Part shown: in pieces, positions 1-64,000 of the stretch
How positions within the stretch are numbered: position 1 is the first letter of the stretch
Layout of the letters: the number at the start of each line of letters is the position of its first letter
Assembly: GCA_045577775.1 (NCBI GenBank)
Contig: JAZNIZ010000025.1
Span: forward strand, 28,353-92,352
Length of the DNA: 64,000 nt
Reading direction: 5' to 3'
DNA from: Akkermansia sp.
GTDB taxonomy: Bacteria > Verrucomicrobiota > Verrucomicrobiia > Verrucomicrobiales > Akkermansiaceae
Position numbers and translations under genes: made by a program
Notes under the pieces: generated by a model
Told to the model about the DNA's origin: nothing
Database searches by the model: none
The model's input: only the letters and a program-made list of their open reading frames with translations

Positions 1-374
1 CGTACGCTGGTGCCGTAGCGGCGGGCAAGCGCGCTGAGGGTGTCTCCTCGCTGCACGAGGTGTGTAGTGGGGGTGTTAGCAGGTTCTGTTACCCTGGGCT
101 GTTGTTGCCCGGTTGCCTTGGGTAGGGCCTTTGGCTCGTGATAGGGATTTTCTGCCTGTTTGGGCTGGGGTGTGGCAGGTATCTGCACCGGAGCCGGAGT
201 TGAGCGGTAATGCTGCCCTGAGCCGGAGTCGATGATAACATCGTCTTCCATGACCGGTGCAGCTGCATCCTTCCACCAGGTGAAATCCAGACTACCATCC
301 TTTACAACGCAGGAGCTGAGCACCAGCACTGCAGCCGCGCAGGCGGGAATCTGGATTCCGTGGTGGAGATTCAT
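1..374 (-). CDS. LysM-domain lipoprotein, partial (runs off the window start)
   Basis: Translated by hand from ATG at 374: MNLHHGIQIPACAAAVLVLSSC (lipobox-like), a Pro/Gln-rich linker, then HLVQRGDTLSALARRYGTSV, the start of a LysM motif. Absent from the ORF track because it is truncated. Confidence 0.8.
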   Translation of the reverse strand, partial: MNLHHGIQIPACAAAVLVLSSCVVKDGSLDFTWWKDAAAPVMEDDVIIDSGSGQHYRSTPAPVQIPATPQPKQAENPYHEPKALPKATGQQQPRVTEPANTPTTHLVQRGDTLSALARRYGTSV

Positions 375-397
375 GGTTTCAGAGTCAGGGGGTGGTA

Positions 398-1258
398 TCA
401 GCGGCGGTTCTTCTTGGAAACCGTTGAGGTTTTGCCGGGGATGACGATTTTTGTGCCGGCCCGAACCTTGTTAGCCTGAGCCATGGTCATGTTGTTGGCC
501 TTGAGCAGAGCCGCCAGAGTTACACCATTCCTAGCTGCAACCTTGGAGAGCATGTCGCCCTTCTTCACTACATAGGTGCGGCTTACTGGGGTGGGCTTGT
601 CCTTGCTGTCCTTGTATCCCTTGGGCGTGAAGCGAACCTTGATAATCTGACCGGGGTGGATGATGTCTCCCTTGATGCCGGAGTCCTTGCGAATCTGGGC
701 AATGGTGGTGTTGCTGCGCTTAGCGATTTCATACAGGTTGTCGCCAGGGCGCACCTTGTATACCACGAGCGAGGGTTCGTTGACCTTCTTGATCTTCTTT
801 TTCTGCTCCTTCTTCTTGGTGGAAGTCTTCTTGGGGGTGGTAGCGGTGGTGTTGGTTGCTACAGGAGTGGTGGGGGGATTGATCGTTGTGGGCGTGGTGG
901 GCATGGCGTAGGGGTCGAAATCGTCCGCTACGTGGGAGTCCACTACGGTGTCATCTACTGCCAGAGCAGGCTGGTTCTGGCTGGTGATGCCGTTGGAAAC
1001 AGCCATCGATTCACCCGGTTCGGGGGTGGGGAAATGGTTGCGGTTCATTTCAGGTGTGCGCTCGCCGGCGGGAACCTGATAGGTGCTGTCGCTCTCGTAA
1101 ACCCAGGGTGGAAGCTCCTCATCACCAATGGCTACTTCGCTCATAGGCATGGCTTCTTCGTAGCCGAGAGTGTCGCCGTTGTTGCTGAAGATGCTGCAGG
1201 AAGAAAGGGTCATAAGCACGCCGACCCCCAGACAAAGTACAGTAAGGCTTCTCTTCAT
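398..1258 (-). CDS. Lipoprotein with two LysM peptidoglycan-binding domains
   Basis: Lipobox LSSC; LysM motifs YKVRPGDNLYEIAKRSNTTIAQI and YVVKKGDMLSKVAARNGVTLAAL. Confidence 0.9.
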   Translation of the reverse strand: MKRSLTVLCLGVGVLMTLSSCSIFSNNGDTLGYEEAMPMSEVAIGDEELPPWVYESDSTYQVPAGERTPEMNRNHFPTPEPGESMAVSNGITSQNQPALAVDDTVVDSHVADDFDPYAMPTTPTTINPPTTPVATNTTATTPKKTSTKKKEQKKKIKKVNEPSLVVYKVRPGDNLYEIAKRSNTTIAQIRKDSGIKGDIIHPGQIIKVRFTPKGYKDSKDKPTPVSRTYVVKKGDMLSKVAARNGVTLAALLKANNMTMAQANKVRAGTKIVIPGKTSTVSKKNRR

Positions 1259-1444
1259 ACGCCGCCTACCCTAGCAGAGTTTAGGGGAAAAAGCAAGCTT
1301 TTTTCGTGCTCGCGTGCGCGCGAAAAAAATGCGTCATGGATGGAAGAAAATGTTTTACCAGCGTTCCTGTTTATGGTAACGTTCGTACGCTAGCTCACGC
1401 GTTGGTGCGGAGCATGAAAAACTTATCATATACGTTATCAACAT

Positions 1445-1984
1445 ATGAATCTGGAAGGAACAAAGACCGCTAAGAATCTGGCTATTGCCTTTGCTGGCGA
1501 GGCTCAGGCATATACCAAGTATCAGTATTACGCCTCCAAGGCTAAGAAGGATGGCTACGTGCAAATCTCAGAATTGTTTGAGGAGACTGCCCGCAATGAG
1601 AAGGAGCATGCCAAGCTTTGGTTCAAGGCGCTGCATAACGGTGGTATTCCCAGCACTATTGAGAATCTGAAAGACGCTGCTGCTGGTGAAAACTACGAGT
1701 GGACGGATATGTACGCCACCTTTGCCAAGGAAGCTCGTGAAGAGGGCTTTGAGGAGCTTGCTGTATTGTTCGATGGCGTGGCCGCTGTGGAAAAACACCA
1801 CGAGGAGCGCTATCGTAAGCTGCTGGCCAACATCGAGGGGGGGCTGGTGTTCTCTCGTGATGGCGATGAAATCTGGCAGTGTGGTAACTGTGGCCATATC
1901 CAGATTGGTAAGAAAGCTCCGGCTATCTGCCCCGTGTGCGCTCACCCGCAGTCTTATTTCCGCATTGAGGCGGTGAATTATTAA
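1445..1984 (+). CDS. rbr: Rubrerythrin
   Basis: Di-iron motifs AGEAQA, EKEH, EKHH and a C-terminal rubredoxin-like CGNC...CPVC. Confidence 0.95.
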
Positions 1985-1998
1985 TGCTTCCATTTTAT

Positions 1999-2035
1999 AC
2001 CCGCCGCCAGGGGAACCCGGCGGCGGGTGCTTTTT
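1999..2035 (+). terminator. Intrinsic terminator after rbr
   Basis: ACCCGCCGCC / GGCGGCGGGT stem followed by a T run. Confidence 0.7.
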
Positions 2036-2041
2036 GTGCAT

Positions 2042-2221
2042 ATGTGGCAGGCAAATAAACTCAGTATCATTATTCTGGCTATTGGATTTGCCATATTGGG
2101 TGGGGCGTATTGGTATCTTGCTCCACAAGATGAACTGCTGGCCAAGCGGGTGCTCTACACCGGCATTTGTGCGTTGCTGTTTGTGGTGGCTGTGGCAAAC
2201 TGGCTTAGCCTGAAGAAGTAA
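2042..2221 (+). CDS. Small two-TM membrane protein (59 aa)
   Basis: Two hydrophobic stretches; ATG at 2042 just after the terminator. Confidence 0.5.
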   Translation: MWQANKLSIIILAIGFAILGGAYWYLAPQDELLAKRVLYTGICALLFVVAVANWLSLKK

Positions 2222-2233
2222 AATGCTGTCGCA

Positions 2234-3010
2234 TCAGCGGTAGGTTTTGCAGCGGTTGAGCCAGCCGGCGAGCCAGCGTTTCTCCCCGCGGCTGGCGGGA
2301 GAATTCTCGACGCGACGCGTGAGCACAGCGCTCGCTGCACGCGAAAATTCAGCTGTGGCTGCGGTACCGTCTGGGTATCCGTTCATTTCTTCCAGTACCT
2401 GGAGGAGTCCCCAGCCTTTGCCTTGGTAGCGCTCGGTGGGTTTAGTGCCCTCGCCCTTGAAATTCACATAATCCACCAGGCAGTACATGCCCTGGGTGGT
2501 GGTTGCCAGGGCTGCATAGCGTCGGCGTACGGCTTCCGGTTGCTGGCTGTGTTGCATCATGTTTCTGAGCGCCTTGTGTGAACGCGCGATGATAAAACGC
2601 GCCTGGATGTCGATATGGGAGGCCAGCCAGCGCCGCATGGTATTGGCGCGGTTGCTGCGGTCGGCCTCAAAGGCTGCCTTGGTTGGCCAGGGCGCTGGGC
2701 CGTCAAAACAGGTGGGTACGTCTACGCCTTTGGCGCGGGCAAATCGCACAAACGTGGGGAAGCTTTCATCGAACGCTTCCTGCACCCCGGCGGGGTACCA
2801 GATAAAATGCCCGATGCCCAGGGAGGGGAAGGCTTCGCCTGCATTCCAGGAAACGAGTCCTTGCACGCTGCCGGCGCATTCGTTTTTCCAGATGCGTCTG
2901 CCCAGTTCCAGAGCGTTTACCTGGTAGGAATATGCTCCTCTGGGCGGGGCGGGCTGGGTGGCGCAGGATGCCAGGGCGAATACCAGCAGGGGGAGTATTA
3001 TAAATCTCAT
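2234..3010 (-). CDS. Hypothetical lipoprotein, possible lysozyme-like fold
   Basis: Start moved to ATG 3010 (MRFIILPLLVFALASC lipobox), directly downstream of a TTTACT-16-TAAAAT promoter; contains E...SLGIGHF. Confidence 0.75.
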   Translation of the reverse strand: MRFIILPLLVFALASCATQPAPPRGAYSYQVNALELGRRIWKNECAGSVQGLVSWNAGEAFPSLGIGHFIWYPAGVQEAFDESFPTFVRFARAKGVDVPTCFDGPAPWPTKAAFEADRSNRANTMRRWLASHIDIQARFIIARSHKALRNMMQHSQQPEAVRRRYAALATTTQGMYCLVDYVNFKGEGTKPTERYQGKGWGLLQVLEEMNGYPDGTAATAEFSRAASAVLTRRVENSPASRGEKRWLAGWLNRCKTYR

Positions 3011-3208
3011 GTGGGGCATTTTACCACGTATCAGGGGTGAGTAAAGCTTGCTTTCTGGCTGCATGCGAACTTTTGTGTGCAAAAAAACTGCCTTTATGCT
3101 TGACACGCTGGCTGCTCTATGGTACATTTCCGCACCGCCATGCGCTCAGAGTGCTTTGTATCACGGCACTGCGTAGGCAGAAACAACCGAAATTATACAT
3201 TTTTAGAT

Positions 3209-3454
3209 ATGGTAGCAATCCGTCTTAACCGTCAGGGGTCTAAGGACCGTCCTTTCTACAAGATCGTTGTCGTTGACAGCCGTGCTCGCCGCGATGGCGA
3301 TTTCATCGAGCAGGTGGGTACTTACAACCCCATGGCTGAAGGTGAGAACTACACGCTGAACCTGGAGAGCGTGGATAAGTGGATCGCCAATGGTGCCCAG
3401 CCTTCTGAGACTGTGGCTTCCATCATCAAGAAGGTTCGCGCCGCCAAGGCCTAA
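3209..3454 (+). CDS. rpsP: 30S ribosomal protein S16
   Basis: [25 protein letters not shown]...GTYNP...[12 protein letters not shown]; true start at ATG 3209. Confidence 0.98.
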
Positions 3455-3552
3455 GCCTCTTTCAGAAACCTTTTCACAGGTTGTTTCAGAACGCGCCCCG
3501 GTGCTGCAAGGCATCGGGGCCGTTCTGCGTATCTGGGGCGGGTTGGCCGTTT

Positions 3553-4230
3553 TTACATCCAGCGGAACCAATGGTAAATGAAGCGGAGCAGGCCACCTAT
3601 GCCATAGCGGCAGGTAACCATGGAGTGCCACAGGATTTTATATACAGGCATAGCCTGGAGCATGAGCATGGCCAGCACAGTGCTACGCGTGCGCGAATTA
3701 CTGGTGATTTCATCATAGTCCTTCCCGAAGAGCACGATGAGCTCAAAGGTAATTACTGCGCTGGTGAATAATAGAACACAGATGGTGGAAACAGGATTGC
3801 ATTCTGTACCCCAGCAGGTAAGCGCTGCTCCTGACATTCCCGCAAGCGAGAAGATGGTGCAGAGTTGCCAGCGGTAGAGTTGCTCCGGCCAGAGCTGGAG
3901 CACCAGTGCTGCCGCTGTAAAATAGCATAGAGGACCTGCTGTTATCTGCCAGACAAGCACGGTGACTGCCGGGGAGAACCCGCCCAGGCAGAGTCCTGCG
4001 CTTGCTGCGGCTGCCGTGAGCAATAGCAGTATGGCGCTGGTGGTTAATGCGTGTTCCAGCAGGTAGGCGGCAGTGAGCAGAGCCAGAAATACCAGTGGCA
4101 TGATGAGGTAGTATTGCATGACCCATGCCTGTAATTCCGGAAATTGTGCAGTAATGGTACCGCTGATTGCTACCAGAAGTACGCAGATGGCGCAGCCGAG
4201 ATGAGCTAATGGAGTATGGGGGTGGTTCAT
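3553..4230 (-). CDS. Multi-pass membrane protein (possibly a distant Bax inhibitor-1/YccA-like protein)
   Basis: About 6-7 hydrophobic segments; its start overlaps the stop of the MenE-like gene by 4 nt. The family call is weak. Confidence 0.65.
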   Translation of the reverse strand: MNHPHTPLAHLGCAICVLLVAISGTITAQFPELQAWVMQYYLIMPLVFLALLTAAYLLEHALTTSAILLLLTAAAASAGLCLGGFSPAVTVLVWQITAGPLCYFTAAALVLQLWPEQLYRWQLCTIFSLAGMSGAALTCWGTECNPVSTICVLLFTSAVITFELIVLFGKDYDEITSNSRTRSTVLAMLMLQAMPVYKILWHSMVTCRYGIGGLLRFIYHWFRWM

Positions 4231-5285
4231 GGGCGGGGCAGCAGTTCTGCCGCCTTAGAGCGGGCAATTTTGCCGTTTTCGGTGCGGGGCAGGGTGGTGC
4301 AGTGGTACAGGTGTTGCGGCTGGTGGTAACGCGGCAGGGTAGCGCATGCCGCGCGCAGCCTCGCTTCATTGCAAGGCTCCCCCTCCCAGAGCAGGGCAAC
4401 GCATTGCCCAAGAACCGGGTGTGGACAGGGTAGCGCCACGAGAGACAGACCGGTTTCGGCATACAGCTTGCGCTCTATGTCCTCTGCCTGAATTTTAATG
4501 CCTCCGGAATTAATGATTGCGTCTACCCGCCCCAGGATGCGGAATCTGCCATCGGGGGTGATATCTGCCAGATCATTGGTGACCAGCTGGGTGATGTTCA
4601 GGTAGGGGACGCTGATTTGCAGCGTTCCCTGAGAGGAGAGGCCGATGCTGACTCCGGGTAGCGGGGTGTAAAGTTCGCTGCGCAGGGGACCGGTAATGGC
4701 ACGCAGGGCGATATGGGAAAGGGTTTCAGTCATGCCATAGGAGGCGAATACCTGGCATGGATGTGATTGAAGTTGATTTTCCAGAGCTGGGTCTGTAAAA
4801 TTTCCGCCCAGTAGCATGGTGCGTACATTCGCCAGTTGCTCTGCACCGTCTGGTTGTGCCAGGGTGCTGGTTATCTGCATGGGGACCAGAGGTGCAAAAT
4901 CAATGGTTGTATCCAGCCCGGCCAGGGGGGTGGAGCATGGTTCTACTGTAATAAGATTCAGGCCTCCGACCATGGCTCGTACAACCATCATCTGCCCGGC
5001 AATATAGCGGAGTGGCAGGCAGAGCAGAGCAGTCATTCCGGGGTGCAGGTCAAATGCGCGGCAGGTGGCCGTTGCGCTGGCGCACATGGCTGCTTTGGCG
5101 GCATGCAGGCATTTGGGGGCACCGGTGGAGCCGCTGGTTTGCAGTGGCATGGTGGGGGTAGTGTTCCACCATTGTTCAAGAAATCCCGCCAGGTCTGCCT
5201 GTATGCCTGTTTTTTCCTGCCGCCAGGCTGGCAGGGATGCAGGGGTGATGGTGCAGCCATCTACGCTGATGGCGGTGGGGAGCAT
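4227..5285 (-). CDS. menE: AMP-binding enzyme, short O-succinylbenzoate-CoA ligase (MenE)-like
   Basis: ANL motifs TSGSTGAPK, YGMTET, GRVDAIINSGGIKI and LPRTENGK. Confidence 0.8.
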   Translation of the reverse strand: MLPTAISVDGCTITPASLPAWRQEKTGIQADLAGFLEQWWNTTPTMPLQTSGSTGAPKCLHAAKAAMCASATATCRAFDLHPGMTALLCLPLRYIAGQMMVVRAMVGGLNLITVEPCSTPLAGLDTTIDFAPLVPMQITSTLAQPDGAEQLANVRTMLLGGNFTDPALENQLQSHPCQVFASYGMTETLSHIALRAITGPLRSELYTPLPGVSIGLSSQGTLQISVPYLNITQLVTNDLADITPDGRFRILGRVDAIINSGGIKIQAEDIERKLYAETGLSLVALPCPHPVLGQCVALLWEGEPCNEARLRAACATLPRYHQPQHLYHCTTLPRTENGKIARSKAAELLPRP

Positions 5286-5288
5286 GGT

Positions 5289-8200
5289 CTACTTGCAGTT
5301 GGTGACTCTCTGGGTGGTGACTACTTCGCGCAGGCATCGCAGCATCTCGATGCGACCGTTGGCCAGCACCGGCTCAGCGCAGAGAGACAAGCGGCATTGC
5401 GCGGCTCGCTGCAGGGTGGTGACGGTGGCTGCGGTGTCTCGCACCATGGTGCCGGAGGTGGCCATGGCGGGGAAATGCCCCTCATATTCGTCGCGGCTTT
5501 CTACTGCAATGATAACGCCGAGCGGTTCGAGCGCCCGGGGCATCCAGGCTCGCATACTGGCTGTGCTGAGCTGGATATCACAGCCTGCTTTGAGCGCCGC
5601 CATGAGGGCAATGGAAAGATCAATATCGCTGGTGGCTTTCTCGGCGCGTATGCAGAGAGAAAGGGGACGGTAGCTCAGGGTCGTGCGGAAAGCCGGGCTT
5701 TCATCCAGTACCTGGGTGGTGCCGAATTCGTTTTCCCACCAGTAGCCGATGGAGTCTGCTGCCGAAGAAAGGCGAGTGGTGTCATCTGGCCCAGGCTTGG
5801 GAGAAAGGGTTTCCCATGGCGTGAAAGCCAGGTTTCGCTGGGTACCGCGGTGTTGCGGGCGGGCGACCTCCTGCCACTGGCTGAGCGCGGTGAGGAAATT
5901 GTGACCACCGCTCATGGGGACTGTGTTCTGCCAGCCAATGCGCGGTCGCACGCCGGGGCGGGGCTGCGGACAGCAGTTGATGCTGACCTGGCTGGCGGAA
6001 GTGAGCCGGCTCCATAGTTCTATCTCGTTCTTGTCCCGGGAATAGATGCCTACGCTGAGTTCCTGCGATTGTTTGCGCTGCATGCGCCCTGCTTCCTCAG
6101 TGCTTTCAACGCGGATGAGGCCAATTACCGGTACATTGTGGACCGCGCGGGCAAAGGCGCTGCCGGGTTTCACGCCTGCGCGCACACCGGGGCTCCACAC
6201 CTGTGAGCCAATTTCGGCCGTAGCGGGAGCAACAAGCCATGTTTCACCCGGCTCCAGCTGGGTGAGCATGAACCGTTGGTCATCATTGAGCGGGCGTCCC
6301 ATGGGACCGATATCTGCACCTTCCATCCACCCGGGTTGGGCGGTGATGCTGGAGACGGCGTCGCGCAGGGCATTCATGAAATGCTGGTTGTCGTACACTT
6401 CTGCATGAGTGTAGAGAAGGTGCGGCATGGCGGGGTTCTGCCCGGCTCTGCTGAAGAGTGTTTGCGTGATATCGCGGATTGCCTGAGCCCAGTCACCCTG
6501 GGAGGAAAGGTAAATACTGCTGCAGCCACCAGTGCCGCCCAGTACGGGGCGGCCATCGGCTGCTGCGGCCATTTCGTAGGTGTGCTTGGCACTGCCGTGG
6601 TAGATGAGACCATTGACCCGCTCGCTGCTGAGCAGTTTGTGTGCAATCTGGTTATCAAGGCAGGGCAGCATTTGTAGCCTCGGGAACGTGAAACCTGCTT
6701 CGGTCAGCAAATGCGTAAGTTTTTCTGCCAATAGCACGGTGTGCGATGAGGGCTTGTAGATAATCGCATTGCCGGTAATCCATGCTGCGGCAATGCCGGC
6801 CATAGCCTCCTCCAGCGGGTGTACCCGGCTGGGGGCTACTGTGATTACTCCCAATGGACTGGGCTGGGTGCCGTCCATAAGCCCATCCTGCACGATACTG
6901 CGCTCATAGAACCGGCAGGAGTCAATGGAATTGGCGAGCTCCAGGTCGGCTTCTTCCAGGGTGAAGCCTGCATCTCTCACCAGCAGAGAAATGAAATCGG
7001 TGCCGCGTTTCTCCAGCAAGCGTGCCGCCTGCAGCAAGTGAATGCGGCGTTCTTCCTGCGTGGGCGGCATTTGTACAGCCTCGTGTGCGGCGGTGTTGAG
7101 CACATCGCTCACCATCTTGAAATCAGCGGAGCAGAAGCGGTAGTCCTCCATGCCGGGAGCTGTCAGCGAGCGGCTGATGCAGAGTAAGGATGATTCTGTC
7201 TCTTTCCCATTGATACGCAGTGGAATTTGTTGTTGCTTCCGTTCTGCTTCTTCTGCTGCAGCCCGGTGCAGGGTATCCATGCGTGCGCGGTCGGTAATGC
7301 CGGATAACCGGGTGAACGCGTAGGAACCATGGGCACCAGGTGCTTCTCTTGTTTGTTCTTCTCGGCCGCTCAGAGCCGCCAGGAAATGCTGGCGCATGCG
7401 TCCCCAGCCCATGGAGTTGGATTCCAGCTCACCGCCGGAGGCCAGAATGCCTTCTGGGCGCCCCAGTTCCTGCACCAGTGAGAGCAGGTAGGATTCGAAG
7501 CCTGCCTCGCCGCCTTCTGTTGTGACGCCCGTGGTCAGCAGAACCTGAGCGCCATTTTTTGTAAGCAGGCGCCCGGTGTGGTTGCAAAGTCCGGAAATAA
7601 AACAGAATTGGGGGTTGCCCTCGCGGCCAGAGCGACCCCAACTGAGTAGCCCATAGGCAATATCAAACAGGTTGTGGGTGCCGACTACCGGGGTAAGTAC
7701 CTTTTCCTTTGTACTCATGGCGGTGGCAATAAGCTGCTTATAGCGGGCTTCTGTTTCGCTCTTGCTGCGGCACACCTCGTTGGCTGTGCCGTATACGTAG
7801 GTGATTTCCTGTTCTGCGTCCAGGTGGCTGCCCTTGACCAGCAGAACCTTGAGAGGAGCTGCTCCCTTTGCGGCACGAGCGGTCGCCCATTCGGTCATTT
7901 CGCGCAGCAGTGCAGGGCTGCCTTTCAGGTAGGCCGGGATTTCCAACGCTGCGTCAGCCTTGTACAGAGCAGAACCCGCCATGGCCAGGCGGAAACCTTC
8001 TGCCACGATGTTCATGGTGGTGGAAAGGCCGCTTTCTACCAGTATGGGGCGGGGGGTGCTGCCTTGTATGGAAAGCTTGAGGAGCGGACGCAGTTTTCCC
8101 GCCAGGGCTTTGGCTCCGGCTTCGGGAGAGTATGGGTTTAACCCCGGGCAGAGACGCCACGGTTGAATGACCACCCCCACGCCGTCCTGCTTGGTGAGAA

Positions 8201-8753
8201 TAGCTTCCAGGTGCTTGTAGTATTTTTCTGCGCCTTTCTGCCCGAATACCTGGGGTACAAGCGGATTTAGAGCCAGGGTGAGTCCCTCTTTGGAGCATTC
8301 GCGTACGCGTTTGGCCACCTTATCTGCCAGCGTGGGCAGGGTGAGCTCACCAAAGGTGGAGCGGAAAATACGCTGTACTTCTGCGATGGCTGCTCCTTGC
8401 ATGCTGCGTGCAGCCATGGCTGCGGCCTTGAAACGCAGCTTGCCTACTGTGCTGAAAATGGGAGGTACCCCCCCATGTTCTGCCAGGAGCCGCCGGAGGT
8501 TTGCTGCCTGTTCTGCTGAGTCGGTAACGTGGAAAACGCTGCCGCAGAGGTCCTGCACAAAGGCGAGGTTCTTTTTATCTGTGGCCAGGCGTGAAAGTGC
8601 AGAAATGAGCGTGCGCTCATCGGACCGGATTCCCTTCAGGGAGGCAAGCAGAAGCTCCTGGGCCAAATCAGCAGAGTGCTGAGCCAGGGTGCGGTCATCC
8701 CATTTGCGCCGTTTTGCCTCTGCCAGTTGTGCCTGTATATCCAGTTCCGCCAT
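5289..8753 (-). CDS. putA: PutA-like proline dehydrogenase/P5C dehydrogenase homologue with degenerate catalytic motifs
   Basis: PRODH-like LVKG and THNLFDIAY, then an ALDH-like region (GNAIIYKPS, AGQ). Start at ATG 8753, downstream of TTGCCA-17-TAGAAT. Catalytic residues are replaced (see findings). Confidence 0.85.
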   Translation of the reverse strand: MAELDIQAQLAEAKRRKWDDRTLAQHSADLAQELLLASLKGIRSDERTLISALSRLATDKKNLAFVQDLCGSVFHVTDSAEQAANLRRLLAEHGGVPPIFSTVGKLRFKAAAMAARSMQGAAIAEVQRIFRSTFGELTLPTLADKVAKRVRECSKEGLTLALNPLVPQVFGQKGAEKYYKHLEAILTKQDGVGVVIQPWRLCPGLNPYSPEAGAKALAGKLRPLLKLSIQGSTPRPILVESGLSTTMNIVAEGFRLAMAGSALYKADAALEIPAYLKGSPALLREMTEWATARAAKGAAPLKVLLVKGSHLDAEQEITYVYGTANEVCRSKSETEARYKQLIATAMSTKEKVLTPVVGTHNLFDIAYGLLSWGRSGREGNPQFCFISGLCNHTGRLLTKNGAQVLLTTGVTTEGGEAGFESYLLSLVQELGRPEGILASGGELESNSMGWGRMRQHFLAALSGREEQTREAPGAHGSYAFTRLSGITDRARMDTLHRAAAEEAERKQQQIPLRINGKETESSLLCISRSLTAPGMEDYRFCSADFKMVSDVLNTAAHEAVQMPPTQEERRIHLLQAARLLEKRGTDFISLLVRDAGFTLEEADLELANSIDSCRFYERSIVQDGLMDGTQPSPLGVITVAPSRVHPLEEAMAGIAAAWITGNAIIYKPSSHTVLLAEKLTHLLTEAGFTFPRLQMLPCLDNQIAHKLLSSERVNGLIYHGSAKHTYEMAAAADGRPVLGGTGGCSSIYLSSQGDWAQAIRDITQTLFSRAGQNPAMPHLLYTHAEVYDNQHFMNALRDAVSSITAQPGWMEGADIGPMGRPLNDDQRFMLTQLEPGETWLVAPATAEIGSQVWSPGVRAGVKPGSAFARAVHNVPVIGLIRVESTEEAGRMQRKQSQELSVGIYSRDKNEIELWSRLTSASQVSINCCPQPRPGVRPRIGWQNTVPMSGGHNFLTALSQWQEVARPQHRGTQRNLAFTPWETLSPKPGPDDTTRLSSAADSIGYWWENEFGTTQVLDESPAFRTTLSYRPLSLCIRAEKATSDIDLSIALMAALKAGCDIQLSTASMRAWMPRALEPLGVIIAVESRDEYEGHFPAMATSGTMVRDTAATVTTLQRAAQCRLSLCAEPVLANGRIEMLRCLREVVTTQRVTNCK

Positions 8754-8831
8754 ACGTCGCCCCATTCTACCTTGCTATCCATGAGCTGGCAAGTGAAAAA
8801 TATGACTTGCAGCTGGTTCTGAATGGTTAGT

Positions 8832-9536
8832 TTATTTTATCTTCTCCCAATCTATTTGACCGGGAAGCAATTCCTTGATGAGCTTCTGAAGGCGTGCGTC
8901 GGCCTCCTTTTCGGTAATCCCGAGTTCCGGAGCCCAGTGTGAGCCGACCTGGAAATATGCCCAGCTCTGGACTCGACCTCGGAGGAATCGGTCTGCTGTG
9001 TCTTGTATGTTGCGAGTCAGGTGCGAATGGGTGATGACGTCATGCCCCACAAACACGTAATAATGGATGTAGTTAAGTCTCTTTTTGGGCGCATCTCGCA
9101 TGGGAACGGTTGAGGTCAGACGCGTCAGCCTGAGCGACTTTCCATTACTTAACTCGATTTCGCAGGTTTGGCCTTGCAGGTTCAGATGCCCCTGAGCCGG
9201 AAGGCACACCTCTGGCCGGTGAATTGAGTTATTCAGGTCTTGTCCGGAGTATACCAGTGATACGTTAATGGGTGGAGATTCTGCTTCCCAGGGAACTCGC
9301 GGCAACTGCCTGTATATGGCTTTACTGAAGCGAGTATCTTCTGAAAGAACCTGGCGTTCTGTCTCGCTTTCCTGAGTTTTTATTCCTTTCCATCCTGGTA
9401 GGTCATTGTGCAGTGGTAGCTCCGGAGATAAGCTGGATGCTATGATGTCCACTTTATCCGGCAGGGAAAGAGAGTAGGAGAACACGATGCCTGCTACAAT
9501 GAGGGGCGAAAAGGCTTTAAGGATTTTTTTTATCAT
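8832..9536 (-). CDS. Exosortase-associated EpsI-family protein
   Basis: N-terminal TM; IHRPEVCLPAQG motif; YYVFVG; overlaps the exosortase stop codon. Confidence 0.8.
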   Translation of the reverse strand: MIKKILKAFSPLIVAGIVFSYSLSLPDKVDIIASSLSPELPLHNDLPGWKGIKTQESETERQVLSEDTRFSKAIYRQLPRVPWEAESPPINVSLVYSGQDLNNSIHRPEVCLPAQGHLNLQGQTCEIELSNGKSLRLTRLTSTVPMRDAPKKRLNYIHYYVFVGHDVITHSHLTRNIQDTADRFLRGRVQSWAYFQVGSHWAPELGITEKEADARLQKLIKELLPGQIDWEKIK

Positions 9537-10495
9537 ACTTCTCCCTCCTTCAAGGTGTTGCTTTGGCGGATAATGGTGCGGCGGCGTTTCAGGAAGGGCA
9601 GTTCTCCCGCCAGTATACCGTGCAGAAAGGTAAGCCCTATAAGGCTTGCGGGAAAGAAGAAGAGCAGCCCTGACCAGTCATGCCATGTTTTGCTGGCAAA
9701 AGCGGGGTCAATGTATTCGGCGCATACGAAGATGCTCGTTACGCGGAATGCGTTTGCAGCAATTGCCAGTGGAATGGCGCTAAATGCCAGAACAAGTCGT
9801 TTCCAGATGGGCATTTTGTCTGCCATATATCCCCACGCAAAGGAAATCATCACCAGAGCCATGAGGGAGCGCATGCCGGAACACCCACCTGCAATACTGA
9901 AAGGAAGCCCTTCCCCTGAGGCAAGGGTGATACTCGTACCCTCCTGAATGGTTTGAATTCCTAAAACGCCTGTTCCCCAATGGGCAGCGCTGGTTGCCAT
10001 AATCTGCATGCCAGAGGTTGCGTGCTGAAAGATGGGTACCGGAATGCTGAACCAGATGAAGCACAGTGGAAATGCACAGTGCAATGCGCACGTTCTTCCC
10101 CAGTAATACCATATTCCCCCCAACAGAAGAAAGGGAAATGCCCCATTGGTGATACGCCACTGGTGAGCATGGAACGATAAAATGAAAAGGAAACTGCCAA
10201 GCAGAACGAGCCAGAGACCGTGGGCGCTGCCGTGGAGCTGCTCTACCTTTATTTTTTTACAGGAATGCACCAGCAGCCAGATGCATATGGGAATTACCAA
10301 CCATCCGTGACCGTAATCATACTGAGGGTTCTGCCAGGAGTTGATCAGCATGTGGAAGCCGCTGGTTCTGTAATCCGGTGATACTGGGTGGAGTACGTAA
10401 ACCAGCGTAATCAGCACCATATATACCCCAAGTCCAACCCATGATAGCGGAGAAAGACTCATCCAGAATGATTTTTTTGAGATTTGTGTGTCCAA
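9533..10495 (-). CDS. Exosortase (exosortase/archaeosortase family)
   Basis: Polytopic membrane protein with YDYGHGWLV, catalytic-type GCSGMRSL, NAFRV and WHD. Confidence 0.88.
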   Translation of the reverse strand: MDTQISKKSFWMSLSPLSWVGLGVYMVLITLVYVLHPVSPDYRTSGFHMLINSWQNPQYDYGHGWLVIPICIWLLVHSCKKIKVEQLHGSAHGLWLVLLGSFLFILSFHAHQWRITNGAFPFLLLGGIWYYWGRTCALHCAFPLCFIWFSIPVPIFQHATSGMQIMATSAAHWGTGVLGIQTIQEGTSITLASGEGLPFSIAGGCSGMRSLMALVMISFAWGYMADKMPIWKRLVLAFSAIPLAIAANAFRVTSIFVCAEYIDPAFASKTWHDWSGLLFFFPASLIGLTFLHGILAGELPFLKRRRTIIRQSNTLKEGEV

Positions 10496-10585
10496 AATGA
10501 AAAAAAATCAGGTTAAATGTGCATTTAGTATTGCAATTTTTGCGAAAATGTCAAGAATAGTCGCTCACACACCTCACCTGCATAC

Positions 10586-11515
10586 ATGAAAATTATCAGC
10601 GGTACCGCTCATCCCCAGTTAGCTAAGGACATTGCCAAGGTCATGGGTCTTCCCCTGTGCGATGCAACTGTCAATACTTTCCCGGACGGCGAAAGCTTCG
10701 TTCAGATTAAGGAATCCATCCGTGGCGCAGACGCTTTCATCATTCAGCCCACCTGCCCGCCCACGAACCACAACCTCATGGAGCTGCTTGTGATGGTGGA
10801 CGCTGTGCGTCGCGCCAGCGCCAGCCGCATTACCGCCGTTATGCCTTTCTACGGCTACGCTCGCCAGGATCGCAAGGATAAGCCCAGAGTGCCCATCACC
10901 TCCAAGCTGGTGGCCAACCTGCTGACCGCAGCCGGCGTGAACCGCGTGCTTACCATGGATTTGCACGCTGCCCAGATTCAGGGCTTCTTTGAAATTCCCG
11001 TGGATCACCTCCACAGCGTGCCTGTGCTGATTAAGCACCTCAAGGCTAACTATGTGAAGGATATGAACAACCTCGTGGTTGTTTCTCCCGATATCGGCGG
11101 TGTGAAGAACGCCAAGAGCTATGCCAACATCCTCGGCACAGACCTCGCCATCGTTGCCAAGCAGCGTATCTCCGCCACCGAGGTGGATGCCCATGCCGTT
11201 ATTGGTGATGTGAAGGGCAAGGATGTGCTCATGGTGGACGATATGACCGAATCCGGTGGCACGCTTTGCGCCGCTGCCAAGATTCTCAAGGAACACGGTG
11301 CCGCCCGCATCTTTGCCGGCGTGTCCCACGGCGTGCTGACGGATACTGCCCGCCAGCGCCTGGCCAACAGCTCCATCGAGTGCCTGCTCTCCTCCGACTC
11401 CGTTCCCATGGCCTATGGTGAGCGAGTGGACACCGTGAGCATTGCTCCGCTTTTTGCCCAGGCTATTGCGAACATTCACCACAATGCTTCCGTGACCCAT
11501 CTCTTCGAGGTGTAA
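10586..11515 (+). CDS. prs: Ribose-phosphate pyrophosphokinase
   Basis: FPDGE, YGYARQDRK, DLHAAQIQGFF, SPDIGG and VDDMTESGGTL. Confidence 0.97.
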   Translation: MKIISGTAHPQLAKDIAKVMGLPLCDATVNTFPDGESFVQIKESIRGADAFIIQPTCPPTNHNLMELLVMVDAVRRASASRITAVMPFYGYARQDRKDKPRVPITSKLVANLLTAAGVNRVLTMDLHAAQIQGFFEIPVDHLHSVPVLIKHLKANYVKDMNNLVVVSPDIGGVKNAKSYANILGTDLAIVAKQRISATEVDAHAVIGDVKGKDVLMVDDMTESGGTLCAAAKILKEHGAARIFAGVSHGVLTDTARQRLANSSIECLLSSDSVPMAYGERVDTVSIAPLFAQAIANIHHNASVTHLFEV

Positions 11516-11545
11516 GACCTGCTGAAGCACAATCCGTTTTTACCA

Positions 11546-11575
11546 CAGCGGCAGCCCCTTTCCGGGCTGCCGCTG
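11546..11575 (+). terminator. GC-rich hairpin after prs
   Basis: CAGCGGCAGCCC / GGGCTGCCGCTG perfect 12-bp stem; no clear U tract. Confidence 0.55.
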
Positions 11576-11697
11576 CTGCGTTGGGGCGCTCCGCAAGGTG
11601 GAACGTGCCCGGGTGTATGGGCTCCGCCTGCGAATCCGGATATCACGGGCCGGTATGAGGCGCTGGCCCGCGAGCTGGAAAAATAACAAGGGGCGTC

Positions 11698-12066
11698 TCA
11701 GGTCAGGTAGCGGTCGATAATTTTCTTTGCCTCCCGGGCTTTCCTCACACATGTCCAGGTGGCCAGTATTTTGCCTGTGGTTTTGCTGTAAATCCTGATT
11801 CTGGGATATACCAGCAGAACAGCAACTATCCAGCAGGGGGGAAGATATTTGATGAGTCGCAAGATTGGTTCGGCCAGCTCGTCCTTGCCCAGCCCATAGA
11901 GAAGCCCGACCAGACCCAGTGTACCCAGAAGGAGGACTAAGAGTTTTCCATGCGGGCAAAGTTCCAGCTCCAATCTGCCTATTTCCGCATAGGGGATTTC
12001 AGTGCCTTTGTACGATACCGATTGCTCGGTAACGATGAGTTTTCCTTCGTTTAACAGTATGGCCAT
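11698..12066 (-). CDS. Hypothetical membrane protein (two TM)
   Basis: 122-aa ORF immediately downstream of the sulfatase; beta-rich N-terminus and two hydrophobic helices. Confidence 0.6.
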   Translation of the reverse strand: MAILLNEGKLIVTEQSVSYKGTEIPYAEIGRLELELCPHGKLLVLLLGTLGLVGLLYGLGKDELAEPILRLIKYLPPCWIVAVLLVYPRIRIYSKTTGKILATWTCVRKAREAKKIIDRYLT

Positions 12067-12072
12067 GGGAAA

Positions 12073-13599
<1,527 letters not shown>

Positions 13600-13687
13600 A
13601 TGTGCTAATCTATTATAATTTAGAATACTGAACAAGAAAAAACAGTCCGCCTTCCGGCGAGCTTGTTTTTGTACGATGTGTGGTTTT

Positions 13688-14491
13688 TCAGAAATCAAAC
13701 TGAGCATGTTCGGTCACTGGCAAGGACTGCATGAGTACCTGCGTGAAACCAGCGGCAGAGAAGATGTTATTGTGGTCTGCCTCGAAGCGATGCACTGTGG
13801 GTGGCGTGCGGAATGCCTGGATGAGTTTCTGGGTGCTGATTTCGGGAACGGCTTTGTCGTAATTAGCCTGCATGATGGTGACCGGGCAGTTAATCTGCGG
13901 GGCTACTCGGGCGGAATCCCAGGGATCCAGGGGCATGAGCCGGGGGATGATGGGAACAATGTTGCAGGCAACTGAGTTGATGTTGTCAAACGGGCAGACA
14001 AGAACGATACCTGCGGGAGATTCGGAGATAGCCACATGTGTGGCCACGGCACTCCCCAGGCTGAACCCTACCAGGTACAGCTGGGCGTTGGGGTTGCCCA
14101 TGGCTGTTCTGGCATAGCGGATGCCCAGTCGTGCGTCTGCCACAATGGCTTTCTGCCCCGGTTCACCGGTGCTGTTACCATACCCCCGGTAGTTCATGAG
14201 CAGATAGGAGCGCTTGGTGTCTGTTGCAGCAATGTTGGCCATCATGCCCACGTTCATGGCGTTGCCGCCATACATGACCACTAACGGGGTGTTGGGCCCG
14301 CGGTTGAAAAACCAGCCGCGCAGCGTGCTTGTACCGTCCTCGCTGGGGAATTCAATCGCATTTGCGGAAAACCCACAGGCGGCATCCGGCAGCTCCATGT
14401 TGCTGCCCGGGTATACCAGACCACGCATGGAGCAGGAACTGAGCACTATAAGCGCGGTTGCCAGTACACAGGACTGGAAGAGGTGTTTCAT
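13688..14491 (-). CDS. Alpha/beta hydrolase lipoprotein
   Basis: Lipobox LSSC, YRGYG, nucleophile motif GFSLG, and C-terminal Asp/His candidates. Confidence 0.85.
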   Translation of the reverse strand: MKHLFQSCVLATALIVLSSCSMRGLVYPGSNMELPDAACGFSANAIEFPSEDGTSTLRGWFFNRGPNTPLVVMYGGNAMNVGMMANIAATDTKRSYLLMNYRGYGNSTGEPGQKAIVADARLGIRYARTAMGNPNAQLYLVGFSLGSAVATHVAISESPAGIVLVCPFDNINSVACNIVPIIPRLMPLDPWDSARVAPQINCPVTIMQANYDKAVPEISTQKLIQAFRTPPTVHRFEADHNNIFSAAGFTQVLMQSLPVTEHAQFDF

Positions 14492-14496
14492 GATGG

Positions 14497-15894
14497 TTAT
14501 TTGTCAGGTTTGTCCTCGGTTTTCTCGGAAGTGTCAGAATTGTCGTCGGCTTCCTTGTCTTTGCGGCGTCCCATGGCCGTGTCTTCATCGTCACTCATAC
14601 TGGCGGCGGCGCGCTCCAGAATGTTGCGGCGAGAGCCTTTTGCCTCTACCTCCCAGATGGGGGATTCTTCCAGGAATGGGGGAATCTCCAATTTCTTGCC
14701 TACGCGGTAGTCCCCATCTTTTGTGAGTGCTTCTTCAATTTCCTTGAGATCTGGCAGGGTGTCGTTTGTGCGGAAAAGCGCTACCTTGGGGGCATCTCCT
14801 ACCTCGTATTTGCCGGTGGGGGCCTTGCCGGTTTCCAGCTCTTCTATGAGCAGACAGAAGCCGAACTCGTTTCCGGGGATTTCAGAGATGATGATGTCGA
14901 TGGGGTAGGTCTTTCCTTCCTTGACATGGAATTTAGTGCCGGTCTGGATGCCGCCGAGTACGTGGTTCCAGTGCGGAGTCTCCTCGTATTTGTAGAGAGC
15001 GCAACCGCCTTTGGAGGAGCTGATGTAGTCCTGATAGGCGCGCTTGGTCCCGAGGTCCATGTCGTCTTTGGAGGGGATGCTCCAGCCGGATTCCAGTACT
15101 ACCTTTTTGTCGAAGCGTACCACAATGGCGTCATCGCCCATGCCTACAAAGCGGAAATGCCCGCTTTTGGGCGCTTTCACCTGCCCGGAGTAGACCACAA
15201 TCCAGTCTTGCGGTTCCACTGTGCATTCCTGCTCACCTTCATTGCAACGGAAGGCCTTGGGCGCGTAGGAGGCTTTGCAGCGGGGCAGGTAGAAGTAGGG
15301 CGCAGACAGTTCTACCTTGGGCGAGTAGTAGTTTTTCAACATTTCGGGATCCCAGTCGGAATCCATGAAATTGTGGATAAAGCGAACCACTTTTTCGCGG
15401 TGCAGGGGGCGAGCTTTGTCATTAATCGGCTGTTTGAGGTCGTAGAACCGCCCGGTGAGGGCAGATTCCTCATCGGCCGCCAGCTTTTCAACCTTGCGCT
15501 TGAGCTTGCGCATGATATCAAACCCCTTGCCATCATTGGCAAACTGCTCCATGGATTTACCAGCGCGTTCCTTGAGCTGGTCCCAGCTGAAATGATCCGC
15601 GTTTCCTTTGTCTGTTTCGGCCTCCTTCAGGTCATTTTCTGCCTTTGAGGATACCTTTTTCCAGTTGGATTTCTTGTTATCACCGGAGCTGAATTTTTCA
15701 TTGGCGCTTGCAACAAGTTTATCCCAGGTGCCGGGGGCTTCCTTGGTGCAGGTTTTGCCTGCCTTATCCTTGGTGGATTTTTTGGTGGCCGGGGTCGCCT
15801 TGAGAGCGGAGACAGCATCATCCCAGAAGGCCGGGGCCGGCTGGGCAAGTGCTGCGAACAGGGGAAGAACCAGGAAAAGGGAACGCTTGCTCAT
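14497..15894 (-). CDS. Secreted hypothetical protein with a PA14-like beta domain
   Basis: Signal peptide, Lys-rich N-terminus, and VVYSGQVKAPKSGHFRFVGMGDD resembling PA14-type segments. Confidence 0.7.
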   Translation of the reverse strand: MSKRSLFLVLPLFAALAQPAPAFWDDAVSALKATPATKKSTKDKAGKTCTKEAPGTWDKLVASANEKFSSGDNKKSNWKKVSSKAENDLKEAETDKGNADHFSWDQLKERAGKSMEQFANDGKGFDIMRKLKRKVEKLAADEESALTGRFYDLKQPINDKARPLHREKVVRFIHNFMDSDWDPEMLKNYYSPKVELSAPYFYLPRCKASYAPKAFRCNEGEQECTVEPQDWIVVYSGQVKAPKSGHFRFVGMGDDAIVVRFDKKVVLESGWSIPSKDDMDLGTKRAYQDYISSSKGGCALYKYEETPHWNHVLGGIQTGTKFHVKEGKTYPIDIIISEIPGNEFGFCLLIEELETGKAPTGKYEVGDAPKVALFRTNDTLPDLKEIEEALTKDGDYRVGKKLEIPPFLEESPIWEVEAKGSRRNILERAAASMSDDEDTAMGRRKDKEADDNSDTSEKTEDKPDK

Positions 15895-15941
15895 AGTGAT
15901 AGTACTTTAGCGGATGCGCGTTGGGAAATCAAGCACCTTTT

Positions 15942-16064
15942 TTATTCTGTTTCATCCGTTTCGACTGCTTTATCGCTCTTGACAAGGCGAATGCAGCAGG
16001 CGATGAACAGAGTCCATACGATGCCGATGGAAAGTAACATAGTGATGATACCTGCGATGGTCAT
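15942..16064 (-). CDS. 40-aa single-TM protein, MetS-like NSS transporter small subunit candidate
   Basis: MTIAGIITMLLSIGIVWTLFIACCIRLVKSDKAVETDETE, 17 nt downstream of the last NSS gene. Confidence 0.6.
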   Translation of the reverse strand: MTIAGIITMLLSIGIVWTLFIACCIRLVKSDKAVETDETE

Positions 16065-16081
16065 AATTGTGTGCTTGGGGG

Positions 16082-17788
16082 TTAATTGTTTAAATCCTTG
16101 GGGTTGGTGTGTTTGTGGAATTTGGGGGAGGTGTAGATGACAAAGGCAAAGAAGAGAGCCACGAGAGCAACCCACACGATGGGGAAGATGGCGCCGGGCT
16201 TGCCTTCGAGTACATTGACCACCTGGCTGCTCTGCTTCACAAAGATATTCTGGTAGAGCCAGGAAATGAAGATGGTGAGCAGGATGCCCGGGGTGACCCA
16301 GCGGATGATGAAGCCGAGACCGGGGGGCAGGGGAATGGCTGCACCGATGCGCAGTTCCTCCAGACCGTTCCTGGTACCCCATACGATGTTGAACAGGGTG
16401 AAGAAGAGGAAGGAGGTGATGTAGAGGAACATGGTGCCGAACCAGAAGTCCATGGTGTCCAGGGCCATGAGCCCCTCGGTGAACCAGCCCACCATGAGGG
16501 TGCCTACGGTCACCAGGAAGGCGACCAGCGTTACACTTTGCACGCGGCGCAGCTGCCAGAACTCCTCCAGGAATGCCACCGAGGGCTGCAGCATGGAGAT
16601 GGCACTGGTGATGGCGCCAATGAAGAGCAGCAGGAAGAACAGGGTGCCGAATATCTGGCCTCCCGGCATGTAGTGGAACACCTGTGGCAGCACGTTGAAG
16701 CCCAGCCCGAATGTGCCGCAGCCCGCTGCGGCTACTACGCCCAGCAGCGCTACGGCTGCGGGAATAATCATCATGCCCGCCATGCCTACCTCAATGGCTT
16801 CATTGGCTGTATTGGCCGTGAGGGAGCTAAGGGCAATATCTTTGCGGCGGCGTACATAGCTGGCGTAGGAGCACACGGTGCCGAACCCGATGGAGAGCGA
16901 GAAGAATACCTGCCCGGCTGCGGTGAGCCACATTTCGGGGTTCAGCAGCCCCTGGGCAAGGGAGATGTGCTTTTCTTCCACGGCTTTGCCGGGGTTGGCT
17001 GTCTGAATGCGGCTGATAAGTTCGGACTTCTGTTCAGGGGTAGCCTGGGCGGGTACCATTTCCACTTCCTTGCCGTCCACGCAGAGCATGGTTTTGGTGG
17101 GGTTCCACATGTAGCCAAGCCCTTGGCTCACGTTGCGCTCGGGGTGGCTGGCATCGGGTGTGCCCAGGGTGAGAACTCGCGCCAGAATAATGAAGGCGGT
17201 GAGGAAGAGCAGGGGCATGCTCCATTTGCAGAACCACTCGATGCCCTTGCCGATGCCACGGAAGATGATGTACATATTGGCCAGAATGGCCAGGGCAAAG
17301 AACACCAGCTGAGTGCCGCCGCCCAGGAAGATGGAGCCATCGCCGGTGAGACCTACAAACCTGGCAAAGAAATTGCCATATTCCTCGCTGGTGCTGAGCT
17401 GGAGGTCACCCATGGCGGTGTGCCAGGCGTAGCCGATGGTCCAGCTTTCCAGCGGAATGTAGTACATGGCGATGCCGATGGTGGAGATAACGCCGGCGAT
17501 GCCGAGGTATTTCCAGCGGGCTTTGCCGCTGATGAGGTAGAAGATGCTGGCAGTGCAGTGGCCACCCAGGGTACCGCCTTTGCGACCAATGGCCCATTCT
17601 ACCCAGCTGAGCGGAATACCCAGCAGCAGGAAGGCAGTGAAGTAGGCAATCATGAAAGCGCCGCCGCCGTATTGGGCAGCCAGGCCCGGAAAGCGCAGGA
17701 AGTTGCCGAAGCCGATGGCGCTGCCGGCCACGGCCAGCATAACACCCAGATTAGTGTTCCAGTTTTCTGTTTTATTAGGTGAGCTCAC
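16082..17788 (-). CDS. Sodium-dependent amino-acid transporter (NSS/LeuT family), third in transcription order
   Basis: GSAIGFGNFLRFP, GGGAFMIAY, AAGQVFFSLSIGFG and TSAISMLQP. Confidence 0.93.
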   Translation of the reverse strand: MSSPNKTENWNTNLGVMLAVAGSAIGFGNFLRFPGLAAQYGGGAFMIAYFTAFLLLGIPLSWVEWAIGRKGGTLGGHCTASIFYLISGKARWKYLGIAGVISTIGIAMYYIPLESWTIGYAWHTAMGDLQLSTSEEYGNFFARFVGLTGDGSIFLGGGTQLVFFALAILANMYIIFRGIGKGIEWFCKWSMPLLFLTAFIILARVLTLGTPDASHPERNVSQGLGYMWNPTKTMLCVDGKEVEMVPAQATPEQKSELISRIQTANPGKAVEEKHISLAQGLLNPEMWLTAAGQVFFSLSIGFGTVCSYASYVRRRKDIALSSLTANTANEAIEVGMAGMMIIPAAVALLGVVAAAGCGTFGLGFNVLPQVFHYMPGGQIFGTLFFLLLFIGAITSAISMLQPSVAFLEEFWQLRRVQSVTLVAFLVTVGTLMVGWFTEGLMALDTMDFWFGTMFLYITSFLFFTLFNIVWGTRNGLEELRIGAAIPLPPGLGFIIRWVTPGILLTIFISWLYQNIFVKQSSQVVNVLEGKPGAIFPIVWVALVALFFAFVIYTSPKFHKHTNPKDLNN

Positions 17789-17812
17789 AGTTGTAAGGAT
17801 GCTTTATGAAGT

Positions 17813-19498
17813 TTATTTGTTGAAACGGCGCGAAGTGGCTGCTACAATGCAGAAGAAGATGGTGATGCCAACCGCCCAGACCAGCGGCAGAATGGCGCCG
17901 ATGCGTCCTTCCACAATGTTGGCCACATAGGGGCTGCGGGTGAAGAAGAGTTCCTGGCAGAGCCATGCCCCGAAGATGATGACCATGATGAGCGGGGTGA
18001 CCCAGCGGATGATGAAGCAGGCTGCACCGGGAATGCGGATGGCGGAGCCCTCGCGCAGTTCGTTCATGCCGTTTCGGGTTCCCCATATCTGGTTGAAGAA
18101 GATGAGGTTGAGCCCGGTGGTTACGTAGAGGATAAGGCTGCCTACCCAGAAGTCGATGCTATCAAGCGCCAGCATATCCTGGGTGTACCACACGATGATG
18201 AAGCCGCCCACCAGCAGTAACCCGGCCACCAGCGCGATGCTTTGCCCACGGCGCAGGTTCCAGTATTCCTCGACAAAGGAAACCGCTGGTTGTACCTGGG
18301 AAAGTGCGCTGGTTACGGCGCCGATGAAGAGCAGCACAAAGAACAACAGCCCGAAGAACTGCCCGCCCGGCATGGCGGCAAATACCTGTGGCAGCACGTT
18401 GAAGCCCAGTCCGAAGGTGCCTACGGTGGCGGCGGCTCCCATACCCAGCAGCGCCATGGCTGCCGGTACTATGGTGAGCCCGGCCAGGCCTACCTCGGTC
18501 ACAGAGTTAGCTGCACCGGCGCTCAGTGCGCTCAGGGCGATGTCCTTGCGGCGGCGTACATAGCTGGCGTAGCAGCAGATGGAACCGGAGCCTACGGAGA
18601 GGGAGAAGAATACCTGCCCGGCTGCTCTCAGCCACATTTCCGGGTTGAAGAGGCTTTGCCAGAAGGTCATCTGCTTTTCGCCGATAGTGGCTTCCGGGTA
18701 TTCTGCCTGCAGGCGGTTCAGCAGTTTCGCTTTTTCGGTCTCTGTGGCGCCTGCGGGTACCATGCCGATGGATTTGCCGGTTTCGGTATCGACGAGCATG
18801 GTTTTATCCGGGTTCCACATGTAGCCCAGGCCCTGGTTTACGCTGCGTTCCGGGTGCGTGGCATCCGGAGTGCCCATGGTCAGTACACGTACCAGCAGAA
18901 TGATAGCGACGATGAAGAGCAGGGGCATGCTCCATTTGCAGAACCACTCGATGCCTTTGCTCACGCCGCGGTAGATGAGCCAGAAGTTGGCTCCCAGCGC
19001 CAGCAGGAAGAAGATGGGCGCGTCTGTCTGGCCGCTGAAGAAGTGGCCATCGGCCCCCTTGCCTACGAAATTCGAGAAGTAGTCACCATAGGCCTGCGGG
19101 GTGTCCAGGTGCAGGTTGCCCATGGCGGTGTGCCAGGCATAGCCGATGGTCCAGCCTTCCATGTATACATAGTATACGTTGATGCTCAGGCCTGCCAGAA
19201 TGCCGAAGATGCCCAGGTATTTCCACAGCGGACGCTGCGAAATAAGCTGGAATACGGAGGCCGGGCTGTGCCCGCCCAGTACGCCGCCGCGGCGCCCGAT
19301 GCTCCACTCCACCCAGCACAGCGGAAGTCCCAGCAGCAGGAAGCAGCAGAAATAGGCTACGATGAAGGCACCGCCGCCGTACTGCGCCGCCAGGCCCGGA
19401 AATCGAAGGAAGTTACCGAAACCAATGGCGCTGCCGGCCACGGCCAGCATAACGCCGAGATTGGTTTTCCAGTGGTCTGTTTTTTCGCAGGTACTCAT
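17813..19498 (-). CDS. Sodium-dependent amino-acid transporter (NSS/LeuT family), middle copy
   Basis: Same NSS motifs; TM6 FFSLSVGSG, TM8 TSALSQVQP. Confidence 0.93.
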   Translation of the reverse strand: MSTCEKTDHWKTNLGVMLAVAGSAIGFGNFLRFPGLAAQYGGGAFIVAYFCCFLLLGLPLCWVEWSIGRRGGVLGGHSPASVFQLISQRPLWKYLGIFGILAGLSINVYYVYMEGWTIGYAWHTAMGNLHLDTPQAYGDYFSNFVGKGADGHFFSGQTDAPIFFLLALGANFWLIYRGVSKGIEWFCKWSMPLLFIVAIILLVRVLTMGTPDATHPERSVNQGLGYMWNPDKTMLVDTETGKSIGMVPAGATETEKAKLLNRLQAEYPEATIGEKQMTFWQSLFNPEMWLRAAGQVFFSLSVGSGSICCYASYVRRRKDIALSALSAGAANSVTEVGLAGLTIVPAAMALLGMGAAATVGTFGLGFNVLPQVFAAMPGGQFFGLLFFVLLFIGAVTSALSQVQPAVSFVEEYWNLRRGQSIALVAGLLLVGGFIIVWYTQDMLALDSIDFWVGSLILYVTTGLNLIFFNQIWGTRNGMNELREGSAIRIPGAACFIIRWVTPLIMVIIFGAWLCQELFFTRSPYVANIVEGRIGAILPLVWAVGITIFFCIVAATSRRFNK

Positions 19499-19504
19499 GG
19501 GTCC

Positions 19505-21223
19505 TTATGCAAAGGGGTTGTCTTCGCCCTGTTTCTCCGGCTTGCGGTTAGTGAAGCGGGGGGAGGTGTGAATCACGAAGCAGAAGAAAGCCAGCACAAG
19601 CCCCACCCAGATGAGCGGAACAATGGCACCGATTTTGCCTTCCAGCAGGTTAGTGATGTGGTAGCTCTGTTGCACAAAGAGATTTTTGTACAGCCATGCC
19701 ACGAAGATTAAAATCATGATGCCCGGGGTGACCCAGTTGGTCAGGTAGCCGATGAAACGCGGAATGCGGATGAAGGACCCGCGGCGCAGCTCGCCAAGCC
19801 CTTTGTCTGTACCCCACACGCGGAAGATAATCAGGAAGGTGGAGGCACTGATGTAGAGGCTCATGATGCCCAGCCAGAAGTCCAGCGTGTCCAGGGCAAT
19901 GAGACCGTCGCCCGTGAACCATACCACCAGCATGGCGCCTACAATCAGCAGCAGGGCGATGATGGTGACGCTCTGGATGCGGCGCAGCTGCCAGAATTCC
20001 TCAATAAAGGCCACGGCTGGCTGCAGAATGGAAATAGCACTGGTAATGGCGGCAATGGACAGCAACCCGAAGAACAGGGTGCCGAATATCTGACCGCCCG
20101 GCATGCTGGCAAATACCTGCGGCAGCACGTTGAAGCCCAGTCCAAAGGTGCTGGTGCCGGCGGCTGCTGCTACACCAAGCAGCGCTACGGCTGAGGGAAT
20201 AATCATCATGCCGGCCAGACCAACTTCGGCCACCTCATTGGCGGCATTTGCCGTGAGGGAGGAAAGCGCAATATCCTTGCGGCGGTCTACATAACTGGCA
20301 TAGGTGCAGACGATACCGAAACCAATGGATACGGAGTAGAAAACCTGGCCAGCGGCGGTAATCCACAAATCCGGGTTCATGAGCCCCTGCAGCAGCGTGA
20401 TGGGCTTTTCCTTGATTTCCTGGTCGGGGTATACCTTCATGAGTCGTTCCAGCTGGGCTTTCTTTTCCTCCGGGGTGGCAGAGGCAGGTACCATGTCCAC
20501 TTCTTTATCGCCCGCGACCAGCATCACTTTATTGGGGTTCCACATGTAGCCCAGACCCTCGCTCACATTGCGCTCCGGGTGGGTGGCATCCGGGGTGCCC
20601 ATGGTGAGCACTCGCACCAGGATGATGATGGCGGTAATGACCAGTACCGGCATGCTCCATTTGCAGAACCATTCAATGCCTTTGTTCACACCGCGGTAGA
20701 TGAGCCAGAAGTTGCAAAACACAGCAATAACGAAGAAGATGAGCATGCTGCTCTCGCCGTTGAAGACACTGCCGTTGCCGTTCAGCCCCACGAAATTGGT
20801 GAAGAAGTTGCCATATTCCTCGCTGCTGGTGAAGTTCAGATCCCCCACGGCGGTGTGCCAGGCGTAGCCGAGGGTCCAGCCCTCCAGTGCCAGGTAGTAC
20901 ATGGTGATAGCCAGCGGGGTGAGTACGGCTGCCAGACCCACATATTTCCACACGGTGCTGCGGGTAAGCATGTAGAAAGCTGAAACCGAACAATGAGCAC
21001 CCAGTGCGCCGCCGCGGCGGCCAATGGCCCACTCCACCCAGCTGAGCGGAATGCCCAGTAGCAGGAATGCTGTGAAATAGGCAATCATGAAAGCACCGCC
21101 GCCGTATTGGGCGGCCAGGCCGGGAAAACGCAGGAAGTTACCGAAACCGATGGCGCTGCCGGCCACGGCAAGCACGGCGCCGATATTGGAGGACCAAAGT
21201 TCTTGTTTGTTGTTATTGCTCAC
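19505..21223 (-). CDS. Sodium-dependent amino-acid transporter (NSS/LeuT family), first in transcription order
   Basis: Same NSS motifs; GTG start; upstream TTGACA-17-TAAGAT promoter on the minus strand. Confidence 0.93.
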   Translation of the reverse strand: MSNNNKQELWSSNIGAVLAVAGSAIGFGNFLRFPGLAAQYGGGAFMIAYFTAFLLLGIPLSWVEWAIGRRGGALGAHCSVSAFYMLTRSTVWKYVGLAAVLTPLAITMYYLALEGWTLGYAWHTAVGDLNFTSSEEYGNFFTNFVGLNGNGSVFNGESSMLIFFVIAVFCNFWLIYRGVNKGIEWFCKWSMPVLVITAIIILVRVLTMGTPDATHPERNVSEGLGYMWNPNKVMLVAGDKEVDMVPASATPEEKKAQLERLMKVYPDQEIKEKPITLLQGLMNPDLWITAAGQVFYSVSIGFGIVCTYASYVDRRKDIALSSLTANAANEVAEVGLAGMMIIPSAVALLGVAAAAGTSTFGLGFNVLPQVFASMPGGQIFGTLFFGLLSIAAITSAISILQPAVAFIEEFWQLRRIQSVTIIALLLIVGAMLVVWFTGDGLIALDTLDFWLGIMSLYISASTFLIIFRVWGTDKGLGELRRGSFIRIPRFIGYLTNWVTPGIMILIFVAWLYKNLFVQQSYHITNLLEGKIGAIVPLIWVGLVLAFFCFVIHTSPRFTNRKPEKQGEDNPFA

Positions 21224-21313
21224 GGTTAGAAATTTGTAAGGTGCAACATCTTACGCGCGTACTCGCCTTATGTCAAGCATATCTGGTGGCGAATAACAAA
21301 ATTACCGGTAAAT

Positions 21314-21340
21314 AAAAAGCCCCTGCGGAGGCAGGGGCTT
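21314..21340 (-). terminator. Intrinsic terminator after fbaA
   Basis: AAGCCCCTGC / GCAGGGGCTT stem with an A run on the + strand (U tract on the - strand). Confidence 0.75.
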
Positions 21341-21364
21341 GAAGATATTGATGGGAGGGGATGC

Positions 21365-22390
<1,026 letters not shown>

Positions 22391-22546
22391 GGTACTTATT
22401 TTGTTTGGTTGGAATATTCAGGAGCACGCAGAGCGCGTGCTCTGCACGCAGCGTATTTTAACCTGATTTGTTGTGATATGCAAGTAGAAAAAGCGGAAAG
22501 CCCCGATTTCCTGTTGGGGAACCGGGGCTTTTCTGTGTATTGGGAG

Positions 22547-22619
22547 TACGAGAGATAGGACTTGAACCTACGACCTCCACCATGTCAAGGTGTTGCTCTA
22601 CCAACTGAGCTACTCCCGC
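22547..22619 (-). tRNA. tRNA-Val(GAC)
   Basis: GCGGGAG...AGCTCAGTTGGTAGAGC, anticodon loop TT-GAC-AT, T arm GGTTCAAGTCC; no encoded CCA. Confidence 0.93.
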
Positions 22620-22628
22620 ATTAGGAAC

Positions 22629-22711
22629 TGGGCAGGGATGGATTCGAACCATCGAAATCGTACGATAGCAGATTTACAGTCTGCCCCCTTTGACCGCTCG
22701 GGAACCTACCC
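22629..22711 (-). tRNA. tRNA-Tyr(GTA)
   Basis: GGGTAGG...CCCGAGCGGTCAAAGGG, anticodon loop CT-GTA-AA, long variable arm, GGTTCGAATCC; no encoded CCA. Confidence 0.95.
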
Positions 22712-22798
22712 ATTTTGTTTTTTTGCAGACCGCAGATACGGTGTGCGGCGGTAATTTACACAAACTTGCGGAAGAATGCAAGTCTTTTTTTTTGTAAA

Positions 22799-23794
22799 TC
22801 AGGAATTTTTTTGTAATTTGTAATTTCTGATAGCGACTCCGAGGAAGATAAAGCCAATAGCTACAATGATGAGGGAGAGGAGCTGTCCTTGAGTGATGCC
22901 GTGCCATACCCCTGCATCGGGTTCCTTGAAGCATTCGCAGATAATGCGGGCGGCTGGGTAAAGGAAGCAGAAGATGGCAGTGAAGGTGCCATCCGGCGCT
23001 TTTTTCCAGAGCAGGCGCACGCTGAGTCCCACGATGAAGAGCAGTAAGCCTTCGCCGGCTGCTTCAAACAGCTGGGAGGGCCAGCGCGGATTCAGGAATT
23101 GCCCCAGTGCTTCGCATACAGCCTGGTTTTCGCGGCACAGGCGGCTCAGGGTGTCAAAGAATTGTTCGCCGGGCAGGGCGAGTGAGCGCATGCTGCCACC
23201 TGCTGCGTGTTCCACGGCTACGAGTGCCTGGATCTGCTGCTGGGTGGGAAGCTCAAAGATTTCCAGCGGGAATTTCATAGCCAGCGGGTTGGCTGCATCG
23301 GTGATGCGGCCGTAGAGTTCACCGTTGATGAAGTTGGCGATACGGCCGCAGAACAGGCCGATGGGGCTGGTGATGGCGATGCCGTCCAGTAGTCTGACCA
23401 CGGAAATCTTGTTGCGCCAGGAAAACCAGAGGGAGGCTATACCTACGCCCAGAATGCCACCGTGTGAGGCCATGCCGCCTTCCCATACGCGGAATACCCA
23501 GAGCGGGTCTGCCATAAAGCCGTTCAGGCCATGTTCGGGTAGCCAGTAAAAGAAAAATTCGCCCAGACGCCCGCCAATGAGAACGCCGAGGATGCAGACC
23601 AGGGTTACATAGTCGCCCAGTTTGTCCATGTCCATCTGAAAAAGTTTTTTCTGGGTGAGCCAGCGCAGGACTATGTACCCCAGCACAAAGCCTGCTACAT
23701 AGGCCAGTCCGTACCAGCGGATCGCCAGCGGAGTGCCGGGGAGGTTGAAGATGACGGGGTCCAGGTGGTGAATGTAAGTTGCTAGTACGGGCAT
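22799..23794 (-). CDS. lgt: Prolipoprotein diacylglyceryl transferase
   Basis: IRWYGLAY, GGRLG, WEGGMASHGG, GRIANFINGELYGR and PSQLFE; start at ATG 23794. Confidence 0.95.
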   Translation of the reverse strand: MPVLATYIHHLDPVIFNLPGTPLAIRWYGLAYVAGFVLGYIVLRWLTQKKLFQMDMDKLGDYVTLVCILGVLIGGRLGEFFFYWLPEHGLNGFMADPLWVFRVWEGGMASHGGILGVGIASLWFSWRNKISVVRLLDGIAITSPIGLFCGRIANFINGELYGRITDAANPLAMKFPLEIFELPTQQQIQALVAVEHAAGGSMRSLALPGEQFFDTLSRLCRENQAVCEALGQFLNPRWPSQLFEAAGEGLLLFIVGLSVRLLWKKAPDGTFTAIFCFLYPAARIICECFKEPDAGVWHGITQGQLLSLIIVAIGFIFLGVAIRNYKLQKNS

Positions 23795-23972
23795 GGTGCG
23801 GCGGTTATACCACATAGTGTGGGTCTTAACAAGTCTAAAGTCGGCTGTACCTGCGCGCGTATGCTGCGCTCTCGTGCGCTCCTTTCAAAAAAAATTGCCA
23901 TGGTGGAAGATTCTTCTCGCCAACAGGGTGCTTATTGTGTATAAGTATAGCACACCTTTGTTTTTTTGAACT

Positions 23973-24917
23973 ATGAAACGATTCTTCTTTCCTGCTCTAG
24001 TTGCGGCATTGTGCGGTATCCAATGCGCCCTTGCGTCTCCTGTCGCTACAAAGGCTTATGTGAAGCCGTTGTTGAAAGCGTCTGATATCAAGACTCTCAC
24101 ACCGATTCAGCCCCAGGTGGCGAAGGAGTACTTTAACTGCGATAAGGCCAAAAAGAACGAATGCCCCAAATGGTACTACCTGATGATTCCTTATGAACTG
24201 CGTGGTAAGGGGCAGGAGCCTAAGAACGGAAAGATTGACTACCCGCTCTATGTGGATGAACTCAATGTTCACGTTTATATCCTGTTCGATATGGGGCGCA
24301 ATTCCAAGAAGGGTACGACTAAGTATATTCGCCTTGATAAGGAAATTTCCTATGTAGATATCATGCTCCCTGATCAGGATAAGGCTGAAAAGAAGGGCCT
24401 CAACAAGTCCGTGAATGCCGCTGTGTTCTTCTCTCCGGCAGATATGGCTAAATTGTCTGCCGAGATTGTCAAGGAAAGCGATAAGGTGGAAAAGGTGTCT
24501 CAGGTGGAGAAGGTGGGTGAAAGAATCGCGGCTGTTGCTGTTGAATTCTTCCACAAGGGAATAGAGGTGACCGACCTCGGCGGAAAAGGCTCTGATGAGT
24601 ACAAGAAGAAGGGAATTGTGGCAAATGGTGCATCGACGGATTTCACGGATTATTGGTGGCGCAAGGAGAAGGAAAGCGTCATTCAGATGCGTGATATCTC
24701 TGAAACTCCCTTTGCTCCGTTCTATTCCCAGGCATTCCCCCCGACTGCCAAGCTTTACGGCGGCGCTGGTCCAGATAAATCGGGTGTACCTGCGGCAGAG
24801 GGTGATACAGACGGCGGTTATGTGCCCGCTACTGCAACAGAAGGCACAAGCTCAGAGGAGCCCGATACCGGCAAGTCTTCTTCTAAAAAGAACAGGAAGA
24901 AAAACCGCAACAGATAA
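23973..24917 (+). CDS. Amuc_1102-like secreted pilus-system protein
   Basis: Signal peptide; KWYY..IPYE, YVDEL, AVEFF and SETPFAP pattern; position directly before pilM matches the Akkermansia Amuc_1098-1102 locus. Confidence 0.7.
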   Translation: MKRFFFPALVAALCGIQCALASPVATKAYVKPLLKASDIKTLTPIQPQVAKEYFNCDKAKKNECPKWYYLMIPYELRGKGQEPKNGKIDYPLYVDELNVHVYILFDMGRNSKKGTTKYIRLDKEISYVDIMLPDQDKAEKKGLNKSVNAAVFFSPADMAKLSAEIVKESDKVEKVSQVEKVGERIAAVAVEFFHKGIEVTDLGGKGSDEYKKKGIVANGASTDFTDYWWRKEKESVIQMRDISETPFAPFYSQAFPPTAKLYGGAGPDKSGVPAAEGDTDGGYVPATATEGTSSEEPDTGKSSSKKNRKKNRNR

Positions 24918-24962
24918 GCTTGTGGTTACTCATTAGAAAATTTAATTGACAACATATTACAT

Positions 24963-26828
24963 ATGGCTGAATATAAGACAACAGTAGCCCTGGAGATTGG
25001 CTCGCAGAGCGTTACCATGGGTGTCTTTACCCCGGCCGGTCGCGGTTTTTCGTTATCGCGTTATGCCCGCAGAGATATTCTGCTGGACCCGGTTGAGGAG
25101 GGAATGCGCATGGATTACGTTGGTAATGCCATTGCGGAGATGGTGCAGGAACTCAAGGTGAAAGGCAGCGAGGTTCGCAATGTAGTTTCCGGGCAGCAGG
25201 TGTTTATGCGCTTTATCAAGCTGCCTGCAATTGATTTGGATGATATTGCCGAGCAGGTAGGATATGAAGCGCAGCAGCATATTCCTTTCCCGCTTGAAGA
25301 TATTATATACTCTTATCAGGAGTTGGCTGATCGTGGTGAAGGCGAGCGCGAGGTTCTGCTTGTGGCAATCAAGAAGGATGTGCTGGATAACCTGAATAGT
25401 CAGGTGGAAAGCAGCAGTCTGAAAACGCGTAGTGTGGATTGCTCCATTACGTCTCTTTATAATGCGTTCCGTGCCAACTACGAGGAGGAGGAACCAGTGA
25501 TGCTGCTTGATATTGGTGCCAAGACCACGGATATCATCTTTGCAGAGGAAGACCGCTTCTTTACCCGCTCAGTCACGGCGGCTGGTGCCTTTATTACCAA
25601 CACGATTGCTCGTGAATTCAATATCAGTTTCCGCGAGGCTGAACGGCGCAAGATTGAGGATGGTGTGGTCTCTCTCGGTAACGGCTATACCGATGCCATG
25701 ACCGAGTCCGATGCTGCGCTGGCAACCACGATTCGCACGGCTATGAGCCGTCTGAGCTCTGAGGTGCAGCGTACGATTAACCACTACCGTGCCCAGTACA
25801 AGGGTAATCCGCCCACCAAGGCTTATATCTGTGGTGGTGGCGCTCGTCTGCCGTTTGCTCTCGAATTCCTGGAGGCTGCCCTGAATATCCCGGTAGAATA
25901 CCTCAACCCGGTGGATGCACTTGCCGTTGGCTCTAAGATTGACGAGGCAGAGCTTGAGCAGGATGCTATCTGCCTTGGCCCGATTGTAGGCGCTGCCATT
26001 TCCGGCTCCGGGGCAGGTGAGTTTGATATTGACCTGGTGCCTACAAGTGTGGGTAAGAACCGTGCAGAAAAGAAGCTTCTGCCCAAGGTGGTCATAGCCG
26101 GTGTGCTGGCTCTGGCTGGTGCTGGTTTCTACGCTTATACGACCAGTCATGCCGCCGCCGAATCTGCAAAGGTTCTGGCACAGGCTGAAGCCGCAGATGC
26201 AAAGGTTTCCTCGCTGGATGGCCAGATTGAAAATGTGAGCAATAAGTACGATGCGGAGATGAAAAAAATCCGCGCATTTGCTGATTTGTACACCAAACGC
26301 GTGGCCTATCCGGAGGTATTGCAGCAGATGAGTGCTAAAACGGCCTCTGTTAAATACTGGTTTACGGAGTTCTCCCCGCTGATCAATTACGATGTTGATG
26401 CGTACGAAATCGATAACAAGGGGACGGTTCCTGGTACCAAGCTTATTGACATGAAGGGCGGTCGCGGGCGCAAGAATGCAACCGCAATCAATGATGCACC
26501 TGAAAGCGTGGAAATCTCTCGCAAGCCTAAGGAACCGATGGTGACCGCCATCTACGTGCAGGGGTATATTGCCAAACCTGTTGATGGCGATGGCCAGGCT
26601 CAGTATCGTGCATTCTGTGAGCATGTGCTCAGTCTCTTCGATGAACGCAGCGCCGATTCTCTCTTCAGTTATGAAAATGGCAAAGTGGAGAGCAATCTGA
26701 AGCATTATTTCCACAGCACAACCTCGAAGGAGGATAGCTCGCTGCCGAAGTATGTGGTCCGCGTTCACATGGTAATGCCGCTCAAGACGCCGATACCCGT
26801 GCCGGATAATCAATACGGTAAGAAGTGA
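24963..26828 (+). CDS. pilM: Type IV pilus assembly protein PilM with a fused TM/PilN-like C-terminus (Amuc_1101-like)
   Basis: Actin-like motifs LEIGSQSV, EAQQHIPF, LDIGAKTT and ICGGGARL, followed by a TM helix and a periplasmic domain. Confidence 0.88.
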   Translation: MAEYKTTVALEIGSQSVTMGVFTPAGRGFSLSRYARRDILLDPVEEGMRMDYVGNAIAEMVQELKVKGSEVRNVVSGQQVFMRFIKLPAIDLDDIAEQVGYEAQQHIPFPLEDIIYSYQELADRGEGEREVLLVAIKKDVLDNLNSQVESSSLKTRSVDCSITSLYNAFRANYEEEEPVMLLDIGAKTTDIIFAEEDRFFTRSVTAAGAFITNTIAREFNISFREAERRKIEDGVVSLGNGYTDAMTESDAALATTIRTAMSRLSSEVQRTINHYRAQYKGNPPTKAYICGGGARLPFALEFLEAALNIPVEYLNPVDALAVGSKIDEAELEQDAICLGPIVGAAISGSGAGEFDIDLVPTSVGKNRAEKKLLPKVVIAGVLALAGAGFYAYTTSHAAAESAKVLAQAEAADAKVSSLDGQIENVSNKYDAEMKKIRAFADLYTKRVAYPEVLQQMSAKTASVKYWFTEFSPLINYDVDAYEIDNKGTVPGTKLIDMKGGRGRKNATAINDAPESVEISRKPKEPMVTAIYVQGYIAKPVDGDGQAQYRAFCEHVLSLFDERSADSLFSYENGKVESNLKHYFHSTTSKEDSSLPKYVVRVHMVMPLKTPIPVPDNQYGKK

Positions 26829-26856
26829 TATGAACCCTTAATTTTATATTACGATA

Positions 26857-27762
26857 ATGAATATAAGCGAAAATAAAAGAGTTGTAGCGCTTTCTGCCGT
26901 GTTTGCTCTTGCTTTTGCCGGTGTGATGTACTACGGCTATGGCGAAAGCCGCAAATACGCTGACAACGAGACAAAGATTGCAGAGATTCGTGACCGGTTT
27001 ATTGGCTACGTTAACAAGGAAATGCCGCCGACCCGCCAGAATCTCAAGGATATCAAGGCTGCATTTTCTGAGGTTGCTGCCACACGTGCCGATATGCAGG
27101 CAGAGATGAACCGCTATGCAGAGAAGTGCATGGGCGATGGAAAGAAAATACCTGCCCTCGAATTCCAGGAGCGTCTTAATGCCTCCTGTGAGGCTCTTCA
27201 GAAAATGGCGGCAGACCAGAAGGTTTCTCTCATGGGGAGTGCTCGCGATATGGGTATGGAAAGCCACCGCAAGGCTACTCCTGTGGCAGATAACGTGCCG
27301 TTCCTTGAATTTGAGCGCCGGGCTATTCAGCGTGTTTCAGAAATCCTTATCAACGCGAATGTGGCCAGCTTCAGCAAGGTTTATTGCCATGCCTTGCCGG
27401 AGGAAGCAATGGCATCTCTGGACCCCGGTAACCGCAAGGCTGCTCCCTATTTCCCGCTGAGCTTTGAGGTCGAGTTTGAGGCAAAGCAGGGTGGAATTTC
27501 ATCTGTTGTGAATTCCATTGTGAAGGAAAAGGATTTCTTCCTGACTATTACCGGTATGGCTGTAGAAGATACCAGTAAGCTGCCTGGCGTAGATGCTTTC
27601 AAAAAGCCATCTGCCGCACCAGAAGGTGCAAACCTGGGAGAGACCCCCGCACCTGCCGAAGCAGACATAGTGGCTGTGCGGAAAGTTGGTTCCAAGGATG
27701 AGAAGGTACGGGTGTACATGACCCTGCAAGTGCTCTATTTCACTCCCGGCATGTCTAAGTAA
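26857..27762 (+). CDS. Amuc_1100-like pilus-associated protein (PilO-like)
   Basis: N-terminal TM, coiled-coil, EFQERL / LEFERRAI / KVY / PLSFEVEF pattern, Ala/Pro-rich linker and terminal LQVLYF strand, all resembling Amuc_1100; synteny agrees. Confidence 0.78.
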   Translation: MNISENKRVVALSAVFALAFAGVMYYGYGESRKYADNETKIAEIRDRFIGYVNKEMPPTRQNLKDIKAAFSEVAATRADMQAEMNRYAEKCMGDGKKIPALEFQERLNASCEALQKMAADQKVSLMGSARDMGMESHRKATPVADNVPFLEFERRAIQRVSEILINANVASFSKVYCHALPEEAMASLDPGNRKAAPYFPLSFEVEFEAKQGGISSVVNSIVKEKDFFLTITGMAVEDTSKLPGVDAFKKPSAAPEGANLGETPAPAEADIVAVRKVGSKDEKVRVYMTLQVLYFTPGMSK

Positions 27763-27786
27763 ACCAAATAAGAGAAAATCACGATT

Positions 27787-28950
27787 ATGGCTGAACAATC
27801 AAATCCTGGCCTCAAGGCTGTTGTGACGGGTACCTTGCTTGGTGTTGCTGCCGCAGCCCTGGGTGGCTATACAATGTACTCCTGCAAAGTGGCTCCCGTT
27901 GATACAAATGTGAAGGGCGGCTACGAAGGCGCTTCCATGACAGAGGAAGCCCAGGGAGTAAAGAACCTCATGAAGCGCGATATGTCCGTTGTGGATACCG
28001 CACCTGCTGGTGCTACCATCAATGGGGTGCCTCGTGTTGTGCCGCTGTTTTATGCGCCGGAACTCTGGCAGGTTGCCTTAGTTGAAGCAGAAAGAATGGA
28101 GGTGGTTGATATTTACGACCCTGCTTCTCCTGCTGTGCATGGCAGTATTCCGAATGTCTGGTTTATTTCTAATGACATTGAGGCCGATTTCTGCAAGGCA
28201 AATGGCAGAGCGTTGGATGCAGACGCCGACGGCTTCACAAACGAGGAGGAATATGCCGCCAAGACATGCCCATCTGCTAACAACAGCTACCCGGATCTCG
28301 TGCGCGCCGGCGATGAGAACCCGAAGCTGGAGGTAGTTGCTATTAATAACGCAAAGGCTCTTATTACAACAGACAATATGTTCGTTGATGCAAAGAACCC
28401 TGCATCGGTGAACATTCGTATTTATGGTAGCCGGGCGGAGTACACCCCCATTCACAAGGTTACTGTTAAGCCGGGCGAGAGTTTTGATCTCTCGGCTCAG
28501 GAAAAGAAGAGCCGTTTCACCGTGGTGCGTTTCGATGTCCGTGACTACCCTGACTTCAGTGGTTCCATGGTTAAGGAAAACGTGGTCGTTATCCGCGATA
28601 ACGTAACCTCCAGCTCCGATAAGGAATTTGTTCTCCGCGCGGGTAAGACCCCTGCTGGTCACCGCGATGAAAAGGATGAAAAGGTGGTGAAGGGTCGCAT
28701 GATTACGGATACAACCGTGACGCTGCGCACGACCGCTGGTACTGCTAAGGGCAAGACTTTCAGCGTTCAGCTGGGGGCTCCGTTTACTATTCCCGGCGGC
28801 AAGGCCGATGGTTCCGAATTGCATGCCACACTCGTTGCAACGAATGGCTCCGGAACTGTCAATATCAAGCTTGATGGCGTTGAAAGTGATATTTCCATCC
28901 CCAAGGCATCCGGAAATGCCGCTGCTGCCTCAAAAAATCGCAAGAAATAA
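27787..28950 (+). CDS. Amuc_1099-like pilus-system protein
   Basis: N-terminal TM; calcium-binding-like DADADGFTNEEEY..T.P....S.P; synteny agrees. Confidence 0.75.
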   Translation: MAEQSNPGLKAVVTGTLLGVAAAALGGYTMYSCKVAPVDTNVKGGYEGASMTEEAQGVKNLMKRDMSVVDTAPAGATINGVPRVVPLFYAPELWQVALVEAERMEVVDIYDPASPAVHGSIPNVWFISNDIEADFCKANGRALDADADGFTNEEEYAAKTCPSANNSYPDLVRAGDENPKLEVVAINNAKALITTDNMFVDAKNPASVNIRIYGSRAEYTPIHKVTVKPGESFDLSAQEKKSRFTVVRFDVRDYPDFSGSMVKENVVVIRDNVTSSSDKEFVLRAGKTPAGHRDEKDEKVVKGRMITDTTVTLRTTAGTAKGKTFSVQLGAPFTIPGGKADGSELHATLVATNGSGTVNIKLDGVESDISIPKASGNAAAASKNRKK

Positions 28951-29011
28951 GCAAAAATTTAATTGTAGACTTTACATTTGAAAAGAATTCTGCCATAAAT
29001 AGGACATTACC

Positions 29012-31948
29012 ATGAACCATACACCTCTCATTAACTCAAAGCGAGCGATGATTCTTGCAGCCATTGCTGCCGCCTGCCCGATTACGCAGGCAAGCACGGC
29101 TGGATATATCACGACATCGACCGCTGCTGGAACCAGTCAGGTGGGACCCACCGCCGTGTATTCTGGTGACTCGCAAGATAGTATTAATGCTCGTGAGGCG
29201 GCACGCCGCAAGGCCAAGACCAGCGAGGCAATGGAACTGCTGCAGCAGGGGCGCACCTGCTACAACCAGAAGCAGTACATACAGGCTCTCGAGAAATATG
29301 AAGCCGCCTGGAAGATTGTTCCCAAGGCTCCCGCTACTCAGAAACTCCAGGAGTTCCTGGTGGAGAGCATAGGCGATGCCTCTATTGCCACGGCTATGGA
29401 ATACTCTCGCGTTGGTCGCTATGACGAGGCTGAGCAGCTTCTGCTGGATGTGCTGGAGCGCGATCCCAACAACAAGCGTGCTCGTCGCGATCTGGGGCTC
29501 CTGCGTGACCCCGTGCGCAATAATCCTGCGCTGACTCCTGAACATGTTAAGAATGTAGATGAGGTTGCCCGCCTGCTGACCCTGGCATATGGTTATCTTG
29601 ACCTGGGTAATTATGATGCGGCATACACTGAATTCAATCGTGTTATCAAGATTGACCCGTACAACATTGCAGCCCGCCGCGGGCAGGAAGCTATCAGCAA
29701 GCGCCGCATCAAGTATTATCGCGCAGCATACGATTCTTTCCGTGCCAAGGCTCTTGCTCAGGTGGACTCCCTCTGGGAAGAACAGCTTCCCCAGACTCTG
29801 CCCACCATGCAGGCGAGTGCTTCTGAGGCTGTTGTGGCATCCGAAGGTATTCTTCGCAACCGCGAGAATCTTGTCAACCTGAAGCTCGACCATGTGCTGT
29901 GGGAAGGCCAGACTATTGAGGATTGCCTTGATGACCTGCGCCGCAGAGCTAAGGACAGCGGCATGCCCATGAACTTTATCTTTGAACGCGCCCGCCAGCA
30001 GCCTGCTGCTCCGGTTGCCTCAGATGAGGAGGAAGACGGTGAGGAGGAAGAAGACGGCGAGGAGGAGGAAGACGGTGAGGAGGAAGATGATTCCGCTTCC
30101 GCCGCCCCTACGGCCGTGGTGCAGAATACCTCTACCGATGTCGTTGATAAACTTGATTTGCGTGATGTGACCGCTGCAGACGTACTGCGTTACCTTTGCT
30201 CCAAGACCGGATGTGAGTTCCGTGTGGAAGATAAGGCCGTGGTTGTGTCTCAGAATGGTGCCGGTACCGGAAATCTGGTGCGCCGTCAGTGGATTGTGCG
30301 TCCGTCCTTCTTCCAGCAGGGCGGGGCAGATGAAGAAGCCGCAGACGAGGAAGATGGAGATTTTGTGAGCTCTCGCCGTACTAATAAGGTTGATGCCAAG
30401 GCTGTCCTTATTGAAATGGGTGTAAACTTCCCCCGCAATGCTACTGCCAAGTATGCTCCTGGTATTCAGACCCTCACCGTGGTGAACACTGAGGAAGAGC
30501 TTGAATCTGTAGAGGAAGCTATCAACCAGTTCCGCCAGACTATGCCGCGCATGGTGAAGGTGTCTGCCAAGTTCGTGGAAATTTCTCAGACCAATGAAGA
30601 AGAGCTTTCCTTTGACTGGGTGGTCAACCCCTTCGGTGTCGGCGGTATTGCTGGCCGTGGTGAAACTTTCCTCGGTGGTGTGGGTGCAGCCAGCTCTGAC
30701 CCCATGCGCTTCTGGGATGACTTCGTGAACCAGACTACCGGTGGTCTGAATGCTGACCGTGCAGACTGGCCGATTGGTAAGCCCATCAATGTGGAACGCC
30801 AGAACCAGACCATTCAGAACGTGCTGGGTAACGGTCTTGCCTCTGGTGGCCTTCGCTCCGGTTCCGGTGCCATTACCACTGGTGCATTGGAAAACCTGAT
30901 TCGCTCTGGTTCGGCCGGTGCTGCCACCACCACTACGGTTGCTCCCGGTATCATGTCTATGTCCGGCATCTATGACCGTGGTTCCTACCAGGCGCTGATG
31001 CGTGGCCTTTCCCAGAAGAAGGGCGTTGACGTGATGTCTGCACCGAGCCTTGTAATCAGCGGTCTTGATGAGATGGCGTTCACTCCGGAGCCCGATCCTC
31101 TTTCTAACTATCGTGATACGGAAGAGGGCTGCGCCAAGATTGAAGTGATTCGCCGCTTCGTGTACCCGACCGAGTATGATCCGCCCCAGATTCCGGATGA
31201 GGTGCCTGATCCTCCCCGTGAAGAAGGTGCCGCTGTGGCCATGCCGGTTGCCGCTCCGGCCAACCCCTCTGCCTGGGGCGTGGAGGAAGTGGGTGTGATG
31301 CTGCGCTTCCGCATTGAGTCTCTCAACGAGGGCGAAGGTGACGTTGTCCGCTTCAACCGTTTCGAGATTCGCGTGGTTGACTTCGAAGGCTTCGTGAACT
31401 ATGGTTCCCCGATTCTGACCGCTGTTGTGAGCGGTACAGCTGGTGCTGATGCCGCGATCGGGGGTGGTGATGAAGCCAACTGGCTGACTGCTGATCTTAA
31501 CTTCGAGAAGTTCTACGGCTGGACCGATGATATGAAGAATACTTTCCTGTCCCTTCTCGGTGCTGGTGCCGTCTCTGGTGACCACAAGGTACAGCAGGTG
31601 ATTCTGACGGAAAACCGCATCGACGTGCCTATCTTCAGCCGCCGTTACATCAACTCCAACCCCTGCGTGTATGATGGTCACACCATCGCCATCGGTGGTA
31701 TGATTCAGGACGAAGTGCAGAAGGTAGAGGATAAGATTCCTGTATTCGGTGATCTTCCCTTCGTGGGACGTCTGTTCCGCAGTGAGGCTGAAAGCCACAT
31801 CCGCAAGAACCTGATGGTATTCGTTACTGCCGATATTATCGACCCGTTCGGTAAGCCGCTCCGCGAACGTGACGCCGGTACAACAACTGCTCCCGCAGCA
31901 GGTACGGTTCCCGGTCTCTTCCCGGATGACGCCTTGGTGAATCCGTAA
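29012..31948 (+). CDS. Secretin (PilQ/GspD family) with N-terminal TPRs (Amuc_1098-like)
   Basis: TPR helices, N-domain, VSAKFVEI, DVMSAPSL, EEVGVML and secretin C-terminus DGHTIAIGGMI...KIPVFGDLPFVGRLFRS...KNLMVFVT. Confidence 0.92.
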   Translation: MNHTPLINSKRAMILAAIAAACPITQASTAGYITTSTAAGTSQVGPTAVYSGDSQDSINAREAARRKAKTSEAMELLQQGRTCYNQKQYIQALEKYEAAWKIVPKAPATQKLQEFLVESIGDASIATAMEYSRVGRYDEAEQLLLDVLERDPNNKRARRDLGLLRDPVRNNPALTPEHVKNVDEVARLLTLAYGYLDLGNYDAAYTEFNRVIKIDPYNIAARRGQEAISKRRIKYYRAAYDSFRAKALAQVDSLWEEQLPQTLPTMQASASEAVVASEGILRNRENLVNLKLDHVLWEGQTIEDCLDDLRRRAKDSGMPMNFIFERARQQPAAPVASDEEEDGEEEEDGEEEEDGEEEDDSASAAPTAVVQNTSTDVVDKLDLRDVTAADVLRYLCSKTGCEFRVEDKAVVVSQNGAGTGNLVRRQWIVRPSFFQQGGADEEAADEEDGDFVSSRRTNKVDAKAVLIEMGVNFPRNATAKYAPGIQTLTVVNTEEELESVEEAINQFRQTMPRMVKVSAKFVEISQTNEEELSFDWVVNPFGVGGIAGRGETFLGGVGAASSDPMRFWDDFVNQTTGGLNADRADWPIGKPINVERQNQTIQNVLGNGLASGGLRSGSGAITTGALENLIRSGSAGAATTTTVAPGIMSMSGIYDRGSYQALMRGLSQKKGVDVMSAPSLVISGLDEMAFTPEPDPLSNYRDTEEGCAKIEVIRRFVYPTEYDPPQIPDEVPDPPREEGAAVAMPVAAPANPSAWGVEEVGVMLRFRIESLNEGEGDVVRFNRFEIRVVDFEGFVNYGSPILTAVVSGTAGADAAIGGGDEANWLTADLNFEKFYGWTDDMKNTFLSLLGAGAVSGDHKVQQVILTENRIDVPIFSRRYINSNPCVYDGHTIAIGGMIQDEVQKVEDKIPVFGDLPFVGRLFRSEAESHIRKNLMVFVTADIIDPFGKPLRERDAGTTTAPAAGTVPGLFPDDALVNP
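30023..30091 (+). repeat. Degenerate 15/18-nt tandem repeat encoding DEEEDGEEEEDGEEEEDGEEEDD
   Basis: GAG-GAG-(GAR)-GAA-GAC-GGY units repeated within the secretin gene. Confidence 0.8.
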
Positions 31949-31972
31949 TTAATTCGGTTCAATGGTAATTTT

Positions 31973-31999
31973 GCCCGGCTCTGTACTCCAGAGCCGGGC
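31973..31999. terminator. Hairpin after the secretin gene, possibly bidirectional
   Basis: GCCCGGCTCT / AGAGCCGGGC stem with T-rich sequence on both sides. Confidence 0.7.
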
Positions 32000-32012
32000 G
32001 ATTTTATTTCTG

Positions 32013-32251
32013 CCCCCATCGGGACCGTGGGACTGTTGGTGACACTGTGTTGCCCTAGAGTAAAGCCGCTGAGCGGCGCAACCCTGGACTGCCCCACCCA
32101 GACAGCCCGGAACCCCGGCTGCAAGAGAGTGGGTGGCACAGGGGTACCTGGCGGTTTATCGTGAACAAATCTCATAACCATTGCTTTTATTTCGTCTGCC
32201 GATTCTGGTGAGTGTGAGCATTCAGCAAATCGGAAACATCCCCGATAAGGG
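32013..32251 (-). ncRNA. Candidate structured non-coding RNA (unassigned; possibly 6S-like)
   Basis: 12-bp closing helix CCCTTATCGGGG / TCCCGATGGGGG that pairs fully (three G-U pairs) only on the - strand; long irregular internal hairpin at 32061-32159; no credible ORF. Confidence 0.4.
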
Positions 32252-32376
32252 AAGCCTGCCCGGGGAGATAATGAGATGAATTCTCTAAAAAAATAAAAAA
32301 ATGAAAAGATTTTGCTTGCCAAGCGCGTGTTGGTGTGATAAATTGTCGTCGCGCCGGGTAACCGGGGCAAAGAAAA

Positions 32377-32449
32377 GTCTGGATCGTCTAGAGGCCTAGG
32401 ACTCGCGCCTTTCACGCGCGCAACACGGGTTCGAATCCCGTTCCAGATG
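32377..32449 (+). tRNA. tRNA-Glu(TTC)
   Basis: GTCTGGA / TCCAGAT acceptor stem, anticodon arm CGCGC-CT-TTC-AC-GCGCG, GGGTTCGAATCCC; no encoded CCA. Confidence 0.95.
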
Positions 32450-32451
32450 TG

Positions 32452-32484
32452 AAACGGTTCCTCCGCAAGGTGGAACCGTTTTTT
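32452..32484 (+). terminator. Terminator after tRNA-Glu
   Basis: AAACGGTTCC / GGAACCGTTT stem followed by a T run. Confidence 0.7.
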
Positions 32485-32499
32485 GTATTCTGTATCGCT

Positions 32500-33879
32500 A
32501 TGGCTGGAATTGTTTCAAAGTTGGTAGATTATCGTGAGTTTAAGCGTCTGCTGGTACTGATGTTGCCGTTGTATGCCGCGAATTTGCTTAATATGGGCAT
32601 GGGTGTGGTAGATACTATAGTGGCAGGAAAGGCCGGGGCGGAGCAATTGGCCGGTGTGGCGTTGGGAACTTCGGTGACGGTACCAATCATGGTGGCGGTG
32701 GGGGCGGTGCTGACCATTGTCGGGCCTATGATATCGCGCTTGCGAGGAGCTGGGTGTGAGGGTAAGGTGGGGCTTCTGCTGAACAATGCAAAATTGCTAT
32801 CGCTGCTGCTCATGGCAGTGGAGGTGCTGGCGCTGTTTGCCGGGGTGCATGTGTTTGCGCTGGTGTCGGACGATGTGGTCATGGTGGAGGTGGCGCAGAA
32901 TTATCTCTACTTCCTGGTGCTGGCGGTGCCTGCCAGTGTGATGATGCGTGCGCTTCAGGGGCATTTCGAGGGGTATGGGCACACGCGTCCTGCTATGCTG
33001 ATTTCCCTGGTGGGGCTGCTACTGAACATTCCCCTTAATTATATATTTGTATTTGGCTGGGGGCCAGTGCCTGCCATGGGTGGCGCGGGCTGCGGCCTGA
33101 CCACGGCGTTGATTCACTATCTGATGGCGGCGGCCTTGTTGCTGCTCATGGCGATGTACCCGCGCTACCGGCGCAATATGGTGCATATGTGGGCTAATCG
33201 CAAGCCGGAGTGGGGCGTGGTGCGCGATATTTTTGCCAAGGGCTTGCCGCTCGGTGTGGCTTCGCTCTGTGAAATGACCTTCTTCTGTGTGGTTACGCTG
33301 GTAATTGCCCCGCTCGGTGCGCTGGCTGTGGGGGCTCACCAGATTGCCATCAATGTATCGGCGATTCTGTTCATGTTCCCGCTGTCGCTGAGTATTGCGT
33401 CCTCTATTCGCTCGGCATACCACGTAGGCGCGCGAGATAAGGAAAGGTTTGACGCATTGTTGCGCACGAGCATAGCCTTCATGCTCGTGGTGGTTATCGC
33501 CTCCGCGGCTCTGACTATCCTGCTCCGGCGTGATATTATCGCCCTGTATACGGATGATGTTTCCATTATTGATACTGCGGCGGCGCTGCTCTGCGTGTGT
33601 GCGGTCTATCAGCTTTCGGATGCGTTGCAGGCTCTTATGTGCGGGTTGCTTCGTGGTTGCCATGATACACAGGCTATTACCTGGGTCAATATGTTCTCAT
33701 ACTGGGTTGTTGGTTTTCCTCTGGCTTGTGTGCTTATCCGCACCGATTATCTTGTACCTGCGCTTGGACCCATGGGCGCCTGGATTAGTTTTGTGGTGGC
33801 CCTTACTATCACGGCGGGGTTGCTCAGCTGGCGGTTTGTGCATGCTCGCAGGCGCGTTTTTGAAAAAAATGCAGGGTAG
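32500..33879 (+). CDS. MATE-family efflux transporter (NorM-like)
   Basis: About 12 TM segments; VDTIVAG, NIPLNYIF, GGAGCGLTT and GLPLG...EMTFF; start moved to ATG 32500, past the tRNA terminator. Confidence 0.92.
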   Translation: MAGIVSKLVDYREFKRLLVLMLPLYAANLLNMGMGVVDTIVAGKAGAEQLAGVALGTSVTVPIMVAVGAVLTIVGPMISRLRGAGCEGKVGLLLNNAKLLSLLLMAVEVLALFAGVHVFALVSDDVVMVEVAQNYLYFLVLAVPASVMMRALQGHFEGYGHTRPAMLISLVGLLLNIPLNYIFVFGWGPVPAMGGAGCGLTTALIHYLMAAALLLLMAMYPRYRRNMVHMWANRKPEWGVVRDIFAKGLPLGVASLCEMTFFCVVTLVIAPLGALAVGAHQIAINVSAILFMFPLSLSIASSIRSAYHVGARDKERFDALLRTSIAFMLVVVIASAALTILLRRDIIALYTDDVSIIDTAAALLCVCAVYQLSDALQALMCGLLRGCHDTQAITWVNMFSYWVVGFPLACVLIRTDYLVPALGPMGAWISFVVALTITAGLLSWRFVHARRRVFEKNAG

Positions 33880-33903
33880 GGGAGAAAAGTCGCGTTATTT
33901 TGC

Positions 33904-33932
33904 TTGACGCGTGGCAAGGAAGAGCGTATAGT
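33904..33932 (+). promoter_or_regulatory. Sigma70-type promoter of the rplX-led operon
   Basis: TTGACG-17 nt-TATAGT. Confidence 0.75.
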
Positions 33933-33991
33933 GGGTGCCCCGCACTACAGGTGTAGTGTGGCCTGAACCCATACAAAGAAAAACACAAACG

Positions 33992-34216
33992 ATGAAGACC
34001 CACGTGAAGAAAGGTGATAACGTAGAAGTTATCGCTGGCAAGAACAAGGGCAAGCGAGGTGTTGTTCTTTCCGTGAATGCCAAGAAGCAGACCGTGACGG
34101 TGGAGGGTGTCCGCATCCTCAAGAAGGCTACCAAGCCCACCGAAGCTGACCCTGAAGGCGGCATCAAGGAAATCGACGGCGCCATCCACATCTCCAATGT
34201 GAAGAAAGTGAGCTGA
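33992..34216 (+). CDS. rplX: 50S ribosomal protein L24
   Basis: [19 protein letters not shown]...IHISNV; start at ATG 33992. Confidence 0.97.
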
Positions 34217-34289
34217 TGCCGAAAGGCTGAATCTCCGCGCTTAAGCCATCACTAAACCAACTATTAACAAGAGCTGACCCGCTAATATT

Positions 34290-34862
34290 ATGAGCACACC
34301 TACATTGCTTACATACTACAAGGAGAAGGTCACCAAGGCCCTCCAGGCGAAGCACAACTATGCCAACGTGCATCAGATTCCCCGTCTTGAAAAGATTGTG
34401 GTGACCACGTGCATGGGCAAGCACCCCGACCGCAAGCAGGCTGTTGAGGATGCTGTTGCTGAAATCGCCAAAATCACCGGCCAGAAGCCGGCTATGACCT
34501 ACGCCCGCAAGAGCGTGGCTAACTTCAAACTCCGCGAGGGTGAAGTCCTCGGCGCCCGTGTGACGCTGCGTTCCACCCAGATGTGGGAGTTCCTCGATCG
34601 CTTCATCAACATTACCGCCCCCAACATCCGCGACTTCCGTGGCCTGCCCACCAAGTCCTTTGACGGCCGCGGTAACTATGCCATCGGTATTCCGGACCAG
34701 TCCATCTTCCCTGAAATTGAGCTGGACCAGATCAAGCGTAATATCGGTTTCGACATCATCTTCGTGACTACCGCCAACACGGACGAAGAGGGTCGCGACC
34801 TGCTTGCTGAGCTGGGTATCCCCTTCCGCAAGCCCACCAAGAAGACTGAAGAAAACGCCTAA
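34290..34862 (+). CDS. rplE: 50S ribosomal protein L5
   Basis: ITGQKP, RKSVANFKLREG, RDFRG and FDGRGNY. Confidence 0.98.
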   Translation: MSTPTLLTYYKEKVTKALQAKHNYANVHQIPRLEKIVVTTCMGKHPDRKQAVEDAVAEIAKITGQKPAMTYARKSVANFKLREGEVLGARVTLRSTQMWEFLDRFINITAPNIRDFRGLPTKSFDGRGNYAIGIPDQSIFPEIELDQIKRNIGFDIIFVTTANTDEEGRDLLAELGIPFRKPTKKTEENA

Positions 34863-34875
34863 CTAAATTACGATT

Positions 34876-35277
34876 ATGGCAGTATTAAGTGATCCTATCG
34901 CAGATTTCCTTACCCGCGTGAAGAACGCCGGTGCCGCCCGCAACGAGGGTTTCACCGCTCCTTACTCCGGTATCAAGGCTGAAATCGCCCGCATCCTGCA
35001 GGCTGAAGGCTACATCTGGAGCTACGAAATCGTTGGTGAAGGCAAGGACAAAGCCATCAAGGTGAAGTCCAAGTTCACGAACGAGGGTAAGTCCATTATT
35101 ACAGACGTGAAGCGCGTGTCCAAGCCGGGCCGTCGCGTGTACGTTCCCTCCGCCGAGATTCCGACCGTCATGAACGGTCTGGGTATCTCTATCGTTTCCA
35201 CCTCTCGCGGCATGATGACGGGCGCTCAGGCTCGCAAGCAGCAGATTGGTGGCGAGCTTATCGCTCTCGTATGGTAA
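34876..35277 (+). CDS. rpsH: 30S ribosomal protein S8
   Basis: DPIADFLTR, SKPGRRVY, GLGISIVSTSRG and GGELIA. Confidence 0.98.
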   Translation: MAVLSDPIADFLTRVKNAGAARNEGFTAPYSGIKAEIARILQAEGYIWSYEIVGEGKDKAIKVKSKFTNEGKSIITDVKRVSKPGRRVYVPSAEIPTVMNGLGISIVSTSRGMMTGAQARKQQIGGELIALVW

Positions 35278-35304
35278 CACTAACCCCTGACCTGATATAA
35301 GAAT

Positions 35305-35844
35305 ATGTCTCGAGTAGGTAAAAAGACAATCACCGTTCCCGCCGGCGTGACCGTGACGATCAACGGTGCTGATGTTACCGTAAAGGGTGCTAAGGGTGAG
35401 CTGAAGTGGACGATGCCCGCCGGTATCTCCGCCGCTCAGGAAGGCGACGTGCTGACCGTTTCCCGCGCTAGCGAGGACCGCCAGGTGCGCGCACTGCACG
35501 GCACCAGCCGTTCCCTCATCGCTAACATGATTGAGGGTGTGTCCAAGGGCTTCGAAAAGAAGCTTGAAATCGTAGGTGTGGGTCTGAAGGCCGCTGTGAA
35601 GGGCAATGTGCTCGACCTGGCTCTTGGTAAGTCCCACCCCATCCTTCACCCCATCCCCGCCGGTCTTACCGTAACGGTAGCCGACAACACCAAGGTGACG
35701 GTGGCAGGTATCGACAAGCAGCTTGTCGGTCAGTTCGCAGCAGAAGTGCGCGGTTACTATCCCCCCGAGCCGTACAAGGGCAAGGGTGTCCACTACGTGG
35801 GCGAGTACATCCGCCGCAAGGAAGGCAAGAGCGTTGGCAAGTAA
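35305..35844 (+). CDS. rplF: 50S ribosomal protein L6
   Basis: MSRVGKK and PEPYKGKGV. Confidence 0.98.
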   Translation: MSRVGKKTITVPAGVTVTINGADVTVKGAKGELKWTMPAGISAAQEGDVLTVSRASEDRQVRALHGTSRSLIANMIEGVSKGFEKKLEIVGVGLKAAVKGNVLDLALGKSHPILHPIPAGLTVTVADNTKVTVAGIDKQLVGQFAAEVRGYYPPEPYKGKGVHYVGEYIRRKEGKSVGK

Positions 35845-35885
35845 TCATTATCATCTCAAACCCTTTAAAAGTTTATTAGAAGAAT

Positions 35886-36236
35886 ATGAGCACTATCAAT
35901 CGCAAAGCCATCCGTTCCCGCGTTCATATGCGTATCCGCAAGAAACTTGCCGGTACGCCTGAGCGTCCCCGTCTGGCTGTCAATTTCTCTAACCAGCACG
36001 TTTATGCCCAGGTGATTGATGACACCAAGGGTGTGACCCTCTGCAGCGCCTGCACCAAGCAGCTGGAGCTGAAGAAGGCCAATCTGGAAACCGCCGCCAA
36101 GGTGGGCGCCCTGATTGGTGAGCGCGCGCTGGCCGCTGGCATCACTGAGGTTGTGTTTGACCGCGGTGGTTTCCTCTACCACGGGAAGGTTAAGGCTCTG
36201 GCCGATGCCGCTCGTGAGGCTGGTCTGAAATTCTAA
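35886..36236 (+). CDS. rplR: 50S ribosomal protein L18
   Basis: [35 protein letters not shown]. Confidence 0.98.
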
Positions 36237-36256
36237 AGAAGAAAGGTTTATAGAAA

Positions 36257-36892
36257 ATGAACACTGAAGAAACGAAAGCTCCGGCCGAAGAGACGACGCA
36301 GGCAGCCGCCCCGCAGCAGCGTGGTGGTCGCGCTCCCCGTCGCGATGGCAACCGTCCTGGCCGCGGCCCGCGCCGTGAGGGTGGTCGCCGCACCGAGACT
36401 CCGGTTGAGGAAGGTCCTCAGCTCATGGAGAAGGTTGTGTACGTGAACCGTTGCGCCAAGGTTGTTAAGGGTGGCCGCCGCTTCTCCTTCTCCGCCCTCA
36501 TCGTTGTGGGTGACCAGAAGGGCAAGGTTGGCTACGGCTTCGGCAAGGCCAACGAAGTGTCCGACGCTATCCGCAAGGGTACCGACGCTGCCAAGCGTGC
36601 CATGAAGAAAGTAGTCGTGGTGAACGACACCATCCCGCACGAATCCTACAGCGAATTCGGTGGCGCCAAGATTGTTCTCAAGCCCGCTGCCTCCGGTACC
36701 GGTCTTGTGGCCAGCGCCAAGGTACGTTCCGTGCTCGAGGCTGCCGGCGTGAGCAACGTCATCGCCAAGTCTCTGGGTTCCTCCAACGCTGCTAACGTGG
36801 TGAAGGCCACCATGCAGGCCATGCTGGGCATGCGCACTGCTGACCAGGTGCTTTCCGCCCGCGGCAAGAAGAAGAAGGACGCCTCCATCTGA
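36257..36892 (+). CDS. rpsE: 30S ribosomal protein S5
   Basis: [24 protein letters not shown] and PA..GTG. Confidence 0.98.
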
Positions 36893-36924
36893 GTTAAACC
36901 ACCAACCATAGATATTCAAGAATC

Positions 36925-37383
36925 ATGTTGACTCTCGACAATCTCCAGCCGAACCCGGGTGCCAAGCATCGCAAGAAGCGCCTCGGTTGCGGCGAAAGCT
37001 CCGGCCTGGGCAAGACCTGCGGCAAGGGCAACAAGGGCCAGAAGGCTCGTTCCGGTGGCACCATCCGCCCCGGCTTCGAAGGTGGTCAGATGCCCCTTCA
37101 TCGTCGTCTGCCGAAGAAGGGCTTCAACAACGCCCGCTTCCAGTCCACCATCGCTATTGTCAACCTGAACCAGCTCGAAGCATTCTTCGAAGCCGGTGCC
37201 ACGGTGACCGAGAACGAACTGCGCGCTATGGGCCTTGTGAAGGGCCAGGCCGATGCTGTGAAGCTCCTGGGCAATGGCAACCTTTCCAAGGCTCTGAACG
37301 TGACCGTCGATTTCGCCAGCGCTTCTGTTGCTGCCAAGATCGAGGCCGCCGGTGGCACCCTCACGGTGCTCAGCGCCCAGTAA
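36925..37383 (+). CDS. rplO: 50S ribosomal protein L15
   Basis: GKTCGKGNKGQKARSG and GFEGGQMPLHRRLPK. Confidence 0.98.
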   Translation: MLTLDNLQPNPGAKHRKKRLGCGESSGLGKTCGKGNKGQKARSGGTIRPGFEGGQMPLHRRLPKKGFNNARFQSTIAIVNLNQLEAFFEAGATVTENELRAMGLVKGQADAVKLLGNGNLSKALNVTVDFASASVAAKIEAAGGTLTVLSAQ

Positions 37384-37604
37384 AGGATTCAGGCTCAGCT
37401 GCTGAGCCTTTGCAAAACCTTAACACAGAGCCGGGCAGCGCAGCGCTGCCCGGCGACTGTGTAAGAGGGAAGAGAGAATGGAAAAATATTCCTTGCTTCT
37501 TGAGCCTCAATACAGTGCGGAATGAAATAGCTGCATGCCGGGCTGCCGCACCACCTACGCTGCACATCAGACTTCTAACAACATCTTAACATCACCAGAA
37601 AACC

Positions 37605-39080
37605 ATGATTTCTGCATTCGCTAACACCATGAAGGTGCCGGAGCTCCGGAGCCGAATCCTCTTCACCCTGGCCATGATTGTCATCGTGCGCCTTGGTGTT
37701 CACCTGCCCCTGCCGGGAGTAGACGTGGCTGAACTTGCCCGTTGCGTGGCAGAAGCCTCTAAGGACAGCGACAGCCCCCTGGGTGCTCTGGGTTCCATTC
37801 TCACCATTTTCTCTGGTGGTGGTCTGCAGCAGTGTGGTATTTTTGCACTGGGTATCATGCCCTACATTTCCGCCTCCATTATGACCCAGCTCATGGGTGC
37901 GGTGCTGCCCTCCTGGCAGAAGATGATGCGCGAGGAAGGCGGTCGCCAGAAGATGACCAAGTACACGCGTATTCTGGCCATCATCATTGCCATCATCCAG
38001 GGTTACTTCCTGACCCAGACCCTGCGCAATCCCTCCAGCATCGGTCTGCCGGCCAATGACCTGGTGATGAACCCGGGCATTATCTTCACGCTCACCACCA
38101 TCTTCATCATCGTGACCGGTACCATGTTCCTCATGTGGATTGGTGATCAGATTACCGAGCGCGGCGTGGGTAATGGTATCTCACTTATCATTTCCGTTAA
38201 CATCATTCACGCTCTGCCTGGTGCGTTCGCCGTAGCCTGGAAGACCTGCGTGATGAAGGGCACCGAGGTGAATCCGCTGGGTTCCCTGTTCATGGTGGCT
38301 CTCATCCTCTTCATGGTGCTTGTGGTGGCCCTTGTGGTTATAGTCAGCCAGGCTCAGCGCCGCATACCGGTGCAGTATGCCAAGCGCGTGGTGGGGCACG
38401 GCAAGATGATGCAGGGTGGCACTCAGTATCTGCCGCTCAAGCTTAACTACTCCGGCGTGATGCCCGTTATCTTTGCCACGGCAATTCTGGCTCTGCCGCA
38501 GATGCTTGTGCAGCAGATGTTCTCTCAGGACAGCTGGGTTGTTGGTCTGGTGGCCAACTGGCTTTCCCCGAACGATTTCCCCTACTACATCATCTCCGCC
38601 ATCATGATTTACTTCTTCTCGTACTTCTGGGTGGCTACGATGTTCCAGCCGCAGCAGATTTCTGAAGACCTGAAGCGCAGCGGTGGCTATATTCCCGGCG
38701 TGCGTCCCGGTCCTCCCACGGCTCAGTATCTGGACACCACCATGTCCCGCCTGACCTTTGCCGGTTCGCTGTTCCTGACTCTCATCTACTTCCTGCCGAG
38801 CCTGCTTTCCGTGTGGGGTAGTCTCCCCATGCTGGTGACCCAGTTCTTCGGTGGTACCTCTCTGCTCATTCTTGTGGGCGTGCTGCTGGACATGATGCGC
38901 CAGATTGAGGCTACCCTCCTGCAGAAGAACTATGATGGCTTCATGAAGCGCGGCAAAATCCGTGGCAAGTACAGCCACCTGCAGGGTACTGGACAGGCAG
39001 CCGAAGGTCGCGGTCTCGTTATCCTTTGGGTGATTATCGCCATCCTGGTGCTCGGCGGCGCTATCGTGCTTGCCAGCTGA
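37605..39080 (+). CDS. secY: Preprotein translocase subunit SecY
   Basis: IFALGIMPYISASI, WIGDQITERGVGNGISL, SGVMPVIFA, GGYIPGVRPG and GGTSLLI. Confidence 0.98.
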   Translation: MISAFANTMKVPELRSRILFTLAMIVIVRLGVHLPLPGVDVAELARCVAEASKDSDSPLGALGSILTIFSGGGLQQCGIFALGIMPYISASIMTQLMGAVLPSWQKMMREEGGRQKMTKYTRILAIIIAIIQGYFLTQTLRNPSSIGLPANDLVMNPGIIFTLTTIFIIVTGTMFLMWIGDQITERGVGNGISLIISVNIIHALPGAFAVAWKTCVMKGTEVNPLGSLFMVALILFMVLVVALVVIVSQAQRRIPVQYAKRVVGHGKMMQGGTQYLPLKLNYSGVMPVIFATAILALPQMLVQQMFSQDSWVVGLVANWLSPNDFPYYIISAIMIYFFSYFWVATMFQPQQISEDLKRSGGYIPGVRPGPPTAQYLDTTMSRLTFAGSLFLTLIYFLPSLLSVWGSLPMLVTQFFGGTSLLILVGVLLDMMRQIEATLLQKNYDGFMKRGKIRGKYSHLQGTGQAAEGRGLVILWVIIAILVLGGAIVLAS

Positions 39081-39141
39081 TAGAAAGCACCCTTTCCATT
39101 TCACCGGGCGTGGTTCCACACGGAATCGCGCCCGTTTTGCA

Positions 39142-39169
39142 TTGACAAATGCTGCATATCCAGTAGAAT
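39142..39169 (+). promoter_or_regulatory. Promoter of purN
   Basis: TTGACA-16 nt-TAGAAT. The ORF-track start (39168) lies inside the -10 box, so ATG 39180 is preferred. Confidence 0.7.
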
Positions 39170-39179
39170 GGGCGGCGTT

Positions 39180-39758
39180 ATGAGTCTCCGTCTTGCAGTA
39201 CTGGGTTCCGGGTCTGGTTCCAATTGCCAGTCCATATTCAATGCCATTGCCGATGGTCGCCTCGATGCCGAGGTTGTCATCGTGCTTTCTGACCATGAGG
39301 ACGCCTACATCCTGGAACGCGCCCGCCAGCACGGTGTGCGGGCGGAATATATGGATTGCGGTGGCTTTAAGAACAAGTTCCCGCTGGAGGTGCAGGCGGC
39401 TCTGGCAAAGAAGCTTCAGGAACTCCATATCGACCTTATCTGCCTGGCTGGCTTCATGCGTCTGGTGAAGGCTCCGCTGCTGGAGGCCTTTCCCCGCCGC
39501 ATTTTGAATATTCACCCCGCGCTGCTGCCTGCATTCCCGGGGGTGGAGGCCTGGACCCAGGCGCTCAACGCCGGCGCGAAACAGGCCGGCTGCACCGTGC
39601 ATTATGTGGATGCCGGCATGGATACCGGCGAAATCCTTATGCAGGCCTACGTGCCCGTGCTGCCGGATGATACGCCGCAGACACTGCACGCCCGCATTCA
39701 GGTGCAGGAGCATATACTTTATCCTGCTGCTATATTGTCGGCTATTTCTCGCCTTTGA
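39180..39758 (+). CDS. purN: Phosphoribosylglycinamide formyltransferase
   Basis: GSGSGSN, LAGFMRL, NIHPALLP.F.G, GCTVH.VD..MDTG.I. Confidence 0.96.
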   Translation: MSLRLAVLGSGSGSNCQSIFNAIADGRLDAEVVIVLSDHEDAYILERARQHGVRAEYMDCGGFKNKFPLEVQAALAKKLQELHIDLICLAGFMRLVKAPLLEAFPRRILNIHPALLPAFPGVEAWTQALNAGAKQAGCTVHYVDAGMDTGEILMQAYVPVLPDDTPQTLHARIQVQEHILYPAAILSAISRL

Positions 39759-39766
39759 TTATACAT

Positions 39767-39792
39767 AAAAGGCCGCCATCAGGCGGCCTTTT
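39767..39792. terminator. Bidirectional terminator between purN and the nuclease gene
   Basis: AAAAGGCCGCC / GGCGGCCTTTT. Confidence 0.8.
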
Positions 39793-39798
39793 GCGTTA

Positions 39799-40704
39799 TC
39801 AACGGTTTGCTTTGCGAAAATCGTACGGATTCACCGGTTTCTTGTCTTTCCAAAGCCCCTTGCGGCTGAGCTGGGCGGCGCGCTGGGCGGCTTCCAGGTT
39901 CTTTTCATCGGGGGCAAAGTAGGCGTAGTGCCAGGCCAGGCCTTCAATGACCATCTGCATGTTGATGTTGCGGGAATCGGCGTAAACTACCGCCACCGTG
40001 CGCTTGTAAGAGTCGGTATCCTTTTGCAGAAGCCGCAGCGTTTTGCCCTCGCAAAGTTCCTTGAGGCGGGCGCGGGCTTCATCGGCATAGGGCTGGCCTT
40101 TTTCCGGGGCGTCGATACCCCAGAGACGCACCTTGGTGCCATCGCTGGTCACGAAGGTATCGCCATCCAGCACGCGCTGGCACTCCACCTGCAGCTCGGC
40201 GGCCTGGGTGGTTGTGGCAGGTTGCTGCTGCGGCGGCGTCTGTTTCGTTTCAGCCGTGGTTTTTTTCTTGCGGAACAGGCTGGGTTTTACCGGGTTTTCG
40301 TCTTTCCAGAGACCTTTTCCGGTCTTTTGGGCCTTTTCCATGGCTGCGGCCAGGCGGGAGGCATCGGGCGCGTTGACATCATCGTGCCAGGCGAAGCCAC
40401 CGCGCACCATGAACAGGGCAACGTCTGTCTTGCCAGCGCGCACTTCGGCCACGGTGCGGCCATGCTGGTCCGTTTCCTTTACCTTGAGGGTGAGTATTTT
40501 CCCTTTGAGTGTCTTTTCGAGCGCTCCAGAGGCATGGGAGGCGTAATCCTGGCCTTTTTCCGGGGCATCGATACCCCATATCTGCACCTTGGTGCCATCG
40601 TTCAGGATGAAGGTATCGCCATCCACCACTCGTTTGCAGGTGCTGGTGAGGGAAGCTGCCAGCAGCGGGCAGCACAGAAGTATATAGAGCAGTATTTTTT
40701 TCAT
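39799..40704 (-). CDS. Secreted thermonuclease-family protein with two SNase domains
   Basis: Start at ATG 40704 (MKKILLYILLCC signal peptide); two copies of DGDT...GIDAPE...RT.A...G.AW...A....KGLW. Confidence 0.9.
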   Translation of the reverse strand: MKKILLYILLCCPLLAASLTSTCKRVVDGDTFILNDGTKVQIWGIDAPEKGQDYASHASGALEKTLKGKILTLKVKETDQHGRTVAEVRAGKTDVALFMVRGGFAWHDDVNAPDASRLAAAMEKAQKTGKGLWKDENPVKPSLFRKKKTTAETKQTPPQQQPATTTQAAELQVECQRVLDGDTFVTSDGTKVRLWGIDAPEKGQPYADEARARLKELCEGKTLRLLQKDTDSYKRTVAVVYADSRNINMQMVIEGLAWHYAYFAPDEKNLEAAQRAAQLSRKGLWKDKKPVNPYDFRKANR

Positions 40705-41753
40705 GATGGGTTGTGTGTGAATGTTTTCAATGCCCTGCGGGCGCGGAGCCAGTCTCGCACCTGCCACGCACATACCGGGGCAAGCAAGGACAGGATGAAG
40801 GCCCAGATGCACTGGTGGTATTGCTCCCAGGGGAGGGTGAGCTGAGCCGCTTCCGGGTGAGGGGCCGGGTAGACCAGGGGCAGGGTGGCACCCGGGCTGA
40901 AGTAGCGGGCATCCTCGCCATTGCGGCAGCGCAGGGTGATGTGATGGGGGGCCGTATCGTGGAAGATTACAGAGACATAGATGGCATGCCCCCATTTCCA
41001 GCCCCTGCAGCCGGTTTTTCCGCCCAATCTGGAATCGAGCACGATGGCGGTGGTGTGGATGCCGGTTATGTTGAGGTGGTGGACTTTAACGATTTCCGCC
41101 ACCCCCGTGCTAAGGAAGAACAGCCCGGCAAGAATCCCGCAGATGAAGAGAACAAGATTCCCTTTCCGGCTCAGTTCCCTGTAGCGTTCTTCCTGGGTTT
41201 TCCGGTCGAGTTCGGTAGCCTCGCGTCGTGGTGCGCTTGCCTGGGCGTGCGTGACCAGCAGTTCCAGCAGGGTAGCGGCATCGGGCGTATCGATGAAGCC
41301 CTGGCCTGTGATTCGCGGTATTTGCCGCCAGAGGGAATTTCCGGCTTCGATGCTGAAGAAAACGGAAGTGCAGTTGTTGCCGCGGGGGGCCACCTTGGCC
41401 AGCATGTCTGCCGTCAGTGGGTATTCCTCTACCAGCTGCGCTCCCCGGCTGACGATGGCGCGGCGGCTGGTGAGGGTGTAGTGCGTCTGGCTGGTGGTAA
41501 AGAGGTACCAGAGCAGGCGCACTAGCTGGCAGATGGGAATGGCCAGGAGAATCCCCGCCAGCACTTTTGCCGAGGTTCCGTCCATGCAGCCATAGCTGTG
41601 CCTGCCCACATAGGCCATGAGCCAGATAAAGCAGACTGTCACCAGCAGGTGCCAGAGCTGCGCTTTGAGGCGCAGAAGGCGAGGGCGGGCGTGCCAGAGC
41701 ACACGCTCGCCCTCCTCCAGCTGCCGGAGCAGCTCTGCCGGGGGATTAGTCAT
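40701..41753 (-). CDS. Membrane protein: N-terminal module homologous to the 59758-62986 array, plus a C-terminal DUF3592-like module
   Basis: LEEGERVLWHARP...YTLTSRRA...GFIDTPD, then TM, beta domain, TM. Confidence 0.7.
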   Translation of the reverse strand: MTNPPAELLRQLEEGERVLWHARPRLLRLKAQLWHLLVTVCFIWLMAYVGRHSYGCMDGTSAKVLAGILLAIPICQLVRLLWYLFTTSQTHYTLTSRRAIVSRGAQLVEEYPLTADMLAKVAPRGNNCTSVFFSIEAGNSLWRQIPRITGQGFIDTPDAATLLELLVTHAQASAPRREATELDRKTQEERYRELSRKGNLVLFICGILAGLFFLSTGVAEIVKVHHLNITGIHTTAIVLDSRLGGKTGCRGWKWGHAIYVSVIFHDTAPHHITLRCRNGEDARYFSPGATLPLVYPAPHPEAAQLTLPWEQYHQCIWAFILSLLAPVCAWQVRDWLRARRALKTFTHNPS

Positions 41754-43161
41754 TGCGCACGCGGGAGCGGGGCGAAAGGACGATGGGCACGCCCGCTGCC
41801 TTGATGCGAGAGCGGATGGTGTTGCGCAGGTACTGGGCGTAGCTGTCGGCCAGCAGGCGCTTGTCGTTCACGAAGAGCACGTAGGTGGGCACCGGAATGG
41901 TGGTGTACTTCTCGTTCACGGCGGTGGTGGCGTAGAAGAGCTTGAGGCGCTTCTTGAGCACGCGGTGCTGGCCGGGCGGGTTCATTTCCATGGCGCGCTG
42001 GAGCAGGCGGTTCAGCTCGCCTGTGCCGGGCATGTTGAGGGCCTCCTGCTGCACGCGGGCAATGCTCTTGAAGATGGAGTCGATACCCCAGGAATCCTTG
42101 GCAGAAACGATGGCCACGGGGGCGTAGTCCAGGAAGAAGAGGTTTTCTTTGATGTGTTCCTTCACGGCATCCTTGCGGGCGCTCATGGGGGCGTCTGGGC
42201 AGTAGAGGTCAAACTTGTTGACGATGATGATGCAGGGCTTTTTCTCCTCCGCAATGATGGAGCCGATGCGGCGGTCCTGCTGGGTGACCCCGGCGGCCAT
42301 ATCGATGACCAGCAGGCAGATATCTGCACGGCGGATGGCGCGCTCGCTGCGCATGGCTGAGAATACCTCCACCGAGGTATCGCGCTTGCTGCGGGGGCGC
42401 ATGCCGGCGGTGTCGATGAGCACGTAACCCTGCTCCCCGCGGGTGTAGGGTACATCAATGGCATCGCGTGTGGTGCCGGCTACGTTGGAAACAATGGTGC
42501 GCTTATCTTGCAGAATGGCATTCACAAGGGAAGATTTGCCGGCATTCGGGCGGCCTACGATAGCCACCTTAATGGGGGAATCCTTGGTGACTTCCTCTTG
42601 CTCCGGTTCGTCCTCCGGGGTGGCATCGGCTGCGGCCTCGGCCTTCTTGGGCGTGGCGCCCAGGGATTTGAGCATGGCGTTGAGCTTATCCGCCAGGCGG
42701 GGGAACCCGCGACCGTGCTCGGCAGAGGTGAATACGTAATCCGCAAAGCCTAAATCCGCGAATTCGCCGAGGTTGAGCTCCTGCTTTTCGGTGTCTGCCT
42801 TGTTGAGTACCAGCAGCACGGGCACCTTGCTTTTGTGCAGGTGGGCTGCGATGGTACGGTCAATGGGGGTGAGGTGGTCGCGGCAGTCGCACACAAACAT
42901 GATATAGTCTGCGGCGTTCATGGCTATATCGGCCTCCTGGGTCACCTGCGCGGCAAAACCATCATCCAGCGTGCTGCCAATACCGCCAGTGTCTACCACC
43001 AGGGCATCGAAATCGGTGATGCGCACAGGGGCGCAGAGGCGGTCGCGGGTGACGCCGGGCTGGTCATGCACAATGGCGATGCGGCGACCTACCATGCGGT
43101 TGAAGATGGCAGATTTGCCTACATTCGGGCGGCCTACAATAGCAATAGTCGGTGTAGACAT
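41746..43161 (-). CDS. der: Ribosome biogenesis GTPase Der (EngA)
   Basis: Two G-domains: GRPNVGKS/DTGG/NKAD and GRPNAGKS/DTAG/NKFD. Confidence 0.97.
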   Translation of the reverse strand: MSTPTIAIVGRPNVGKSAIFNRMVGRRIAIVHDQPGVTRDRLCAPVRITDFDALVVDTGGIGSTLDDGFAAQVTQEADIAMNAADYIMFVCDCRDHLTPIDRTIAAHLHKSKVPVLLVLNKADTEKQELNLGEFADLGFADYVFTSAEHGRGFPRLADKLNAMLKSLGATPKKAEAAADATPEDEPEQEEVTKDSPIKVAIVGRPNAGKSSLVNAILQDKRTIVSNVAGTTRDAIDVPYTRGEQGYVLIDTAGMRPRSKRDTSVEVFSAMRSERAIRRADICLLVIDMAAGVTQQDRRIGSIIAEEKKPCIIIVNKFDLYCPDAPMSARKDAVKEHIKENLFFLDYAPVAIVSAKDSWGIDSIFKSIARVQQEALNMPGTGELNRLLQRAMEMNPPGQHRVLKKRLKLFYATTAVNEKYTTIPVPTYVLFVNDKRLLADSYAQYLRNTIRSRIKAAGVPIVLSPRSRVRND

Positions 43162-43181
43162 AGGTCTGGGGATGAAGGGGG

Positions 43182-44024
43182 TTAGAAGGGACGGTCTGAA
43201 GCCTTGCGAACATTTTCCATACCGGGTGCCGGGGGAATGTAGGGCGTGACGCCAATGGGGAAAATGCCTTTTCCTGTGCCAATCAGGTCTATGGTGTCGC
43301 CGGTGCGCTTGTAGAGCTTGATCGCAGAGCGCTTACCGTGGGTGTTCATGACGGTGTAGGTGTAGAAATCCGGGGAGGATTGGCAAAGCACATGCATGTT
43401 GTAGGCGTTATCCAGCAGTACGCTGGGTTTCATGAAGTTCATGTATTCCGAAAGAACGCACGAGCCGATGACCTGGTTGGTATCAATGTTGGTAGCCTGG
43501 CCGAACAAGCAGGTCCGGCCGTTGATGTCTGCCATTCGCAGGCTCAGATTGATACGCTGACCGCGTGCTTGTATGTTGAAATCGCGGAGCTTGCCGCCTG
43601 TTTTCAGGGTGAACATGGCACGGTTGGAACCGTATGTGTTGGTTCCGTTGGGCATGCGTATCGTGGCAATGGCCGTGTAGTTGCCGGCAATATTGAGACG
43701 GTACATGGAGTTAATACCGAACTCAAATGTGCGGGTTGATGACGCCGTGAGTGATATTTCCGGGAAGCGTACAATGGCAATCGGGGAAAGGGGACCTTGG
43801 TTGCCGCGCCGCGTGAGGTTTATATTGAGCCATGGCCGCCCTGGTGTGTTGCGGAGGTGTACCGTGGAATCTGTCTGGTTGGTAATGGTGATGCGCAGCC
43901 CGATGTTTTCGCCGACCAGAAAATCCTTGCGTATGGGTTGGAGGCGGACTTCAATCTGTGCATGTGCCTGAGTAGTCAGTAACAGGCAGAACAGGGCAAT
44001 GAGGAGTCTGTATATGGTCTTCAT
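43182..44024 (-). CDS. Secreted hypothetical protein (beta-rich)
   Basis: Signal peptide ending AHA; 280-aa ORF in an operon-like arrangement. Confidence 0.7.
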   Translation of the reverse strand: MKTIYRLLIALFCLLLTTQAHAQIEVRLQPIRKDFLVGENIGLRITITNQTDSTVHLRNTPGRPWLNINLTRRGNQGPLSPIAIVRFPEISLTASSTRTFEFGINSMYRLNIAGNYTAIATIRMPNGTNTYGSNRAMFTLKTGGKLRDFNIQARGQRINLSLRMADINGRTCLFGQATNIDTNQVIGSCVLSEYMNFMKPSVLLDNAYNMHVLCQSSPDFYTYTVMNTHGKRSAIKLYKRTGDTIDLIGTGKGIFPIGVTPYIPPAPGMENVRKASDRPF

Positions 44025-44046
44025 GATGAGGTGGAATAAAATGGGG

Positions 44047-45405
44047 TTAATCTTTAGCGCTTTCCGGCAGGCAGATGCGGAAGCCGCACTTGCTGCTGGT
44101 GTAGTTCGGGTCGTTTGTCGGTATGGGGTTGCCTTTTTCGTTGACGATGAGGTGGCTGTTTTTTTCGTACACCGAGGGAAGCGGGTCTGCTTCCATGGTG
44201 CGTGTCCATTCTTCGCTCAGTAGCTCAGCCTTGGCTGATTTGATGGCCTGCAACTGGTGAACCGAGGGCAGATTGCCACCGGCATAATGGGCATAGAGCA
44301 TGGCTTGCCAGAGGGTCACATCGGTCACGGGAGAATTTGGCCCCTTGGATTGCTGCTGGGTTTTCCAGAATTGGGGCTGGATGTCTCCTACCTCTCCGGG
44401 TACGGCGTCGAGCAGTTCATCACGCCTTGCCTGGGACATTCTCTTGAACGCCTGAATAAAGGCCTTATATTCCTCTATGGAAACGGGTTGTCGTAATACG
44501 ATTTCCTTTTCTCCATCCTGGTGGCAGAGGAAGGCTTCTTTGTCGCCAGCGGAGGTGTGAATTGGGTTTGCCATACCAAAGAATGTACCCATGAGAGAGA
44601 GTACGATAACGATGGAAGCATAGGCAATAATGTAGCCGAACCAGCGTTTTACGAGTTGTCGCAGCTTAATCAGGAATGGGTTGTGAGCAATTTTGTATGA
44701 AAGCGAGCTTTCGCGGGCAATGCGGGCGTCTTCTGCCAACTGCTGGAGGATGGTGGAGGCTGTGTCTCCTATGGCATTCCATGGGAGGAATTGCCCCTCG
44801 TACCCTTCGCTGAGCCATTGGAGAAGTGTGGTGACGCGGCCCAGCCCGGCGGTTTTCTGCTGCGGGCAAACGGCCCAGAGTGTGCCCGCCAGTGTCTGCA
44901 TCTGGCATGCTGGGCTGTAGGTTTCGCCCTCTACGAGGGGGGAAAGGAAATGCACCTCGCCGCCTTCCTCAATGAAAATGGAGGAAGCTGCCAGGGGCAT
45001 GGCTTCCAGTTCCACCTGGCCGCAGAGATCATACATTTCAGCGGCAGCGCGAATGATGCAGCAGATCAGCGAAACGCTCAGCTGTTCACCATTTGCCGCA
45101 ATTTCTGCAAGAGAACGCCCCAGCGGCAATTCCTGTGTCAGAAACCAGAGGCCTTCAACCCGGAGCGATTCGTATACGTTGGCTACGTGTGGCAGCTCAG
45201 AGGAGGCAACCCGCAGACGCGCCTGTGCCAGAAAGGTCACCTCTTCTTCATGTGATACATCTGGGGCAAGCACCTCCAGCACCACGGCTCGATCCACGTG
45301 GGTCTGCTGCGCCTCATACAACGCTGTGTTGTGGCGTAGCTCAATGAGTCGCGTGAGCGTGTATACGCCCAGCTGGCGTGGGAGTTCGGGGAAAATCGGT
45401 GTCAT
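44047..45405 (-). CDS. Pseudokinase-TM-FGE/SUMF1-like domain protein
   Basis: Kinase-like N-lobe pattern lacking the Gly loop, VAIK, HRD and DFG motifs; TM; C-terminal PVSIEEY..F / PVTDVT..QA / LPS / EW / GFR of FGE-sulfatase domains. Confidence 0.7.
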   Translation of the reverse strand: MTPIFPELPRQLGVYTLTRLIELRHNTALYEAQQTHVDRAVVLEVLAPDVSHEEEVTFLAQARLRVASSELPHVANVYESLRVEGLWFLTQELPLGRSLAEIAANGEQLSVSLICCIIRAAAEMYDLCGQVELEAMPLAASSIFIEEGGEVHFLSPLVEGETYSPACQMQTLAGTLWAVCPQQKTAGLGRVTTLLQWLSEGYEGQFLPWNAIGDTASTILQQLAEDARIARESSLSYKIAHNPFLIKLRQLVKRWFGYIIAYASIVIVLSLMGTFFGMANPIHTSAGDKEAFLCHQDGEKEIVLRQPVSIEEYKAFIQAFKRMSQARRDELLDAVPGEVGDIQPQFWKTQQQSKGPNSPVTDVTLWQAMLYAHYAGGNLPSVHQLQAIKSAKAELLSEEWTRTMEADPLPSVYEKNSHLIVNEKGNPIPTNDPNYTSSKCGFRICLPESAKD

Positions 45406-46709
45406 TTCGGGAGCGGAAGTTCAGGGAGAAAATCGGAAACCGGCGTGGCATCCTCGTAGTCCGGGACGAGACCATCATCGGGCAAGAGAGAATTGGAGGG
45501 GACTGAATACTGGCGTTGGTTGCGTGTGTTCAGGCGTTGTTCATGAAGAATGAGCGCCGAGGGAGAACTGACGCAATCCAGGGGCTCCCCTTTGTAATAC
45601 AACTTGGCGGTGAACCCATAGTATTTGATATCGCCATAGGTGTTTTGCTCATCCTGGGTCAGCGGGGGCAGGGCATAGGTGACCTCCAGGTTTTCCTCCC
45701 ATGTCTGCCAGTCCGGCTTTTCGTTGTGCCATGACCAGTCTACCTTTCCCCGGCTGAAGGCGATACGGCGTCCGTTCACTAAGTCAAAGAACTGGACGTG
45801 AATGTACAGGTCATCAATTTTAACCTCTTCACCGGGTGCCAGCAGCACCGGCAATTTCATCTTTACCAGTTCTCCTGTATCGGGGGAATAGGAGTGGCTG
45901 AGCTGGTGAGGGCCGAATGAAAGTTTGCCCCGCAGCGCCGTGGCGGTATTGAAGCCGTAGGTGAGACGGTGCGCCGCTCGTTTGAAATAAATTCCGGCGC
46001 GGTCGCGCATCTGGAATACTTTAGTGAAGTATTCTCGTGCCTTTTTCGGGTTGAGCAGTTTGTCGTACGCCATGCCGTAATAGTACAGCATGGCTGGGTG
46101 TTCGGCAGAAATAAGGCTGGCTTCCTCCAGGCAGAGGACGCATTGGCGCATGTCTCCGGCGGTCATGGCGGTGACTCCTTGCCGAATCAATCTATCGAGT
46201 TCCTCACGATCAGTCTGGTTGAGCTTGCTGAGGGCTTCTTCCTCTGCCGGGGTGGTGGGGACGGGCTGTTCCTCGGTGGGCTCAGTCTCCAGAAAATCAA
46301 ATCCGCCTTCCTGAGCCAGAATGGTATCGACATCGCGCACGCGCAGGGGCGGCGGCTCATCCGCGTCGTCTGCCGCTGGTTTTCTGGCATTGGTATTACC
46401 GGGTGCTGCAATACCGGCAGACCCCTGGTTATCAAGCCCCATCTGAGCCAGCTCCCGGGCTTCAATAACAGCCAGCTGTGCGCGGGAAACCTCCAAGGAA
46501 TGCTCATAGGCCATATCGAGCCTGCGGGTAACACCAACTCCCAGCACAACGAGCTCCAGTGCGACGAGAGCTACCAGAAAGGCAACTACAACCCGCCGCG
46601 ACACCATGGCACGCAGCCACTTTCTGCCACAGCGGCGAAGGCGTGGCAGAAGGCGGGGGGCTGCAGCGCGGTTTGGCTTTTCAGCTTCCTGTGGTGTCTT
46701 TTTGCTCAT
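45402..46709 (-). CDS. Membrane-anchored TPR protein
   Basis: N-terminal TM; TPR-like helices (RQGVTAMTAGD...LYYYGMAYDKL...AREYFTKV); beta-rich C-terminus. Confidence 0.72.
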   Translation of the reverse strand: MSKKTPQEAEKPNRAAAPRLLPRLRRCGRKWLRAMVSRRVVVAFLVALVALELVVLGVGVTRRLDMAYEHSLEVSRAQLAVIEARELAQMGLDNQGSAGIAAPGNTNARKPAADDADEPPPLRVRDVDTILAQEGGFDFLETEPTEEQPVPTTPAEEEALSKLNQTDREELDRLIRQGVTAMTAGDMRQCVLCLEEASLISAEHPAMLYYYGMAYDKLLNPKKAREYFTKVFQMRDRAGIYFKRAAHRLTYGFNTATALRGKLSFGPHQLSHSYSPDTGELVKMKLPVLLAPGEEVKIDDLYIHVQFFDLVNGRRIAFSRGKVDWSWHNEKPDWQTWEENLEVTYALPPLTQDEQNTYGDIKYYGFTAKLYYKGEPLDCVSSPSALILHEQRLNTRNQRQYSVPSNSLLPDDGLVPDYEDATPVSDFLPELPLPK

Positions 46710-47466
46710 ATTCCATGATGTTTCCCTTATATCGGGTCAGTAGTGCCTGCATGAACATTTCTGCAGGTTGGCCGGCGTCTGGGGAAAAGCCTCCGTAGGT
46801 CATGCCATCCAGCCGGATTTTTTTTCCCTTTACGGTGGCGTAGGCTATTCCCTTATACCCTTTACCCCATTGCCGCAAATCCAGGCAGGTGATATCGCTT
46901 ACCATGAATTGCTGGCCTGCGGCGGTTACGGTATCGCCCTCCAGTTGCATGGTGCGGCGGGCCGTGCGGCAGATGAAGTAGAGAATAAGGCAGCTGATGA
47001 GCATGCAGACCCCGCCGGCAATCCATTGTTCGCGAATGGCGGCTGTATCAAAAGCGTGTTCGGCTGGCTTTACCGGGTAGTGCATGCGGGCGGTGTAGGC
47101 AGTCCAGCAATCGGCCCAGCTTTTTTTCATGGCCTCAAAGTCTGTGGCTTCGGGCGGGGTGCTGGTGGCGGCGGCGCAGGAGGCGGGCAGGGGGTATTTG
47201 CCTTCCATCATCCACTCGCCTGCCACCTGTTCGGCTTTCAGTAACGGTTGCAGGGCGCGCTCAGCGCCCCATGGGACAGAGTTGCATGCCTCGCTGCCCA
47301 GGTTTGCAAACGCCTGGTAGGAAAAATATATCTCGTTTGCCTTGCGGTAGCCTATGGCCCCATCATAGAAAAAATACAGCCCGAAACCGAAAAAAGCCGC
47401 CAGAACAATCGCGAACCGCACAAATGTATCGCGGGTGGGGCGGCAGATTATGGAATTATTTGTCAT
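46681..47466 (-). CDS. Hypothetical membrane protein (two TM)
   Basis: Two TM segments; overlaps the start of the next gene; TGG-TAGAAT extended -10 lies 9 nt upstream. Confidence 0.7.
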   Translation of the reverse strand: MTNNSIICRPTRDTFVRFAIVLAAFFGFGLYFFYDGAIGYRKANEIYFSYQAFANLGSEACNSVPWGAERALQPLLKAEQVAGEWMMEGKYPLPASCAAATSTPPEATDFEAMKKSWADCWTAYTARMHYPVKPAEHAFDTAAIREQWIAGGVCMLISCLILYFICRTARRTMQLEGDTVTAAGQQFMVSDITCLDLRQWGKGYKGIAYATVKGKKIRLDGMTYGGFSPDAGQPAEMFMQALLTRYKGNIMEYEQKDTTGS

Positions 47467-47606
47467 CTGCGTGGGATTCTACCACAGCTTGGAGCTTCTG
47501 CATAGCTAAAAATGCGGGCGTGCGCGTATGCTGACGCGCTACGTGCGCGCGGGCGTGACGAAATAAAGGCTTGCTTTCGGGGCAGCTTCCTGCTAGGCTT
47601 CGGTAC

Positions 47607-48887
47607 ATGAAAACGCTGCTCCGGGTATTGATTCTGACCATGAGTATGGTGGTTTATGCCCAGGAGTATGAACCCTTGCCCATGACTCTGGACCCTCTGG
47701 AGCTGGATGAAATGGAGGGAACCGATGCGCTGACCACCCCCCGCCCGCTGGAAGATGAGACGGAGGATATTACCGAGCAGTGGTCGCCAGCTGAGGTGCT
47801 GGATGTGCCGCGCGACCAGACCCGCGTGGCGGTGCTGGGGTATCACAATTTCAGTAAAACGGCGCCGGTTTCGCGCATGATGATGCGCACGGCGGAGTTT
47901 CGCGCGCAGATGGAATTCCTGAAACGCGCCGGTATCACGGTTATCAGCATGCAGGAGTTTTTGGAATGGCGCCTGGGAACGCGCACCCTGCCTGCCCGCT
48001 GCGTGCTTATCACGCTGGACGATGGCTGGAAGAGCGTCTATACCGAGGCGTATCCCATTCTCAAGGAGTTTGGCTACCCGTTTACCTTGTTTCTGTATAC
48101 GCAGTTTCTGAATGGCCGGGGGGATAGTCTTACCCCCGAGCAGGTGCGTGAAATGCAGGCCAATGGTGCCACTGTGGGCAGCCATTCGGTGAGCCACCTG
48201 TATCCGAGCGATTGGAAAGCCTGCGCCAGGAAGGGGGCTGAGGAATACGCAAAACTGGTAGACAAGGAATTCGGTGAATCGCAGAAGAAGCTCAGCAGTT
48301 TGTTTGGCCCGGTCAATACCTTCTGTTTCCCCGGCGGGTATCATACCCCGGGTATGGTGGAGCGCATGGCAAATTATGGCTACGTGGCGGCTTTTACCGT
48401 GGTGCCGGGTAAGGTGACTGTCACCGAGGTGCCGCTGTCCATTCCTCGTTACATGATATTTGGCGATGATGCCTCGGTGTTTCTCTCGGCTGTAGATTTC
48501 CGTGTGGCTCAGCTGGGCACAGTGGTGAGCACGGGGTCCCGCCCCGGCACGCTGCCAGCCAAGACTCCACCGCCCCCCTTTGCCGTATCTCCCCAGCCAT
48601 ATGAAACCGTGGCGCCGGATATTCAGGCCATCACGGCATATATGAGCGGTGTGGCTGGTGTTGATTTTTCAACCGTTCAGATGCGTGTGAGCGGCTTTGG
48701 TCGGGTGCCGGCCAAGGTGGATGAAGCTACACGCGCTGTGCAGTGGGTGCTGCCCTGCCGCATCTACATGCCGAACCTCTCCGTGCACGTTACCTGGAAG
48801 AGTACCGATGGCACCAGCCACAAGGCTGAGTGGTCCTTCAGTATTGATCCGACCGCGCCGATTAAAACAGTAAACAGCATACCATAA
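47607..48887 (+). CDS. Polysaccharide deacetylase (NodB-homology, CE4), secreted
   Basis: LGYH, ITLDDG, HSVSH and FPGG; start moved to ATG 47607, downstream of TTGCTT-17-TAGGCT. Confidence 0.9.
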   Translation: MKTLLRVLILTMSMVVYAQEYEPLPMTLDPLELDEMEGTDALTTPRPLEDETEDITEQWSPAEVLDVPRDQTRVAVLGYHNFSKTAPVSRMMMRTAEFRAQMEFLKRAGITVISMQEFLEWRLGTRTLPARCVLITLDDGWKSVYTEAYPILKEFGYPFTLFLYTQFLNGRGDSLTPEQVREMQANGATVGSHSVSHLYPSDWKACARKGAEEYAKLVDKEFGESQKKLSSLFGPVNTFCFPGGYHTPGMVERMANYGYVAAFTVVPGKVTVTEVPLSIPRYMIFGDDASVFLSAVDFRVAQLGTVVSTGSRPGTLPAKTPPPPFAVSPQPYETVAPDIQAITAYMSGVAGVDFSTVQMRVSGFGRVPAKVDEATRAVQWVLPCRIYMPNLSVHVTWKSTDGTSHKAEWSFSIDPTAPIKTVNSIP

Positions 48888-48891
48888 TCCC

Positions 48892-49704
48892 ATGGCTCCT
48901 GAAGAAAACATACAGACCGAAGCTGAGGTGAAGCCCGCCGCTCCCAAAAAGACGCGCGCCCCGCGCAAGAAGGCGGTTGCCACCCAGGCCAGCGGAGATG
49001 CCGGCGCTCCCGCCGCCTCTGCCGAAGCCGCAGCTCCCGCCCCCAAGAAGACGCGTGCCCCGCGCAAGAAAACCACCAAGCCTGCCGCGGAAACTTCGGC
49101 CCCTGCCGAGAAAGCCGTTGAAGCTCCCGCTCCCGTAGTGGAAAAACCGGCAGAAGCTCCTGCCGCCGAGCAGCAGCCCCGCAGGGAACGGCACCGTGTC
49201 CGTCCCCAGAAAAATAAGCAGCAGAACAAGCCTGCTGAGACTCCGGCACAGGTGGAGAAACCTGTAGAAAAACCTGCCGAGACCCCCGCCGAGCGCCCCT
49301 TCGACATCGAGAACCCGGATGCCTCGCCGCAGCTGCCCCCGGCTCCCGGCTTTGCTGCCCCTGAAACGGTGGGTGGTGGCGAAGGTGGCAACGGTGGTGG
49401 CCGCCGCAAGCGCCGCCGCAACCGCAACCGCAACCGCGACAACGCCCAGCAACAGCAGCCGCCGCAGGCTACTCCGCAGGTGGATAAGGAGGAACTGGTG
49501 CGCCGCGCCTGGAAGATTTTCCTGGGTGAGGTGACCGAGGAAGGCCTGGCGCTCATGGATGACCGCACCGCCGCCGAGGCTTCCCGCCGTGCATTCCGCG
49601 TGGCTGAGCTCTTCCTCATCGAGGCTGCCCGTCACCGTCCTTCCACTGCCGTGGCAGAGGAATCGGAGACGGAAGAGCCGTCCGAAGAACCCGAACAGGA
49701 GTAA
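48892..49704 (+). CDS. Low-complexity Ala/Pro/Glu/Lys protein with an Arg-rich patch and a small helical C-terminal domain
   Basis: KKTRAPRKK twice; GGGRRKRRRNRNRNR; codon usage resembles the ribosomal genes. Confidence 0.8.
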   Translation: MAPEENIQTEAEVKPAAPKKTRAPRKKAVATQASGDAGAPAASAEAAAPAPKKTRAPRKKTTKPAAETSAPAEKAVEAPAPVVEKPAEAPAAEQQPRRERHRVRPQKNKQQNKPAETPAQVEKPVEKPAETPAERPFDIENPDASPQLPPAPGFAAPETVGGGEGGNGGGRRKRRRNRNRNRDNAQQQQPPQATPQVDKEELVRRAWKIFLGEVTEEGLALMDDRTAAEASRRAFRVAELFLIEAARHRPSTAVAEESETEEPSEEPEQE

Positions 49705-49770
49705 AAGAAGTTCCCGAAAAGAGAAAAAGAAGCCACCCGCGTTGCGTTTGCTGCGCGGGTGGTCTTGCAT

Positions 49771-50268
49771 TTATTGCCCTAGCTGCGCTCGCAGCCTGGC
49801 CCATTGTTCCTGCTGTTCTACTAATTCAGGCGGATTGGCGATGAGCTCTTCCGCATAGCCATAGAACCGGGCACGCTCGGCAAAGTATTCCCGGCATACT
49901 TCCGAGTTGTAAAAATCCACCCAGAACGAGAGCATGCGGCGCATGGCGGCAAGACCCTCCGGCGTTTCTTTCTCCTCCCAGATGATGCGGCGGCAGGTGA
50001 TGATGCAGTGCGTCCACTCGGCAATGTCATCAAGTTCTTCAACATCGCATTCTGTTGCGGTTCTCTTGCAGAATTCCTCCCATGCCGGTGCATAGTAGGC
50101 AAAGGCCACCGGTCCCATGTTCGCTAGATCTTCCTGTAGTGATATATAATCTCCGGGGAGTCTGGCCAGAATTTCTTCCCGGGTCTTACCGTAGAAGTTC
50201 TTAACGGCACTTCTTTCATCCAGCGAGTCATAGACGTTGATATCCTCTTTTCGGGGCAGGGTGCTCAT
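49771..50268 (-). CDS. Hypothetical protein, paralogue of 50886-51290
   Basis: LPRKEDIN...FYGKTREE...EDLANM...AFAYYAPAWE. Confidence 0.75.
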   Translation of the reverse strand: MSTLPRKEDINVYDSLDERSAVKNFYGKTREEILARLPGDYISLQEDLANMGPVAFAYYAPAWEEFCKRTATECDVEELDDIAEWTHCIITCRRIIWEEKETPEGLAAMRRMLSFWVDFYNSEVCREYFAERARFYGYAEELIANPPELVEQQEQWARLRAQLGQ

Positions 50269-50288
50269 TGTTGTGTTTGTTGTTGTGA

Positions 50289-50331
50289 AATTCCCGCGAA
50301 TCGGGAATCGTATTCCCGATTCGCGGGAATT
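50289..50331. repeat. Perfect 20-bp inverted repeat with a 3-nt loop
   Basis: AATTCCCGCGAATCGGGAAT-CGT-ATTCCCGATTCGCGGGAATT; an extra AATCGGGAAT at 50354-50363. Confidence 0.95.
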
Positions 50332-50382
50332 AAGCGTTCTAAAAATTGCCTGAAATCGGGAATATGTGGATTTTTATTGAGT

Positions 50383-50871
50383 TCACCGATGTCGCCGGCT
50401 TTTTCTGAGGGTGAGGCTGCTGCTCTGTTTCTTTCTGCGGATAAGGTGCAGGAACCAGACAAGAGAGACCAGGAACAGAAGTCCGGGTAACAAGGTGCAG
50501 GCTGCGCCGAAAGTGGTCAATTCATGGCAGACGGCGGCATTCCACGGGTGCTGTTTGTCTACACAGACGGGAATATACCCCAGTTCGTCATGAATGCTGC
50601 GCAGCTGGCCCTTTGTCAGGAGCAGCCCGGCGCTGCGCAGTTCATGCTGTTCACCCTCATAGTCGAAGCTGACGCGGGGCCTTGAGCCCCAGCTTGCGCC
50701 GCTGTTGAGCGTTCCTCTGACGATGGCGTATTCCGTAGAATCACGGTTCAGCGTGATATAGGCGGCGTTGCCATTTACGAACGCAGCACCGCCGGAAAAG
50801 CACATAATCGCAACACTCATGGCAACCGAGCTGCTTTTTTCCTCTTTGTGTTGTTCTTTCCGTCTTTTCAT
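50383..50871 (-). CDS. Two-TM hypothetical protein (DUF3592-like)
   Basis: TM, beta domain (VSFDYEGEQH...IPVCVD..HPWNA), TM. Confidence 0.6.
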   Translation of the reverse strand: MKRRKEQHKEEKSSSVAMSVAIMCFSGGAAFVNGNAAYITLNRDSTEYAIVRGTLNSGASWGSRPRVSFDYEGEQHELRSAGLLLTKGQLRSIHDELGYIPVCVDKQHPWNAAVCHELTTFGAACTLLPGLLFLVSLVWFLHLIRRKKQSSSLTLRKSRRHR

Positions 50872-50885
50872 AGGGAAACCCGGAG

Positions 50886-51290
50886 TTAGTTTTTCTCGTC
50901 CAGCCAGGCACGGAGACAGTCATCGCCATGGTGATATTTTTCACAGAAGGAGAGCATGTTCCGCAGGATTTTGCGGCATTCCGGCGGGTCATTTTTCCAC
51001 CAGCCGTAGCGCCAGACGATGATGCAGCGGGTGTAACCGGTAAACTCGTGTGTGAATTCCGGATCGGCGGCTTCGAAATCGTAGCAATCGAGCATCTTTT
51101 CCCAGGCCTGGCCATAGTAGGCAAAGCCGGCAGAGCTCATCCACCCGAGGTGTTCGCTGTAATGGGCAAAATTCTCCAGCAGGAGTTCCATCGCCTCCTC
51201 CTGCGTCTTGCCGTAGAAGGTATCCAGCGCGCTCTGCTCATACACGCTGTTGCGCGAGTTTATATCTTTCCTGCCGGGGAGTTGTTGCAT
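50886..51290 (-). CDS. Hypothetical protein, paralogue of 49771-50268
   Basis: Start at ATG 51290; LPGRKDIN...FYGKTQEE...EHLGWM...GFAYYGQAWE. Confidence 0.75.
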   Translation of the reverse strand: MQQLPGRKDINSRNSVYEQSALDTFYGKTQEEAMELLLENFAHYSEHLGWMSSAGFAYYGQAWEKMLDCYDFEAADPEFTHEFTGYTRCIIVWRYGWWKNDPPECRKILRNMLSFCEKYHHGDDCLRAWLDEKN

Positions 51291-51298
51291 GGTGCTTA

Positions 51299-52288
51299 TC
51301 AGATGTGGTAGAGAAGTTGCGGTAGCTCCGCTATCCGCTCTTCTGTAAGTTGTTCTAATTCGCTGATGCCGCAATTCAGCAGATTTGACTGCAATTCCTC
51401 CCGGAACAATAAATGGAGTTCCCCCTGAAATGTTGCATCCGATAGTCTGGAGAGAGCGGGATTAGAGACAAGCTCCCATACACAGGAGAGACTTTCATAG
51501 ATGCTTAGCCAGTGAATGGGGCGGCAATCTGTGCATTTAAAGAATATTTTGAGCTTGTCTGCGTCGGAGAGTACGAAGACAGCGTTGCGACCGGAGGAAC
51601 TTACCTGGGTGACGATGTTGGATAATTGCAGTTCTTTAATGACATCGTTGATGGGATTCCGGGCGAAACCGCAATAGTTTACCAGTTGCTGAATACTTCG
51701 AGGGGATATCATGAGTTGGTGCATGATATCGCTCCGGGCCGATACTCCCGTCAATCCGCGCAGTCGCAGCTGCAACGAGGCCGTGTTGTCCGGTAATCTG
51801 CCGGTTACTTTGTTTTTTGCGATGTATCGGGGACGGATAAAACCATATTCCAATGCCAGCGGGGCTTTCTCGGGGCAATGAGAGATGGCTTCGCCATCGG
51901 AGGTAAGGAACATTGCCTGCAATCCTTCGTTTCCGGATTTGCCTTTTTTCGCCAGTTGGATCCACCTTTTGTCCCCTGCCTCTGTTTGCAGACTTGCCAG
52001 ATAGGCCAGCGATGACAAATCGCAATGGTGAAAGCCTCGTTGCAGCGCTTTGATGCGGGTCGGGTTCACTAGTTGACCGTATTTCAGCAACCAATCTGCT
52101 ACTGCATCAAACAGCCGCTGGTCATAGCGGCAGAACTTACTCGAGATAAGTATGAGGGATTCAGGGTCAATCGAATAATTATTTCTGACCGGGGCTGCGT
52201 GGCCCGCAACGCCAATGCTTACCCACTGGCGCCACAACAGGTGCAGGATTGACTCATACAAAGCGTTTTTATAATCGTTCGCAGACAT
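51299..52288 (-). CDS. Putative antitoxin/regulator partner of a DUF6036-type nucleotidyltransferase
   Basis: LLWRQWVSIGV, IDPESL, YDQRLFD...DWL; C-terminal HTH-like segment; overlaps the stop of the truncated nucleotidyltransferase. The family was recognised from memory. Confidence 0.6.
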   Translation of the reverse strand: MSANDYKNALYESILHLLWRQWVSIGVAGHAAPVRNNYSIDPESLILISSKFCRYDQRLFDAVADWLLKYGQLVNPTRIKALQRGFHHCDLSSLAYLASLQTEAGDKRWIQLAKKGKSGNEGLQAMFLTSDGEAISHCPEKAPLALEYGFIRPRYIAKNKVTGRLPDNTASLQLRLRGLTGVSARSDIMHQLMISPRSIQQLVNYCGFARNPINDVIKELQLSNIVTQVSSSGRNAVFVLSDADKLKIFFKCTDCRPIHWLSIYESLSCVWELVSNPALSRLSDATFQGELHLLFREELQSNLLNCGISELEQLTEERIAELPQLLYHI

Positions 52289-52554
52289 TGTTCCACCCAT
52301 TTTGTTTTAGCATTTCGGCAAGAATAAACCGGAACCCCTCTGAGATATCCTGTTCCATGCACCAGATAGCTGCAGCGTAGAGTTCTTCCTCGGTCGGGGC
52401 AAGAGCTTTCAAATCAGCAATGTGATACCCGCCTCTATCTGCCGATGCAAACGTCTTGAAAAATATCTGGTCAATTCTGCTGATATAGTATATCACCAGC
52501 CTTTCTCCAATTCGTATTCTATGCAGCCGGTGTAGTGATATCAAAAATCTTCAT
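52269..52554 (-). pseudogene. Truncated DUF6036-like (AbiEii-type) nucleotidyltransferase; only the C-terminus remains
   Basis: RLHRIRIG...YYISRIDQIFFK.FASADR..YHIADLKALAPTEEEL..AA.W..EQD.SEGF; no N-terminal catalytic domain; ATG 52554 opens an out-of-frame 11-codon ORF (MKIFDITTPAA). Confidence 0.65.
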
Positions 52555-52637
52555 GTCTGTATTTTGGTGACAATGTGACTGTATTTCGGATGCAAATTAA
52601 CTTTATTTCAGCTGTTTGTCAAGCTTTGAGTATAAAA

Positions 52638-52671
52638 AATCCCCCGCCTGCATGATTGCGGGCGGGGGATT
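52638..52671 (-). terminator. Terminator after leuS
   Basis: AATCCCCCGCC / GGCGGGGGATT stem with an A run on the + strand. Confidence 0.75.
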
Positions 52672-52683
52672 GAAAATAGTCTC

Positions 52684-55257
<2,574 letters not shown>

Positions 55258-55446
55258 GTCGCGCGCGAATATAGCGCACGCGTAGCACATAATCAAGCCT
55301 TTTGTCGCGGCGGTGACACGGAATGTCCGGGAAGCGGGGCAAAGCGGTGGACATGATGCAAAAAAATGAAAAACTTTTTCACGAAGACAAAAAAAGGGGT
55401 TGACGAAGTGCCGTGATGCTGGTATTGTTGGCGGCACACAGCATTT

Positions 55447-55536
55447 GGAGCGGTGGCTGAGAGGCTGAAAGCACCCGTTTGCTAAATGGACGTACTGCGT
55501 TAAACAGTACCGGGGGTTCGAATCCCCCCCGCTCCG
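55447..55536 (+). tRNA. tRNA-Ser(GCT)
   Basis: GGAGCGG / CCGCTCC acceptor stem, anticodon loop TT-GCT-AA, long variable arm, GGTTCGAATCC; no encoded CCA. Confidence 0.94.
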
Positions 55537-55585
55537 CTGAAGGCACCAGCACAACCATGTGTTGGTGCCTTTTTCTGTTTCCGAT

Positions 55586-56257
55586 ATGAAACTCACCCAG
55601 ACCAGAACACAGGATGAATTGGTGCAGCTTACCAACCGTGAGCTACGGCGCCGTCTGCTGGAAAGTACGCCGTTGAACCTGCCGGCGGCAATTCTGTATG
55701 CGCTTTGCTTTACGCTGATGCCCGGCGCTGTGCTGGGTGGTCGGCTGGGGATGGTGAGCACTGCGGTGCTGGCGGGTGTGGCCGCCTATTTCTGGTTGTG
55801 GGGCGAGCCCTCGGCGCTGGATTCGTTCTTGTGGTTCTGGCTGCTGTGGGCGCTGGTGGACTGGGTGGTTATCATGCTGCTGCGTCTGCTGGGTGGCGTG
55901 CGCGAATTCCGCCGGGGCAGGGCATTCTGGCAACCGGAGGAGGAAGCCGGGGCGGCTGATATGCAGCCGGGTGGATGCGTGGAATACGAGCTTGCCCAGG
56001 ACGAGGAACGCAGGCTGGAACTGGTGGTTCAGGCACCGGCAAAGGGGGTATATGTGCTTGAGGTCAGGGCGGATGATGTGGAATCTCACCTGAAAATTGG
56101 TTTCGATGGGGCTCCCTGCATGGAGGAATCGGAAAGCGTGCCCGGCCTGGTGAATGCGGCCTGTGCGGCGTATCGGCTGGAGCCTGGTTGCCATTGTCTT
56201 GAAGTGCTGCTCCAGGGACAGACCGCGGGGAAGGTGAGTATCCGCTTCCGGGGATGA
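55586..56257 (+). CDS. Membrane protein, paralogue of 56310-56999
   Basis: QDELVQL...LLESTPLNL, three TM segments, beta-rich C-terminus ending YRLEPG.H.L. Confidence 0.72.
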
Positions 56258-56309
56258 CCTCGACAAAACGCGCTTGCGGGGCGGCAAGAATTGTGGTAAG
56301 CTCCTGCGC

Positions 56310-56999
56310 GTGAAGATAGATGCCACCACCACCCAGGAGCAATTGCTCAAACTCAGCGAACAAGTATTGCTGCGCGATTTGCTGCAGAGCACCCCGCTGA
56401 ATCTGAAGTTCTTTCTGCGCTACCTGATTCTGTTCCTCCTGTTTCCCGGCATGGTGTTCGGGTTCAAGGCGGGGCTGGGAATCACGCTTTGTTTCTGCGC
56501 GGCTCTGGTGGGTATCTTGTTCTGGGGGAGCGATGCGGCCTCGGCTCTGGCCATATACAGCTGGCTGGGTTGCGGGGTGCTGGTGCTGCTTCTGGTGACT
56601 ATAGGGGTGATTCGCAAGGCCTGGCAGGAGCGCGAGGTGCGCCGCCAGTACCGCCCGGCAAATCCCGGCTTGCGCCATGCCCAGCGTGCGCCGCAGAATT
56701 ACCCGCTGCGCTGGCACCAATCGAACACCGAGGGTTTTGTGGCTGCCCACCTGGTGCTGCAGGCGGCACAGCAGGGCGTCTATGCGGTGTTGATTACGCT
56801 GAAGAACTACGAGGGCGCCCAGCTGGTCACGCAGGGGCGCCAGGGAACCTCGCTGGTGTATGCCGGCGGCGGCAAGGGAAGCGATTTCAATGCCCTGGTG
56901 CTTTACCGCCTGGAGCCTGGCACGCATGAACTCATCTGGGCTATTCCGGCGGGAACTGCTCCGGAAACAAGGGTTTCCTTGCTGAATGCTAACAACTGA
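56310..56999 (+). CDS. Membrane protein, paralogue of 55586-56257
   Basis: GTG start downstream of TTGCGG-17-TAAGCT; QEQLLKL...LLQSTPLNL, TM segments, YRLEPG.H.L. Confidence 0.72.
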   Translation: MKIDATTTQEQLLKLSEQVLLRDLLQSTPLNLKFFLRYLILFLLFPGMVFGFKAGLGITLCFCAALVGILFWGSDAASALAIYSWLGCGVLVLLLVTIGVIRKAWQEREVRRQYRPANPGLRHAQRAPQNYPLRWHQSNTEGFVAAHLVLQAAQQGVYAVLITLKNYEGAQLVTQGRQGTSLVYAGGGKGSDFNALVLYRLEPGTHELIWAIPAGTAPETRVSLLNANN

Positions 57000-57013
57000 T
57001 ACATGGTACGAAG

Positions 57014-57388
57014 ATGATTGATTTTGAAAATGGCAGCGTGTTTAAATTGTCCCCGGTAGACCCTGAATCGGTGATGGGGAGGGTGGGGCCTCTCCTGCTG
57101 GACGATGAGTTTATTGTGGCAGCCTACAAGGCCATTCGCGATGGTGTGGTGTTTACCAATAAGCGCGTGATTGCCATGAATGTGCAGGGTATTACCGGCA
57201 AGAAGGTGGATTACACCTCGCTGCCGTACAGCAAGGTTCAGGCCTATTCCGTGGAAACGGCCGGCACGTTTGACCTGGATTGCGAGCTGGATTTGTTCTT
57301 CAGTGCGCTGGGGCATGTGCGCTTTGAGTTGCGTGGTGGGTGTGATATTCGCGCCCTCTGCCGGGCTATCAGTGAGTATATCTTGTAA
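57014..57388 (+). CDS. Bacterial PH-domain protein (bPH_1/DUF1696-like)
   Basis: RDGVVFTNKRVI..NVQG.TGKK....SLPYSK...YSVETAG.FDLD.EL. Confidence 0.88.
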   Translation: MIDFENGSVFKLSPVDPESVMGRVGPLLLDDEFIVAAYKAIRDGVVFTNKRVIAMNVQGITGKKVDYTSLPYSKVQAYSVETAGTFDLDCELDLFFSALGHVRFELRGGCDIRALCRAISEYIL

Positions 57389-57449
57389 ATGCAGAATGCA
57401 GAAGTCAGAATGCAGAATGGGAATTCAGGGCACGGCTCCCGCCGCGCCG
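57388..57449. repeat. Left arm of the long inverted repeat (heptamer units AATGCAG/AAGTCAG plus a unique GC-rich stem)
   Basis: AATGCAG AATGCAG AAGTCAG AATGCAG AATGGG AATTCAGGGCACGGCTCCCGCCGCGCCG. Confidence 0.92.
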
Positions 57450-57457
57450 TGGAAGGC

Positions 57458-57489
57458 GAAAAAGCCTGACCTTCGGATCAGACTTTTTC
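57458..57489 (+). terminator. Terminator-like hairpin inside the cassette, upstream of the four-helix gene
   Basis: GAAAAAG.CTGA..C-TTCG-G..TCAG.CTTTTTC with a UUCG tetraloop and U tract. Confidence 0.6.
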
Positions 57490-57497
57490 TTTGATTC

Positions 57498-57526
57498 TTG
57501 CATTGCATGACTCTATGATGTAGCAT
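57498..57526 (+). promoter_or_regulatory. Promoter for the four-helix gene (leaderless geometry)
   Basis: TTGCAT-17 nt-TAGCAT, then 6 nt to ATG 57533. Confidence 0.6.
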
Positions 57527-57532
57527 GACAGC

Positions 57533-57946
57533 ATGAAGGAAGTCGATTATCGTAAACGAGGAGGAGAATTGCGGCAGCGGACTTATGATTTCTCCCTACG
57601 AATCATCAACTTGTGGAAATCCCTACCCAAGGGGCCAGAATACGAAGTGATAGGCAAGCAATTACTGCGATGCGGAACCTCTATCGGAGCCAATTACCGA
57701 GCAGCCACCGTCGGCAAGAGCGACCGTGATTTCCTGAACAAAATCCGGATTTGTCAGGAAGAAGCCGATGAGAGTTGTTATTGGTTGGCACTTCTGGCAG
57801 ACTCCGGGATGATACCAGCGAAGAAGCTTGAATCCATACGTGACGAAGCAAACCAGATAACAGCCATCATGACCGCCTCAGCGATTACGATACATAAGCG
57901 ACTACTGGCAGAAGGGCGAGACCAGGGCATCCCAGAAAAGGACTGA
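57533..57946 (+). CDS. Four-helix-bundle protein (23S rRNA IVS protein / TIGR02436-like)
   Basis: RTYDFSLRII, KQLLRCGTSIGANY, DFLNK..I..EEADES.YWL. Confidence 0.92.
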   Translation: MKEVDYRKRGGELRQRTYDFSLRIINLWKSLPKGPEYEVIGKQLLRCGTSIGANYRAATVGKSDRDFLNKIRICQEEADESCYWLALLADSGMIPAKKLESIRDEANQITAIMTASAITIHKRLLAEGRDQGIPEKD

Positions 57947-57964
57947 TCCGCAGGTCAGTCCTTT
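57937..57964. terminator. Bidirectional terminator overlapping the four-helix gene stop
   Basis: AAAAGGACTGA / TCAGTCCTTTT. Confidence 0.7.
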
Positions 57965-57974
57965 TCCCCAATCC

Positions 57975-58043
57975 CGGCGCGGCGGAAGCCGTGCCCTGAA
58001 TTCCTATTCTGCATTCTGACTTCTGCATTCTGACTTCTGTATT
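57975..58043. repeat. Right arm of the long inverted repeat
   Basis: Reverse complement reads AATACAG AAGTCAG AATGCAG AAGTCAG AATGCAG AATAGG AATTCAGGGCACGGCTTCCGCCGCGCCG, matching the left arm. Confidence 0.92.
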
Positions 58044-58098
58044 TTGAAATCCTTTTGGGCTTGCAAATCACTTGTTTTATAGTAGAATAACCCGCGTT

Positions 58099-59682
58099 AT
58101 GGCAGACCGTACACAAACTGATCCCGTCCGCATGGAAAAAATAGTCAGCCTTTGCAAGCGCAGAGGGTTCATTTTTCAAGCCGCAGAAATCTATGGCGGT
58201 CTTAACGGTTGCTGGGACTACGGTCCCCTGGGTGTTGAGCTCAAGCGCAATCTGAAGGATTACTGGTGGCGTGTCCACGTGCAGGAACGCCCGGATATTG
58301 TGGGTATGGATGGTTCCATCCTCACGCACAACTCGGTTCTGGTGGCATCTGGTCACGTAGGTGGCTTCTGCGACCCGCTTTGCGACTGTTTGCTCACCAA
58401 GGAACGCCTGCGCGCCGACCAGATTCCCGCCCAGAGCGGTGTGGCCTACTGGTGGAAGGGCGCTGCCCGCAAGGATGGTTCCTGGAGCACTAAGAAGGAA
58501 TTCTCCATGCTCGTGGAGGGCATGGATGACAAGAGCGCCAAGACCGCCCGCAAGGGGGCTCTCCAGTACTACAGCCAGATTGCCGGGAAGGGTACTCAGC
58601 CTGCTGACCTGGAGCTGCTGGAGGAAAGCACCGAGGAAGTGACCGACTCCGTGCGCTACAACCCGGCTAATGGTTCTCTGGTGACAGAGGCCCGCTCCTT
58701 CAACCTGATGTTCAAGACTACCATCGGTGCCACCTCCGATGAGAACGATCCCGCCAGCACCGGCTGGCTGCGTCCGGAGACAGCGCAGAGCATCTTCTGC
58801 CAGTACAAGAACATTCTGGATTCTTCCCGCAACAAGATTCCCTTCGGTATCGCTCAGATTGGTAAGTCTTTCCGCAACGAAATCAACCCGCGCAACTTCA
58901 CCTTCCGCTCCCGCGAGTTCGAGCAGATGGAGGTGGAATACTTCTGCAAGGGCGAGGACGGCTTCCGCCTGACCGACGAATGGCTGGAGAAGAGCCTCCA
59001 GTTCTACGAGAACATCGGTATCTCCCGCGATAAGATTCACATCCTCGATGTGCCGGATGAGGAGCGCGCCTTCTACTCCAAGAAGACCTATGACCTGGAG
59101 TACGAGTTCCCCTTCGGTGTGCAGGAGCTCATGGGTATCGCCTACCGCACGGATTATGACCTGGGCCGCCACCAGGAAGGCTCCGGCAAGCCCATGGAAT
59201 ACTTCGACGAGACCACCCGCGAGCGCTTCATCCCGCACGTGGTGGAACCCTCTGCCGGTTGCGACCGCTCCGTGCTGGCCGTTATCTGCGAAGCCTTCGA
59301 CGAGGAAGAACTGGGCAAGGACGGCAAGAGCGATATCCGCACCGTCATGCACTTCCACCCCCGCATGGCTCCCATCAAGGCCGCTATCTTCCCGCTGCTC
59401 AAGAAGAACGCCGAGCAGGTGCGCATCGCCCGCGAAATTGAAGCCGAGCTGCGTCCCTTCATGAACGTGTTCTACGATGAGGCCGGCGCCGTGGGCCGCC
59501 GCTACCGCCGCCAGGACGAAGTGGGTACTCCCTTCTGCATCACGGTCGACTTCGAGACCCTGGGCGAGGAAGGCGATCCCGCTCTCAAGGACACGGTGAC
59601 CATCCGTCACCGCGACTCCATGGACCAGGAACGCGTGGCCATTAAAGACCTGCTGCCCTGGCTGCTGAAGCGCATTCACTAA
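58099..59682 (+). CDS. glyQS: Glycine--tRNA ligase, homodimeric (alpha2) type
   Basis: IYGG..G.WDYGPLG, LRPETAQ, GKSFRNEI.P, FR.REFEQME, IGRRY-like VGRRYRRQDEVGTP; start at ATG 58099. Confidence 0.96.
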   Translation: MADRTQTDPVRMEKIVSLCKRRGFIFQAAEIYGGLNGCWDYGPLGVELKRNLKDYWWRVHVQERPDIVGMDGSILTHNSVLVASGHVGGFCDPLCDCLLTKERLRADQIPAQSGVAYWWKGAARKDGSWSTKKEFSMLVEGMDDKSAKTARKGALQYYSQIAGKGTQPADLELLEESTEEVTDSVRYNPANGSLVTEARSFNLMFKTTIGATSDENDPASTGWLRPETAQSIFCQYKNILDSSRNKIPFGIAQIGKSFRNEINPRNFTFRSREFEQMEVEYFCKGEDGFRLTDEWLEKSLQFYENIGISRDKIHILDVPDEERAFYSKKTYDLEYEFPFGVQELMGIAYRTDYDLGRHQEGSGKPMEYFDETTRERFIPHVVEPSAGCDRSVLAVICEAFDEEELGKDGKSDIRTVMHFHPRMAPIKAAIFPLLKKNAEQVRIAREIEAELRPFMNVFYDEAGAVGRRYRRQDEVGTPFCITVDFETLGEEGDPALKDTVTIRHRDSMDQERVAIKDLLPWLLKRIH

Positions 59683-59697
59683 TCGCTGATTCACTTC

Positions 59698-59738
59698 AGC
59701 CGCCCCCGCAGAGAAAAAGGCCTGCGGGGGCGGTTCTT
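59698..59738 (+). terminator. Hairpin after glyQS
   Basis: CCGCCCCCGCAG / CTGCGGGGGCGG stem. Confidence 0.65.
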
Positions 59739-59757
59739 CCCAACCCATCCCCTCCCT

Positions 59758-60306
59758 ATGAATCTGTGTGATACCAGCCTTTCCCCCTCCTGCCGGCAGA
59801 GACTGAAAGAAAGTCTCTTCGATGATGAACAACTGCTCTGGGTGGGGCAACCTGTGCCGGAGCCGTGGGCATCGCCTGCCGGCTTTTTTGTGTTTTTCGG
59901 CGCGTTCTGGGTGGGCTCCTTGCTCTATGGTATCTGCCGCGGCGGCAGCCCGGCCATGATTTTTGCCCTGATTCCCTTTATCGGGATGCTGTTTGCCCCG
60001 CTGTTTAACAAGTGGATGCAGCAGCGCACTGTCTATGCGATTACCAACCAGCGCGCCCGAGTGCTGCGCTACACCGCTCTGGGCTATATTTCCTTGTCCT
60101 TTGTGCCGGTGCCTGGGATGATAAAATCCCGGGAAGAACTTCCCGGTGGCCTGGTGAACCTGGTGCTGGGCAAAAATCCCTACGTTGCCAGTAAACGTGG
60201 CGGTAACCTGAAGCCGGTTCCCGAGGGCTTTCTGCGAATCACGGCAGCTGATGCCGAAAAAGTTTTACCCCTTATCCGTCAACTTGAATCTAATCAACCC
60301 CGATAA
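59758..60306 (+). CDS. Array paralogue 1: two-TM protein with a PH-like C-terminal domain
   Basis: L..DEQLLWVGQP, two TM segments, YAITNQRA, G.VNL, EGFL. Confidence 0.78.
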   Translation: MNLCDTSLSPSCRQRLKESLFDDEQLLWVGQPVPEPWASPAGFFVFFGAFWVGSLLYGICRGGSPAMIFALIPFIGMLFAPLFNKWMQQRTVYAITNQRARVLRYTALGYISLSFVPVPGMIKSREELPGGLVNLVLGKNPYVASKRGGNLKPVPEGFLRITAADAEKVLPLIRQLESNQPR

Positions 60307-60311
60307 CCGTT

Positions 60312-60866
60312 ATGAAATTAGCTGATACTGAATTAAGCATCGACGAACGCCTGCTAGTGGAAAACTGTCTGCTGCGTGGAGAAGAAGTGCTCTGGGCGGG
60401 CAAGCCTGTGCCGCGTATGTGGTCCCCCGTGACTATTATTATGATGGTGATGGGCATTTTCTTCCTGTGTATAGACAGTGTGGTTATCCTCGGCGTCATG
60501 GAAATGGGGGGAGTGGAGCTGCTCTTTTCGCTTCCTTTCATGATAGCAGGGGCTCTTCTGATTGCCTCTCCGTGGATTGGCATGAGTTGGCAGAAGCACC
60601 ATGTGTATGCCCTGACCACCCGCCGTTCCCTGGTGTTCCGCTATATGTTCTGGAAGCATCATCAGATGTCCTTCCCCGTGGATAAGGTGATGCTGATTGA
60701 CCGCAAGGTGCCTGCTGCCGGGCTGGTGAGCCTGGTACTGGGCAAGAGCACCATTTCCAGCACCAACAATGTGCCCGACCCAGAGGGATTCCTCAATATC
60801 ACGGCAGATGCGGCTGCCGTGGTGGAACCGCTTATCATGCAGCTTGAAGAATCCTACACCAAATAA
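60312..60866 (+). CDS. Array paralogue 2
   Basis: GEEVLWAGKP, two TM segments, YALTTRRS, EGFLNI. Confidence 0.78.
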   Translation: MKLADTELSIDERLLVENCLLRGEEVLWAGKPVPRMWSPVTIIMMVMGIFFLCIDSVVILGVMEMGGVELLFSLPFMIAGALLIASPWIGMSWQKHHVYALTTRRSLVFRYMFWKHHQMSFPVDKVMLIDRKVPAAGLVSLVLGKSTISSTNNVPDPEGFLNITADAAAVVEPLIMQLEESYTK

Positions 60867-60871
60867 ATGCC

Positions 60872-61435
60872 ATGAAACTTGCCGATACAGAATTAAACTA
60901 CCAGGAGCGCCTGATGGTGGAAAACAACCTGATGCGCGATGAAGAAATCCTCTGGGTGGGTAAGCCCGTGCCCCGGTTGTTCTCTGCTGCCAACCTGGGG
61001 GCGTTCATCTTTTCTTTGCCATGGCTGGGCTTTATTGCTTTCTGGACCTGGGGTGCTGCGCAGGGCAGCGCCATTTTTGCCTGTTTCTCCATTCCCTTCT
61101 GGTGTGTGGGCATAGGCCTGTTCTGTTCGCCCTGGTGGGGGGTACGCCGGCAGAAGCGCACGGTGTACCTCGTCACCAACCGCCGTGCCATGGAATTGTA
61201 CCCCGGCATCTTTGGCTCATTCAAATCGCATGTGTGGCCGCTGGAGCCCGGCATGGTGAAATCCTGCACTGTGCGTAAGGATGGCAGCGGTGACCTGATT
61301 ATGGGCTATGAGGAACGCTGCGGCAAGCACGGCACCCATACTGTCCCCAGTGGCTTCATGAACGTACCCGAGGTGCGACGCGTGGAGCAGTTCCTCTACG
61401 ACCTGACCGAGGCAAAGCCCGAAATTCAGGAATGA
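60872..61435 (+). CDS. Array paralogue 3
   Basis: DEEILWVGKP, two TM segments, YLVTNRRA, DGSGDL, GFMNV. Confidence 0.8.
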   Translation: MKLADTELNYQERLMVENNLMRDEEILWVGKPVPRLFSAANLGAFIFSLPWLGFIAFWTWGAAQGSAIFACFSIPFWCVGIGLFCSPWWGVRRQKRTVYLVTNRRAMELYPGIFGSFKSHVWPLEPGMVKSCTVRKDGSGDLIMGYEERCGKHGTHTVPSGFMNVPEVRRVEQFLYDLTEAKPEIQE

Positions 61436-62004
61436 TATCCTCCGACCCCAGAGATTACGGGCTGAACCCCAGGCTCTGTGCCATGGTGCAGGATACCCTG
61501 CGCCCCGGCGAGCAACTGCGCTGGGTAGGGAAACCTCTTCTGCATCAGCGCCTTGACTGGGTAAACAATATAGGGCTCTGGCTATTCAGCTGCCCGTTCG
61601 GTGGCGTTGGCGGGTTGGTGTTCTACTTTGCACTCAAGGGGGAGCTGGAAGCCAGCGGCTTCGGCTTTTTCTTCGCCATCGTCATGGCGCTCATCTTTGT
61701 GCTGTTTTTTGTGCTGGCTCTCGTATCGCCCTTTTACCGCTTATGGACGCTGAGGAATACCGCCTATGTCATCACGAACCGCCGTGCCCTTATTGTCGGC
61801 TTTGATGAGGATTCCTGGCCTTTGAAGCGCGGCATGGTGGCGAGTAATTACCAGCGCAGGGATGGTAGCGGAAACCTTGTCTTTGCCATTCGTTGGGACG
61901 ATGAGAGAAACCGTTTTCTGGAATATGGATTCATGAACATCCGCGATGTGCGGCTGGTTGAGGAGATTTTGGAAAAAGTCATAGACGAAAGACAGAAAGC
62001 ATGA
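61432..62004 (+). CDS. Array paralogue 4
   Basis: GEQLRWVGKP, two TM segments, YVITNRRA, DGSGNL, GFMNI. Confidence 0.8.
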   Translation: MISSDPRDYGLNPRLCAMVQDTLRPGEQLRWVGKPLLHQRLDWVNNIGLWLFSCPFGGVGGLVFYFALKGELEASGFGFFFAIVMALIFVLFFVLALVSPFYRLWTLRNTAYVITNRRALIVGFDEDSWPLKRGMVASNYQRRDGSGNLVFAIRWDDERNRFLEYGFMNIRDVRLVEEILEKVIDERQKA

Positions 62005-62549
62005 AATCAGCAGACCCCAGAGATTTTGGGCTGAACCGGCTTCAGTGCGCCAGATTGCAGGAATGTCTGCAACCCGGCGAGCGGCTGCGCTGGGCGGGGG
62101 CTCCTGCTCATCTTGGCGTGCAGTGGGGATTGCTGCTGTGGTGTGTGTACTTCAGCCTGGGAATAGCCGCCTTTGTGTGCTGGCGTGCGTGGTTGGAGGA
62201 GACACCCGGCCTGTATCTCGTGGCTTCGTTTTTCGGGCTGCTGGGAGTGGGGCTTCTGGTGCTGCCGCATGTGGAGCGGCGCGAGGAGCGCCGCACGGTG
62301 TACGCTATTACGAACCGTCGCGTGCTGGTTTGCGGAAAGTCGGATGAAGAATGGGCGCTGGCACCGGATATGGTGGTCAGCAATCTCCAGAATGGGGATG
62401 GTATTGGCAATTTGGTTTTTGCGTTGCGTCCCAGCACGGACCCTGACCTCAAACAATGTTTTGATGAGGTGGGCTTCATGAATGTGCGCGATGTTCGGCT
62501 GGTGGAAGAGATATTGGAAAAAGCCATAGCAGAAAGGGAAAACGCATGA
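62001..62549 (+). CDS. Array paralogue 5
   Basis: GERLRWAGAP, two TM segments, YAITNRRV, DGIGNL, GFMNV. Confidence 0.8.
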   Translation: MKSADPRDFGLNRLQCARLQECLQPGERLRWAGAPAHLGVQWGLLLWCVYFSLGIAAFVCWRAWLEETPGLYLVASFFGLLGVGLLVLPHVERREERRTVYAITNRRVLVCGKSDEEWALAPDMVVSNLQNGDGIGNLVFALRPSTDPDLKQCFDEVGFMNVRDVRLVEEILEKAIAERENA

Positions 62550-62986
62550 TGACTCAGGATGAACAGACTCGCTTGAAGACCGAGCTGCTGCCCGGCGAGG
62601 AGGTGCTGTGGCAGGGGCGCCCGGAGCTGCCGGTGGTGAACAGCGCCACGCTGCCGCTGTTTCTGCTTTCGCTGCTTTTCCCGCTGCTGCTGGTGTTCCC
62701 CATCATGCAGCAGCGCCGCCTGCGCCGCACGCTCTATGTGCTCACCGACCGTCGCATCCTGGTCTACCGCGCGAACTGGTGGCGCGGGGTGCAGCGTCAT
62801 GCCTGGCCGCTGGAGCCCGGCATCATCACCTCCCGGGTACACCGCCCCGGCGGCAGGGGTGATCTCATCATGGAATTCACCTACGGCCGCCGCGTTTCCG
62901 AGGATAAAGGTTTTCTCAACGTGCCCGATGCCATGCGCATTGCCCGCCTGGTTGATGCCGCGGAGAAACGGTTGAACTGTATCTGA
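62546..62986 (+). CDS. Array paralogue 6 (shorter membrane region)
   Basis: GEEVLWQGRP, one hydrophobic segment, YVLTDRRI, GGRGDL, GFLNV. Confidence 0.78.
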   Translation: MMTQDEQTRLKTELLPGEEVLWQGRPELPVVNSATLPLFLLSLLFPLLLVFPIMQQRRLRRTLYVLTDRRILVYRANWWRGVQRHAWPLEPGIITSRVHRPGGRGDLIMEFTYGRRVSEDKGFLNVPDAMRIARLVDAAEKRLNCI

Positions 62987-63513
62987 TGGAGGATAGATGT
63001 ATGTTCCGGTTGTGCATTCTGATGGGGTGTTTTGTGTGGGCTTCTGCGCTGGCGCAGGTTGCGCCGGTGGATGGGCAGGCTGCCAGCTCTGCCTGCCTCG
63101 GTAAAGATGCGCTTTCTCAGGCTATAGCAGCGGGCGATATCGCACGCATCGGGGAAGTACTGGATGGCGGTATCAGCGTGAACCGGTCTGTGGTTCTCCA
63201 TTTTGCCGAGGGATACACGGTTACGCTCACCCCGCTGGCGGAGGCTATGTTCCGTTATGTGGGCGGATTCCCGGAGGATGAGAAAAAGGGTGTGGAGGTG
63301 GTGCAATACCTCATCAGCCGAGGGGCAGACATCAACGCTGCCATTCCGGAGACAGGCCAGACGCCGCTGCATCTCGCGGCAGGTGCTCTGGAGGGGTGTA
63401 TTGCCTTCCGTCTTTTTGCGACACTCCGCGAAGCCGGGGCAGATGTTTCCTCTCGTGATAACAAGGGGCAGACTCCCCTCGATGTTATGAGAGAAACGCT
63501 GGCGGACTCGTGA
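62986..63513 (+). CDS. Secreted ankyrin-repeat protein
   Basis: Signal-peptide-like N-terminus (alternative start 63001); TPLAEA, GADINA, GQTPLHLAA, GAD...RDNKGQTPLD. Confidence 0.85.
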   Translation: MEDRCMFRLCILMGCFVWASALAQVAPVDGQAASSACLGKDALSQAIAAGDIARIGEVLDGGISVNRSVVLHFAEGYTVTLTPLAEAMFRYVGGFPEDEKKGVEVVQYLISRGADINAAIPETGQTPLHLAAGALEGCIAFRLFATLREAGADVSSRDNKGQTPLDVMRETLADS

Positions 63514-63600
63514 GGGAAACTTCGATGATGGCGAAATCGGTGCCCGGTGTGGCGCAGCGGGAATGCACTGGTTGCTGCGAGTAGATAAAAGCCTCCTGGT

Positions 63601-64000
63601 TCAGTGGGTTGAGTGCCAGATGGGAATTTCTCCGATTAAGTCCTCCAGCTCCTGGGAGCCATAATAACCGGCCTTGATGATGGTAGCTTTGTGAGTCACG
63701 TAGACTTTCAGTTGAGCGGGCGTGAGGATGCGGCTCATGAAGCCGTATAATGTGAGATTTGTTTCGGCGATGCGGGAGAGCCGGGCGCACTCCTGCGCGT
63801 TGAGTAAATGGCCTAATTCTTCCAGAACGTCCTGGGCAGATGCTTCATCGTGGATGCTCATGAGCAGCGGGTAGGCCTCGCGGTGGCGCTCTTCCAGTTC
63901 CTGCATGGCGGCTTTTCGCTCGGCCTCGGGGTGTACCTTCCTGGAGACTGTGGTGTTCACCCACTGTTCCAGGAGGTGCTTTTTGCCGCCTGTTACCTGG
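63601..64000 (-). CDS. Hypothetical protein, partial (frame stays open to the window end)
   Basis: No in-frame stop between 63960 and 64000 (QVTGGKKHLLEQW...); helical content, ending AGYYGSQELEDLI. Confidence 0.6.
   Translation of the reverse strand, partial: QVTGGKKHLLEQWVNTTVSRKVHPEAERKAAMQELEERHREAYPLLMSIHDEASAQDVLEELGHLLNAQECARLSRIAETNLTLYGFMSRILTPAQLKVYVTHKATIIKAGYYGSQELEDLIGEIPIWHSTH

Follow-up and report, generated by a model that had tools for sequence, protein, structure and literature searches.

Genes encoding small proteins of the PF05635 type are associated, across phyla, with inverted arrays of tandem 7-nt units. This layout, common to most of the related genes sampled across phyla, is indicative of a selfish gene cassette of an apparently undescribed kind, and it suggests what the encoded protein may bind. 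The copy described here lies between the genes bPH_1 and glyQS, in a 64,000-nt stretch of DNA from a gut Akkermansia sp. (GCA_045577775.1, contig JAZNIZ010000025.1, positions 28,353-92,352 of the forward strand), which is referred to below as the window.

The small proteins of PF05635/TIGR02436 form a very large family, which came to light in the 1990s in rRNA intervening sequences (IVSs), includes at least two solved structures and is related to the DGR protein Avd; to our knowledge, it has no assigned function. A second, unconnected puzzle, about as old, is that of the intergenic heptamer repeats. We found no paper linking PF05635/TIGR02436 genes to heptamer arrays, and the link reported here joins the two puzzles into a single question, namely whether the pentamer binds its own five-unit array.

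The cassette between bPH_1 and glyQS

The features of the cassette and of its neighbours are the following (window coordinates):

57014-57388, + strand: bPH_1 gene, upstream neighbour, 124 aa (PF08000, E 4.8e-40; ORF list)
57388-57419, + strand: left heptamer array, AATGCAG AATGCAG AAGTCAG AATGCAG AATG, 4.6 units (Tandem Repeats Finder, TRF, period 7)
57426-57451, no strand assigned: left GC hairpin, its loop reading TCCC (+ strand) or GGGA (- strand) (DNA fold)
57458-57489, no strand assigned: left A-run/stem-loop/T-run hairpin; its loop region contains TTCG, and its shape is that of an intrinsic terminator acting in both directions (fold; within the 104-nt inverted repeat)
57491-57519, + strand: promoter-like site TTGATT-17-TATGAT (consensus scan, 9/12 matches)
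57533-57946, + strand: PF05635/TIGR02436 four-helix-bundle gene, 137 aa (HMM matches; AlphaFold2; Foldseek)
57935-57966, no strand assigned: right A-run/stem-loop/T-run hairpin, mirror of the left one, overlapping the stop codon (12-bp perfect inverted repeat I6; fold z-score -4.3)
57976-57995, no strand assigned: right GC hairpin, containing one G.T pair; its loop reads GGAA on the + strand (folds)
58006-58048, + strand: right heptamer array, reverse complement of the left one, 6.1 units, with a 14-nt super-period TTCTGCATTCTGAC x3 (TRF; repeats D1, I1, I2)
58061-58088, + strand: promoter-like site of glyQS (TTGCAA-16-TAGAAT), outside the cassette but close to it (consensus scan)
58099-59682, + strand: glyQS, class II glycyl-tRNA synthetase, downstream neighbour (PF00587, PF03129)

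The arms (57392-57495 and 57929-58032) form an inverted repeat of 104 nt with 87% complementarity, and in a pairwise alignment their outer ~60 nt show just two substitutions in the aligned part, the right array being longer by extra heptamer units. In this Akkermansia lineage, an arm consists of three elements: tandem heptamers (AATGCAG/AAGTCAG), a GC hairpin whose loop is GGAA or GGGA, and a terminator-like hairpin. The 26-nt core of the array occurs at two sites in the window, both in the arms (expected 0, from 100 shuffles). The left array begins on the last base of the bPH_1 stop codon, since this codon (57386-57388) overlaps the first heptamer, and the end of the right array is followed by a 12-nt gap, the TTGCAA-16-TAGAAT site and the glyQS ATG at 58099. 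A preliminary description of this DNA had placed tandem heptamer arrays at exactly these boundaries (on the last base of the bPH_1 stop and shortly before the glyQS -35 box), and both the period-7 arrays and their positions hold. It had also drawn the inverted repeat at 57388-57449 and 57975-58043; the repeat is indeed present and is longer than that, the continuation of the arms through the terminator-like hairpins having been overlooked. The inner hairpins and the near-leaderless promoter-like site that it had described between the arms were both located, by fold and by consensus scan.

Neither inner hairpin was called by the consensus terminator scan, and "terminator-like" refers to their A-run, stem and T-run shape. 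GC hairpins equivalent to those of the window were found in 20 arms of related cassettes, with an outward-strand loop of GGAA or GGGA in 18 of them. When the two strands were compared by RNA folding energy, the mean difference was 0 and the outward strand folded better in 10 of the 20 arms, so that the asymmetry of these hairpins is limited to the loop sequence.

Three promoter-like sites lie between the arms: two weaker ones inside the coding sequence and one upstream of the gene start, which is predicted to drive the enclosed gene. This last site (TTGATT-17-TATGAT) stands 13 nt upstream of the ATG and would give a near-leaderless mRNA; with such a predicted promoter inside the arms, the cassette is probably insulated from the neighbouring genes and, being symmetrical, it should function in either orientation.

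The enclosed ORF scores 84.4 bits against TIGR02436 (cutoff 24), which bears out the family membership initially proposed for it, and 68 bits against PF05635 (cutoff 33.8). The AlphaFold2 monomer model of the protein (pLDDT 91.3) contains long helices at residues 11-30, 35-59, 64-90 and 96-130, and its top Foldseek matches are 2RLD, 2GSC and 4DWL, with target-normalised TM-scores of 0.74-0.90 (0.90 for 2RLD, with E 3.7e-6, and 0.82 for 2GSC). The predicted structure is, therefore, a four-helix bundle like those of 2RLD and 2GSC. Each of the three PDB entries contains five chains. No catalytic or DNA-binding motif is known in the window protein.

Among the ORFs scanned over ~13 kb on the upstream side and 5.5 kb on the downstream side, none has a domain of a transposase, a reverse transcriptase or a recombinase; this agrees with the preliminary description, which had noted no transposase or reverse transcriptase nearby. 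Inspection by eye of the junctions of the window cassette, and of gene-less array pairs, revealed no direct repeat that could be a target-site duplication. At the gathering threshold, Rfam reports only four tRNAs in the window, with no rRNA, and no family at the cassette or at the structured-looking L095 stretch; the initial reading of the cassette as IVS-like but outside rRNA stands in this respect. Additionally, six conserved 16S/23S rRNA motifs were absent from all the fetched loci.

Heptamer arrays around related genes

The related loci were found by using the window protein as query; the 80 loci considered are made up of the best matches to a single subfamily and do not sample PF05635 at random. 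At least one array is present in 72 of these 80 loci, and a concordant inverted pair in 44-45, against ~1% of other genes. The best tandem period was 7 nt in 127 of the 158 gene flanks (79 related loci, from more than 10 phyla), compared with 48 of 278 control flanks. The right unit was the reverse complement of the left one (with at most one mismatch) in 44/79 loci versus 2/139 control genes, and both of these control genes proved to be further PF05635 genes. An inverted-repeat score of at least 40 was found for the flanks of 31 of the 64 non-Akkermansia loci, versus ~3% of 303 control genes. The arrays in PF05635 loci have a median size of 31 nt and a mode of 4-5 units, which is shared by the arrays of the metagenome scan, and in most phyla they abut the ORF (with a median of 15 nt between array and start codon and of 11 nt between stop codon and array). 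The discrete armed unit of the preliminary description is thus retained, but it is one instance of a family-wide architecture, which that description had missed.

The sequence of the unit varies by lineage and even differs between paralogues within one genome, both in Akkermansia and in Flavobacterium. Since lineages and paralogues use different units, natural specificity pairs are available. AATT or AATG is present in 28 of 38 units (21% expected), and C makes up just 6% of the inward-reading strand. Gene and unit travel together across phyla: the proteins of cross-phylum cassettes with an identical unit are 66% identical, compared with 43-51% in the other unit-distance classes (four pairs, permutation p ~0.05), the overall correlation between protein and unit across phyla being weak (rho -0.12).

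A tractable model is BT_0352, the gene of the 2RLD structure, which is preceded by (ATTGACA)4.5 and followed by (ATTGTCA)4.4. It is co-directional within the arabinose operon of Bacteroides thetaiotaomicron, and no A-run/stem/T-run hairpin was evident when its sequence was read. The abutting arrays, the co-directional position in the operon and the lack of an evident hairpin of this type mean that the two arrays of BT_0352 could share one RNA.

Replacement, inversion and gene-less copies

The bPH_1|glyQS site holds a different PF05635 cassette in five relatives (L010, L011 and L109-L111), and in three of them (L010, L011 and L109) the homology to the window stops exactly at 57388. In L109 the cassette of the site has been replaced together with its arms. 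The glyQS promoter-like site is common to relatives with a different cassette, as seen in the alignment of the window with L092, L007 and L001 and in the sequence of L109. The segment flanked by the inverted repeats also occurs in both orientations: in L092, a relative from another metagenome, the interior of the cassette is inverted (the ORF of this inverted copy being broken), and in run X28 an opposite-strand joint was found beside the co-linear form.

An empty allele, which the preliminary description had suggested looking for, did not turn up: among the contigs of the window bPH_1 protein and of five homologues, every syntenic relative carries a cassette, and the more distant bPH_1 homologues lie in other genomic contexts. 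Given this, movement at the bPH_1|glyQS site is inferred only from the replacement and from the copies found elsewhere. A joint in run X15 (57422->58013) was considered as an excision product and rejected, since it rested on a single contig with a 20-nt side.

Closely related cassettes occur at a different locus (L003), so that other arm-flanked copies do exist; together with the replacements just described and with the multi-copy arrays, they agree with the initial reading of a mobile unit, in that the cassette behaves as movable and replaceable. Besides these cassettes, L003 has a gene-less relative (7980-8215), whose 32-nt hairpin is identical to that of a cassette 4 kb away. Gene-less inverted array pairs exist, some of them with the cassette's own unit on the same contig. 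Of 48 distant arrays in the PF05635 loci, 23 have the same unit as the local cassette, compared with 15% in the null. Arrays of the AATGCAG type were also found elsewhere, as had been anticipated, and in multiple copies, but the PF05635 gene expected beside them adjoins the array in just 2 of 80 metagenome loci, the fetched stretch of the other 78 holding none. Inverted pairs with short spacers (measured gaps 9-84 nt) were recognised by eye in ~14 of 20 metagenome loci inspected; this estimate is used in place of a strict partner-array search, which scored 57 of the 80 loci as unpaired but missed diverged partners.

The arrays are multi-copy and vary in length by whole units. In metagenomes, the bin of the window containing the array is 5-18x as deep as its flanks, and it is bordered on either side by unlike sequence. 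One 7-nt unit of the left array is absent in run X2, and alleles of the right array without 7 or 14 nt occur in runs X28 and X3. Contigs were also seen to end at heptamer arrays, as assembly breaks. Cargo other than a PF05635 gene was found between arrays, namely a tRNA and an ORF whose resemblance to a DUF559-type endonuclease was judged by eye; arrays also occur in frame within an RHS-type ORF.

Explanations for the arrays and comparison with known systems

The explanation that we favour, and to which we give about an even chance, is that the cassette is selfish and moves horizontally, and that its protein, as a pentamer, binds the heptamer arrays; the gene-less pairs would be derived from the cassette, and the rRNA IVSs would be copies in rRNA. 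The window holds one copy of a widespread type, a PF05635 gene between inverted arrays of about five heptamers. The arrays would be the cognate binding sites of the encoded protein, at one protomer per heptamer (5 x 7 = 35 nt, for a modal array of 31-33 nt), the correspondence between five units and five protomers being a numerical match only, and the target would most likely be single-stranded nucleic acid. The gene-bearing cassette may be the autonomous form and the gene-less inverted arrays its non-autonomous derivatives, in a relation like that of RAYT and REPIN, and the ORF-bearing 23S rRNA IVSs may be copies that landed in rRNA. It is plausible that the cassette's own protein binds the arms, a proposal strengthened by the family-wide 7-nt periodicity. 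A broader proposal, in which PF05635 pentamers are sequence-specific heptamer binders (one protomer per unit) and define a pan-bacterial selfish palindromic class, including the IVSs and at least part of the STRR/TAACTGA-type repeats, is put forward only tentatively, and we consider it somewhat more probably wrong than right.

The arrays could also act at the level of RNA, as an IVS-like module in which a transcript reads through both arms, the arrays pair (in a duplex of ~30-100 bp) and the RNA bearing the ORF is cut out by RNase III. Such a module has a precedent in the 23S rRNA IVSs with a PF05635 ORF, whose bounding inverted repeats are cut by RNase III (PMC4990558), and it agrees with the abutting of arrays on the ORF in most phyla and with the co-directional operon position of BT_0352. 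Two low-depth metatranscriptome contigs (57846-58004 and 57901-58032) extend from within the gene across the right hairpin and into the right arm, but these two are all that touch the cassette, and this thin RNA evidence may include DNA. At the window, moreover, a terminator-like hairpin and the gene's promoter-like site lie between the left array and the mRNA. The inter-arm mismatches of 37 loci show no wobble bias (32 G.U and 37 A.C, with 69 transversions), so that this test for RNA pairing of the arms was negative. In the sister cassette of L109, compensatory changes preserve the local hairpins, but the left and right sides have lost their complementarity (the two arms have unlike versions of hairpin 3, which retains its own stem through such changes). 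Furthermore, a duplex could form without tandem repeats and without a fixed 7-nt period. The interposed hairpin and promoter, the missing wobble bias and the L109 changes argue against the arm-arm pairing that the preliminary description had proposed as an RNase III substrate, and we regard the RNA module as improbable.

Another reading takes the arrays as a host-level intergenic repeat (a REP/STRR-like terminator, RNA stabiliser or insulator), which the protein does not recognise and in which PF05635 genes merely insert or persist. The presence of other cargo between arrays (the tRNA and the DUF559-like ORF) means that they could be an independent repeat colonised by genes, and their occurrence inside the RHS-type ORF, the 78 metagenome loci whose fetched stretch holds no PF05635 gene, the terminator-like hairpins of the Akkermansia arms and the description of intergenic heptamer repeats without a linked gene (PMC4679880) are all in line with this. 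Nevertheless, a repeat of the host would not be expected to be so concentrated around one gene family (as given by the counts for the 80 related loci and for other genes), nor to differ between paralogues of one genome, to move jointly with the protein across phyla or to be exchanged along with the cassette at the bPH_1|glyQS site; we consider this reading unlikely. The inverted interior of L092 and the opposite-strand joint found beside the co-linear form in one run could, in turn, be taken as the mark of an invertible genetic switch, with the arms as sites of a site-specific invertase and flipping as the control of neighbouring genes. However, the ORFs scanned around the cassette (~13 kb upstream, 5.5 kb downstream) include no invertase, there is no outward-acting internal promoter, ordinary homologous recombination acts on 100-bp inverted repeats, and the ORF is broken in the inverted copy. 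Since the gene's promoter-like site lies inside the segment and that of glyQS outside, inversion switches nothing obvious, and a switch is very improbable indeed.

The selfish-cassette explanation can be set beside several known systems. Avd has the same fold (TM-score 0.6-0.78), with five chains in 4DWL and 8UBE, and binds nucleic acid together with a reverse transcriptase. It differs in that its sequence identity to the window protein is just 12-15% and in that the ORFs scanned over the same ~13 kb upstream and 5.5 kb downstream of the cassette contain no reverse transcriptase; we know of no heptamer-array flanks in Avd genes. In the REPIN/RAYT system, reportedly treated by Nunvar in 2010, Bertels and Rainey in 2011 and Ton-Hoang in 2012, the RAYT protein recognises REP hairpins and belongs to the HUH Y1 transposases. 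Both systems combine dispersed short inverted doublets with a gene flanked by those repeats in inverted orientation, and both are intergenic and without target duplications. In the present system, the place of the HUH Y1 enzyme is taken by a small four-helix bundle in which no catalytic motif is known, and the repeats are tandem heptamers. If the relation between autonomous cassette and derivatives is true, the cassettes and arrays would represent a new kind of system combining gene and repeat, to be compared with REPIN/RAYT, with a bearing on genome annotation, assembly breaks and operon architecture.

With MITEs and mobile insertion cassettes, the cassette shares terminal inverted repeats, small size, multiple dispersed copies, a passenger gene and gene-less derivatives; unlike them, it has no target-site duplication that we could find and no matching transposase within the 64-kb window, and its heptamer-built repeats do not resemble insertion-sequence ends. 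The likeness to the 23S rRNA IVSs of Leptospira and Coxiella ('S23p') lies in the PF05635 protein, the terminal inverted repeats (in the window, the 104-nt arms, capable of forming a stem) and a size of ~0.4-0.7 kb. ORF-bearing IVSs are also sporadically distributed and suspected of horizontal transfer (PMC4990558), which is common to both. The window cassette, in contrast, is inserted between bPH_1 and glyQS and not in a 23S rRNA helix, has its own promoter-like site and terminator-like hairpins, and has arms composed of tandem heptamers and local hairpins, with no evidence that they pair in RNA.

The remaining comparison is with the STRR heptamer repeats of cyanobacteria, reportedly described by Mazel in 1990, and with the TAACTGA repeats. 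The latter are found in Beggiatoaceae, cyanobacteria and Bacteroidetes (PMC4679880). Like these repeats, those of the window and of the related loci are short intergenic tandem 7-nt arrays (2-6 copies) with lineage-specific units, often beside start or stop codons; the STRR/TAACTGA repeats, however, have been described in direct orientation and without association with a protein family, whereas the arrays reported here form inverted pairs tied to PF05635.

Anatomy of the cassette and its protein

The cassette lies between bPH_1 and glyQS, and its main elements in the window are:

57386-57394: junction of the bPH_1 stop codon and the first heptamer
57388-57419: left period-7 array (Tandem Repeats Finder)
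57392-57495: left inverted-repeat arm, 104 nt (repeat finder)
57533-57946: four-helix-bundle gene, 137 aa
57929-58032: right inverted-repeat arm, 104 nt, 87% complementary to the left (repeat finder)
58006-58048: right period-7 array (Tandem Repeats Finder)

The preliminary description had reported inverted, heptamer-built arms around a TIGR02436-type gene, and this observation is confirmed: the arms are present, and the 137-aa ORF between them is a clear PF05635/TIGR02436 member. As had also been claimed, the final base of the bPH_1 stop codon is the first of the left array; at the other end, 12 nt separate the right array from a promoter-like site that precedes glyQS. Pairwise alignment shows only two substitutions within the aligned part of the outer ~60 nt of the arms, the right array being longer by additional heptamer units, and a 26-nt array core is confined to the two arms in the 64-kb window (0 in 100 shuffles). 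What that description did not include is that, on both sides, the inverted repeat continues inward to take in a GC hairpin followed by an A-run/stem/T-run hairpin, so that each arm consists of array, GC hairpin and terminator-like hairpin (a scan for consensus terminators called neither A-run/stem/T-run hairpin).

An upstream stop codon overlapping or abutting the first heptamer (T[GA]A-ATGCAG, TGA-ATTGCGG) is present at every Akkermansia window-type junction looked at and at several others (among them all, besides the window, the related loci L001 3864-3872, L003 3852-3862 and 7978-7986, and L235); counted in bulk, this signal is too noisy to read. Several short-read contigs also stop inside or just past the left array (L009, L093, L106-L108 and Logan contigs), so that such arrays serve as breakpoints in assembly.

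The AlphaFold2 model of the protein is confident (pLDDT 91) and consists of four long helices. Foldseek ranks 2RLD and 2GSC at the top, followed by the diversity-generating retroelement (DGR) accessory protein Avd (4DWL and DGR ribonucleoprotein entries), and each of the top entries contains five chains. The Xanthomonas homologue is a homopentamer, as noted in a paper on Coxiella (PMC4990558), which also describes intervening sequences and their RNase III stems.

Relatives and replacement at the bPH_1-glyQS site

Close homologues bear source names that point to Akkermansia, and the loci closest to the window cassette come from ruminant gut metagenomes. Another Akkermansia assembly (L001) carries an 87% identical protein at the same site, while in L003 an 83% identical protein lies at a different one, with a glucosaminidase gene on one side and a SPOUT methyltransferase gene on the other; the arm plan of the window cassette is common to both. 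The two GC hairpins of L001, left and right, are unlike in sequence, yet both fold. L003 additionally has a gene-less element between convergent genes (7980-8215), whose arrays and 32-nt hairpin are those of the cassette 4 kb away; besides that hairpin and two AATGCAG-type arrays, it contains a hairpin of terminator-like shape and a second heptamer array, rich in A/T (ACATTCA/AAATCAA).

The same site can hold a second type of cassette (L109 2866-3500; L110 1121-1755; L010 765-880). In L010 and L011 the bPH_1 protein is identical to that of the window and divergence begins exactly past its stop codon; L109-L111 represent the complete form of this alternative, with a different PF05635 gene (116 aa), and there the replaced segment stops at the glyQS -35 box. 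Their arms each contain five small GC hairpins, most of which have a GNA loop, with the heptamer ATTTCGA/ATTTCAC between one hairpin and the next; the right arm mirrors the left. Hairpin 3 is not the same in the two arms, but compensatory changes preserve its stem in each, and the conserved feature is thus the local hairpins and not left-right pairing.

Rearrangement is seen within the window-type cassette as well. In L092 (2876-3571) the interior is inverted between the arms, with 93% identity as reverse complement, and the four-helix-bundle ORF is broken into pieces of 46 and 53 aa. When metagenome contigs were aligned to the window, the bin of the left array reached 5-18x the depth of its flanks, and many short contigs match 57388-57418 alone, with unlike sequence beyond on either side; some alleles have an array shortened by 7 or 14 nt, and in one metagenome run an opposite-strand joint occurs beside the co-linear form. 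None of the syntenic relatives looked at showed an empty bPH_1-glyQS site.

Upstream of a bPH_1 paralogue, L094 and L095 (1970-2360) have a conserved, structured-looking non-coding stretch of ~250 nt, with no match in Rfam, followed by a (TCGTAAA)4 array; in L095 five tandem hairpins with TTCACC-type spacers are found at 1796-1940. L096 and L097 are without the whole ~600-nt insert at the same gene junction.

Heptamer arrays with and without the gene

Scanning the window protein against one genome per species yielded 80 loci, 15 of them from Akkermansia and relatives and the others from Bacteroidota, Ignavibacteria, Clostridia, Desulfobacterota, Chloroflexota, Planctomycetota, Lentisphaerae, Proteobacteria and further groups. 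In all close copies the flanks score far higher for inverted repeats than shuffled sequence does, and the score is at least 40 in 31 of 64 non-Akkermansia loci, compared with ~3% among 303 other genes of the same loci. There too, the repeats are inverted tandem heptamer arrays with lineage-specific units (for example TAATTAC, AATGGAG, AATTACG, AATTAAG, AATTGAA and GTTTTGA). Seven nucleotides is the best tandem period in 127/158 PF05635 flanks versus 48/278 control flanks, and the right unit is, to within one mismatch, the reverse complement of the left (concordant) in 44/79 PF05635 loci versus 2/139 controls, both of these control genes being extra PF05635 genes. The arrays have a median size of 31 nt (mode 4-5 units), AATT or AATG occurs within 28 of 38 units (21% expected), and the inward-reading strand is C-poor (6% C). 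Arrays are present in three of six viral-contig loci. Cassettes with identical units across phyla have proteins 66% identical, versus 43-51% in the other unit-distance classes, a comparison resting on four pairs.

In Bacteroides contigs BT_0352, which encodes the protein of the solved structure 2RLD, has araD and araA as its neighbours and is co-directional with them (L238 1935-2432 and L239 1915-2000). Arrays lie on either side of it, (ATTGACA)4.5 upstream and (ATTGTCA)4.4 downstream, the number of units differing among samples. A short inverted array directly precedes its start codon, with two units in one sample and four in another. Three Desulfobacterota cassettes (L028, L030, L035) have inverted arrays of a 10-nt unit (CTAAAGTGAG) and not heptamers.

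A metagenome scan for the AATGCAG-type array found at least 120 DNA stretches. The 80 loci among the matches listed are from soil, peat, marine and termite-gut samples, vary widely in G+C, and have a PF05635 gene adjoining the array in only two cases; about 14 of the 20 inspected by eye among these matches are gene-less inverted pairs in intergenic DNA, laid out as (GAATGCA)4-5, a short spacer and (TGCATTC)4-5, with measured gaps of 9-84 nt. Within PF05635 loci, 48 arrays lie over 400 nt away from the cassette, and 23 of these have the cassette's own unit (15% under the null), a count dominated by three loci. Heptamer arrays also enclose other contents: in L126 (825-1440) an ORF with inner inverted repeats of its own, similar on visual inspection to a DUF559-type endonuclease, and in L166 (2390-2725) a tRNA gene. 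In L190 (7593-8045) the arrays are read through in frame within an RHS/YD-repeat ORF.

There are descriptions of PF05635 genes within cas operons (PMC3936711) and of TAACTGA heptamer repeats between genes, without a gene family linked to them (PMC4679880). In a literature search largely outside subscription journals, no paper was found linking PF05635 genes with flanking heptamer arrays, and the window feature appears to be a member of a cassette class not previously described as such, one that joins two known, unexplained things, the PF05635/IVS proteins and the intergenic heptamer repeats. We are highly confident of the cassette architecture and of its spread across phyla.

Possible mode of action

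The 7-nt period is kept while the sequence of the unit varies, even between paralogues of one genome, where units are unlike; together with the concordance of the arrays and their length of about five units, this points to a protein that measures heptamers. The PF05635 product, which is probably pentameric, is the sole consistently present protein, and we propose that it binds the arrays with one protomer per unit. Since the arms are inverted, a single specificity could read both only if it acts on DNA, whether double-stranded or as opposite single strands, or on opposite-strand transcripts. Of 20 Akkermansia arm hairpins, 18 have a GGAA or GGGA loop when read on the outward-reading strand, a hint that this strand may work there as RNA or as single-stranded DNA; the folding energy of the arm hairpins has no strand asymmetry.

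The interpretation in the preliminary description, a mobile or RNA-excising unit with arms pairing as a duplex, is supported only in part. An RNA duplex of the arms is disfavoured for the window copy, because the arms are inverted in the sense just described, their mismatches have no wobble bias, and promoter and terminator-like hairpins intervene between arm and gene; where arrays abut the ORF within an operon, as at BT_0352, such a duplex may form. As for mobility, the relation of gene-bearing cassette to gene-less pair resembles that of RAYT gene to REPIN. The earlier statement that no transposase or reverse transcriptase is encoded nearby holds for the ORFs scanned around the cassette, among which no recombinase was found either, and no target duplication was seen. 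We give a selfish element whose arrays are bound by its own protein about an even chance of being correct.

Elsewhere in the window, glyQS is followed at 59758-62549 by five ORFs in tandem on one strand, each 182-190 aa long and alike at the N-terminus (MKLADTELS...), the two of them scanned having no Pfam match. At 50289-50331 there is a palindrome, perfect over 20 bp and with a loop of 3 nt (AATTCCCGCGAATCGGGAAT CGT ATTCCCGATTCGCGGGAATT), either half of which is itself a small hairpin.
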